A stretch of 64,000 nt of DNA from Octopus vulgaris. Lineage: Eukaryota. The position numbers and the translations under genes are program-made. Under the pieces are notes generated by a model, which ran no database searches, was not told the DNA's origin, and saw only the letters and a list, made by a program, of their open reading frames with translations. Of this stretch, positions 1 to 64,000 are shown piece after piece. How positions within the stretch are numbered: the first letter of the stretch is position 1; every line of letters begins with the position of its first letter. The stretch lies in the NCBI GenBank assembly GCA_951406725.2, contig OX597817.1:142910001-142974000 (forward strand), read 5' to 3'.

Positions 1-210
1 CTTTCAAATACAGGTACAACAGAAGCAGGAAGAAAGAATGATAGAAAGTTGTGGTGAAAAAGTACAGCAGGGTTCCCCACTCCTCCCCTGCCGGAGCCTC
101 GTGGAGCTTTAGGTGTTTTTGCTCGATAAACCCTCACAACGCCCGGTCTGGGGAATCGAAACCGCGATCCTGTGACCGCGAGTCAGCTGCCCTAACCACT
201 GAGCCTCCAC
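1..210 (-). mobile_element. tRNA-derived SINE, family C, cut by window start
   Basis: Reverse complement reads GGAGGC..CAGTGGTTAGGGCAGCTGACTCGCGGTC..GGTTTCGATTCCCCAGACCGGGCGTTGTG, the same head as the copies at 28064 and 29616. Confidence 0.75.
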
Positions 211-273
211 GGTAGATTGTAAGCATTCACAAAAAATAACAGCAAAACGGTTTCTTATTTCCCTTTGAAAATA

Positions 274-462
274 AGGTGGCGATCTCGCAGAATCGTTAGC
301 ATGCCGGGCGTTTGTCTTTACGTTTTCAGTTCAAATTCCGCTGAGGTCGACTTCGCCTTTTATCCTTTCGCGGTCGATAAATTAGTTGCGTACTGGGATC
401 GATCTAATCGATTGGCCCCTCCCACAAAATTTTCGGGCCCTGTGCCAAGAGTAGAAAAAAAT
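274..462 (+). mobile_element. SINE family A (tRNA-like head, Meta/MESC-like core), tail type 2
   Basis: B-box-like GTTCAAATTCC, core GTCGACTTCGCCTTTTATCCTTTCGCGGTCGATAAA, tail CCCCTCCCACAAAATTTTCGGGCCCTGTGCC. The Meta/MESC assignment is from recalled similarity. Confidence 0.75.
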
Positions 463-872
463 TTCCTTGGAAAATACGAAACTACATCATCTTCTATGGC
501 GCATCTAATCTGACAAATTTCTTGTTATGCTGCACAGATATATCAAGCAAATGACCTACAATTCTTCGTAAGATTAAGATTTTAAAAATTATGCAGAAGG
601 TGACTGAGATTCAAATAATTAATTATTTCTCATTAAAAAAATCATATCATGTCATGTCGCATTTTATGGAAGATAGATTATAATTTATATTTTCATGCAA
701 AAACGTATCTTTTCATAGTGATAAAAGCAGGATCTCATCTTTATAGGAATCAGCAAATAAATTATTTTTTGAAGCATGCCGATGTCCGCTAAACAGATAA
801 TTCATCGGTCCGGCGGATTAGCTTTCACTGAAATGACACAAAACAAGTTCGAAACATAACGGTGTCTCCTAC

Positions 873-1095
873 GGCGGCGAGCTGGCAGAAACGTTAGCAC
901 GCCGGGCGAAATGCTTAGCGGTATTTCGTCTGCCGCTACGTTCTGAGTTCAAATTCCGCCGAGGTCGACTTTGCCTTTCATCCTTTCGGGGTCGATAAAT
1001 TAAGTACCATTTACGCACTGGGGTCGATATAATCGACTTAATCCGTTTGTCTGTCCTTGTTTGTGCCCTCTGTGTTTAGCCCCTTGTGGGTAGTA
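873..1095 (+). mobile_element. SINE family A, tail type 1 (Tx1-like tail)
   Basis: GGCGGCGAGCTGGCAGAAACG head, GAGTTCAAATTCC B-box, GCCTTTCATCCTTTCGGGGTCGATAAA core, tail TCTGTGTTTAGCCCCTTGTGGGTAGTA. Confidence 0.85.
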
Positions 1096-1357
1096 CACAC
1101 GTCTTCTCAAAGGAGAAGGGATTAATGTTCACGAAAAGCAACAGTGTTCAGATATGTTCGAATATTAAGAATGAATAGTTACGTTATTGTTTGGATTTTC
1201 TCTCTTCTGAGTGTGTCTACTGATTAATAAACCTTCGTTGTTCCACATTTGAATTTCTAGATAGAAAATCATGTTTACATTATGTTCTCTGTGAGAATCT
1301 AGAACTTCATTGAGATACATTATAATTCACACAAAAAATATAAAGAATTTCACGTCT

Positions 1358-1755
1358 AGGCACGGACATGACTAACTGGTAAGAAGCATGCTTCCCAATC
1401 ACATGGTTCGGGGTTCAGTCCTACTGCGTGGCACCTTGAGCAAATGTCTTCTACAATAGCTTCGAAGAAAAGCCTTTCTTTGAATTGGGTGATGGAAACT
1501 GAAAGAATCCCATCGTTTACGTGTGTGTGTATGCGCGCATGTGTGTGTTTGTGTTTGTCGCCCCCCACCTCCGCTTGACAACTGGTATTAATGTGTTTAC
1601 ATCCCTGTAATTTTGTGGTTCGACAAAAGACACCGTCAGAATAAATGCCAAATTTTAAAATATGAATATCGGTTTCGATTCTTTCGACTGAAATTCTTCA
1701 AGTCGGTGCCCCAGCATGGCCGCAGTCTAATGACTGAAACAAGTAAAAATAAAAA
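1358..1755 (+). mobile_element. SINE family B (tRNA head, CORE-like segment, internal microsatellite, CR1-like tail)
   Basis: GGTTCAGTCC B-box, GCACCTTGAGCAAATGTCTT CORE-like segment, internal (GT)n, 3' GGTGCCCCAGCATGGCCGCAGTCTAATGACTGAAAC. More than 10 related copies in the window. Confidence 0.85.
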
Positions 1756-2195
1756 CAAAAGATTGACTTTTGTTTATATTTTTAAATAATTCAAATATTA
1801 TGGTCTACAAATGACAGCTTTTATTAAAAAAAATTTTTTTGAAATATAAACAAAATTGCCAGCCTAATCTACAGAGTAAAAAGTTTTATTATTTTAGAAA
1901 ATTTAATTTAATTTAATTTAGAAAATTTAAATATTTAAATTTGAAAGAATGAAACTGAATTATTTTCTCGCCTTTGCCATGTTTGAAAACTGCAAGTACA
2001 TACTCAACCGCAACGGCTCGTTAGAGAAGATGTTTATGTGCGCATATATATGTATGCTAGCATGCATAATGGCTGAATTTAGGTTTGACCCTCTGGCCGA
2101 TAACTGTTGAATAATTGGTGACCTTCTTTGTTTTCTTTCCGTCTGTGTATATAGTATATGTTTTGTTTGTTTATTTGCCACACGTTTTTGTTTTA

Positions 2196-2252
<57 letters not shown>

Positions 2253-2302
2253 ATAGACAGGTCATATTTTCCGTATATATCATGTATATACGTATGGATA
2301 AA

Positions 2303-2468
2303 AGCCACTACACACATTTTTTCTCTCCTTGTTTCTCTCCTTGTTTTTTCTGTAGAAGAGCGTAGGCTCGAAACGTAAAGGACTTTTTCTATTCCTGAGC
2401 GTTATATTAATACATCTGTTTGTTTTGTACACCACCTATCTTCGTCTTTTTTTTTTGTAAACCCTGCC
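2303..2468 (+). mobile_element. Penelope-like pLTR-type repeat (family D) with hammerhead-like motif
   Basis: CTGTAGA-A-GAGC-gtag-GCTC-GAAA-CG-TA at 2350-2377; homologous copies at 47388 and 54105; lies between TA-rich microsatellites. Confidence 0.6.
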
Positions 2469-2469
2469 T

Positions 2470-2617
2470 ATATATGTATGTTTATATATATATATATGCA
2501 TATATATATACATACATACATATATGCATATATATATATATATGCATATGTATTTATATATATATACATATATATGCATATGTATATATATTCATATATG
2601 CATATGTATATTGTATA

Positions 2618-2653
<36 letters not shown>

Positions 2654-3237
2654 TATATATGTGTGTATATATATATATATGTATATACACACATATGTGT
2701 GTGAATGTAAGCATGTGTATATATTAATCGACATATATACAAAGATACGCATACACATATGCATGTATGTGTGTGCATGTGTGTGTGTGCGTGTGTGTGT
2801 GTATTTTGACAGTGCATATATTTATGTAATCGAGTAAATGATGGTTGCAACTGAGAAGGAACCCGCATCCTCAACGGCTGGAGGATTGTAAACTACTTCA
2901 CATATCCAACAGATGGCAACTGACTCATCCATGCAATACCACATGCGTTGCCTCCGCGTGAGAAACTCAATAACGATGGCTACCAAAACATAACCCCTTA
3001 TGCTTTCTCTAACAGCCACTATAATAAAACATACATTAAAATCTTTTTGAAGCAATCCATGTGAGAATGTGTTATTAGCCTCACTTCGTTCTTACCTTTA
3101 CGTGTCTCCATATCTATCTATCTCTCTCTCTCTTTGTCTGTATGTCTTTCTCACTCTCTCTCTCTCTCTCTTTCTCTCTCCATCTTTCTTTTTCCCTGTC
3201 TCTCTCTCTCCGTTTATCTATGTATGTATGTATGTAC

Positions 3238-3273
<36 letters not shown>

Positions 3274-3540
3274 ATATATATATATATATATATGTCTGTC
3301 TTTCTATCTGCCTGTCTATTTGTAAATATTTCTCTGTCTCTCTCTGCTCTATCTATCAGTCTCTCAGACATATGTCTGTCTATCTATCTATCAATCCATC
3401 TATCTATCTGTGTATCTGTCTGTCTATTTGTCTATTTATCTATCTGCCTCTCTATGTGTCAATATTTCTCTGTCTCTCTGCTCTATCTAGCAGTCTCTCA
3501 AACAGACGTCTGTCTATCTATCTATCTATCTATCTATATA

Positions 3541-3581
<41 letters not shown>

Positions 3582-3650
3582 GTCTGTCTATCTATCTGTC
3601 TGTCTATCTGTCTGTCTGTCTATCTGTCTGTCTATCTATGTGTGTGTGTA
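2470..3650. repeat. compound microsatellite tracts (TA/TACA/TG, then CT/TCTA/TCTG) around a short unique spacer
   Basis: Directly visible simple repeats; the overlapping YI/LSIY ORFs are artefacts. Confidence 0.9.
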
Positions 3651-5135
3651 TAATCTGTTATTTTCAAATACCAGCACACGTGATAGATATTCATTCCCTT
3701 TCTTACACACGCACGCACATACACACACACACTCACACATTTCTCTATATTTCTCAGTCATCTCCTTTTCCCGTAGTTCTGCTTCGTTCTGCCTTTTACC
3801 TTAGCGTTTCTTCTTTTCCTTCTCAATTCTCAATTCAGCTTCATTATAAAGAATGCTCTCCATCTCTGTTGGATGTTGTCATTCGATAAATTCGAATCTT
3901 ATTTTGCCAATCATTGTATCAGCTGCTAACTTTCAATCAACATGGCCGACATATAGTAATTTTTCGTTTAGACGGTTGGACAGCCGATTGCGATAGTTTA
4001 GTTGACTATGGTAGAATAAATGAATAGAAAGACACAAAGAAATAGAAGGAGAAAGAGAGAGAGGGGAGAGAGAGAGTAATAAATATAAAAAGATACAGCG
4101 AAATACAGAGAGAAAACGGAGAGTGAGGTATTGTTGCAAAGAAATAAATATAAGATGGAGATAGAGAGGTTCATATAAAAAGACTGCAATAAAGAAATAG
4201 AGAAAAGGGAAAGTGAGAGCAAACGATAAAGAACATATGAAGAAAGGGTGAAAGAAAAGGGAAAAGAAAAGAAGAAAAATAGAAGAGAAGAATGCGTAAA
4301 AAGATGTAACCCGATCGATTGTAAAGATTATTTAGCCATTCTTTTTCTGAACGCTTAGACAACTTTTCATTTTATTTTCGTCGTGGAAAATTATTGGTTA
4401 GTGGACCAATTGAAAGTATTTTACCTGTAGTTACCTCCCTTCCCTACTTCTTGTTTCTATCGAAGGGTAAGGTCATAAAAGTGTGAAGAAACTATAATCT
4501 TCATTGACCATCGTCTGATCTTATTGTTTGGCCAATCTGCCCATCGTAACGACTATTATATTTATATTTAAGGAGGTTATGATTGTGAATGGTGCGAATT
4601 CTATTCAAAACTTCCCTAGGTGTTGATTAAAATCTATCCCAATGAGTAAACCTATTGCATACCTTTAATGGAACTAGCGTGTGTGTGCGAGTGTGTGTTT
4701 TATTCTTGAAAATAATCCAATCAAGTTCATATCCTTCTATCAGTTATCTTGCACGTTTGCATTCATCATATCTATATGTAATTCATAATAGGCTTAAAAA
4801 TAAGATGTTCAGAATATATTCGTATTTGTTACCAGGTAGAGAAAAGGTATATAATTATATGCATATCATACCCTAATGGAATAATTCAATGCAATTCAAT
4901 GCTCCCTGAGTTCTTCAGATATGTTTCCAATCAGGAACATTCACAATAGTGCTATAATGTCAGAAGAGCACCCATATTGAGATGCATTCAAATATAAATC
5001 TATCTTCCGTGTACAAGAAGATACGATGTATTGTACCTATTGTTTCTATATCAATCAGTTTTGTTGCTTTATAATCTGTACGTAATAGACCTGGAACGAT
5101 ATCGTCTAATTCATGTTATTTGTATTAGATAACTT

Positions 5136-5197
<62 letters not shown>

Positions 5198-5201
<4 letters not shown>

Positions 5202-5570
5202 AGTGGCTGTGTGGGTGGTAAGAAGCTTGCCTCCTAACCACATGATCCTGGGTTCAGTTCCACTACGTGGTATCTTGAGCAAGTGTCTTCTACTATAGCC
5301 TCAGGCCGACCAAACATGGAAACTGAAAGAAGCCCGTTGTATATATATAAAGTTCATTTTTCAGTATATAGGCATAGAAATGTTTTTCCTTTGCCCTTAT
5401 TTATAATCATGTGTGTGTGTGTGGTGTGTGTGTGTTATTTGTATCTGTGTCTAGTCCCCCACCATCGCTTGACAACACATGTTGGTGTGTTTACGTTCCG
5501 GTTGCTTAGCGTTTCGGCAAAAAGAGACTGATAGAAGAAGTACTAGGCTTACAAAGAATAAATCTTCAGC
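5198..5570 (+). mobile_element. SINE family B copy
   Basis: GGAGTGGCTGTGTGG head, GGTTCAGTTCCACT, GGAAACTGAAAGAAGCCCG, CCCCACCATCGCTTGACAAC. Confidence 0.75.
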
Positions 5571-5804
5571 TGTAGAAATGAGTTGCGATGTCACTGGTGC
5601 CAAGCTGTATCGGTCCCTTTGCTTTTCCCTTGGATAACATCGGTGACGTAGAGAAGAGAGGTTTGTATGCATGGGCGCCTGCTGGCCTTCCACAAACAAC
5701 CTTGCCCGGACTTGTGCCTCGGAGGGTGACTTTCTAGGTGCAATCCCATGGTCATTCATGTGTGTGTGTACGTATGTGTGTGAGTGTGTATGTGTGTACA
5801 TATA

Positions 5805-5955
5805 TATGATGGGCTTCTTTCAGTTTCGTTCAACGAAATCCACTCACAAGGATTTGGTCGTCCCGGGGCTATAGTAGAAGACACTTGCTCAAAGCGTCAC
5901 GTAATGGGACTGAACCTGGAACCATGTGGTTGGGAAGCGAGATTCTTACGACATT
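5805..5955 (-). mobile_element. SINE family B, 5' half
   Basis: GGGCTTCTTTCAGTTTC..AAATCCACTCACAAGG..GGGACTGAACCTGGAACCATGTGG is the reverse complement of the family B head. Confidence 0.75.
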
Positions 5956-6091
5956 ATTTAAAGTAACCCCGACGTCTTATTCTTCGTAACAATCTCAAAT
6001 AAAGAATAGTTTTCCAATAGGAAAATAATATAAACCCGCTGACTGTGAAATGGAGACATAATTGGTTAAAAGTCATCTGAGTATAGTAGTT

Positions 6092-6295
6092 TTCAAATTT
6101 ACTTCAAGGCCAGGAATTTCTGGGGAGGGGGAACACCGAATACATTGACCCTAGTAATCAACTGGTATTTATTTTATCGTACTCGAAGGGATGAAAGACA
6201 AAGTCGACCTCGGCGGAATTTCGAACGTTAAAACTTACGAAGGGCCGCTAAGCGATTTGCTCGCTACGTTAACGATTCTTCCACCTGATTGCCTT
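6092..6295 (-). mobile_element. SINE family A, diverged
   Basis: GAAGGGATGAAAGACAAAGTCGACCTCGGCGGAATTT is the reverse complement of the family A core. Confidence 0.7.
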
Positions 6296-7065
6296 AAAGA
6301 CGTCTGGATATATTGGGTACAATTATATTAAAACAATTATTACAAAATGCATTTAATAGATATGAACTCAGAGTTTTATGGAATTGAACTTACAAATCTA
6401 TATTTCTCTCATAGTGGTCTAAGTGCATTCTAACGTGTTGAGTCAAGGAGACATACTTTCATCAGCGCAGCAAACTGCTGATCAAGAAGTGTAAACTGGG
6501 ATGTATTGAGGAGGAAAACACATTGCTATTTTATAGGTGTTGTATATTCAATTTAGAATTACAAGGAGATGTATATGTAAAAAACGAAATGAGAATAATT
6601 TGTATGCTTAGACCTAGGAGCGAGAGAAGTCACTAAGTTGCTGTAACGCTCACAAACAGCGACGAAAAAAGAATTAACAAACAATCCATTGATTGCTGAA
6701 CCAGCACTTTAAACCAATGATCGATCAGCTTTTTGGTTACGTATCTAACCAATTGACTAAGAGTAGAGAAGTGCAATCGAACCTGTGCGTGTGTTATTAA
6801 TATTGGTGTAATGACTCTACCATGACGTAACGGGAAAAGCGCATTTTAAATACAAACATTTTCAATAAACGCAATCTTAAAAGCCTGTCACATCTCAGAA
6901 CCCTAAAAATCTTCACATTTAGATATAAGATAATAAAAATATATGGAAATAACACATACGAAAGGCAATTTTTAACATATTGTTAAGTCATTAAATTTTA
7001 ACGAAAATATTTCTATTTATATCATACGAAAGCAACGCCGGATACTATATTTATATGTGTATGTA

Positions 7066-7119
<54 letters not shown>

Positions 7120-7214
7120 ATAAGTGCATCTATATATACATATATATATACATTTATATATATATGTATGTGTGTGTGTGTATGTGTATATATATATACA
7201 TGTATATATATGTT

Positions 7215-7545
7215 CATTTATTCTTTTATTTGTTTCCGTCTTTTGACTGCGGCCATGCTGGAGCACCGCCTTTAGTCGAGCAAATCCAACCCAAGACTTA
7301 TTCTTTGTAAACCTAGTACATATTCTATCGTAAACACACCATCATCGGTTGTCAAGAGATGTTGAGGGGACAAACACAGACACACAAACATATACATGTA
7401 TATATATGACAGGCTTCTTTCAGTTTCCATCTACCAAATCCACTCGCAAGTCTATGGTCGGCCGGAGGCTGTAATAGAAGACACTTGCCCCGGAAGCATC
7501 TGGCTGTTAAGCAAGCTACTTACCACACAGCCACTCCTGCGCCTA
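7215..7545 (-). mobile_element. SINE family B copy
   Basis: GACTGCGGCCATGCTGGAGCACCGCC (reverse-complemented tail) through CTACTTACCACACAGCCACTCCTGCGCC (reverse-complemented head). Confidence 0.8.
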
Positions 7546-7583
7546 TATATTTATATATCTTATATATATCATATATATTTATA

Positions 7584-7652
<69 letters not shown>

Positions 7653-7660
7653 CACACACA

Positions 7661-7713
<53 letters not shown>

Positions 7714-8170
7714 TTAGAAGTAAGACTATCTTCTTGGTCATATCATATTTCCAATTAATACAATTCTGACTCACAAACTTAGAAACGCAAAACGTAAAGC
7801 AACGAAAACTAAAAAAAAAAAAAGGAAACAAACAGGAAAAGAAATATTTTCCGTATATTTGCTGCATTAATTTTCCATTTCTGTCCATTTTTTCCAAGAC
7901 CATTTTGCATTCTTCAATCTTCTCTAACCGCCATTTTTATTCTCCTTATATTGAAGATGCTATGAGACACCAGCAGGACTTGGATATATGCAGATATATT
8001 TATAGACGCCTTGCCGCATCCTGATTGAACGCAATAAATGTAATATAATGTATATATTGTTTTTATAACTTACTACTACGTTCCGCCATAGAATAAATAC
8101 TTGCATCGAGCATGTACGTGTATACGTGTGTGTGTATGAATATGTGTATGTATGTATGTATGTATGTATG

Positions 8171-8201
<31 letters not shown>

Positions 8202-8259
8202 ACACATATGCATATACATATATGTGTATATATACTTATAAACTGATACATACAGATAT

Positions 8260-8387
<128 letters not shown>

Positions 8388-8413
8388 CATACATACATAC
8401 ATACATACATACA

Positions 8414-8447
<34 letters not shown>

Positions 8448-8525
8448 CATATATACATACATACATGCAAACATATATATTGTTGCTTAACATAATTCAA
8501 TGAATTTATGTAGGTTTATATTTGA

Positions 8526-8567
<42 letters not shown>

Positions 8568-9389
8568 ATGTGTGTGTGTGCGTGTGGGTATGCGCGCGCT
8601 TGTTTTGATGTGTACGTGTTGATCGACGGTACATGTCGGCAGATTAAAAATGAAAGAAACGGAATGGTTGCAGGCAGTGTAGGCAACGTAGCTGGCTGGC
8701 TGTTTGTCAGGCGACGTTGAATACAGTTTTGAAGTTATTGAAAAAGAATTTGTCCATATATTGGTAAATCCAGATTTTGATCAATCTTTTGTTTGTATGG
8801 CTGTTGTTTCTTTTCCTTTTCTTAGAATAGGAATAGCATAACTCGAGGGTTTCTTGTTTTCTGTTAGGCATTGATTGGTCGCCACATTTCCATACATTCT
8901 TAAATTCCTGTAGCTCGTTCTTACATGATTATGGCCTGGTTTGTTCTGTCTGTCTGCATTGTGAATTCTGATTCGAATAATCAAATGTCTTTTCCATGTG
9001 ACGGAGATGGACCCAGATTTTGTGCCGCTGTCGGAAACTTTTGATAGAATTCCGGCTCTGATAGGACTATGAAGCTTAAAGATGTATTACTGGTAGTAAC
9101 ACCATAATGTACACAATTTTTTCTCTAACCTATTTTGTGTTAGCGAGCAAACGTCTGTTTTTCAGCAATTATACGCCGGGTCATTTCACTGTACATTTTG
9201 TATGCAAATATGGCTGTCATGCAGCTGTAGTTTATTTTAACATTGCTTCTGTTGAATAATGTACAGAATATATGGCCGTTTAAGAATTATATGTTAGGTT
9301 AACACGCCATACAAAAATAATATTTTATGGTAGGATGTACGATATAAAATATATTTCTAGTACTTTTCAGAGTGGCTGCTATATTGTAT

Positions 9390-9623
9390 TCTTTTACTTA
9401 TTTCAGTCATTTGACTGTGGCCATGCTGGAGCACCAATTTTAGTCGAGAAAATCGACCCCAGGACGTATTCTTAGTAAGCCTAGTACTTATTCTATGGGT
9501 CTGTTTTGCCGAACCGCTAAGTTACGGGGAGGTAAACACACCAGCATCGGCTGTCAAGTGACACACAAACATACATACATACATACATACATACATACAT
9601 ACATACATACATACATACATACA

Positions 9624-9659
<36 letters not shown>

Positions 9660-9810
9660 TGCATATATACCACAGGCTTCTTTCAGTTTCCGTCTACCAA
9701 ATCCACTCACAAATCTTTGGTTGGCCTGAGACTATAGTAAAAGACACTTACCCAATGTGCCATGCAGTGGGAATGAACTCGGAACCATGTGGTCGGTAAG
9801 CAAGCTACTT
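9390..9810 (-). mobile_element. SINE family B copy with internal (TACA)n
   Basis: Same tail and head motifs as the 7215 copy; the internal microsatellite is expanded. Confidence 0.8.
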
Positions 9811-10859
9811 CTATTCATTTATTCATTTCATTTGCCATAGAAGCAGTTCAGAGATGGGTAGCTTTGCAGGCTGGACAAGACATTGATAAGGCAAATGATA
9901 ATAATACAGGATGATAAGGATAGGAGAAAACAGAAAGCGCCCGCCGACCCTCTGCTTCTCTAAAACATTGTTCTTTAAAAACACATATACAGAGGTATTG
10001 AACCCTCTTACAATTTAAAATACAATATATTTGGACTCAAAAGTCCACACAAATACAAAACATAATTTATATTCAAATTGGAGGCTATAATTCCTCTACA
10101 ATTCCTCCCCCAGAAATTTTCTTGCGACTTACAATACAGCCACTCCTACACCTATTGTATGGCTAAGTACCATATATTCCATCGAGTATCCGCAACACGA
10201 CTGTGTCTCATGACAGTACCATGAACCCCGTATTGTACAGTACTCTGAGTACAAGGGGGTTTCATAGTATAATAACGCACTTATTCGATTAATGATGCTT
10301 CTTGATACCTGATTGGTGACATTTAGTAGATTGTTGGATTGCGTACAGAGGTATGATGGGATGGCATTTGATTAATTCTAGAGAATATACGATTTCGAAT
10401 TAACTTAAGCCTAGTGATTTTCAGGTAAGCTCACTGAATTATACTGTATCCAAATTCATGGATGCCAAAATAGGAGGAAGGGGCGGAACCCATGAACCTT
10501 GTGCGCTATCCGACATTGGTGAGAATGTTCAGTTAATGTTCCCTTTGAACTTTTGCCGGTGAACACCTGCTGGAAAGATCTGAGCAGAGAGAAGATTCCT
10601 GAGGACCGATGTTCTGGGGAAGAAGAGTTAGAGATAGTTAATGCATGAAGAAAAGAGGAAGTTGGATTCAATAAGGGCGGCGAAAGGTGAAGAGACGAGT
10701 AGTTCATAGTAACTGAGTAGTGGAGTTTAAAGCAGGGACTGAACCTGAAACCACAAGTTTGTCAAGCGAACTACTTTACCACACAGTCATACCTATTTCA
10801 TTCCATCGATCAACATTACAAATAATAAGATGAAATTACTTCCCTTAGTGTCATAAGTA

Positions 10860-11305
10860 AAGCGGCGATCTGACAGAATTGCTAGTATGCAGGGCAAAAT
10901 GCTTAGCGGCATTTCACCCATCTTTGCGTTTTAAGTTCAAATTCCACCGAAGTCGATTTTGCCTTTCATCCTTTTTGATTCGATAAAATAAGTTCTAGTC
11001 AAGTACTGAGCTCAATGTAATCGACTTACTCCTTCTTCTAAACTTGCTGGCCTTGTGCCAAAATTTGAAGCCAATATTTATTGCATTTAAGGCAGCGCGC
11101 TGGCAGAATCGTTAGCACGCTGTACAAAAAATGCTTAGCGGCATTTCGCCCGTCTTCATGTTCTGAGTTGAAATTCCGCCGAAGTCGACTTTACCTTTCA
11201 TCCTTTCGGAGTCGATAAAATAAGTACCAGTTGAGCACTGGGGTCGATGTAATCGACTACCCAACTCCCGAAAATTTCAGGCGCTGTGCTTATCGAAGAA
11301 AGAAA
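10860..11305 (+). mobile_element. two adjacent SINE family A copies (non-Tx1 tails)
   Basis: Two heads (about 10860 and 11089), each with GTT(C/G)AAATTCC and the CCTTTCATCCTTT core. Confidence 0.75.
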
Positions 11306-12712
11306 TATTGTTTTAAGGTTCTTTTCTCACAACGTTTTGTTTTTTTTTTTTCCTTTAAATATTTCATGATTTTTTGCTCTGATATATTTTCCATTTTTTC
11401 TCTCTTTTTTTTTTTTTTCGAGGCTTAGCGTCAACTCTGGTTGATTGTATATTCTTTGTGTTCCTTTCGTTCATTTTTGATGAATCAATAAGGTAATTGA
11501 AGTTTGATATATCAAAACTTTTAAGTTCCCTTATATTAATTACATATTGTTATTTTCTCAAATATATTTTTCAGCATCCTCATCGCATCAGACTTCAATT
11601 GATAAAACACTTTATGTATATTTTCTTTTAACTGACCTCTCGCCCAGTTCACGATAAAATGGCTGTTTGAAAGATTGCTTCTGGTGTTCATTTGATCTTT
11701 CAATATCGTTATGGATTTACCATTAACCATGTAGAAAATGGCTTTAGTCAGCTCTAATGCTTTTATTCAAACTCGTAATGCTTTTATGTTCTCTGCTTAT
11801 AAAGAGATGAAATATATTTCGTCTTTTCTTGCCTCTTACCTTCTAGTTTACATCAGAACCGGTCCGTTCTAAAGTGTTGTTTTTAGCTGATATCGATTCT
11901 TTTCCAATAATGCATTTAGTTCGTACCTTAGTGATCTAGAGACATTTTGATCTCGTTTTATTTTATTTTATTTTATTCATTTTTTTTCAAAGTTATTTGC
12001 TATTATTCACTTGTTAAGGAGTCATATTCCTAAAAGTGTGAACTGATATAGATAGTGGTTGTTCATCCATAAGCTAATCTCTTTAATAGTTTCAGTGTCA
12101 TCATTCAACTTATAGAACGATTCCCAAATCACAATACTTTTTTCATTTGTTTGGCGTCCACGACTCGATATATTAACACGTCTGACTGCTCTGGCGTAGA
12201 CGCATAACCATCACACATCACATGCCAATTTCAGAAGTAAACTTTTATTTTCTTTTATCTTACTTCACCTTCCATACCACCATTTACGAAACGCTTCCGG
12301 TTCAATCTCCATGTTTTTTATATTCGCATCAGGTCTAGATCTGCCGTAGACCTATTCTTTTTGATTCCTGGGTAGCAAAAAAAAAAATCTTGGTATTGTT
12401 GTTGTTGACATGTACACTTATATTAATCATTTTCTGGTATCTTTTAGCTCCAGGTAAAAACCTAACTAAACGTCTTCGACATTCGTTTATTTATTTTCAG
12501 GTGCGGTCAACACTGTAAGAAAAGTTGATCGGTCATTCAACAATGACCAATCAACATTCTCCATTGGTCGTTACTAATATTATCAGCCTCATTAAACATA
12601 ATATTACATGAATGCAAGTATATCATCGCCAACTTATGAATTGAAACTAATGATCTGAGACATTTCAGTCGTGACCGTCCCACTTTATAAAATGGAACTC
12701 ATTGTTCAACAT

Positions 12713-13060
12713 AGGCACAGGCATTGCTGTGTGGTAAGATGTTTGTTTCCCAACCCTTTTGAGCGTCTTCTGCCTCCCCCCTCGGGCCGACCAAGGAAAC
12801 TGTAGAAGGAAACTGAAAGAAGCCCATCGTGTGTGTGTGTGTTTTTGTATATGTGCTTGTCCCACGACCACCACTTGACAACCACTTTTCGGTGTTTATG
12901 CCCCCCCCCGTAACATAACGGTTCGGCAAAAGACACCGATAGAATACTTACCAGGCTTCAGAAAAAGTTAAGTACTTGGGTCGATTCATTCAACTAAAAA
13001 TCCAAGGCGGTGCCCCAGCATGGCCGTAGTCTAATGACTGAAACAAGTAAAGGATAAGAG
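12713..13060 (+). mobile_element. SINE family B copy, head partly deleted
   Basis: GCTGTGTGGTAAGA, GGAAACTGAAAGAAGCCC, tail GGCGGTGCCCCAGCATGGCCGTAGTCTAATGACTGAAAC. Confidence 0.75.
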
Positions 13061-13465
13061 ATCAAAGAATGCCAATCTATTTAAAACTGTATGGTGTGGC
13101 TGGAGGGAGACTAGGCTGCTTTTCCTATCAGGCCAAGCAATCAAGATCCAGGTTCCCCTCATTGGCATTTGTATATCAATGCTTTCTAACCAGCTGATGG
13201 TATTTCTTTTTTGTACCTGAAATTGTTTTACATGAAAAATTCCGTTAACATTTTTCTAAATTGATTGATTTTTCGGTAATACTGATGTATCGATACTTTC
13301 ATCTACGTGTGTTACATTATGCATTATCTATGTATTATGTAATTGTAATGTAAATCATATCTATGTGTTATGCTATGCCTGTACGTGTTATGTATTATGT
13401 GAGGTGTGTATGTTATACGACTTATATGACCTTACCAGTATTATCATTATTATTTATATTATTAA

Positions 13466-13515
<50 letters not shown>

Positions 13516-13516
<1 letters not shown>

Positions 13517-13648
13517 CGAGGTCGATTTTTTGCCTTTCATCCTTTCGGGGGTTGATAAATTAGGTACGAGATGCGTACTGGGGTCGATCTAATCGACTGG
13601 TCCCCTCCCCCAAAATTTCGGGCTTTGTGCCTAGAGTAGAAAAGAATA
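13516..13648 (+). mobile_element. 5'-truncated SINE family A (tail 2) within (TTA)n
   Basis: Core plus CCCCTCCCCCAAAATTTCGGGCTTTGTGCCTAGAGTAG tail. Confidence 0.75.
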
Positions 13649-14247
13649 TAATTATTATTATTGTTTTACTTCACAGAGCGCTCGGTCTCTTTTGCTTTGT
13701 TTGATACTGCGAGAGCGGACAACAGCCTTTTGGCAGAGGTCTCACAGTGTCTCTTTCTGCAAAGTGTCTCTTTCTGTGGGGTGGCCAGTTTAGTCGCCGA
13801 CGGACCGACAGCTGAAAAAAAGATATATGTGAGGGAAGAGTAGAGAGGGGCTAAAAGAAAACAGGACTTCTGTTGTTAATTATTGTTATGCTAAAAGGAC
13901 AGTAACATTTGCCTTATAAATTCGGCTAAGCTGCTGGTAACAAACAGGTGGGCCCGACGTAGGTGAATATGCAGCAGTTTGTTTGATTGGCTAGTAACAC
14001 ACAGTGTTTAATTCGTCTGGTGGTGGTTCGTTGTTCGAGAAAGAACTGGAACAGTCTGAGGGTAAAAGAATTGTTTCCCATATGAATGTGTATAAATAAG
14101 TATGCATTTCGGAAATACAAAATTTGTGCAGAAATATATACGAGATATATGGGCTTAAAATGAATGTAACGAAAAATCTAACTTAATGCTTAAAGTAGAC
14201 TGGTTGTGTGACTTCGACTGAGGGTTTTTGCGATGGTAACACAAGTA

Positions 14248-14314
<67 letters not shown>

Positions 14315-14316
<2 letters not shown>

Positions 14317-14459
14317 AGTCACTGCTTGGAATCGACCTTGGAATCTTGGGGTTAGTAGCCCACGCTCTTAACCATTACGCCCACGGGTATATGGCCCAGT
14401 CGTTAAGAGTGCGGGCTACTAACCCCAAGATTCCGAGGTCGATTCCAAGCAGTGACCTG
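14315..14459. mobile_element. head-to-head palindromic dimer of a short tRNA-derived element with (TAA)n tails
   Basis: Arms about 14315-14373 and 14400-14459 are inverted copies (GTTAAGAG..GGGCTACTAACCCCAAGATTCC(G/A)AGGTCGATTCCAAGCAGTGAC); (TTA)n on the left, (TAA)n on the right. Confidence 0.75.
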
Positions 14460-14465
14460 AATAAT

Positions 14466-14504
<39 letters not shown>

Positions 14505-14507
<3 letters not shown>

Positions 14508-14947
14508 GCTCAATACCACAGATTTGCTTGTCAATTGTTTGACCTTAACCAGTTGAGCATGTCCCTTAGTGGCTGACAATGTGTACATCTCTGATCACGA
14601 GCAGAAGTAGTGGGGGAGCATCATAGCCATGTGTTGAGAGGGAATCTTTGGGGTTTTAATAATTCACCTCTGGAAACATGGGTGGTTCTTTCAACATCCT
14701 TAAACAACCCTTATTCAGGGACCTTTTGAGCGGGATGGGCTACTCAACCTGAAGAAAATTCTAACTGGGCCCCACCTGCAAGGTCATGTGCTGTTTATCT
14801 TGATATGAGATCACCATGTCGCGCACATATGGTTGTGATGCATGTGCCTGGTGTACCTTTATCAGACGGGTAGTCATGATGGGTATATTGGGCTTCGTAT
14901 ATTTTACCCCAGTGTCACTTTGATGGCATGCACTGCTCTCTCACTCA
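14505..14947 (+). mobile_element. unclassified insertion embedded in (AAT)n, probable retroposon 3' region
   Basis: Complex, more GC-rich 440 bp block bounded on both sides by (AAT)n, the longer tract on the 3' side. Confidence 0.35.
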
Positions 14948-14970
14948 ATAATAATAATAATAACAATAAA

Positions 14971-15077
<107 letters not shown>

Positions 15078-15124
15078 TGATGATGATAATGATAATATGG
15101 AACCCAGGTTCGAAATTTCCTCAA

Positions 15125-15170
15125 GACACCTGATGAAGGCTGGTTGGTATTTCAGCCGAAACGTTGTGTT
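15125..15170 (+). ncRNA. minimal type I hammerhead ribozyme (Penelope-like element type)
   Basis: Stem I GACAC/GTGTT, core CTGATGA+A, stem II GGCTG/CAGCC, GAAA, palindromic mini stem III (AACGTT), GUU triplet. Confidence 0.8.
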
Positions 15171-15224
15171 AATAACAAATAAGATGAGGACAAATATCTG
15201 CCAAATGTAAATCATGTAAATAAA

Positions 15225-15445
15225 GTACCTGGTCTTAACAAGTCGGCCAATTTTCTGAAACGCTTTTCCTCTTTCGCAGTCACAATTGACTTTTGTTTTT
15301 TTTATACTTTTCTTCTGGTGAAGTATTTGCGTTCGAAACGTTCAGACTTTTTCCTCTTTTAAGCGTTAAACTTATACAACATTTGTTAAAACTTTTCGTT
15401 CCTTCAGTTGTATTTCTTTCCTTTTGTTGTAACTCATTCTCTCTA
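15225..15445 (+). mobile_element. diverged relative of family D
   Basis: CTGGTGAA...TTCGAAACGTT followed by GACTTTTTCC..AGCGTTAAACT, as in the family D copies. Confidence 0.45.
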
Positions 15446-15636
15446 TCTACGCACACATATACATACATACGGACGTACATACATACATAAAATAAATACA
15501 TACACACACAGATATATATATGCGTGTATATATACATATATATATATATATATACATAGATATACATATATTACAGTACATACATATATTCTTTTATTTA
15601 TATACATATATGTATATATATATATATGTGTGTGTG

Positions 15637-15712
<76 letters not shown>

Positions 15713-16021
15713 TGTATAATGTCATTCTACCGTCAGGAAGTAGAAACCTTTTTATCGTGAACATTTATATTATCTGTGTTCAAATTTGTCACAGCCAAAT
15801 TAATGTAATAAATATATTTCCCCATTCTATGTTTGCAATACAATAAAAACACTTTCCTTAATTCATTTTGCATTCCTCTATTAATAGACATTTTTTTCTA
15901 TGTCAAATAAACACAACGAAAAGAATGGCGGCGGCGAAGGCGTTGAATAAATTGCCATCTATGAATGAACATACTAAGCGTGTGCGTGTGCGTACGTGTG
16001 CTTTTATCTGTATTTTATCTG

Positions 16022-16110
<89 letters not shown>

Positions 16111-16111
16111 G

Positions 16112-16142
<31 letters not shown>

Positions 16143-16232
16143 TATGACGTTTATATTTTGTATGATTTTCGTTCTATTTAATCTTATGTCTTTCCTCCAT
16201 TTATATATATTTATGTATGTATATATATATAA

Positions 16233-16278
<46 letters not shown>

Positions 16279-16869
16279 CTGTACACACACACACACATAT
16301 ATATATATGTATGTATGTATGTATGTACGTACGTATGTATGTGTGTGTATATGCATGCATGTACGAATGTGTTTGTTTCCGTTCTATGGACATTACTCTT
16401 ATATATTTCTGTTGGTCTTTTTGATATGAGAAATAAAGCGATTTTCATCGTTTTCAGCATCAATCAACGACAGCAACATATTATCATCATATTCATCATC
16501 ACTATCTTTATCGACATCATTAGCCACCAACATCATCATCACCACCACTACCATCATCTGCAATAACATCTTCATCATCAACACCAACAATAATATTACT
16601 AGCATCGGCAGCAGCAACTTCTTTATCATCTCGTAGATTTTTGCATATCAAATATATCTATCTGTATCGACACTTTACTAGCAAGACTTCCATTAACTCC
16701 AGTACGATATTTTTCTTAAATAGGTGACGAGAGTAGTTATAATACTCATACACGCCAGCAGCATTAAACCTTAACAGTAATTGCGTCGCTAATGTATTCA
16801 CTATATTACGGCAAGAAATTGTAATTGTAATTCATTTAAGTTATACTGTTAATGGCGAGAAGAAAAATC

Positions 16870-17150
16870 TGATACTCTGTCGGTTACGGCGACAAGTGTT
16901 GCAGTTGATCCGATCAACGGAAGCGCATGCTCTTGAAATTAACGTGTAATCGGTAGAGCATTCTACAGACACGCATGCCCTTAACACATTTCTCAAGAAG
17001 ATTCAGAGTGACCCCGACTGTGATGAGGCTAGCCCTTTGTAATTACGGGTACAACTCATTTTTGCCAGCTGAGTGAACTGGAGCAACGTGAAATAAAGTG
17101 TCTTGCTCAAGAACATACAATTGTTAGCCGATTACCTCTAACCACTAAGC
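16870..17150 (-). mobile_element. SINE family C variant
   Basis: GTCGGTTACGGCGAC..GTTGATCCGATCAAC is the reverse complement of the tail at 30040-30097; CTAACCACTAAGCC is a head remnant. Confidence 0.65.
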
Positions 17151-17369
17151 CTTCTCAGAATGATGAAACTAATCAGAGTGTAAATGATTAAATCTTCTCA
17201 ATAAAGACAAGGGAGACAACCCTGATATTTTACAGTTATTTTATTTGATTAAGCAAATAATACAGAGAAAATGAAATTTCCCGTCGTAATTTTAGATACA
17301 GAGGAATTTAGAAATTGAAAGTTCAACCACAATAATTGGTTTTTTGGCTCTCTTGGAGAGCAGAAACAT

Positions 17370-17781
17370 AAGACAGCGAACTGGCAGAAACGTTAGCACG
17401 CCAGGCGAAATGCTTAGGGGTATTTTGTCTGGCGTTCTGAGTTCAAATTCCGCCGAGGGCGACTTTGCCTTTCATCCTTTCGGGGTCGATAAGTTAAGTA
17501 CCAGTTACGCACTGGGGGTCGATATAATCGACTTAATCCGTTTTTCTGTCATTGTTTGTCCCCTCTGAGTTTAGCCCCTTGTGGGTAGTAAAGAAATAGG
17601 TATTTCGTCTGCCGTACGTTCTGAGTTCAAATTCCGCCGAAGTCGACTTTGCCTTTCATCCTTTCGGGGTTGATAGATTAAGTATCAGTTGCCCACTGGG
17701 GTCGATGTAATCAACTTAATCCCTTTGTTTGTCCTTGTTTATCACCTCTATGTTTAGCCCCTTGTAGGCAATAAAGAAATA
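17370..17781 (+). mobile_element. SINE family A head-to-tail dimer (tail 1)
   Basis: Full unit, junction GTAAAGAAATA|GGTATTTCGTCTGCC at about 17598, second unit ending GCAATAAAGAAATA. Confidence 0.85.
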
Positions 17782-18320
17782 ACAAAGATGTCTGGTCGGA
17801 GAGATTCAACTGTTACCTCCTTTGGAAAGACAAGTCGGCTCTTCAGATACAGTTGCATTTCTCAGTCTATGGCTGGATGCAAGAAAGAAACCGGATATCA
17901 ACTGTTACTTTTGTCTTGGGGGCATTGTCACCTTCCCTAGATAACTTGATGCCCTTGGCTGGTCATTGTGGTTGACTGTTAGCCTTAACACATTGTGTGT
18001 CTGTCCACTTGGCGATTTCTGCAAGGACCTAGTCATGCTTCCACATGTATTGACCGTCTTCCAGTACCCTAATGCATCCGGTGAAAATGCAGTTCGGGGT
18101 GCAAAGAGTTGCTCCACGCTGCATGCAGGATGGGTTTTCCTCTTTTCTCCATCTTTTCGAGTCATTTGAGGCTGGCGAGAGATCAGCGGCACCAAGCAGG
18201 GGAGAGGAGGATTTTCCCTTCTCAGTTTTCCAAAGATATGTTACCCATCAGAATTTCTTCATATATGTAGATCTTTGTAAGCAGATGAGCTTTTAACCCA
18301 ACTTATGTGAGTTTTGATAG
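17782..18320 (-). pseudogene. HERO/NeSL-like non-LTR retrotransposon fragment (zinc knuckle and start of restriction-like endonuclease)
   Basis: Minus strand translates to ..GCIRVLEDGQYMWKHD*VLAEIA.. (RYxWRHDxVL-like) and D*EMQLYLKSRLVFPKEVTVESLRPDIF (LRPDI motif), with stops and frameshifts. Confidence 0.7.
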
Positions 18321-18329
18321 TAAAGAGAA

Positions 18330-18880
18330 AGCCTTTGCTTATTAGAGGCTGCTAGAATAGATTCGAAGTTGGGTGGGGTAGAATAAGATAGTTTGAGGGT
18401 AGATCGATTAAAGATAGAATGATATTTATGTTGCCGAGAGAAGTTAGCCTAGTATTTTAAAGAATGATTTAGCTAAGTTCTAAACGTTAAGTGAGAATGC
18501 GGGTATGTACCACAGAAAAGAGCGTCCATCGCTTTTTTAGGGTGTCTGAGAGTAGTGCTATAGAAGTTTTTAGATAAAGGAGTGCTATCTATATTTTTGG
18601 AGAATGTATGTAGGTAGCGAGGCCTGTTGTTGTTAGCTGTTTTAGTTGCTTTAGTTTTTGACCTAGTGTTAAATGAATGTGGGGGGTGTCTAGGTTGTTT
18701 AGGTGTAAGACCTTCTAGGGTTCCATTGATGAGTGTGTGTGTGGTTGGTTGCGATTGTGATGGTTGATGCGTGTTTGATATGTGATTTGAGATATATATT
18801 GTTTGAACCTGGTGTTATGGATGTATTCTATTTGTTGGGAAAAGCCGTTAGCGGCGGGTGCTTGATTGTAATATGGTACG
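18330..18880 (-). pseudogene. Penelope-like element fragment (RT-endonuclease linker region)
   Basis: Minus strand gives RSFLWYIPAFSLNV*NLAKSFFKIL and NFSRQHKYHSIFNRSTLKLSYSTPPNFESILAASNK, matching the PLE motifs IIWFNPPFS..NIGK.FL and KIFNRNTVKVSYS. Confidence 0.7.
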
Positions 18881-19027
18881 TGATTGTTTTATTTATATAT
18901 ATATATATACACAGAGGCATGTATATACGTATATTCGTAGGCGTAGGAGTGGCTGTGTGGTAAGTAGCTTGCTTACCAACCATATGGCTCCGGGTTCAGT
19001 CCCACTGCGTGAGACCTTGGGATATGT

Positions 19028-19070
<43 letters not shown>

Positions 19071-19074
<4 letters not shown>

Positions 19075-20022
19075 ATGTGCCTTCAATGGCACAACAATTC
19101 ACTATAATAATAACAATGGACTATAATAACTGTTATAATTCAATCATCTATAGTCTGATATATTTCGGAATATAAAAATTCCTTCTTCAGTTATCCATAG
19201 GAATCGTTCGAGTCACTGATATAATCGGTTTTCCAACGGTTTTTTTTTTTTCAGAAGCGTTTCTGCAGTGGTCTCTCGAAGTTCCTTCCAGAATTCCTTA
19301 TGAGAAGTGCGTGAGTGTGGCAATGTCTCAAAGCTTGCGTATGCTGGCACATCCATAACGCTGTTTCTAATATATGTATTATACGAACAGCTTCCTTTCT
19401 TTCTTTCTTTCTTTTTATAAATAATACATGAGTATGTTATCAAAAATGAACTTACACGCATCCAGATGTAGCTATTGATTGCCAACCTCCAGCTTGTTGT
19501 TAATGGGGACCCTAGTCGTCTATAAAGATAGCTTCCTTAATTCTTAGATAACTCCAATTTCTTTCATTGGCCTCGGTTGTGACTTATGCTTTTGTCAATG
19601 TTCCGGTGTCTCTCTAGATGTTTTCTGAAGAAAGAGGCTCTCGTGTTCAGATGTTCATTGATACAAATGTGTAACGATCTTGTTGTGCTACCCACATAGA
19701 ACTTGTTGCATTTGTTATATTTTATTCTATACACAGCATTTACCCGTTGGCATAAATCTGTGTCACAGATGGGGCAGTTTGCTAGTGTGCATTGATTGCT
19801 GTCCCTTGCTCGTTTCTTTACGAAGTGTCTTCTCAGAGAGGGCTAGTTGTATGTCTAGTCTGTGTCTTCGTATGGCTCTTCGTATGGCTCTTCGGATGGC
19901 TGTAGTTATCCTCTCGCTAAAATGAGGTATTTTAAGGAAGCATGTGTTGCATATCAGACTATGAATGATTAAATTATAACAGTTATTATAGTGCATTGTT
20001 GTGCTATTTAAGACACATTATA
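19071..20022 (-). mobile_element. 5'-truncated Penelope-like element: GIY-YIG endonuclease remnant, 3' pLTR with hammerhead, inverted pLTR segment at 5' end
   Basis: Minus strand 19490-19930 encodes CTLANCPICDTDLCQRVNAVYRIKYNKCNKFYVGSTTRSLHICINEH..LRIKEAIFI (GIY-YIG); 19071-19161 and 19951-20022 are inverted copies. Confidence 0.8.
19155..19194 (-). ncRNA. minimal type I hammerhead ribozyme in a PLE pLTR
   Basis: Reverse complement: ATAA-CTGAAGA-A-GGAAT-ttttat-ATTCC-GAAA-TA-TA-TCAG. Core and stem II are intact; stem I is degraded. Confidence 0.65.
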
Positions 20023-21339
20023 TTTTACAAATAGCACACAATGCTTCAAGCGAACTACAATACTCTCATATATATATATATATATATATAAGTTGGTGCT
20101 CCAGCATGACCGCAGTCAAAATGAGTGAAACAAATAAAAGAGTAAAAGAATAAAAGAATATATATATATACACACACATCCAGATATATATAGACATAAG
20201 GATACATACATGTATGCATACACATACATATACACGCGCGTCTGTGTGCGTACACATACATATATATATATATACACTCATGCACATACAAACACATGCA
20301 TATACTTGATACTTTCATTGTTGTTTTCTTGACTGTTAACCCTATGTTTCTGAGCCTAGCCATTTCTGGCGTCCTACATGTTGATGTGCCTAGATTCTAT
20401 TGAAACTTATAACTGATCGATGGTGGGTGAGGATTTTACTCACCCTCCTTCTGCTTGCCCCTTTCCTACCCCTTTTTCCCCCTCCTCCCCCTTCTTTCAC
20501 CTCTGTGCGTTTGTGAAAGCAACTCTTTTCGCATGAATAAACACACAAGCCGGGTAACTTGTTTTAGCAACATATATATGTATGTGTTTGTATGTGTGTA
20601 TATGTGTGTGTGTCTGCACGCACACTCATATATGTATATGTATATAAGTATTTATATATACACTTATATATTTTATACGCGTATACACATATTTATATAT
20701 ACATACACACACTCACATTTGTGTGGAGGGTGGCCATTTTGTTTGTGTCTATATTTTGCTTAAAAACACTTTAAACCGAATTTTTACTGAATCTCATTTG
20801 CATTTTTATTTCCTTTTATTTATAGTTTTTTTATACATCTATTTATTCATTTATTTATATATTTTCAGTTCATTTCATTCCTCTAGTTTTATTTACTTGT
20901 TTGCAGTCAGATGACTTGTGGATCAATTGATTCTCAGGGTAGATGCTTTGCCTTATTGACAGGCCTGTTAACTGTCTAACCGGCTTGCGGGCTGGCGAGC
21001 TGGCTGGCAGGCTGGCTGGTTTGCGGTCTGGCTGGTTAACCGACTGGCTGGTCGGATAGTCGGATGGTCGGATGGTCGGATGGTTGTGTAGATTCGCTGT
21101 CTTATTGGTTGGCCGGTTGACCTAATGGTTGATCCTATGCCTGACTGGTAATTTCGTTGATTAACTGGTGGAGCGAAGTTAGATGCCTGCCTGCTTATAT
21201 GGCCGTCTTGGCAATTTCTTACTCTCCTATTTCTTTTCCTTTTTTTTTTTCTTATTCTTGCTCAATTTTACAATATTACTTTTATCTCCACGCTACCCCC
21301 ACCAGCTCATCCAACAAGATAACCATATATCATTTCCTC

Positions 21340-25270
<3,931 letters not shown>

Positions 25271-25544
25271 CTACCACCACTGCTCTTGTCTCTTTCTACC
25301 AATTTATTTAAGGTAAAATTTAGATTATCTTTCATGCTTTTTTTTTTAATTCATTCTTACCAATTTTTCATCTTCACTATTTTCCATCTTTATGCAAGAA
25401 TCTCTTTGCAATATTTTCTTTTTTCTTTTTTCCTTTCGTTTAGGGTTTCTCTCTTCTTCAAAATTACTTCATAAATCCACCATCTTAAGATTACCATAGT
25501 CTGTCGGCTTCTGTAAGCATCTATCTCTACATCTCTTTCTCTTG

Positions 25545-25577
<33 letters not shown>

Positions 25578-25599
25578 ACTCTTTCTGTGTGTATGTGTG

Positions 25600-25630
<31 letters not shown>

Positions 25631-25872
25631 ATGTGTGTGTGTGTGTGTGTATGTATGTGTGTGTGTCTGTGTCCTGTGTCTGTGTGTGTGTCTCTATGTG
25701 TGTATATACATATATATAAGTAAATAAATGGAGCTGAACGCAGATGCTATTCAAATTCTTTTACTTTCGACATATGTTTCGAAGACAACATTGGTTTTAT
25801 TCCAAAGGAATAAACGGTGTAAAATGCAATCTTCTCATCAGGACATTATAACAAAGGATAATTCATTCATCC

Positions 25873-25938
<66 letters not shown>

Positions 25939-26124
25939 GTTACGGAATGAAGTACGGGAAATCCAGGCTACATATCTTTCGTAGCGAACGGAACGTCAGA
26001 AGTAGTAAAATCCAACTGAGGTGTATACCGCTGGCTATTCTTCAGGTCAAAGATATCTTGATTAGATTAAAGGTTACATTGTGGCAAAGTGGTACTTGTT
26101 TGTCTCACCTGTTGGACTGTTTTC

Positions 26125-26417
26125 CTAGTTGTTGGCCCATTTGGTGTATAAGGGACTTCGAGCCCGCTGCCCTCGTCTGCGCCTCATGTTCGGCTGTTGG
26201 TTCATCCGGTATTGTGGAGAGGAGGATGTCTAGTTCCTTTTTGAAGACATCTACTTCCACATTATGCAGGTTTCTTAATTTTTGTGGCAGGACATTGAAA
26301 AGTTCTGGGCCGTTTAACCCTAGACTATTGCAGTGCCTGTTGCTGAACTTAGATGTTACTTTTAGTACAATACAATGGCGGCCAGTTCTGGTATTTGTGT
26401 AACATTCAATGCCGAAA
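26125..26417 (-). pseudogene. CR1/L2-group LINE ORF2 C-terminal fragment
   Basis: FGIECYTNTRTGRHC..CNSLGLNGPELFNVLPQKLRNLHNVEVDVFKKELDILLSTIPDEPT is homologous to 62904-63200. Confidence 0.8.
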
Positions 26418-26861
26418 TATACATATACATGGAAATATAGATATTATTAAAATGTTTATATATGTATATTGTACATTTTGATTCCATGTATTATCATGGA
26501 CCAGTAAATAAAATATATTTTTATGTAGTAAATATATAGATCTTGAATTTATTCTTTCACCTCTTTATGAACTATTGTAATATACACGCGCCACATCAAC
26601 ACCTTGTACTGACTATATATTTCCAGTGCAGATCCATAGGCAATAAATGATTGAGAACTACTGACCTAGCAAGTCGTCCGCCCAGCTGGAAATAGCAGGC
26701 AAATTCCACTATCATAAGATTTTACAGTTTTTAATAGAAGGGTACATTAGATAATACAATCTCGAACACATTATGCTTGAATAAGAGTCGGGTAGAATAA
26801 ATACTTTGGAAGGTCGTTGATTATCGGTCGATTACCTGGGTGCAGTGGTCAAATAGACTCA

Positions 26862-27017
26862 AGCGTGGCTCTGTGATAAGAAGCTTGCATCCCAACCACA
26901 AGGTTCCGGGTGCAGTCCCACTGCGTGGCGCCTTGGGCTAGTGTCTTCTGCTATAGCCTCAGGCCAAGCAAAGCCTTGTAAGTTGGTTTAGTGGACAGAA
27001 ACCGAAAGAAGCCTGTC

Positions 27018-27051
<34 letters not shown>

Positions 27052-27365
27052 ACAGACGCAAAAACACACTCACATGTACATACATACATACATACATACA
27101 TACATACATACATACATACATACATACATACATACATAAATACATACATACATATGTCCGTGTTTGTCCCCCAACATCGCTTGACAACTGGTGCTGGTGT
27201 GTTTACGTACTCGTAACCTAGCGGTTTGACAAAAAATACCGATAGAATAAGTACCAAGCTAAAAGGAAAGTAGGTACCGGCATCGATCGATCTGACTAAA
27301 AAGAAATCTTCAAGTTGGTGCTCCAGCATGGCCGCAGTAAAATAACTAAAACAAGTAAAAGATGA
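26862..27365 (+). mobile_element. SINE family B, full length, with expanded internal microsatellite
   Basis: Head, CORE-like segment, (TA)n/(TACA)n insert and GGTGCTCCAGCATGGCCGCAG tail. Confidence 0.8.
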
Positions 27366-28004
27366 AAGACAAAGACAGACTTGTATATAATTAATTATAA
27401 TATATGCAGGGTCCCCTTGAAGCTATATACATACTCTCTAAGCAGGTGGTTACAATTTCTTCACGTAAGTAATGGTTTACGGTTTTTATCATCAGGTTTT
27501 CTGACACCACTTCCGGGTCAGTGGAAATTTTAGCAAAAGACTTTGCATTTCTATGGTGCTGTCCTTATCAATTACTATACTGTTCTCATTTCTCTGGTCT
27601 TTCCCTCCGTTTCCCCGTCAGACTTGAAAATCTTACGACAATTGTCGTTCTTGAAGTGACTTTCAAACAGTTGTATTTCGTCTTCTACGTTAGATTTCTT
27701 TCTCTTCTTTTTATTTTGACTGCTGTTTGACGGCTTCCTTCAGTAATTGCTTCGTTCAGGTTTGATAATTTTGTCTGCTTTGTTCAATATGTCCGTTCTA
27801 GTTGTTCGCCTTTATTCGCAGCTTTTCTATCTTAGAAATTTATTGTGTCACTTGTTTTCGAGCTATCAAGTCGAGGTTTTCTTCTATATACCCGCATATA
27901 TGCATGTGCGTGAGTACGTATGTGTAAATAAATGTGTATGTATATCTATTAACCTCTCCCTCTCTCTTTCTTTCTTTCTTTCTTTCTTTCTTACTCTATC
28001 TCGC

Positions 28005-28059
<55 letters not shown>

Positions 28060-28063
28060 TATA

Positions 28064-28312
28064 TGGAGGCGCAATGGCCTAGTGGTTAGGGCACAGTTTC
28101 GATTCCCAGACCGGCCGTTGTGAGTGTTTATTGAGCGAAAACACCTAAAAAGCTCCACGAGGCTCCGGCAGGGGGTGATGATCCCTGTTGTACTCTTTCA
28201 CCACTCTTTCTCCCACTCTTTCTTCTGTTGCTCTGCTCGCTTAGCCAGCGGGGTGGCGTCATTCGAAGGCTAAAACAATGCGAACATCTGATGGTCTGGT
28301 CGGTCACGTGAT
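28064..28312 (+). mobile_element. SINE family C copy
   Basis: GGAGGCGCAATGGCCTAGTGGTTAGGGC A-box, GTTTCGATTCCC B-box. Confidence 0.8.
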
Positions 28313-28427
28313 ATATATAAGATTAAGATTAATGTAAGAAATAAATATCACTGAAGCAAAATAACACCAAATATATAGTCCGTGTGTTTTTATTGGCTAA
28401 ACTGGCAATATGACCATTCCTAAATAT

Positions 28428-29225
<798 letters not shown>

Positions 29226-29615
29226 GTGTATATGTATATAAGTGTATGTGTGTATGTGTGTGTGTGTGTGAGTGTGCGTACGTATGTGTGTGCGTATATG
29301 TGGATTCAGAGGATTGTGTAGCTTTCACAAGAAGACCCTCTCATGGACTCTGCTATCAGTCCACAAAGTGATCAATTACAAAGAAGTGTAATGTAGAGTG
29401 ACCGTGTAAATTGGAAATCCAGAAACTTTGAAAGATAAAATTATTTCATGAAGAGTATTTAAAGAATAAAATCTGGTATTATGAGAGGTAAATATATATG
29501 ACAGCATCAGTATATATATATATATATATATATATTTAACCATGTGACCTTCATAAGGATTACATCTGCTTCGCGACGTTCAACATGTAGTTTTAATTTC
29601 CGTATGGAAACCCAT

Positions 29616-30097
29616 GGAGGCGCAATGGCCCAGTGGTTAGGGCAGCGGACTCGCGGTCTTAGGATCGCGGCTTCGATTCCCAGACCAGGTGTTGTGAGTG
29701 TTTATTGAGCGTAAACAGCTAAAGCTCCACGAGGCTCTGGCAGGGGGTAGTGGTGAACCCTGCTGTACTCTTTTGCCACAACTTTCTCTCACTCTTCCTT
29801 CTGTTGGCCTGCTCGCTTAGCCAGCGGGGTGGCGTCAATTGAAAGCTAAAACAATGCAAAGCGCATTGTGACCAGTGATGTCACCACAACTTTCTATCAC
29901 TCTTTCTTCCTGTTTCTCTTTTGCCTGTAATTCAAAGGGCCAGCCTTGTCACACTCTGTGTCACGCTGAATCTCACCGAAAACTACGTTAAGAGAACTGT
30001 GGAGTGCTCAGCCACTTGCACGTTAATTTCACGAGCAGGCTGTTCAGTTGATCGCATCAACTGGAACCCTCGTCGTCGTAACCGACGGAGTGCCAGA
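29616..30097 (+). mobile_element. SINE family C, chimeric with two 3' modules
   Basis: Full head; CCACAACTTTCT..CACTCTT occurs twice (about 29776 and 29884), each followed by a different tail; ends CGTCGTAACCGACGGAGTGCC. Confidence 0.75.
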
Positions 30098-30591
30098 CAT
30101 GGAAAAAATAATGCATTCATACTTGCATCAATATGTGTGTTCAGTATTAAACAATACAACTGTATATTCAAGGGTCAATGGAAATAAAGAAAGCTAGCTC
30201 ATCAGATCACTAGAACATCATCTTACATCAACAATTCAACTCTAAGTATACATATGTTTGATTAACCAGGTGGTGTTTTACAATAGTAGAAGTGTTTCAA
30301 TGCATGAGATGAGATACAGTGCTATATTGAAACTATCGTAACTTTATAAGGCATAAACATTTAATGAAAAAAATACTGACTCTACATCTGTTAAGTTTTG
30401 AGTACGCCCTTGAATTACAGCCTGATCGATCCACCCTCGAAACGGAAGCAAACGCAAATATATATATATATATGCACACACATACACACAAACATATACA
30501 TGTATATGTATATTAAAGTACATAAAATTCATAGGAATGTAAGTGTTCATGCATGTGTATGTACATATATGTATACGTATATGTATATATA

Positions 30592-32218
30592 CAGTGGCGG
30601 CCATAATGTTCAGAACGGCATTGTTTTCGTCAGAAAAGTAGATATAATTTTTTATCAAAGTTGTTTTATATTCTATAATTTTCACAGACAATAAATACGA
30701 TATTATTTGTTATTGCCTGAGATTTTGGTGTAATTTGAGAGGATAATACAAAAGTTATGGATGATTTAGTGATTTACTGCAAAACCCATGGCGGCCAAAA
30801 TGATCAGAACGGTTGCTTTTACTCCGTGTTTTAGTATATTTAACCGGCGAACTCTAATGTTTTGAATTTGTTTACGTGACGGTTCGTTTACTAAACATTA
30901 GTAAGAATATTTGCAGTGTACTTTGTTAATATAATGCCACTTACTCCGTTACCAATTCGTCAGCAGATTATTAAGCTTCGAAGGAAGGATAATTTAAGTA
31001 TTGGATCTATTGCAAAGATTGTTAACAAGTCAAAAAGTGTTGTACACGGTATTCTTAAGGTCTACGATGATTGTGGTTCGTGTGAAGCAAGAAAGTTTAC
31101 AGGTAGGCCAAGAAAAACGACCAAGAGAGAAGATCGTGCTATGGTAAAGTTGGTTAAAAAGGACAGATTTAAAACTGCTGCTGCTGTTTCTCGGAAAATG
31201 AGCATTGTATTGAAGAAAACTTTATCTCGAAAAACTGTGTCTCGTCGTTTAGTTGAACATGACCTACAAGCAAGAGCACCTGCAGTGAAGCCACTGATCA
31301 GCTCCAAGAATAAAAAGTGTCGTCTTACCTTTGCAACCGAACATGTGTTGTGGTCTCAAGAAAAATGGCAAACGGTGCATTTCAGTGATGAATCTAAGTT
31401 TATGTTATTTGGCTCAGATGGGAAAAGGTACGTTCGTAGAAAAGTAGGTGAAAAATTGTCGCCTAAATGCCTTAAGACTAGTGTTAAATTCGGTGGAGGA
31501 AGTGTCATGGTTTGGGGGATGATATCTGGAGATGGTGTGGGCCCTTTGGTGCGATTACATGGAAAGGTAAATGCAGGAGTTTATAAACAACTTGTAAAAG
31601 ATCATGTCTTGCCTGTGCTGAGAAATTCAACTAAGCGACCACCCATATTCATGCAGGACAATGCCCCATGTCACAAGGCTAAGGTGGTCATGAACTTCCT
31701 CAAGGCTGAAAAGGTTATTGTTATGGATTGGCCTGCTCAAAGCCCAGATCTCAATCCTATTGAAAATGTATGGAATATTCTAGGAGAACGTTCGAAAGCC
31801 AGAAATCCTAAAACAACTGAGCAATTATGGAATGCCCTTCAGGAAGAATGGAATAAGATCACCCAGCAAGAAATTGAAAATTTAATTTCCTCATGTAGTC
31901 GAAGATGTCAGAGTGTGATTGAAGCTAAAGGGCTTCACACTAAATATTAAATAATTCCAGTATTTTCTGTCATTTTTGATTATTTTGTTATTTTTTAACC
32001 GTTCTGATCATTTTGGCCACCATGGGTTTTGCAGTAAATCACTAAATCATTCATAACTTTTGTATTATCCTCTCAAATTACACCAAAATCTCAGACAATA
32101 ACAATTAATATTGTATTTATTGTCTGTGAAAATTATAGAATATAAAACTACTTTGATAAAAACTTATACCTACTTTTCTGACGAAAACAATGCCATTCTG
32201 AACATTTTGACCGCAACG
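30592..32218 (+). mobile_element. full-length Tc1 (DD34E) transposon of IR/DR type
   Basis: Inverted repeats of about 222 bp (30592-30814 and 31997-32218), each with an outer and an inner direct repeat (GCGGCCA(T/A)AATG(T/A)TCAGAACGG); TA on both sides. Confidence 0.95.
30934..31950 (+). CDS. Tc1 transposase, 338 aa, intact ORF
   Basis: ATG at 30934; N-terminal HTH region, GRPR motif, FSDESKF / QDNAPCH / SPDLNPIE triad with 34 residues between the second D and the E. Confidence 0.95.
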   Translation: MPLTPLPIRQQIIKLRRKDNLSIGSIAKIVNKSKSVVHGILKVYDDCGSCEARKFTGRPRKTTKREDRAMVKLVKKDRFKTAAAVSRKMSIVLKKTLSRKTVSRRLVEHDLQARAPAVKPLISSKNKKCRLTFATEHVLWSQEKWQTVHFSDESKFMLFGSDGKRYVRRKVGEKLSPKCLKTSVKFGGGSVMVWGMISGDGVGPLVRLHGKVNAGVYKQLVKDHVLPVLRNSTKRPPIFMQDNAPCHKAKVVMNFLKAEKVIVMDWPAQSPDLNPIENVWNILGERSKARNPKTTEQLWNALQEEWNKITQQEIENLISSCSRRCQSVIEAKGLHTKY

Positions 32219-32236
32219 TATATATATATATGTATG

Positions 32237-32304
<68 letters not shown>

Positions 32305-32544
32305 TGTATGTATGTATGTATGTATGTATGTATGTGTGTGTGTGTGTATGTATAAATATATATGCGAGTATTTGTATGTGTGCGCTAATATGATATCCAC
32401 ATACATAATATATACGAATATACACACATACAGTAACCTACATATATGCACACATACACACACATATATATATATATATATACATACATACATACATACA
32501 TACGTACATACATACATACATACATACATACATACATACATACA

Positions 32545-32577
<33 letters not shown>

Positions 32578-34561
32578 TTGCACAGAAAGATACAGATTTA
32601 TTAGTCTAAGATCGGTTAAGATAAGATGTATGAACTGAGCGAAGAATTCGACTTTTATGTCGCAATATCCAATCAATAACTGTATACTGTGCTGAATCCA
32701 CAGACAAGAAACTCAAAAATCTGAATGACAACACCCACATCTTGATATGTATTTATTAGAGGCCGATATTATTATTCAGTGACGCATCTCTTGCCACAAA
32801 CAAGTTCGTCATTAGCTTGCGTAGATACACCTACGATATACACACACGCACATACACACATATATAGATACACACACACACACACATTTGGTCTTGTGCT
32901 GCATATCGCTTGTGGCTGGAGGTAATCGCCCAGTGGTAGCAGCGGACGACTACCTCTCGCCAGCAATATAAACACGAGTGCTTATATGCACCCTAAATCT
33001 ATATGGGAGCTTCTGCTACGCATGGTAAATAACGCAGTCGTTTCGGCCCGCACGTTTTGGCATTTTCTACCTTGACTTTCCTTTTCAACCTTCTACATAC
33101 CAAGTAGTTCGATATCTTTGCATGTACACCACTCTGTACATAACTCCATGTCCCCCTACATGGCCTTGCTTTTTGCTTTTTGAGCCAAAAAATTAACTTA
33201 ACCTATGTTAAAAGAACCATTATCAGTGAACTTATACATAAAATTTTATAATTATGAGTATGATTATAATTAGGGTTCAGCAAAAATTTGCTTCACCACA
33301 TACCGAAATTTAGAAGTAGCAGTTAAAACTAACTATTTCACTACTATAAGATTATCCCCACACAACTGTATTGCAGGAAATTAACTCCACATTTTCAAAG
33401 AGCTTTTAATCCTATTAAATGCTTGGCACGAGAAATTGCCGTAACAGGTTGAAATAGAACCAGTTACAGCACCATCAAAAACAAAAATAATAGTCCAATT
33501 AATCCTTATATCTTTGTTGCAGGGCAGCCTTGAACGAGTGGACCTATGTTCTAATACATTCCGTACGAGAATATCCCGTCTATATTGAGACAGAACATTA
33601 TCCAACATCTTATATTTTTCATTACGCTAAGTTGAGATCTGCGGAAGGTTTGTCTGCGATTTCTAGCAAGTCTTCTGACCACCTGCAGGCTCAATTATTG
33701 ACTTATGCAAGACGGGTCAGCAGTTTTGGCAAACACTCAGAATAACTCTCTCTTTCTCTTTCCCCCTCTCTATCTCTCTCAGTCTCTCTATCTCTCTATC
33801 TCTCTCAGTCTCTCTATATATCTCCGTTTCTCTTTCTCTTTCTCTTTCTTTTTCTTTCTCCTCTCCCCCTTTCTATCTCGCTCTTTTTCTCTTTACCTTC
33901 CCACTCTCAATTTCCCTGTCTCCCCACTTTCTCCTCCCCTTCTTTCTCCTCCTCTCTCTCTCCCTCTTTCTGCCTCTCTCTCCTCCCGCTCGATCTGTAA
34001 TTCTCTATCTCTCTATCTCTCTATATATCTCTCCTTTTATCTTTCCTTTTCTCTTTCTTTCACCCCCTTTCTATCTCGCTCTTTTTCTGTTTCCCTTCCC
34101 TGTGTCTCCCCCTTACTCTTCCCTGTGTCTCACTTTCCCTATGTCTCTCCCTTTCTCTTCCCCTTCTCTTCACCCTTCTCTCTCCCTCTCTCCGTCTCTC
34201 CCCCTTCTCTCTCCCTCTTTCTACCTCTCTCTCTCTCCTCCCGTTCGCTCTGTAAGTCTCTGTCTCGTTATGAATGCTTTTAAAACATTTATATTCAAAC
34301 TGCCATTTCTCTATTTTCCTGTCTCGCAATCATTGTATTCATCTAACTATCGATCTATTTATCGATCAAACTAATAAGTCAACTTTCTGGTTAACTATCG
34401 ATCTAGCTCCATATCTATTTATCTATCGATCATCCAATCTGTTTGTTTATCAATCTATCTACATATCTGTTTAACCGTCCATTATAATAGTTTTCAAAAC
34501 AAACACGCACGTGCACTCACACACACTCACACACACATACATACATAAATACATACATATA

Positions 34562-34647
<86 letters not shown>

Positions 34648-34650
34648 TAC

Positions 34651-34696
<46 letters not shown>

Positions 34697-34883
34697 GTAG
34701 GTAGGTATTGAACTTCTCAACAAATTGTTTGAGTCGAGATATGTGCGTGTGTGTTTTCATAATATATATTTGTTTGTTATTCATAACTCTATAATATTTT
34801 CTCTGTATGCTTATTTTGCTCGATATTTTGCAAACTTACGGCTCCCCTCTCAAACCTGTTTCTATCTCTGCTTCTCTTTTCTT

Positions 34884-34924
<41 letters not shown>

Positions 34925-34961
34925 GCTATAATATTCACATACGCAGCCACGCACAGTGGCT

Positions 34962-35044
<83 letters not shown>

Positions 35045-35100
35045 CGCACTTATCTGTGGGTGGTTGATTATATATGTATACACACACATGTATGTATGTA

Positions 35101-35168
<68 letters not shown>

Positions 35169-35239
35169 TATATGTATTTATGTATGTATATATAAATATA
35201 TGTATACATATATATATATACACCTATACGTGTGTGTAA

Positions 35240-35272
<33 letters not shown>

Positions 35273-36035
35273 TGTATGTATGTATGTATGTCTGCTTCAG
35301 AACAGGAACCATGATCTGGTACAATACAAAGCATGAAAGCATGTGAACAACAAACACACTTGATTTTAAGCTAACATAGCGTTTTTTAATAAATATTATA
35401 TATCGTTCGCATTGATCCAACAAAAGTTAACTTAAAATATATTCTATCTGTGGCATCGCCGCCAAACACTTATTTATGGCTAATTACTTTACCAAATTCT
35501 ATTCCTCACTTCCAAGTTTCAAAGTTCAAGTCGTCGCCGCTAAGTTCAACAAGGGTCCCAACTAATAGGGCCATAAATTCTGCTTCTCACAGAAGTGCCA
35601 GTCTGTAGAAATATATAGATATTCGTATGACATCGTTGCAGACATAGTAGAGACGCAAGCGTGGCTGAGTGGTTAAGAAGCTCACTTTGCAACCACCTGG
35701 TTTAGAGTTCTATCCCACTAAGTGGTATCTTGGGCAAGGCTACCGATGGTTTCATGCCAAAGAGTTTCTTTACAATTGTTAAAGCTTGCTGCATAGAAAC
35801 GTTGGTACTCGTTTCCATTTTGGATGGTACACTTGAACAATTGTAAAAAAGCACTTTGCATGAAACCATTCGCAGAATCCTCCCCCCACCGAAAGAGTTT
35901 TTTTCAGTAATGGGATTAAAAAGCTTACGTGTATATGGAAAGATGTCGTAGATAATCATGTAAATTATATTGGCAATTAAGTTTCATTAAAATGTAAGAT
36001 TTGATCACTTGTTTCCTTTATTCAAAATCTATATT

Positions 36036-36185
36036 CTTTCAGTTTCCGTCTACCAAATCCACTCACAAACCTTTGGCCGGCCCAAGACTATAGTAGAAGA
36101 CTCTTACCCGAGCTGCCACGCTGTGGAACTGAACCCGTAACCATGTGGTTGGGAAGCAAATTCCTTACCACAAAGCCACATCTAC
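36036..36185 (-). mobile_element. SINE family B, 5' half
   Basis: TCTTTCAGTTTCCGTCTACCAAATCCACTCAC..GAACTGAACCCGTAACCATGTGG. Confidence 0.75.
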
Positions 36186-36258
36186 CCCTTACTAAAAGGG
36201 ACCGATAGAATAAGTAGCACATTCTAAACTAAGTACTGGAATTAATTTGTTCGACTAT

Positions 36259-36650
36259 ACCTATTTCTTTATTACTCACAAGGGGCTAAACACAGAGGTG
36301 ACAAACAGATCAATTCGATTATATCGACCCCAGTGCGCAACTGGTACTTAATTTATCAACCCCGAAATGATGAAAGGCAAATTTGAACTCAGAACGTAAC
36401 GGCAGACGAAATACCTATTTCTTTATTACCCACAAGGGGCTAAACACAGAGGGGACAAACAAGGACAGACATAGGTATTAAGTCGATTACATCGACCCCA
36501 GTGCATAACTGGTACTTAATTTATCGACCCCGAAAGGATGAAAGGCAAAGTCGACCTCGGCGGAATTTGAACTCACAACGTAACGCAGACGAAATACCGC
36601 TCAGCATTTCGCCCGGCGTGCTAGCGATTCTGCCAGCTCGCCCGCCGCCT
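36259..36650 (-). mobile_element. SINE family A multimer (tail 1)
   Basis: Two units with junction TAAAGAAATA|GGTATTTCG; the second unit also ends AAAGAAATA|GGTA. Confidence 0.85.
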
Positions 36651-37008
36651 TATTGTTCGACTATACTCTTGCTGCCTTGTCAAAAACAAGTGAAGACATT
36701 CTAAAATCATTTTGTGGTGAAGCGATGAGGGTCCACTCATTTGTTTAATTATGTGCCCAGTAATCTCTAGATAAGCTGTGGCCAGTGTTGGCTGATGATA
36801 TACAATGCCTGTATGTATGAAAGCATTTGGAACACAAGCAGAGTCTCTCAACGTGATGAACCAAATAACAAATGAGTGAGGCTTAGTTTTGAATAAATAA
36901 CGCCATTTCTCTTTAACTCACAGCCTTACGTACTGTCTTTCGTTTTAATTGCATGTCACACCACTTTGAAAGCACGAATGCTCGCGTTCGCAAACACACG
37001 TAGATACA

Positions 37009-37055
<47 letters not shown>

Positions 37056-37157
37056 ATGTGTGTGTGCGTGTGTGTGAATGTGTGTGTATGTGTAAATATA
37101 TATTTCTTTGTATATTACACATACACACACACACGCACATTTATATATATATATATG

Positions 37158-37193
<36 letters not shown>

Positions 37194-37209
37194 CTCTTAT
37201 TATAAATAC

Positions 37210-37278
<69 letters not shown>

Positions 37279-37566
37279 ATATGTATACATATATATATAC
37301 ACACACATATATATATACATACATATATATATATATGCATATATATATTTCTTCAGATACAAAAATATCCCAAGTTAATTCAATATATATATATATGTTC
37401 ACAGTCCTATGTGTGTGTATATAATACGTGTATTTGTATATATACGTACATACATACATACATCCATTGGTCTTGGTCTGTGTACAGTTTCAATCTTACA
37501 AACACATTTGTTTTGTTTATTTTCCATATATTGTCTTCCTCCATATTAGCCTTTCTCTCCTCCCAC

Positions 37567-37606
<40 letters not shown>

Positions 37607-38146
37607 CCCGCCATAGTCTCTCTCCAAAGTCATTTATCTCCACTCAGGCTACCTCTGTTTCTCTTCATCCGCCTTATGCCACATCTCTCCCTCCATCTCC
37701 TCCACCTCTTCTCGCTGCACCCACCACCACCTTAATATATCTTCCTCTTCTCTTGTATCTCTCTCGACACGTCTCCCACACCTCTTTGTGGTGGTTACTC
37801 TTAGAGGGACTTATACTATGAGCAGCGCGTACAAGAAACTAAGATTTATCGCCATTAGCGTCTGGCCAGTACTGATTACATCGGCTGTGATAAACCTGCC
37901 ATAACACACAGATATATCTTCCCATGCTTCACCTATTCCTACAGTTTATAGCGCGGCATTTCTCTCAGAAATTAGATATTTTCTTCGCAGATCTTTTATT
38001 GTAATCCTTTCGTTTCTTTCTCGCTTTTTTATGTGTTTATTTCAGCGTTTTACCTCTCGCAAGAGTCTTCTCCCAAACTCACACACAATGGACCCCTCCA
38101 TTAATCTACTGCACCAAAACACTACCTTCTCACTTTCTTTCTCTCC

Positions 38147-38181
<35 letters not shown>

Positions 38182-38309
38182 TTCCTCTCCCCCCTCCGCT
38201 CTCTCTCTCTCTCTACCTCTATCTATTGATCTTCCAATTTCTCTCCTATTTCCTTAACTCTTTCTCCTCCACAATCTCATTTTCTCTTTCTCTTACAACA
38301 TCTAAACCA

Positions 38310-38463
38310 CAGGGTGTTCAAAAAGTTTCTCCGCAGTAGATTTTTTCATCCTGCGCATGCGCAACTTACATATCACTGCGTGGGCGGCCGGATATCAACC
38401 ATGTTATAAATTATCTATTTTGCAACAAAATACTTACTGCGGAGAGACTTTTTGAACACCCTG
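38310..38463. mobile_element. Tc1/mariner-type MITE (CAGGGTG TIR family)
   Basis: TIR CAGGGTGTTCAAAAAGT(T/C)TCTCCGCAGTA at both ends; same TIR as 42338-42572. Confidence 0.8.
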
Positions 38464-38792
38464 AATAATTTGTCTCCATCCGACTGGAATACATTTGTTT
38501 ATATTTTAATTTTAACTTTCGAAACAGATTGAGGCCTTGGGTTTGAGGCCTTGGTGCAATATTCGAGGATGGGTCGAACTAGAGTGACTATAAAGGCCGA
38601 AATACGTCCATTGAAAGTTTGACAAAGGACCGGCGAATGTTATTAATTTTTTTTTTTTTTTTTTGCAATTCGTGGGTCTATTGTTCGGTGGATCGAAACT
38701 ATATAGTTTCTTGTCTCTATTCAAATGAAATAAAGAGTCATGTTAAAAGTTTTCAGAAAATTTATTTTATTCTGACATATTTGAAAATATGA

Positions 38793-39085
38793 AAAGGCGC
38801 GTGGCCTAGTGGTTAGAGTATTGCACTCACGATCGCTAGATCATGGGTTCGACTCCCGGACCAGGTGATGTGTTTTGTTCTTAAGTAAAACACTTCATTT
38901 CATGTTGCTCCACTCCACTCAGCTGCAAGTAGTGCACCCAATGACGGAATAGCATTCCGATCGGGGGAAACGCTGGCCTCATCACCTAGCAAGCTAGGCG
39001 GCGTCATTCGAAAGTTAAAACAATGCCAAGCGCATTGTGACTAGTGATGTATAACAACATCCGATATATTGGTCGATGCCGTGAT
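38793..39085 (+). mobile_element. SINE family C variant
   Basis: GGCGCGTGGCCTAGTGGTTAG A-box, GGTTCGACTCC B-box, tail shared with the 28064 copy. Confidence 0.7.
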
Positions 39086-39302
39086 ATTTGAAAATGTAGC
39101 TGAAATACTGACTACGGATTAAAACATAACAATTATATTCGGTAGTGAGCTAATAATTGGTCATAGTATGATAGCTGGAACTTAGAAGCCTTTTACTGGC
39201 TTCCATATTATTTTGTTACCTTCGGATGAGGCCAAAAAAGGAATCCATCAACAGCCAAATATTGCTTTGGCAAAAAGAAACATATCAGGGAAGTTTTGCC
39301 TC

Positions 39303-39484
39303 GGGAGAGTCATTTTCTTTTTGTGCCTTATAATATAACACACTCACCGGTAAAATTTCTACTTTTTTCTTATTTTTATTTTCCTATGCAACGAAAGTTT
39401 AGAAATAAGAAAAAAAGTGGAAATTTGACCGGTGTGTGTGTTTTATTATAAGGCACGAAAAGAAAATGACAAATGACTCTCCCC
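39303..39484. mobile_element. hairpin MITE with long TIRs, superfamily unassigned
   Basis: GGGAGAGTCATTTTCTTTTTGTGCCTTATAAT..CACCGGTAAAATTTC is mirrored at the right end; single-arm copy at 57088-57181. Confidence 0.7.
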
Positions 39485-40286
39485 AGACACAACAGGATAT
39501 GCTTCAACACACGAACTCATATAAAGAATCTTGCAAACGAAATATTAGGAAAGAACTTAGCGGAATTATGCTGCATTGTGATCACGTGATCGACCAGACT
39601 ATCGGGCAATGCGTTTTGCATCGTCTTAGCTTACAAATAATGCCACCTCACTGGCCAGGCGAGCAGGGCCAACATTCCCCTCGATCGGAAACGCAACGTA
39701 TCGTTGTTTTGTGCTTTTGATCTACAAGCTACATATCCATTCCATATGCAACTGCTAAAAATTGCAGACAAATCTCCAGGAAATCAAAACACTACTATCT
39801 TTAAAAAACGAAGATATGTTAGACGGCCTAGACCCGATGAACATTAGCATGGGACATTCGGAGCAACTTCGACCCTAGATCAATTTGATCTGGGGCCAGA
39901 CAAAACAGCAGTAAATCGCAGGAAACTAGCGTTGATGAGGTTTCTGTTTCTTCCCACAAGTTTTTAGTATTTCGTTCCACTTTTCTCCTTCAATTCTCTA
40001 CATCAGATGAATCTATCTTTTAACACACTGCCTAACTTTGTATCATATCGTGTTACTTCCTAATTGGCACAAAACGCCATCTTAGCTTTCTAACATTGCC
40101 AGGTTAGAATAAAAATAAAATATTTAATTTCTTAGAGACGACGATCTTGAAACTTCTTGAAGGCAAGTTTGCAAGAAATTCTTCTGTAATCCATACGATT
40201 CTGCCTTCAGTGCTTGGATGGATTGAATGTTCCGTTATTATCAAAGCTGAGTTAATAATTTCACTATCCTCTGATCATTTTCTCCA

Positions 40287-40342
<56 letters not shown>

Positions 40343-40705
40343 GTGTGTGTGCCTGTTTTCTAGTTAATCTTTAGTTCATTACATTTAAACTATGATTGCT
40401 TACTCATGCAATCAGCTCATTTACGATAATTAATTTTTGCTCATGGCCTTCGGGTTCTCTAATGAATACTAATCATTTATAGCCGATAGTAATTTGTGTA
40501 CATTATGCATTTCATCTCTCTATCTCTCTCTCCCTCTCTTTCCCTCTCTTTCCCTCTCTTTCCCTCTCTCTTTCTCTCACTTTGTATATATATGTATATA
40601 TATATATATTTATACACACACACAAAAACAAATGCATAAAAACAAACAGTTGTTTGTTTGTGTATGTGTGAGTGTGTGTGTGGGTGTGTGTAGAGTATTT
40701 GTGAG

Positions 40706-40737
<32 letters not shown>

Positions 40738-40854
40738 TTTTGGATTGAACTTGAGTAAAGAATCTCCCGAATATTATTTTCTGTATCTGCTTTTTCTATA
40801 TATATGTATACATATGTATATTGGAAAAGAATCCATTAATAACTTTTCGTATCT

Positions 40855-40901
<47 letters not shown>

Positions 40902-40905
<4 letters not shown>

Positions 40906-41040
40906 TTCAGCAAAATTTAGATTCAGATGAATATGGTACTTAAGTTAAAGGCACCAGAATTTGGTATGGTATTATCCATATATATCAAATGGGGTGATTA
41001 TAATCAAAATAAGCAACAAGGATATCCTTGTTGCTTATTT

Positions 41041-41044
<4 letters not shown>
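40902..41044. repeat. short insertion in (TA)n ending in a perfect 42 bp palindrome
   Basis: 41003-41044 reads ATCAAAATAAGCAACAAGGAT|ATCCTTGTTGCTTATTTTGAT with no spacer. Confidence 0.75.
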
Positions 41045-41097
<53 letters not shown>

Positions 41098-41272
41098 CAT
41101 ATGCATATATATATATGCATATGTATATACATAAGAGGCTTTCCTATTTGGAAGCCACTTATTGTATTTCTATGGGAATAATATATAGTCAAATTACTAA
41201 TTTGTTTTTGTGCTAGGCCACTGGTAATAATAATTTCTTATAACCCTTTTGTTATTTATTATGTTTATATAT

Positions 41273-41318
<46 letters not shown>

Positions 41319-42112
41319 ACACACATTCATATACACATGTATACATAAGGTTGGGCATTTCTCTCCGCGTTGTTTACTGCGTTAGTCTTTCTCGAGGCTA
41401 TATATTTCATTTATATATCAACTCCCCGCTATATTCCCCGACCCCAACGAAAATTTCCTTCAACAAGAATGCCGACGCTTGTACGAGTTGATACACTTAC
41501 CTTCATGTTCTTCAAGCATCGCTGCTGATTCCTTGCAGTTAATACCACCATTCTAATCCAACGTTCTCATAATCTACATGCTTTATTTCTTCTCTATATA
41601 AGGGACCAATTTACAGGAATATACGACGCTGCCTTTGTTTCTTTCGTAAACCAATCGACATTATTATATTTAGCTATTCGAAACAATTCTATGCTGTCTG
41701 CCAATACTTCTTCTAATAATTGGACGCTATTGATAGAATACCATCATTATTTAATATGCCCAGCCAGAAAAAAAGTTACGTGGCTGCGATTCTTCTCTGT
41801 TTGTTTGAATGTTTGCACGAGTGATCGCTCTCGTATTCTGAAACTACTGAAGCTAAAACGTCTAAAAATATTTTCAATAAATTCTGAGAAAATTAAAAGA
41901 ATTTTTTTTTCATTCTTTGCTGTGATATTTCTTTTTTGTTTATTTTTCCAGTGATTTAGTTATTTGGATACAGCGTACGTGGATTAAACATGAGATTTGT
42001 TGTACGAACTAAAAGCCATGCAAAAGGCAAAAACATTTAGACGTAAAATGAAACTCAGAAGAAATATGTCACACACAGAAAGCAACACAATTTCTTAGCG
42101 ACTTTAATATAT

Positions 42113-42325
42113 AATGGTTTCACATTTTTGCACAAGGCCAGCAATTTTGGGGGAGGGGTAAATCTATTACATCGACCCAAGTGCTCAAGTGGCAATGCTA
42201 TTATCGATTCCAGTAGGATGAATGCAAAGTCGCGCTCGACGGAATTTGAACTCAGGATGTGAAGACGGACGAAATATCCCTAAGCATTTTGCACGGCGTG
42301 CTAACGATTTCGCTACTACCCACCT
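42113..42325 (-). mobile_element. SINE family A, diverged
   Basis: GGAATTTGAACTC B-box (reverse complement), CACAAGGCCAGCAATTTTGGGGGAGGGG tail. Confidence 0.7.
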
Positions 42326-42337
42326 TGATTTATAATA

Positions 42338-42572
42338 CAGGGTGTTCAAAATGTCTCTCCGTAGTAAGTAATTTGATGGTTGTTCGGGCGATTCTTGTAC
42401 ACTGATCCTTTTACTTGCTCCCCAGAGAAAAAGTTTGGCGGTGTTAAATCAGGTGATTCTTGGTGGCCAAAGTCCCTTCGAAATAATCCGTTCACTGAAA
42501 AGATCTTGAATTGCGCCATGATGATGCGCAGGCTGAAAAGCTTCACTGCGGAGAGACTTTCTGAACACCCTG
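42338..42572 (-). mobile_element. internally deleted maT/rosa-like Tc1/mariner derivative
   Basis: CAGGGTGTTC TIRs, TA target duplication (42336-37 and 42573-74), residual GLWPPR/SPDLTPPNFF..KGSVYKNRP transposase motif with a frameshift. Confidence 0.8.
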
Positions 42573-42613
42573 TATATATTAAAACCAAAACTTCACTGAG
42601 ATGTCTTAATTTT

Positions 42614-43430
42614 TCTAGTCTCGGCAGAAGGCCCGAAATTTTAGGGGAGGGGGCAAGTCGATTAAATCAACCCCAGTACGCAACTGGGACTTAATTTATC
42701 GAACCCGAAAGGATGAAAGACAAAGTCGACCTCGGCGTAATTTGAACTCAGAACGTAAAAACACGGAATACCACTAAGCATATTGCCCGGCGTGTTAACG
42801 TTTCTTATCGCTTTTCTGCCCACAAGGGGTTACAAACAGAGGGAACAAACAAGGACAGACAAACGGATTAAGTCGATTATATCGACCCCAGTACGTAACT
42901 GGTACTTATTTAATCGACCCTGAAAGGATGAAAGAGAAAGTCGACCTCGGCGGAATTTGAACTCAGAACGTAAAGACAGACGAAATACCACTAAGCATTT
43001 CGCCTGGCGTTCTAACGTTTCTTATCGTTTTACTGCCCACAAGGGGCTACACACAGAGGGAACAAACAAAGACAGACAAACGGATTAAGTCAATGATATC
43101 GACACCAGTGCATAACTGGTACTTATTTAATCGACCCCGAAAGGATGAAAGGCAAAGCCGACCTCGGCGGAATTTGAACCCAGAACGTAATGACAGATGA
43201 AATACCTATTTCTTTACTACCCACAAGGGGCTAAACACAGAGAGGACAAACAAGGACAGACAGACGGATTAAGTCGAATGTATCAACCCTAGTGCATAAC
43301 TAGTACTTATTTAATCGACCCCGAAAGGATGAAAGGCAAAGTCGACCTCGGCGGAATTTGAACTCAGAACGTAACGGCGGACGAAATACCGCTAAGCATT
43401 TCGCCTGGCGTGCTAACGTTTCTGCCAGCT
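42614..43430 (-). mobile_element. SINE family A tetramer (three tail-1 units, then one tail-2 unit)
   Basis: Junctions AAAGAAATA|GGTATTTC (about 43205) and CGATA|AGAAACG (about 43022 and 42805); last unit ends CCCCTCCCCTAAAATTTCGGGCC. Confidence 0.85.
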
Positions 43431-43568
43431 AACGTCTTAGTGAGATGTCTTAATGCCAAGGCCAACCACCCTTTAACCGCTGTGTGTACAATGTGTTGTA
43501 ATAGAGAAAGTGTCGAGTGTATGCAGACATATGAGTGAGTGAGTGAATGAGTGAGTGAGTGAGTGTGA

Positions 43569-43634
<66 letters not shown>

Positions 43635-44259
43635 TGCAAGTCGGAGTATTCAAACAGGATGTTCGGTTGGGTTTTGTTGTAACTGAACTGTGTATCGTGG
43701 AAGACGCAATAAGGACCATGGCTTATCTGCGTGCTGTGTTTGGTCATTTTCCTTCAGAAGTTGCTGTTAACTTCGTCCTGAAAAGTTCAAAAAATATTCT
43801 TTCATCAAGGACAAAGACACCCAACTTCTAACTGATTCATTTGAGAAAAATTGCTTATTATACGTAGCACACGATATTCGTCCCTTGCTGATTGCCATGT
43901 TGTTATCCTGACAATTATGAGCAAAACACCCCCTCCGAAATTCAAAATGGAGATGACCAGCTCCATACGGCATAGCATCATTACAGTTGCACAATTTTAC
44001 ATGTAGATTATTCTTAGGATTTTGGGAATTGTGGATTTTGCTTGTGTGGGAAATCAGAATGGAATAATAATTCAGGAGTTTTGGGTTCGTGTCTATCATG
44101 GCTTTTTCCCTATTCTAGTGAGATACACATTTTCTATCCACAATTTTTCCGTTAGCACCAAACAGAGAACCACATTTAGACATTAGCCTCACAACTGCAA
44201 TGTAATAAAGTTACACTAGCAACGCTTGTGAAAATTTCCCGGTTATTTTAAAAATTGTA

Positions 44260-44464
44260 TTGGGTTGGTGCATAATTATTGCGGCTTTTTTTTTTTCAAC
44301 AAAATTTATTCTACAAAAATGATAACAACATTTAACAAAAACATCTTCAAATGATTATTCCAGAGCATATTTACCATCTACTTCAATTTCTTTTTGGCGT
44401 TTTGTTTAAATTCTGTTTATAAAATTTATTGAAAAAAAGCCGCAATAATTATGCACCAACGTAA
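44260..44464 (-). mobile_element. mariner MITE with Hsmar1-like TIR
   Basis: TA + TTGGGTTGGTGCATAATTATTGCGGC ... GCCGCAATAATTATGCACCAACGTAA + TA; internal EIEVDGKYALE* resembles a mariner transposase C-terminus. Confidence 0.8.
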
Positions 44465-44540
44465 TATATTTTTTTCTGATTTTTGAGATGTGTATATAAC
44501 TTGGCAATACAGATAGGCATTTGGATGCAAAATAAACTGG

Positions 44541-44909
44541 ACAAAGGCACTGAGAGAGCGCAAATCTCCGCCAAGGCAACACCAACATCCTCTCAACAAT
44601 TAACAGGAGAGGATTTTTAAAATGAGAATATCTGAAATAAACTCGTCCGCTCTCACAAACGAAAATACTAAAAACGAACCTGACCGCTCTCAAAAATTAA
44701 GTAAAAAAAAAAAAAGAAAAAATAATCCAGAATCCTTGTCTGGTACCGGTTGGATCCCAAAATCTAATCTGTTCGTGTCAGTCACGAAGCTAAATATCCC
44801 TTAAAGTTTCATTCGAATCCATCCAGCGGTTCTTGAGATATCTTGTCCACGGACAAACAAACAAACACGACTGAAAACAATACATCCACATTTGAAAAGG
44901 CGGTGGTAA
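44541..44909. mobile_element. HINE/DINE-1-like non-autonomous Helentron derivative
   Basis: GGCACTGAGAGAGCGCAAATCTCCGCCAAGG at one end, AAGGCGGTGGTAAT at the other, AAGTTTCAT..AATCCATCCAGCGGTTCTTGAGATATC block and (CAAA)n. Assignment is by recalled similarity. Confidence 0.6.
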
Positions 44910-45245
44910 TAATGACGGTACCCCAATATAGCTGCAATCTTTGGGGATAGAGCCAGTAAATGAGTAAATACCGAGTGGGGTTCACAATTATTTGCTTACC
45001 AAAGTTATATCACTTTAATATAACTCGTATCTATCAAAATATCAAACAATCCGCCTTTCTGTCTTCTGCCTGACATTTCAACATTAAAACCTATAACAAC
45101 TAAATTTTATTTTTATTGTCAGTCACAATATTGCATTATATGATGTTTAAAACCATGTATCTGTTTTCCACTCTGGCATTCTTCTTAATAAACCTACACT
45201 AAGCCTCTCTCTCTCCCTTCCTCTATTTCTCTCTTTCACACTCAG

Positions 45246-45300
<55 letters not shown>

Positions 45301-46348
45301 CTCTATTTCTCTCTTACTCAATCACACTTTTCCCCCCTCTCGCTCTCTCTCTTTCACGCCACCACTTCCTTTAACTTGCTAGTTAACCATATAACATATT
45401 GGCCAGCCTTCTCTCCTATCTCTCACACCTAACACCATTTTCTCTCTTTTCGCCTCTCCCTTCAACTAACCACTTGACAGCGTAACACATCTGGCCGTCG
45501 GGCATTAACATACACACTTTCTTTGGATGCGTATATTAATACGCTATGGCTCTGTCTGTTTTCTTCTATAGGAACAAGTGCATATTTCCCGTTTCGTCAA
45601 CCAACTCGGCGTCCCACCTGATTATTATTCCAGTAAGCTGCTAAATACTTTTAAAGTGGACTTGTGATTTCCAGCTAAATATCTTACATAAAAGATTTAT
45701 CGAGATAACTTCAGGGTATTTTCACACACACACGTGTTTCTTTTCTCTTTGTTTTTTTTTCCTTTTTCTCAATCGAGTAACTGTGGTTTCTAACTTTAGC
45801 TTATCTTCATTTTTTTAATGTTTTGTTATTCTTTTTAGCTATTTATTTATTGTCTCCCTTTTCCTTATTCATCTGTTTTGTTGCAGCTTTTATTTCTATT
45901 TATTTATTTTTTACTTTATGCATCTTCACATTAATATATTTATATTCTTGTTATTTTCTCTTCCGAGGCGGTTTCTATTTTATTACACTTCTATGAATTT
46001 TTTCATGATTTTTTTTTCTTTTAGTCTCAAATGATGACTATACACACATATTTATTTGTTCTTATTATTGTCTTTAACTGATTTTCGGTTCTATAATTTT
46101 TGCCTAAAAGTATTACATATTTAATTATGGCTTTCCGTTTTCAATTTCAGAATAGTTCATATTCACCCAATGGTGTTATATAAACACCTCTATTTCTATT
46201 TTCTTACTCAAATCTTCCAATTTTTTCCACTTTTTTTCATTTATCAGCAACAGGTCCTCATTCCCCTGACACACACACCACGCGCATAAACATACACACA
46301 CCACGAGTATAAACACACACAAACTACGCGTATAAACACACACACACG

Positions 46349-46428
<80 letters not shown>

Positions 46429-46429
<1 letters not shown>

Positions 46430-46740
46430 TAGCCAACGTACCCGTCCTCTGGACGGTTTAAGTTGCTTTCGTGGTATTTTTTCACCAAATAACTGAACTA
46501 CCGAGAAGGTTTATGTGTAGCATGGCAATCTGTTTCCGATTAACGTAGGAACGGACAATCAAATTGAAGGCTGGTTATTGTGGAGGTCGTTGCACTTTGA
46601 TTATCATAGAACATATAAATTTGCAAGCGATGTAAAGTAGAGCTACTGAAGTGTTTTGGGAGAAGGTTACGGATAATGACTACAAAATATAGTTGTTTTA
46701 CATGAAAGCGAAATTTCTTGTCAGAAACAGCCACATATAT
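46429..46740 (-). mobile_element. Helitron-like element, 3' end
   Basis: Reverse complement ends CCGTC-cagag-GACGG hairpin, a short spacer, then CTAG|T. The 5' boundary is uncertain. Confidence 0.55.
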
Positions 46741-46974
46741 ATATGTTCGATTGCTTTCTTCCCAAGAATCTAGTGCTCTTAGGTTAGATTTTGTTAGGGC
46801 CGTCTTTTGTGGGACCAGCCTCGAGAGTAACCAGCCGAAACTGCAATGACGATCTGAATCTCGACTGAAGACAGAAAGCTACGAATGACCTGTCTTTTTT
46901 ACTGTCCTTTTTTGTATCGTCTAACTGCCTGGATGTTTTGTTGTCGCTTGTTACTCTCTTGTTCTATTTAGCTT

Positions 46975-47117
46975 CTGGCAACCAAATCCACTCACAAGGC
47001 TTTGGTCACCCCGAGGTTATAGTAGAAAACACTTGCCCAAGTTGTCACGCAGTGGGACTGAACCCGGAACCATGTTGTTGGTAAGCCAGCTACTTACCAC
47101 ACAGCCATTCCTGCGCC
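46975..47117 (-). mobile_element. SINE family B, 5' half
   Basis: CCAAATCCACTCACAAGGCTTTGG..GGGACTGAACCCGGAACC..CACAGCCATTCCTGCGCC. Confidence 0.75.
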
Positions 47118-47387
47118 AATTTTTTTAAAAATGGCTTTCTCTTCCTGGAATACTTATCCGTATATAGTTTTATTTTCTCATTTGTATCCTACCATATTCT
47201 TATCTATATATCAACTATTTTCGCTTCCAGTAAACTAATCGTTACTTATTCATTGCTACACTTAATATTTTCCTAACAACTCAATTCTGACATTTACTCA
47301 CGTAGTATAAACTAATAGGTATATCCCTTACATTTTGTCATTTACAGGACTTGTTAAAGCTTGACACAGATGACGTCTAGCTTAAAC

Positions 47388-47505
47388 ATAAGAGCGTAGG
47401 CTCGAAACGTGAAAGACCTTCTCACTTTCTTGAGCGTCAAACTAATTCACCTGCTCGTTGTTCATACACCTGTCTTCGTCTTTTGCTTTTCTATAAATTT
47501 CAATT
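47388..47505 (+). mobile_element. family D repeat, truncated inside the hammerhead motif
   Basis: AAGAGCGTAGGCTCGAAACG..GAGCGTCAAACTAAT..CACCTGTCTTCGTCTTTTG. Confidence 0.6.
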
Positions 47506-47857
47506 AAACATATATAGATCGATCTTTGTAGAGAAAGAGTGAGTAGGAAAGGGTTTTCAAAAGGAATATAAGTATGAGGAGAAAGGAAGAAGTCTTAAAG
47601 TACGTTGTGAATGACGAACGAAGGAAAGTTACAGTATGAGGGACAGGAGGAGGGACCCGCGGTGAACTAGGTTCATATAAAGACGGTGCGTAGTATCTAG
47701 TTTAGAAGAGCAGAGACTATTATAGTTGCGGGAGAAGAAACAAAGAAAACTTGGATCTGTGAGTTGGTGATTATAGTGTGTTGGCCAACCAGTGCTTTGG
47801 CGCTTCTTTTGTCTAGAATATATGGGTATGTAGCAGTGGCACAGTCCTATGTGGTTA

Positions 47858-48072
47858 ATATTGGTTTCAAATTTTGGTACAAGGCCTGAAATTTGGGGGA
47901 AGAGGTTTAGTCGATTACACCGAAGCCAGCGCTCCACTGGTACTTCTCTTATCGACCCCGAAAGAATCAAAGGCAATGTCTGCCTCGGCGGAATTTGAAC
48001 TCCGAACGTGAAGAAGGGTGAAATACTGCAAAGCATTTTGCCTGGCGTGCTAACGATTCTACCAGCTCACCG
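47858..48072 (-). mobile_element. SINE family A copy
   Basis: ATCGACCCCGAAAG..CCTCGGCGGAATTTGAACTC..GGCGTGCTAACGATTCT. Confidence 0.75.
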
Positions 48073-48409
48073 TCCTTCTACATGACATATATCCCAATGG
48101 GGATCTTCAATGAGCGTTGTAGAGAAACACAAGTACAGCTGACCGATTAAAAAGATCGGTTTTTAATCCTGACGTCGCACGTTCGATGTTGCTCCATGTC
48201 TTTTTCCACAACTCCGAGTCAACCCAAGCTGTGTGTATGAAATATGAAGAAGCTTTTGCGGGATGGACTGTATCTATCTACATTTAAAATACGGCAATCG
48301 GTACCGGTGAAACGTAACGTGTAGTACAAGCAGTTACCCATTAATTCAATCATAAAATAACTATGTATGTATGTATGTATGTATGTATGTATGTATGTAT
48401 GTATGTATG

Positions 48410-48437
<28 letters not shown>

Positions 48438-48441
<4 letters not shown>

Positions 48442-48642
48442 GTTAATCCAAACATGAAAACACAAAGAGAAAACAACGCGGGTACATGGAACAAGTATAG
48501 TGTTATTGGACGCTCAGGAAAGGAAAGAAAGAAAAAGGATTTAACGTTTCAAGCACAGCTCTTCGTCCGAAACATAGGAAAAGGAAAGATCCAAGGAAGG
48601 GAAGACGGAGGGGAAAAATCGCCCACGATACAAATGCGGTCA
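48438..48642 (-). mobile_element. family D-like pLTR repeat with degenerate hammerhead, in (TACA)n
   Basis: Reverse complement: TTT-CGGACGA-A-GAGC-tgt-GCTT-GAAA-CG-TT-AAA, followed by TTCCTGAGCGT as in family D. Confidence 0.55.
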
Positions 48643-48693
48643 CGTATGCATGCATGCATGCATGTATGTATGCATATATGTATGTATGTATGC

Positions 48694-48726
<33 letters not shown>

Positions 48727-48741
48727 TATATGTATGTATGT

Positions 48742-49063
48742 ATGAGTCATCTTCGTAGTCATAAAACGAGACATATGAGTGACAACCTGGCCACTGGTGG
48801 TAGTGTAACAGACCATACTAATCATATCTGTCGGGCATGTGGAAGAGAGTGTAATTCGGCAGGAGGACTTAAACGACATGCAAAGGTACATGAAGCCCAG
48901 TTACAAATATAGCCGGCTATTACCGGTAAAGGTTTTAGTTGCCAATTTTGTACAAGGTATTGTAGATCTTTAGCTGGGCTAAAAAGTCACATTCGATCAC
49001 AGCACCAGTAACAGTTAAGCTTCGTGCAATGGCCATACTCGATAACGAGGGGGCAGCCATAAA
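48742..49063 (+). pseudogene. RTE-like LINE 3' end with C2H2 zinc fingers and (TGTA)n tail
   Basis: HICRACGRECNSAGGLKRHAKVH, an in-frame stop, then FSCQFCTRYCRSLAGLKSHIRSQH; short 3' UTR with a CTCG-ataa-CGAG stem-loop. Confidence 0.65.
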
Positions 49064-49512
49064 ATGTATGTATGTATGTATGTATGTATGTATGCGTGTA
49101 TGTATGTGTGTATGTATGCACGCGTACATTTCTCTCCCAATCTTTCTTTCTAAATCTTTGGATGCTTCTACGCAATAGATCGAACCAACCTGCTGAACGT
49201 AGTAACCAAATTTTCCTCATATCACCCTCTTTCGGCTTGTATAGTGTTGTATGGGTTACTCTTAAGTCTGATAACAGACAGGTTAGTCATGGGTGGCATG
49301 CAGTTGAACACAGATTTTTTTACATCACACCAAACAGTGAAATGTATATAAAGTAACCAGTGAATGATGTCATGCAGTTAATTACTTCTCCATATTTAAT
49401 CTGATTCAGCCAACGTGTTCTTCCACATGTTGGATAACTTCCAAAAGATTATCTCCACCAGCCATTGAATAGAGTCTTCAATTATTCACTGTCAAACACT
49501 AACTCCCCGCCC

Positions 49513-49568
<56 letters not shown>

Positions 49569-49824
49569 CATGCATTGTGCTTATTCGACATCCGCTGATA
49601 AAGTTCAGGGGCGAAAGGCGTCCATATCCGGAAGGGAGGAACTTAGCCGTAATCATCTGAATACTCCAAACTCAGATATCGAACCTGCATCCTCCACTCC
49701 AACTATTATGTACTCATTTTACCATTTGGCCTTACTGACGAGAAGCTTTCACGAAGTCTCTCAAACAGCTACAAACAGCAGCAAAATCGTTCTCAAACCA
49801 CAGTTTTCTGTCATCATTTATCTT

Positions 49825-50070
49825 TGCCTTGTTACAGTCTGTAGACTGCAGCCATGTTGGGGCACCGCCTCGAAGAATTTATAGTTTAACGAATCGAACC
49901 AAGTATTTCTTTCAATGCCTTTTTACTCATTTGATCGGTACTTTTGGCGAACCCTTAGAATACGGGAACGGAAACAACCCAACAGACCAACAGTGGTTGA
50001 GGTGGACAAATACAGAAACAAAGACACACATGGTTATGTATATAATACACACACACACACACACACATAC

Positions 50071-50126
<56 letters not shown>

Positions 50127-50500
50127 TGTTCCTTCTCGAACCATGCCTGGCTCATAAGGGACGGTTTCTCAGTTTCCTTGGCGTATAGGTTCCCCACCTG
50201 GACGGGACGCTAGTCCGTCGCAGGTGAGCTGCAAGATGCAGGAGGAAGGAGTGAGAGAAAGTTGTGGCGAAAGAGTCAGCAGAAGTTCGCCATTACCTTC
50301 TGCCGGAGCAGTGTGGAGCTTAGGTGTTTCGCTCATAAACACACCCATCGCCCGGTCTGAGATTCGAACCCGCTTCCGTCTACCAAATCCACTCACAAGG
50401 CTAAGGTTATAACAGAAAACAATTCTCCAAGGTGCCGCGCAGTGGAACTGAACTCATGAGGTTATGAAGTAAACTTCTAATCACACAGACATGCCTGCCT
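49825..50500 (-). mobile_element. SINE family B copy with a family C copy (about 50120-50372) inserted in it
   Basis: B tail at 49825-50030 and B head at 50373-50500 flank a microsatellite plus a C-type segment (CCTGGACGGGACGCTAGTCCGTCGCAGG..GGAGCTTAGGTGTTTCGCTCATAAAC). Confidence 0.65.
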
Positions 50501-50917
50501 ACTTAAAAATAAACAACACATATAAAATATAGTCTTCGATCTGAGCCGCAGCAAATTAAAGTCGAGGTGGTCAACACTAGAATGCATTTGGTCGTAGACC
50601 TGCTCATTCAAAGCTAACGGGTTAAACACCAACAACAATAGCAATCACAAACTGCTTCATGGTGAAGAATCTATTCTAAAATTTCTTCCCGCTTCTTTCG
50701 TTTGTAAAACAATATTCCCTTCGAGATTTCTTCAACGTATTGATTTATGTGTTTCTTTCGAAGAACTTAAACTTGGAGACAGTTTCAGCTTCTATATCAA
50801 ATTCCTTGCCAACGTTCATTTGGTTAAGTCAGTTCCCAAGTTTATGAAATGCTAACGGCTAATATTCGCTAGAATTTAGCAGTAAGCCAGCAATGAAATA
50901 ATGCAATGTATATTTAA

Positions 50918-51023
<106 letters not shown>

Positions 51024-51119
51024 GGATGGATAGATGGATGGGTAGATGGATGGATGGGTAAACCAGCAAGGAAACAATGCAATGTATATTTAAATAAGTA
51101 GATAGATAAATATAGATAG

Positions 51120-51213
<94 letters not shown>

Positions 51214-51223
51214 GTAGACAGAC

Positions 51224-51258
<35 letters not shown>

Positions 51259-51275
51259 TAGATAGATAGATAGAT

Positions 51276-51324
<49 letters not shown>

Positions 51325-51325
<1 letters not shown>

Positions 51326-52342
51326 TGTTTCTTTATTAGCCACACAGGGCTGCACACAGATAGAACAAATTACAAGGTAGAGCTTTTCTTTTGAAGGTTT
51401 AAAAAAAAAAAAAAAAAAAAAGGAAGGGGAGTTTCGATCAAAAGGGATCGTAAAAGGAGAGAAAGAGGACAAAAAAAAGGGGGTTAAAAAAAGAGGGGAG
51501 AGGAAAAAAAAAATTGATCAATAGGGATCGTTATCACAGAAATGTCAATATGAAGTGTAAAGGGGAGGACAGGTGAGGTTTACCCGTGGAAAGAAAAGCC
51601 TACGGAAAAGACCACGGTAACCTCAGTCAATGAAGTCACATTTTATATTTCTTTTTTTTTGGGGGGGGGGTTCATAGGACTATGCTCAAGGTGGCTTCGT
51701 CATTCATACGTGCCATTCTTGCTACATTCACCCATCTTTTTTTAAAACATTCGCTAGACAAAACTTGCCTCTCTACTCTCACTTTCCTTTTCAAGTGGTA
51801 CTTGAAGAAGTTGATGAGAGATTGACCAGAGAGGAAAGTGTTTGTCTCCAATCCTTTCAGACGCGTCCACCAGATACATTCTTTCGCCATAGCCACAAGG
51901 ATGATGAAAATAGCTCTTCCTTCCCGTTTGAAGGAAGGAGGCGTGACAATATTGACGATAGACTCAGCTGATAAACCGACTCGTCCCACACGTGACAGCA
52001 GTTGTTCGACATAAGCCCACAGGTCGGAAATTGTTGGACACTGCACGAGTGCGTGCAGAACGGTTTCGTCGCTCTGCCCGCATCTCGGGCAGGTCGGCCC
52101 CGTGTTTCTCGAGCCGTGTCTGCAGAGCTTATCCCGAACGGGTAGCGCTTCTCGGTAGCACTGCCAGGCCAGGGATCTCTGGAAGTTGTCCATGGGCCCT
52201 GGCCCGGCAGTGCTACCGAGAAGCGCTACCCGTTCGGGATAAGCTCTACAGACACGGCTCGAGAAACACGGGGCCGACCTGCCCGAGATGCGGTCAGAGC
52301 GACGAAACCGTTCTGCACGCACTCGTTCAGTGTCCAACAATT

Positions 52343-52343
<1 letters not shown>
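51325..52343 (-). mobile_element. 5'-truncated L1/Tx1-like LINE (zf-RVT region plus 3' UTR) with fold-back 5' end, inserted in (TAGA)n
   Basis: WQCYREALPVRDKL..CPRCGQSDETVLHALVQCP..LWAYVEQLL..AKECIWWTR; stop at 51672; T-rich UTR ending AATAAAGAAA; (TAGA)n on both sides. Confidence 0.85.
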
Positions 52344-52414
<71 letters not shown>

Positions 52415-52492
52415 AATGGCTTTATGTTTTAAAGCCAAAACAATGCGGGTTATAAGAAATAATACAAGTCGATGGTTTGTACTTTATCTTGC

Positions 52493-52532
52493 ATTTCAAT
52501 ATTTCGGGGTTACGACCTCTTCTTCAGGAAAT
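52493..52532 (-). ncRNA. minimal type I hammerhead ribozyme (PLE type)
   Basis: Reverse complement: ATTTC-CTGAAGA-A-GAGG-tcgtaa-CCCC-GAAA-TA-TT-GAAAT. Stem I is perfect; stem II has one mismatch. Confidence 0.7.
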
Positions 52533-52655
52533 CTTCGGAGATTTGGATTTGTGAGCTGACTTCTCTGCTCTGTAATCAAAGTATATAAATGCTACTGTAA
52601 TATATGGGTACGTGTGCTTGCCTCTGTGTTTGTGTGTGCGTCTCTGTCTGTCTGA

Positions 52656-52802
<147 letters not shown>

Positions 52803-52825
52803 CAATATGGAGCAAATAATTCAGA

Positions 52826-53043
52826 AGGCGGCGAGCTGGCAGAAACGTTAACACACCAGGCGAAATGCTTAGCGGTATTTCGCCTGCCGTTACATTCTGA
52901 GTTCAAATCCTGCCTAGGTCGACTTTACTTTTCATCCTTTCGGGGTCGATAAATTAAGTAGCAGTTACACACTAGGGACGATGTAGTCGACTTAATCCCT
53001 TTGTCCTTTCTGTGTTTAACCCCTTGTGGGCAATAAAGAAATA
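52826..53043 (+). mobile_element. SINE family A monomer (tail 1)
   Basis: Full head to CCCTTGTGGGCAATAAAGAAATA|AGAAA. Confidence 0.85.
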
Positions 53044-53264
53044 AGAAATAATTGACGCAAACATGACTTGCGATGCATTCTCTCATCGTGAACGACAAGT
53101 GAGAATTCTTTAAAATTAAGCGGTAATCATGTTTTATGGACACACATGTCTCTTGACGTCTTGCAAGCCTTTTCGTAAATGGAACAATATTCGAGTAATG
53201 AGAATGACTGCTGTCTAATGAGTGAAACATGTGAAAATTAGATAGACAGATAGATAGATAGATT

Positions 53265-53300
<36 letters not shown>

Positions 53301-53617
53301 TGTAAAGGATCAAGGTGTAGGAAGTTAGTAAGCTTCAAACAATTCATAGAAGATATAAAAAAAGCAATTTTCAGAAACAACAGATGTTTATTGACGCAGA
53401 AGGTTGTCAATTTTTCCCATATCGAAGTACAATATGCTGAAAAAGGCTAATTTTAAAGTTCACGTTTAGAAACAGTGGTTGTTGTATATGCGAATATACA
53501 TTCATAACCCTCGTTTTGCATAGTTTGCAACTTCCGAGGTTCCGCTAATAACGAAACATATGTAGGGTGAGTTTTATTTACTCCATTCCCTAATAATTGA
53601 ACATATATATATGTATC

Positions 53618-53728
<111 letters not shown>

Positions 53729-53748
53729 GTATATATATATATATATAT

Positions 53749-53822
<74 letters not shown>

Positions 53823-54104
53823 CAAGCAGAAAGATATATCTTTTCAACACATAAATAGAGAACAGCTGAACCATATATAAAAAGGATAAAATCATTTTTA
53901 AGAGCAGAAAATTTGCCCTGGTTGCTGGCGAATTTTTATGCTCTTAAGAAGGATTTTATCCTTTAAATATACTGTTCAGTATTTACGCGACGAAAAAATA
54001 TATATGTCTTTCTACTTGTTCTTCATTACATTTCAATGCTTCAAAAATACCCTTATGCTTGCTTACATATGATGTAATATATATATATATATATTTATAC
54101 AATT

Positions 54105-54291
54105 AAAAATGATTCGCCATGATAGATCGCTAGCCACTACACAATCTTCATTTCCTCCCCTTCTTTCTTTCTGTGTTCCTTTCTGTGGAAGAGCGTAGGC
54201 TCGAAACGTTAAAGACTTCTTCACTTCCCGAGTGTTAAACTAACACATCTGTTTGTTGTCTACACCACCTGTTTCGTCTTTTGTTCATTTG

Positions 54292-54297
<6 letters not shown>
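54105..54297 (+). mobile_element. family D repeat with hammerhead-like motif, in (TA)n
   Basis: CTTT-CTGTGGA-A-GAGC-gtag-GCTC-GAAA-CG-TT-AAAG at 54179-54214. Confidence 0.65.
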
Positions 54298-54349
<52 letters not shown>

Positions 54350-54520
54350 CATATATGTATGTATGCTGGAGATAGGTCGTTTTCGCCCCTGCTCCCTTAA
54401 TATAATTATATTATTATTAATTTAATGTATAAATTGCCTATAACTTTTTATACCATGCTAACTACTTGATAAAAAACATTAACGTGATTTTTATCCTCAT
54501 ATTCTCTGAGTGTGTGTGTG

Positions 54521-54587
<67 letters not shown>

Positions 54588-55185
54588 AGATAGATATAAA
54601 TATTGATATATACACAAATATATATATACATATATATACACAAACACAAGTATACACAAACTGATGTATTCATAATAAAGGTTTATAATTAGGAAGGAAA
54701 CAAGGCCAGAAATATAAAACGTTTAGTACAAGTCGACACCATCAACCCCAGGACATGGCTGGTACATTAAGCTTTTTGAATCCTGAAAGATGCAATTAGA
54801 GTTGTTCACAACTGACATGCGTGGCGACTGAGCTCAGACGAGAAAGAACTGGAAGAAACGCTGCAGAGCATCTCTTCGATGCTCTATCGATTCTGCCAAT
54901 CCACCGCCATTGACATATAAATAATAATGAAGTTCATTCTTATTAAATCTCTTTGTTGTGTTGTTGTTGTTGTTGGTGGTGGTGTTGCTCTTGTTGTTGA
55001 TGTCTGTGTTGTTATGTAGCTAGGATGTTTTCTCTTACGTACATCCTGGCCGCAGACGTAAACCAAGTCATGTGAGGCAGCCGACATACTCAGACAGGCT
55101 ATAAAATCTCCACAAAATGTTCTACCAAATTTACTTTCCTCTCGCTGGCTTCCTCTTTTTACTATTCCAATAGTTCTTCAACTTT

Positions 55186-55229
<44 letters not shown>

Positions 55230-55339
55230 TCTATCTTACTCTTTCTTCCTTTCTCTCTCTCTCCTTCTCTCTCTCTTTTGGTGTATTTATCTATTTTCTC
55301 CTTTGTTATTTTTCTCTTTTTCTGTATACCTCTCTTTTT

Positions 55340-55342
55340 ATA

Positions 55343-55414
<72 letters not shown>

Positions 55415-56055
55415 TATATACATGTATATATACATATGAATATGTAAATATGTATTGATATATATATATATACATATATATATGTAAGTATATATGTGTA
55501 CATGTGTGTGTGTATGTTTGAATGTATAGCTACCTACTTATCTACCTACATTCAACTATATATATATAACACCATACATATGCACATATACACATATACT
55601 TGTATTTATATGTATGCATATCTACCTACCTACCAACATACATACACACATACATACATACACAAATACATATATATACACCAACATACATACACACACA
55701 CATACCTATGTACACACATACATACATACATACACACACTCATACATACATACATACATACATACACACACATACATACATACATGCATACATACACACA
55801 TATACACATACACTCATACATACATACACACATACACACACACATGCATACATACACACATATACACACATACACACTTGCATACATACACACACACACA
55901 TATACACACACATACACACATATATACACACACATACACACATATATACGTACACACACACGCACATACACACACATACATCCATACACACATACATACA
56001 TACATACATACATACACACATATATATATACATACACAGACACATACACACACAA
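55340..56055. repeat. (TA)n and degenerate (CA/TACA)n microsatellite block
   Basis: Directly visible; the HT/YI ORFs are artefacts. Confidence 0.9.
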
Positions 56056-57087
56056 ATTTTCTCGTTCTATTGATAAATTAAGTCAAGGATATTTATTTCC
56101 AATTTTTTTATTTACATTATTTACAATTTATCCCTTTTGCTTACAACTTACCCAGCTTGTATTGCCTATTATCCTTCTTTTCTTCTCTCTCTCTCCCTCT
56201 CTGTCCCCGTCTCTCAGTCATCTCTCTCCCTCTCTCCCTCCATTTATCGATTTATTTCTCTGTTATTCCCTCCTTTTTATCTATTTTTTAACTTCTCTTC
56301 GTATATTGTTTTATTAACTTCACTATTTATCATTTCAACACCTTTCACCAATACACACACACACTATCTCTCTCTCTCTCTCTCACTCTCTCACTCTCTC
56401 TCTCACCCCCTCTCTCCCTCTCTCTATTTCTCTCTTTTTCCCTCTTATTATTTCTTTCTCTTCAATTTCTCCCTCTCTCCAACCTATATTTCTCTCACCC
56501 CCACCCCCACCCACCGCAGCTTCTTTTATTTATCTTTTATTTCACAATTAATTCTTATACTCACTTTGCGCGAAGCTTCTTCAATATCGAACAATTTATA
56601 AAAGACAAACATCTTCGGAACGAAATTTATAAGCAGCCATTTTATAGATGTCTGACTCATTACCGTTGCCGATTCTTTCTAAAAACTACCAGCCAGCAAG
56701 CTGCACTAAAACTTTGCAACTAGCTATGCAATAACAGCCAATTGCACTAAACTACAACATTAGTCATGTAATAACTAGTTACCAGCAAAATTCTTTGATT
56801 TCCATTCCTAACAAATCATGCGCGCGCATCATCGGGATTGTTCTCTTACTTTTGTTTATATGATTTGTTTTTCTTTCTTTTTTTTTAATTCTGTGTCTTT
56901 AATTCTGTTTCCCTCGCAGTTACAACTTCTAAAATATAATTATTGTTAAATTAAAGTGGAAATATTACTTGGGGTTTTTTTGGTGGGTGTGGGCTTATAA
57001 CTGTTTACCTCAACACGCTCCTAATAGTATTTTCTTTCCATTTAGATAACGGACAGAGTCAAGACTATTGAAAAGATTGCAAGACGC

Positions 57088-57181
57088 AACGAAAATTTTA
57101 GGAAAATAAAAATAAGAAATAAGTGGAAATTTTACCGGTGAGTGTGTTAAATTATAAAGCACAAAAAGAAAATGACTTTCC
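57088..57181. mobile_element. single arm of the 39303 MITE family
   Basis: AAGTGGAAATTTTACCGGTGAGTGTGTT..ATTATAAAGCACAAAAAGAAAATGACT. Confidence 0.65.
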
Positions 57182-57637
57182 ATTTAAATATTAACTTCAT
57201 TTACGTTTTTATTTATTTTTGTTATTGTTTCCGTTGCTGCCTCGTAGCAAGTTTGTTGAAAGGTGGGCAAATGTTGGAAGAATGGCCAGTGTAAAAGGAC
57301 CAATTCTGAGCCAGTACCTGTGAAAAAAAAAACAGAGAGAAGTGCTCTTGCCCTATTGTTCACAAACCCTTGGCTTTTGTGAGGTTTTCCACGAGGACCT
57401 TAAAGCGCATCCCCTACTGGGAGTTTAATTTATTCCACATTTTTGTTATTACACGCGAAAACCCATTGTATCATCCTGCTTTTGTCTTTTATGTTGTTGC
57501 ATGTCTTCTAATGTTTAATGTGAGACCTTGTGGCCAATAAAAGAATTCATCATTATTATTATCATTATTATTGTTATTATTATTATTAATATTATTGTTA
57601 TTGTTATTATTATTATTATTATTATTATCATTATTAC

Positions 57638-57763
57638 GAACCACATCGTTTCAGGTTTAGTCCCACTGCGTGGCACCTTGGGTGAGTGTTTTCTACTATA
57701 GCCTCGGGCCTACCAAAGCCTTGTGAGTGGATTTGGTAGACAGAAACTGGAAGAAGCCCGTCG

Positions 57764-57841
<78 letters not shown>

Positions 57842-57975
57842 TGTGTCTGTGTTTATCACCCGATAGAATAAGTACTAGGCTTACAAAGAATAAGTCCTGG
57901 AGTCGATTTGCTTGACTAAAAACGTTGCTCCAGCATGTCCACAGTCACATGACTGAAACAAGTAAAAGAGTAAAG
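57638..57975 (+). mobile_element. SINE family B copy between (ATT)n tracts
   Basis: GTCCCACTGCGTGGCACCTTGGG..GCTCCAGCATG..CAGTCACATGACTGAAACAAGTAAAAG. Confidence 0.8.
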
Positions 57976-57987
57976 AAAGAAAAAGAG

Positions 57988-58038
<51 letters not shown>

Positions 58039-58081
58039 CCGTCTATAACAGTGCAACTCGAAGTAGATAAAGCTATAAATA

Positions 58082-58290
58082 ATGGCTTCAAATTTTGGTA
58101 CAAGGCCAGCAATTTTGGGGGAGGGATAAGCCGATGAGATCGGCCTAATACATAACTGGTAGTTATTTTATCGTTCTCCCGAAAGAATAAAAGGTAAAGT
58201 TGATTTGAGTAAATCAGAACGTAAGGGCGGACGAAATGCCGCTAAGCATTTTAAACGGCGTGATAACGATTCTACCGGTTCGCCGCCTTT
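58082..58290 (-). mobile_element. SINE family A, diverged
   Basis: GACGAAATGCCGCTAAGCATTT..GTTCGCCGCC head (reverse complement); ACAAGGCCAGCAATTTTGGGGGAGGG tail. Confidence 0.7.
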
Positions 58291-58319
58291 AAAGCTGTAA
58301 ATGATAATGTGTAAGGTAC

Positions 58320-58555
58320 GCGGACCGGCTCACGATCGTAAGGCTGTGAGTTCAATTCCCGTCGGAGTGTTGTGTTCTTGAGCAAGACACTTTATCTCAC
58401 CTTGTTCCACTTCATTTAACTGGCAAAAATGAGGTGTGCTTGTGTTTTCAAAGGGCTATCCTTGTCACATTCCGTGCCACGCTGAATCGCTCTGAGTACT
58501 ACGTTAAGGATACGCATGTCTGCGGAGTACTCAGTCACTTGCAAGTTAGTTTTAT
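58320..58555 (+). mobile_element. SINE family C variant
   Basis: GAGTTCAATTCCC B-box, CTTGAGCAAGACACTTT CORE-like segment, CTTGTCACA..CACGCTGAATC shared with 29940-29975. Confidence 0.65.
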
Positions 58556-58790
58556 ATGCAGGCTGTACGTTGGGCTAAATGCTTACTGATATTTCCAGGT
58601 TCTTTACCATTTCCTGCTCAAATCTTACCGAGATCCTCTTTGCTCTTCATTCTTTCAGGGCTCAGTAAAAAAAAGTATTTGTCGAGCACACTACCTCCCC
58701 TAAAACTGCTGGTCTTGTGCCAAAATGTTAAGCCATAATGATTATTTTTATGACCATCATCAATTGGTTTTCAATATTTTTAGGCGTTTA

Positions 58791-59615
58791 AGGCGGCGAG
58801 CTGGCAGAAACGTTAACAAGCCGGGCATTTCGGTATTTCGTCTGCCGTGACGTTCTGAGTTCAAATTTTGCCGATGTCGACTTTGCCTTTCATCCTTTCA
58901 GGGTTGATAAATTAAGTACCAGTTTAGCACTGGGGTAGATGTAATCGATTTAATCCATTTGTCTATCCTTGTTTGTCCTCTCTGTGTTTAGCCTCCCATT
59001 GGGCAATAAAGAAATAAATATTTTCACATGGCAGAATTGTTAGCACGCTGGACGAAATGGTTAGCAGTATTTCGTCTGCAGTTACGTTCTGAGTTCAAAT
59101 TCCGCCTAGGTCGACTTTGCCTTTCATCCTTTCGGGGTCGATTAAATAAGTACCAGTTACGCACTGGGGTCGATTAAATAAGTACCAGTTACACACTGGG
59201 GTCGATATAATCGACTTAATCAGTTTGTCTGTCCTTGTTTGTCCTCTCTCTGTTTAGCCCCTTGTGGGTAGTAAAGAAATAGGTATTTCGTCTGCCGCCT
59301 CGTTCTAAGTTCAAATTCCGCCGAGGTCGACTTTGCCTTTCATCCTTTCGGGGTCGATTAAATATGTACCAGTTACGCACTGGGGTCGATATAATCGACT
59401 TAATCCTTTTGTCTGTCCTTGTTTGTCCTGTCTGTGTTTAGTCTCGTGTGGGTAGTAAAGAAATGGGTATTTCGTCTGTCTTTACGTTCTGAGGTCGACT
59501 TTACCCTTTATCCTTTCGGGCTCGATAAATTAAGTACCAGTTGCTCACTGAGGTCGATATAATCGACTGGCCCCCCTCCCCAACAATTTCGGTCTTTGTG
59601 CCTAGAGCAGAAAAT
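58791..59615 (+). mobile_element. SINE family A multimer (tail-1 units followed by a tail-2 unit)
   Basis: Junctions GTAAAGAAATA|GGTATTTCG (about 59281) and GTAAAGAAATG|GGTATTTCG (about 59465); last unit ends CCCCCTCCCAACAATTTCGGTCTTTGTGCCTAGAG. Confidence 0.85.
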
Positions 59616-60108
59616 AATATTTTCACGTGTTTGTGTGCATTTCATTGTGGAAATACAGAAATGTGTTTATATGTCGCATCAATTATGCTTCGTTGCAGAA
59701 TTCGTCTTGTTTCTGGTATTATTTTATTGTTTCGTTCTGTTTGTTGTGTAGAGTGATGTGCTAAATGAGCTGTGACATTTTAATCGGTCGGTGTTTGTGC
59801 TTTCAGTGTGTTGTGTGTTTGGTGTGGTATAATATCACATCATATTTGTTTACAATGTGCGTTCTGCTGTGTTGCTTGTTAGCAAATGAGCAGAATCTGT
59901 GCCGTGGGGTTTGAGTTATTATATTTGTGTTTGTATAAGATATATGGTGCACATAGATTTGTATAGGATATATGGTGCACATAGGTAGTATTCTGTTCGG
60001 GTTGGGTTAGTGAATTGAAATAGTCACGGGTTACATCTACAATGTACTAAGAAAAATCTACCTTCCCGAGAGTTTGCATCTCCAGGCTGGAACCCCTTAT
60101 CTTGTCCG

Positions 60109-60310
60109 TGGAGGCGCGTAGCTTAGTATTGGACTCATGATTGTGATTTCGATTCCCGGGCCGGCGACGCGTTGTGTTCTTGAGCAAAACACTTCATTTC
60201 ATGTTGCTTCAGTTTACTCAGCTGTTAAAAGTGAACAATCCTGCGACAGACCGGCGTCCTGTTCAGGTGGGGACTAAATACGCCATGGAAACCGGGAAAC
60301 CGGCCCTTAG
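60109..60310 (+). mobile_element. SINE family C variant with V-domain-like segment
   Basis: GGAGGCGCGTAGCTTAGT head, TTCGATTCCC, CCTGCGACAGACCGGCGTCCTGTTCAGG..GGAAACCGG. Confidence 0.65.
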
Positions 60311-60329
60311 GCTTCTCTGAGCTTCTACG

Positions 60330-60560
60330 CACCAAAGCCATCAAACCAACCAGTTGACTTGGTAGAAGCCCAGAAGATTATTCATTGTCTTTCCATTAAC
60401 AATTATGGTCCTCTTTCTCCCTACCATCTGTGGAAATATTCATAAAATCATCACCCACAGCTTCCCAAAACACTTTTTTCACGCTCAAAATTGCTCAAAC
60501 GTGGAATAAATTAGTAATGTCAGTTGTTAACTGTCAGGACACTGCGTCCTCAAAACATTC
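60330..60560 (+). pseudogene. degraded CR1 LINE 3' fragment
   Basis: ..FFTLKIAQTWNKLVMSVVNC resembles the CR1 C-terminal FFxxRVxxxWNxLP motif. Confidence 0.5.
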
Positions 60561-61814
60561 TCTTCTGACATTATTATTGGCATAGTTTTCCTTTGCGTAA
60601 ACCTCTCCTACGTATTTCAATTTGTTCCAGAATGTTTGAGTCAAAGCCTTTGGCGTATACTGTGTTTAGAACTTGCTTATGCTAATTTGTCCACTTCCCG
60701 CCAAAATGGCGACATTTTGACAATAGACACAGTTGTTCAGTCTTTAGGGACGCGAGCTAGCAGAACCGTGAACAAACCGAACAAAATACCTTGTGGCATT
60801 TTGTCCGTCTTTTCGGGGCGAGGGCACAAATTCCGCAGAGGCAGACTTTGCCTTTCATCCTTTTCGGGATCGATAAAAAAGTACCAGTTGAGCAATTAGC
60901 GATAGGCAATTAGGACTACCTCCATATAAGAAGGGGACATAGTGTCAACTATCTGGAATTATCCAAAGTTGGTATGATATTAAGGAAAAGGAGAAGCTTA
61001 TTGTCAGGAAATAAGAGGATAGGCACGAACATGCCTTTCTGCCTCAATATGCGTCATTAGCATGATAATTGTCCAGCCTTATCTCCAAGGAAACAAGGGG
61101 TTTAAACTTATACTTAAAGGGCTTAAACTTATACAACTCAATGGACTTAGGCAAATGTGTATAAGTACCCTGAGTTTTATAAGTTCTACACAAAATACTC
61201 ATGGAAAGATACTTTGGACTGCACTAGTCTGTTGGGGGTCACACAATGCCTGAATAAAATTACCAGCCATCGCTCGAATATTTTTGTACAAGATTCAGCT
61301 GCACCAGCACAAATGTAGGTCTGAAAACAACAATAATCGTTAGAATAATAAACAAATTCGGCGGAAACAGAAAATCAACGTGTATTTCCTGTTTCAAATG
61401 ACGCTAAAGTTCTAAGACTTCATGTCCTCTTTAAAAATCAATTTTTATTTAGAAAATATATTTTGAGAAGAAAATCTTTTCTACAATAGACATTTGTTCA
61501 GTCTAGCATATACTGTAAACAGAAAGCCAGGTAGATAAATAAATAGTCGAGAAGAAATGGAAAATATATAACAAAAGATACTTTTTGTCGATTTTTTTTT
61601 TTGGGCTTTTTCATTTTAAGAAAGGAAATAGTCGAAATAGCCAATTGTGTAAGACATATTTAAATAAAACTTATTGAAAATATTAAAGTGAAATTTGATA
61701 GACGGAAATTGTTCAGAAGCTCTTAATGCAAATACGTGTCCGTATGTTTGCTTGAATATAAGTGTGCATGTGTATGTGTGCGGAAATGTATGCATGTGTG
61801 AATGAATATATATA

Positions 61815-61850
<36 letters not shown>

Positions 61851-62039
61851 TGTATGTATGTATGTATGTATGCATGTATGTATGCATGTATGTATGTATG
61901 TATGTATGCGTGCGTGTATATATATATATATATACGCACACACATACTCACATATATATGCATATATATATATATATATGTATATGTATATACATATATA
62001 TATATGTATGTATATGTAATATATATATATATATTACAT

Positions 62040-62149
<110 letters not shown>

Positions 62150-62548
62150 ACGTGGGAATGTGGGTGAAGAAACGTTAGTAGCACCAAAACAGTTGTATTT
62201 AATTCATAATGGGTTGATTCAAATAAACAGTGCTTAAGGTTTCTAACGCGCAGAACACCTCCACCGCATCAAATGTACTGAGAAGAGAGGAGAGGATTTA
62301 AAATAAATTCAAAAATTCAAAATGGCTTCTTAATATGAGTATTTAAGTTTGTATTGATTAGTTAAGAAACTAGTGGGATCAGTTCTTTTGTTGCACAGCA
62401 GCTCAGATGCTGGAATCCTGGCAGCTGATAGGAAGTTGAATCCAATTCTTATTAGATATACAAACGTACAAGAATTTTCGCTCTGATTCAGAAAAAACCG
62501 TTGGTTTCCGAAATGTTTAATTAGTAAGTTTTATCAATATATGTTTTA

Positions 62549-62593
<45 letters not shown>

Positions 62594-62610
62594 AGTATAT
62601 ATACATACAT

Positions 62611-62655
<45 letters not shown>

Positions 62656-62827
62656 CATACATGTATGTATACTTGAATACATATACACATGTGCTTATAT
62701 ACTTATACCTACATACAGATACACACACATATACATATTAAAACATATATTAATAAAATCTATTAATTAAATGTTTTGAAAATAATTGTATACATGAAAA
62801 TATAATTCTGTGTAAATATGTATATAT

Positions 62828-64000
62828 AAATCCTTAAATCCTTAAAAATGTTTTAGCCCGAAGGCCGCGGCCATGCTGGGGCACCACCGCTGAATGAGCT
62901 ACACTAGTTTGTGAATCCACCTCTGATACGTGGCACTTGATCAACAAGGGAGTTCGATGCTGCTGCCCGCATCCGTGTCTCCTGTCGTGAGGTAGGTTCA
63001 TCTGGGACTCCCAACAAGAAGAGATCCAGTTTAGTTTTAAAGAAACCCACATCCACACCATGTAAGTCTCTCAGGCATTTAGGGAGGATGTTAAAGAGCT
63101 GTGGTCCTCTGAAACCCAAGCTGTTGCAGTATCTGGACCTGTATTTTGATGGTGATGTTGGAATCCTTGGCACCACGCAGCGGCGCCCGTTCTGCGGTTG
63201 GAGTAACTTTGAATGCCAAAGTTTGGGACAAGACCCTCCAGGATTTTCCAGATGTATATCACTGCATATCTCTCCCGCCTCCGCTCCAGGGAGAAGAGGT
63301 TTAATACCTTCAGTCTTTCCCAGTAGCTGACATTTTGCATTGAGACGATTTTCTTTGTGTAGCTTCTCTGAGTTGCTTCGAGTTCTGCTGTTTGTTTTAT
63401 ATTGTGTGGTGACCAAAGTTGGGAGCAGTAGTCCAAGCGGCTGAGGACAAATGTTTTCCATAGGACCATCAGTGTCTCCTTCTCTCTTGTTCTGAAAGTT
63501 CGGAGAATCCATCCAGCTAGCCGTCTGCATTTTATCACCAGATTTGCAATATGCATTTGGAAAGATGCATCATTGCTCATGTCAATGCCCAGGTCACGCA
63601 CTGATTTTGACTCAGGGATTGCAATTCTTCCTGGGCCAGTGTATCCAGTCTTCACGTCATTTACCTTTGTGTGCCAGTAGCGCAGGGCCTGGAACTTACC
63701 TGCATTAAACTGCATGTTGTTGTCCTCAGCCCACCTGTATATTGTGTCCAGCTCATGTTGCAGATGCGCAATATTTTCAGGGTTTTGTATTGCGTGGGAG
63801 ACTTTTGTGTCATCTGCATAGCTAGCAAGGGTGGTCATCGTAGCAACTGAAGGCATGTCTGAAAGGGCCACTATGAACATCAGTGGCCCCAAGACAGTGC
63901 CCTGTGGGACACCGCTTGTTATTTGCGTTTCCCTGGAGGTGGCTCCATTGCTCACAACTGCCTGTTTTCTGTCTTTTAGGAAGTTGTGCAGCCACTCTCC
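62828..64000 (-). mobile_element. CR1/L2-group LINE: RT domain to 3' end, continuing beyond the window
   Basis: SGVPQGTVLGPLMF, YADDTKV, VRDLG, SRLDYCSQLWSP, YWERL..LFSLERRRERY; one frameshift near 63187; stop at 62904; short UTR and (AAGGATTT)2 tail. Confidence 0.9.

What the first reader, a model, noticed from the sequence alone, without database searches (positions are those of the whole stretch)
42614..43430. Tx1-tailed SINE appears to insert site-specifically into the head of its own family, building tandem arrays
Seen: family A multimers occur at four loci (17370-17781, 36259-36650, 42614-43430, 58791-59615). Nearly all internal junctions join the end of tail 1 to one of only two positions in the tRNA-like head: AAAGAAATA|GGTATTTCG (all four loci) or CGATA|AGAAACG (twice, this locus). 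In both long arrays the last unit carries the other tail (tail 2, CCCCTCCC..AATTTCGG) and starts at that junction, while upstream units carry tail 1. Known: Tx1-clade endonucleases are often sequence-specific (Tx1L into Tx1D, Dewa into tRNA repeats, Keno into U2). Inference: tail-1 SINEs are mobilised by a Tx1-like LINE and repeatedly inserted at a fixed site in existing family A copies, with the 5' end resolved by homology. The alternative is a multimeric or circular RNA template.
Basis: partly seen in the sequence, partly recalled or inferred. Interest (0 to 1): 0.75.

Follow-up and report, generated by a model that had tools for sequence, protein, structure and literature searches.

The report
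SINE that lands inside itself
A very common short jumping element in this octopus-like genome inserts again and again at one fixed spot inside older copies of its own family, building tens of thousands of small head-to-tail stacks, and the landing spot is likely chosen in part by the element's own RNA end pairing with the target.

Summary
Real and genome-wide. The locus is a four-unit stack of a tRNA-headed SINE inside one 14-bp target duplication. Its main junction (tail 1 joined to head position 48, J1) occurs exactly 44,881 times (control 0). Nested full-length copies with their own duplication at J1 show true insertion into older copies: 301 pattern matches against 14 and 30 at control positions. 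Terminal tail-2/3 units are older than first units (24 vs 6), and no multimer master was found. Local duplication also adds units (24 of 83 neighbours share rare variants). Tail 1 is shared with L1/Tx1-type LINEs. What picks the site is open. Half of T-variant copies sit in unique DNA that matches the head only at +1 to +7 of the nick, and site choice tracks tail variant (odds ratio about 283, partly confounded with age). This favours pairing by read-through RNA. A site-specific LINE endonuclease remains a strong rival: other LINEs here are site-specific, and earlier notes of this scan report the same system, with a LINE at the same spot, on other DNA. My searches did not find that LINE. No paper found describes it.

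The parts
43441..43454 (.). 5' copy of the 14-bp target-site duplication around the whole stack
   Evidence: exact repeat of 42597-42610
43207..43437 (-). Unit 1: tRNA-like head, conserved core, tail 1 (T variant)
43199..43212 (-). Junction J1 (tail end 43207 joined to head position 48 at 43206); the last six tail letters are the reverse complement of head positions 50-55
   Evidence: sequence
43023..43206 (-). Unit 2: headless 184-bp unit starting at J1, tail 1 (C variant)
42806..43022 (-). Unit 3: 217-bp unit starting at J2 (head position 15), tail 1 (C variant); shares several tail changes with unit 2
42611..42805 (-). Unit 4: starts at J2, tail-2 subfamily body and tail; inferred original host copy
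   Evidence: 6.9% from tail-2 consensus vs 10.3% from tail-1 consensus
42597..42610 (.). 3' copy of the target-site duplication
17372..17781 (+). Dimer, tail 1 + tail 1, J1 at 17599
36247..36666 (-). Dimer, J1 at 36415; 14-bp duplication (36247-36260, 36653-36666) whose first letters match the J1 site
58785..59016 (+). Separate tail-1 monomer (C variant) abutting the trimer
59017..59626 (+). Trimer: two tail-1 units and a tail-2 unit, two J1 junctions, 11-bp duplication at both ends
51328..52340 (-). 3' end of an L1/Tx1-type LINE (zf-RVT) whose last ~45 bases resemble tail 1; followed by a 4-bp microsatellite
   Evidence: (PF13966, E 1.2e-8)
28506..29100 (-). Second, broken 3' end of the same kind of LINE, followed by a dinucleotide run

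Best explanation
Tail-1 copies of this SINE insert into the head of existing family copies at fixed position 48 (less often 15), likely using borrowed L1/Tx1-type LINE enzymes, and the site is likely chosen largely by base-pairing between the nicked target and head sequence that the SINE RNA carries past its tail. Shown: fixed junctions; nested full-length insertions with 11-19-bp duplications in older hosts; older terminal units; at least one case of head sequence copied beyond the tail into a site lacking it. Inferred: a copy sitting at J1 is transcribed through its tail into the host, so its RNA ends in the target's own sequence and primes best at the same site in another copy, a self-reinforcing loop. 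Also inferred: because the cDNA's far end is homologous to the host head, it usually anneals there and replaces it, leaving a seamless stack; only about 1% or so keep two heads. Some stacks then grow by local duplication. A site-preferring endonuclease may act together with the pairing.
For: Site + 0-15 bases + a new full head: 301 matches at J1 and 70 at J2, against 14 and 30 (about half are tandem copies at three places) at control positions. In 23 of 30 J1 loci the inserted copy ends in tail 1 followed by 11-19 bases matching the 5' site (two rows are one place); several share private letters (L111, L116, L132, L140), and L123 also keeps the host's outer duplication. No such duplication in 10 control loci. 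Last unit more diverged than first in 24 of 33 tail-2/3-ending arrays, less in 6, p=3e-4; no difference in 34 tail-1-ending arrays. No pair of 1,639 cross-locus array pairs shares rare variants in both units. Of 20 T-variant ends in unique DNA, 17 start with the site's first two letters, background 2.7%. In 20 T-variant insertions with a readable duplication the pre-insertion site matches the head at +1..+7 (10-15 of 20 each), drops to 3 of 20 at +8, and matches 4-6 of 20 at -1..-3 (one row, L128, is a worn head). Exact 29-mers: T variant J1 31,645, J2 364; C variant J1 560, J2 1,824 (odds ratio about 283). L029 has 29 head bases after the tail and the duplication beyond them; L148's last unit is tail-1-like for about 75 bases, then old. 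LINEs with similar tails do not use the site: 0 of the first 100 of 1,894 ends, 0 of 30 loci of a second lineage, 0 of 30 zf-RVT loci including the lineage with the closest tail. Precedent: L1 priming needs about 4 matched bases (PMC3649969, abstract); R1 5' ends anneal to upstream target (PMC2718515, passages).
Against: Tail variant is confounded with age: C-variant copies are more diverged (8.2%, n=19, vs 5.5%, n=46, against a T-dominated consensus). T lands on C 44 times and C on T 9 times in my partly selected loci, so successive enzymes could give the same linkage. Other LINE lineages in this genome are clearly site-specific. Earlier notes report a LINE at this same spot (unverified). Endonuclease preference can also be one-sided (own knowledge of L1). 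Only 1 of 16 partial next units had a clean duplication beyond the copied head bases. Target mismatches were not corrected toward the RNA more often than away. Heads of tail-2-ending arrays are no more diverged than tail-1 monomer heads (p=0.24), and only 6 of 33 first units carry host-type letters at 61/63, so for the seamless majority insertion into DNA is inferred. No RNA was examined.
Confidence: 0.55

Rival explanations
1. Same targeted insertion, but the site is set in trans by a sequence-specific Tx1-type endonuclease; J1 and J2 reflect successive LINE partners, and unique-DNA copies are relaxed off-target events.
For: Tx1-clade LINEs and their SINEU passengers target other transposons (PMC4494074, passages and section 14). 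Site-specific lineages exist here: six of six 3' ends of one intact lineage (L395-L400) are followed by the same repeat. C-variant/J2 copies are older than T-variant/J1 copies. Eight or more earlier notes describe a LINE and ORF1-only elements at one head site (not verified).
Against: No LINE end at J1 or J2 found. 306 of 309 continuing tail ends in my loci have a SINE core upstream and the other 3 look like truncated SINEs. Pattern searches showed no recurring foreign tail. These would miss a rare LINE whose last ~60 bases equal the SINE's. Off-target sites match only downstream of the nick, whereas R1 off-target sites match around the nick (PMC2718515, section 14).
Confidence: 0.33
2. Stacks form during one reverse-transcription event (template switch between SINE RNAs, or a multimeric or circular RNA) and insert as a block at unrelated sites.
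For: One duplication flanks whole arrays (13 of 34 tail-1-ending, 15 of 28 tail-2-ending; 3 of 69 in mismatched controls). Heads look like tail-1 heads. Read-through templates exist (L029). First and last unit divergence correlate weakly (rho 0.28).
Against: Cannot give nested copies with inner duplications inside old hosts. Terminal units up to 16% diverged follow 2-6% units. No shared multimer source among 1,639 pairs. A hint of an allele with the host alone.
Confidence: 0.08
3. Arrays arise only by local unequal crossover or slippage within one copy.
For: Neighbouring tail-1 units differ by 7.5% vs 10.0% between arrays; 32 of 83 pairs fall below the 5th percentile of between-array distances; 24 of 83 share two or more rare variants vs 0.5%. 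Proposed for bivalve and reptile SINE arrays (PMC11481361, PMC10702118; passages).
Against: 51 of 83 neighbour pairs are not unusually alike; the four units here differ by 10-17%; it does not explain one fixed junction at 44,881 places, mixed subfamilies in fixed order, or inner duplications. It is a secondary process.
Confidence: 0.04

Closest known systems
Crocodilian SINEU-3 with Tx1-Mar LINEs (PMC4494074; passages and section 14 read)
   Same: A SINE sharing a Tx1-type tail inserts at a fixed site in an abundant repeat and forms tandem copies by sequential insertion.
   Different: SINEU-3 targets another element (Mariner-N4) and tandem copies sandwich a duplication; here the target is the SINE's own family head, most stacks are seamless and headless, about half of the copies lie off-site, and site tracks tail variant.
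Tx1L in Tx1D, Keno in U2, Kibi/Koshi in microsatellites (as summarised in PMC4494074, passages)
   Same: L1/Tx1-type machinery with fixed targets; sister LINEs here use microsatellites or fixed repeat sites.
   Different: Those are autonomous LINEs whose endonuclease is taken to set the target; for this SINE no matching LINE was found in my calls.
R1 elements of Drosophila (PMC2718515; passages and section 14 read)
   Same: Transcripts carrying target sequence give precise, homology-resolved junctions; downstream target bases are sometimes copied into new sites.
   Different: R1 is autonomous, targets 28S rDNA, and its off-target sites match around the nick.
Tandem SINE multimers in the clam Scapharca (PMC11481361, passages) and SINE-derived satellites of squamates (PMC10702118, passages)
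   Same: Full head, repeated head-truncated units, one outer duplication.
   Different: There the inner units have truncated tails, arrays are attributed to unequal recombination, and no targeted insertion is described.

Membership tests
tRNA-derived SINE | Short, non-coding, dispersed, with target-site duplications | tested here: met
   212-231-bp consensus units; duplications at 22 of 44 tail-1 monomers vs 3 of 69 controls
tRNA-derived SINE | Head derived from a tRNA, with A and B boxes | tested here: inconclusive
   Box-like motifs seen by eye (recalled consensus); ARAGORN found no tRNA and Rfam nothing near threshold
tRNA-derived SINE | Transcribed by RNA polymerase III | not testable with these tools
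   No RNA run was laid
SINE partner of an L1/Tx1-type LINE | 3' tail shared with LINE 3' ends | tested here: met
   Last ~45 bases shared with LINE ends in the window and genome; one LINE shares the upstream 29 tail bases at 97% (L359)
Tx1 clade (for the partner LINEs) | APE endonuclease + RT + C-terminal zinc knuckle, L1-group RT | tested here: met
   zf-RVT; relatives carry PF03372+PF00078+PF13966; best solved relative is human L1 ORF2p, E 1e-50, R2 1e-24; intact 1,145-aa frame
Tx1 clade (for the partner LINEs) | RT phylogeny groups with named Tx1 rather than L1 | not tested
   No named Tx1 reference was available; homologs were unnamed
Sequence-specific Tx1/SINEU-type system | Partner LINE inserts at the same site as the SINE | tested here: inconclusive
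   Not found; searches cannot exclude a rare LINE with an identical tail; earlier notes claim one
Sequence-specific Tx1/SINEU-type system | Independent insertions at one site with duplications | tested here: met
MetaSINE or Nin/Deu superfamily | Conserved central domain matches the published consensus | tested here: inconclusive
   Resemblance was recalled only; the consensus was not in the text held, supplement file 1 was not searchable
Retrozyme / circular RNA element | Self-cleaving ribozyme in each unit | tested here: not met
   No Rfam match near threshold; unit folds no better than shuffles, z 0.01

The most novel reading that the evidence does not exclude
The SINE's target site is a heritable trait carried in cis: each lineage reads through into whatever it last landed in and uses those few bases as a guide, so a lineage that once landed in its own family's head became self-targeting and built tens of thousands of stacks with an enzyme that has no special taste for that site. 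Site choice of a non-LTR retroposon could then be reprogrammed by the RNA's last seven or so bases.
Probability: 0.4. Interest if true: 0.85.

Novelty: new variant of a known kind. Interest (0 to 1): 0.68.

Why it matters
Whether the RNA or the endonuclease sets the target of non-LTR retrotransposition is an open question with practical weight for RNA-templated gene insertion. Here tens of thousands of natural events, two sites and marked lineages make it testable. Self-targeting also gives a route from dispersed SINEs to small tandem arrays that needs no unequal crossover to start. It would steer many insertions into already-occupied DNA, and it will mislead repeat libraries: the majority consensus runs on through the junction.

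Tried and rejected
Ribozyme or structured-RNA cause: none. Single multimer master: none among 1,639 pairs. Head age as a marker of the host: no signal. Empty allele at this locus: contigs break in the repeat, unresolved. In that lay the tail-1/J1 bins were about five times lower relative to the core in run X10 than in X1, X2 and X5, but summed contig depth is no copy number. Empty allele at L062: in run X4 one contig matches the old host with 0 differences over 3247-3376 and stops exactly at J2 with 11 letters unlaid; X10 and X12 hold both flanks and the host tail. No contig bridges the site, the letters are not shown, and later loss by recombination is possible, so this is a hint only. Search for a LINE ending at J1/J2: negative; L192 and L125 looked like candidates but gave no LINE similarity. 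The J2 nested pattern is mostly not a duplication: 5 of 30 loci have one (4 of 5 with the C variant); many others are head fragments or short local head repeats, so the 70 count overstates J2 nesting and the 301 may include some such cases. No partner LINE for tail 2 or 3 in the sampled DNA. One genome-wide tally of followers for a further LINE tail variant was not run, so that lineage is known only from about ten loci, none at J1/J2. Ohshima and Okada 1994 on octopus SINEs was not held, so identity with a named family is unchecked.

Full report
Observation. On the minus strand 43437-42611 holds four units of one short repeat between two exact copies of a 14-bp sequence (43441-43454, 42597-42610). 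Unit 1 has a full head and tail 1. Unit 2 starts at head position 48 (J1). Units 3 and 4 start at position 15 (J2), and unit 4 has tail 2. The other three loci are as described, except that 58791-59615 is a monomer next to a separately duplicated trimer. The window holds about 25 pieces of the family. Homologs of the window's LINE fragment carry octopod names, so I call the genome octopus-like.

Scale. The exact 18-base J1 junction occurs 44,881 times in G000; the reversed control occurs 0 times. In 864 kb taken without regard to junctions (this window, 200 kb beside it, and 30 stretches of 20 kb on 11 contigs), 56 strict tail-1 ends split as follows. T variant, 42: 21 at J1, 1 at J2, 20 in unique DNA. 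C variant, 14: 1 at J1, 2 at J2, 11 in unique DNA. Three subfamilies were resolved: tail 1, tail 2 and tail 3, with monomer cores 4.9, 9.0 and 15.3% from their own consensus.

Is it insertion? A new full head within 15 bases after the J1 site occurs 301 times, after J2 70 times, after two control positions 14 and 30 times. In 23 of 30 J1 loci the nested copy ends in tail 1 followed by 11-19 bases matching the 5' site. Eleven of those bases are fixed by the pattern, so the stronger cases are those sharing private letters (L111, L116, L132, L140) and those with a young copy inside a worn host that keeps its own outer duplication (L123). At J2 only 5 of 30 show a duplication, at the control 0 of 10. 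In arrays ending in tail 2, tail 3 or an unclassified tail the last unit is more diverged than the first in 24 of 33 and less in 6 (p=3e-4); tail-1-ending arrays show 14 vs 14. No two arrays at different loci share rare variants in both units (0 of 1,639). So targeted insertion into older copies is real. Nested two-headed forms are only about 1% of junction counts, though, and for the seamless majority the same route is inferred. Against a simple version: heads of tail-2-ending arrays are not older-looking (p=0.24), and 21 of 33 first units have tail-1 letters at positions 61/63, with 6 having host-type letters against at most 1 of 44 monomers. That fits replacement of the host head by homologous cDNA, but also a template switch. 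Laying other runs gave one hint of a host-only allele, not a bridge, and nothing at this locus.

Secondary growth. Neighbouring tail-1 units differ by 7.5% against 10.0% between arrays; 24 of 83 pairs share two or more rare variants against 0.5%, more often between inner units (14 of 33) than first and second (10 of 50) (most arrays in this test were picked for an exact J1). Local duplication therefore adds a minority of units. Here the four cores differ by 10-17%, although units 2 and 3 share tail changes.

The partner. Tail 1 shares its last ~45 bases with LINE 3' ends in the window. These carry zf-RVT; relatives have APE, RT and zf-RVT and are closest to human L1 ORF2p among solved structures. 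Tx1 rather than L1 was not tested by a tree. The window's lineage ends on short microsatellites: 0 of the first 100 of 1,894 ends meet J1 or J2 (22 of 30 loci confirmed as LINE by more than 150 bases). A second, intact lineage uses a trinucleotide repeat and forms 5.9-kb tandem arrays. A third has the tail closest to the T variant, yet none of the 30 zf-RVT loci ends at either site. Other lineages are plainly site-specific for different repeats.

What chooses the site. Site tracks tail variant: 31,645 and 364 (T at J1, J2) against 560 and 1,824 (C) (the C patterns cover one of two C sub-variants). Off-site T copies still land on look-alikes: 17 of 20 begin with the site's first two letters, background 2.7%. 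Pre-insertion sites match the head at +1 to +7, not at +8 or just upstream. Read-through templates exist: L029 has 29 head bases copied after the tail with the duplication beyond (1 clean case of 16 partial units), and L148's last unit switches from young to old about 75 bases past J1. This points to pairing between the RNA's 3' extension and the nicked target, as shown for L1 priming (PMC3649969, abstract only) and inferred for R1 junctions (PMC2718515, passages and section 14). But C copies are older (8.2% vs 5.5%), and T lands on C more than the reverse (44 vs 9), so two successive enzymes could mimic the linkage. After reading earlier notes that report a LINE at the same spot I raised that rival from 0.2 to 0.33 and searched for the LINE. 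None turned up, but a rare LINE with an identical tail would escape these tests. The tail's last six letters are also complementary to head positions 50-55 (sequence); its role is unknown.

Known systems. Closest is SINEU-3 with Tx1-Mar, which targets a different transposon and leaves a duplication between tandem copies (PMC4494074, passages and section 14). Similar head-truncated multimers in a clam and reptile SINE satellites are put down to recombination (PMC11481361, PMC10702118; passages). A recent octopus repeat annotation has no hit for 'nested' or 'target' (PMC13282606; part 1 of 3 and term search; supplements not read). Eight full-text searches listed no paper on a SINE targeting its own head; the library lacks most subscription papers and Repbase entries, and the 1994 octopus SINE paper was not held. 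Superfamily was not settled (PMC4824008 passages and one supplement file; PMC4758252 passages).

Verdict. A real, genome-wide self-targeting SINE: about 0.88 that targeted insertion seeds the stacks, 0.55 that RNA pairing is the main site selector, 0.33 that an endonuclease is. A new variant of known Tx1/SINE targeting; interest 0.68.

Noticed in passing
window 30594-32217: Tc1/mariner-type element with 221-bp inverted repeats (95%) and an open 351-codon transposase frame at 30895-31950.
   Followed up: partly
window 51960-52400: The LINE fragment's 5' part is an inverted copy of the adjoining sequence, as in a fold-back or twin-priming insertion.
   Followed up: no
G000:C4:93804612-93834472; also C1:202330175-202348361, C47, C50 (L311-L321): An intact 1,145-aa L1/Tx1-type LINE forms head-to-tail arrays of up to about ten copies, period about 5.87 kb, each separated by a short trinucleotide run like the one flanking the array.
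   Followed up: partly
L395-L400, L412: Another intact LINE lineage is followed by the same repeat sequence in six of six ends, and stacks in tandem at C2:73.05-73.07 Mb.
   Followed up: partly
L363, L403, L404, L406: A further LINE lineage shares one fixed downstream sequence in four loci; its tail end is complementary to the start of that sequence.
   Followed up: no
L186-L189; G000:C15:52495169-52495520; C30:10202944-10203085: Short tandem repeats (23-28 bp) of the SINE head's first part in front of a full copy.
   Followed up: no
G000:C1:4037444-4038392; L171: Longer stacks of six or more units with near-identical inner units.
   Followed up: partly
window 42130-42325: An old tail-3 copy of the family lies 290 bp from the stack but is not part of it.
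   Followed up: yes
L135: A tail-1 copy runs into an inverted second copy just after J1, forming a palindromic pair.
   Followed up: no
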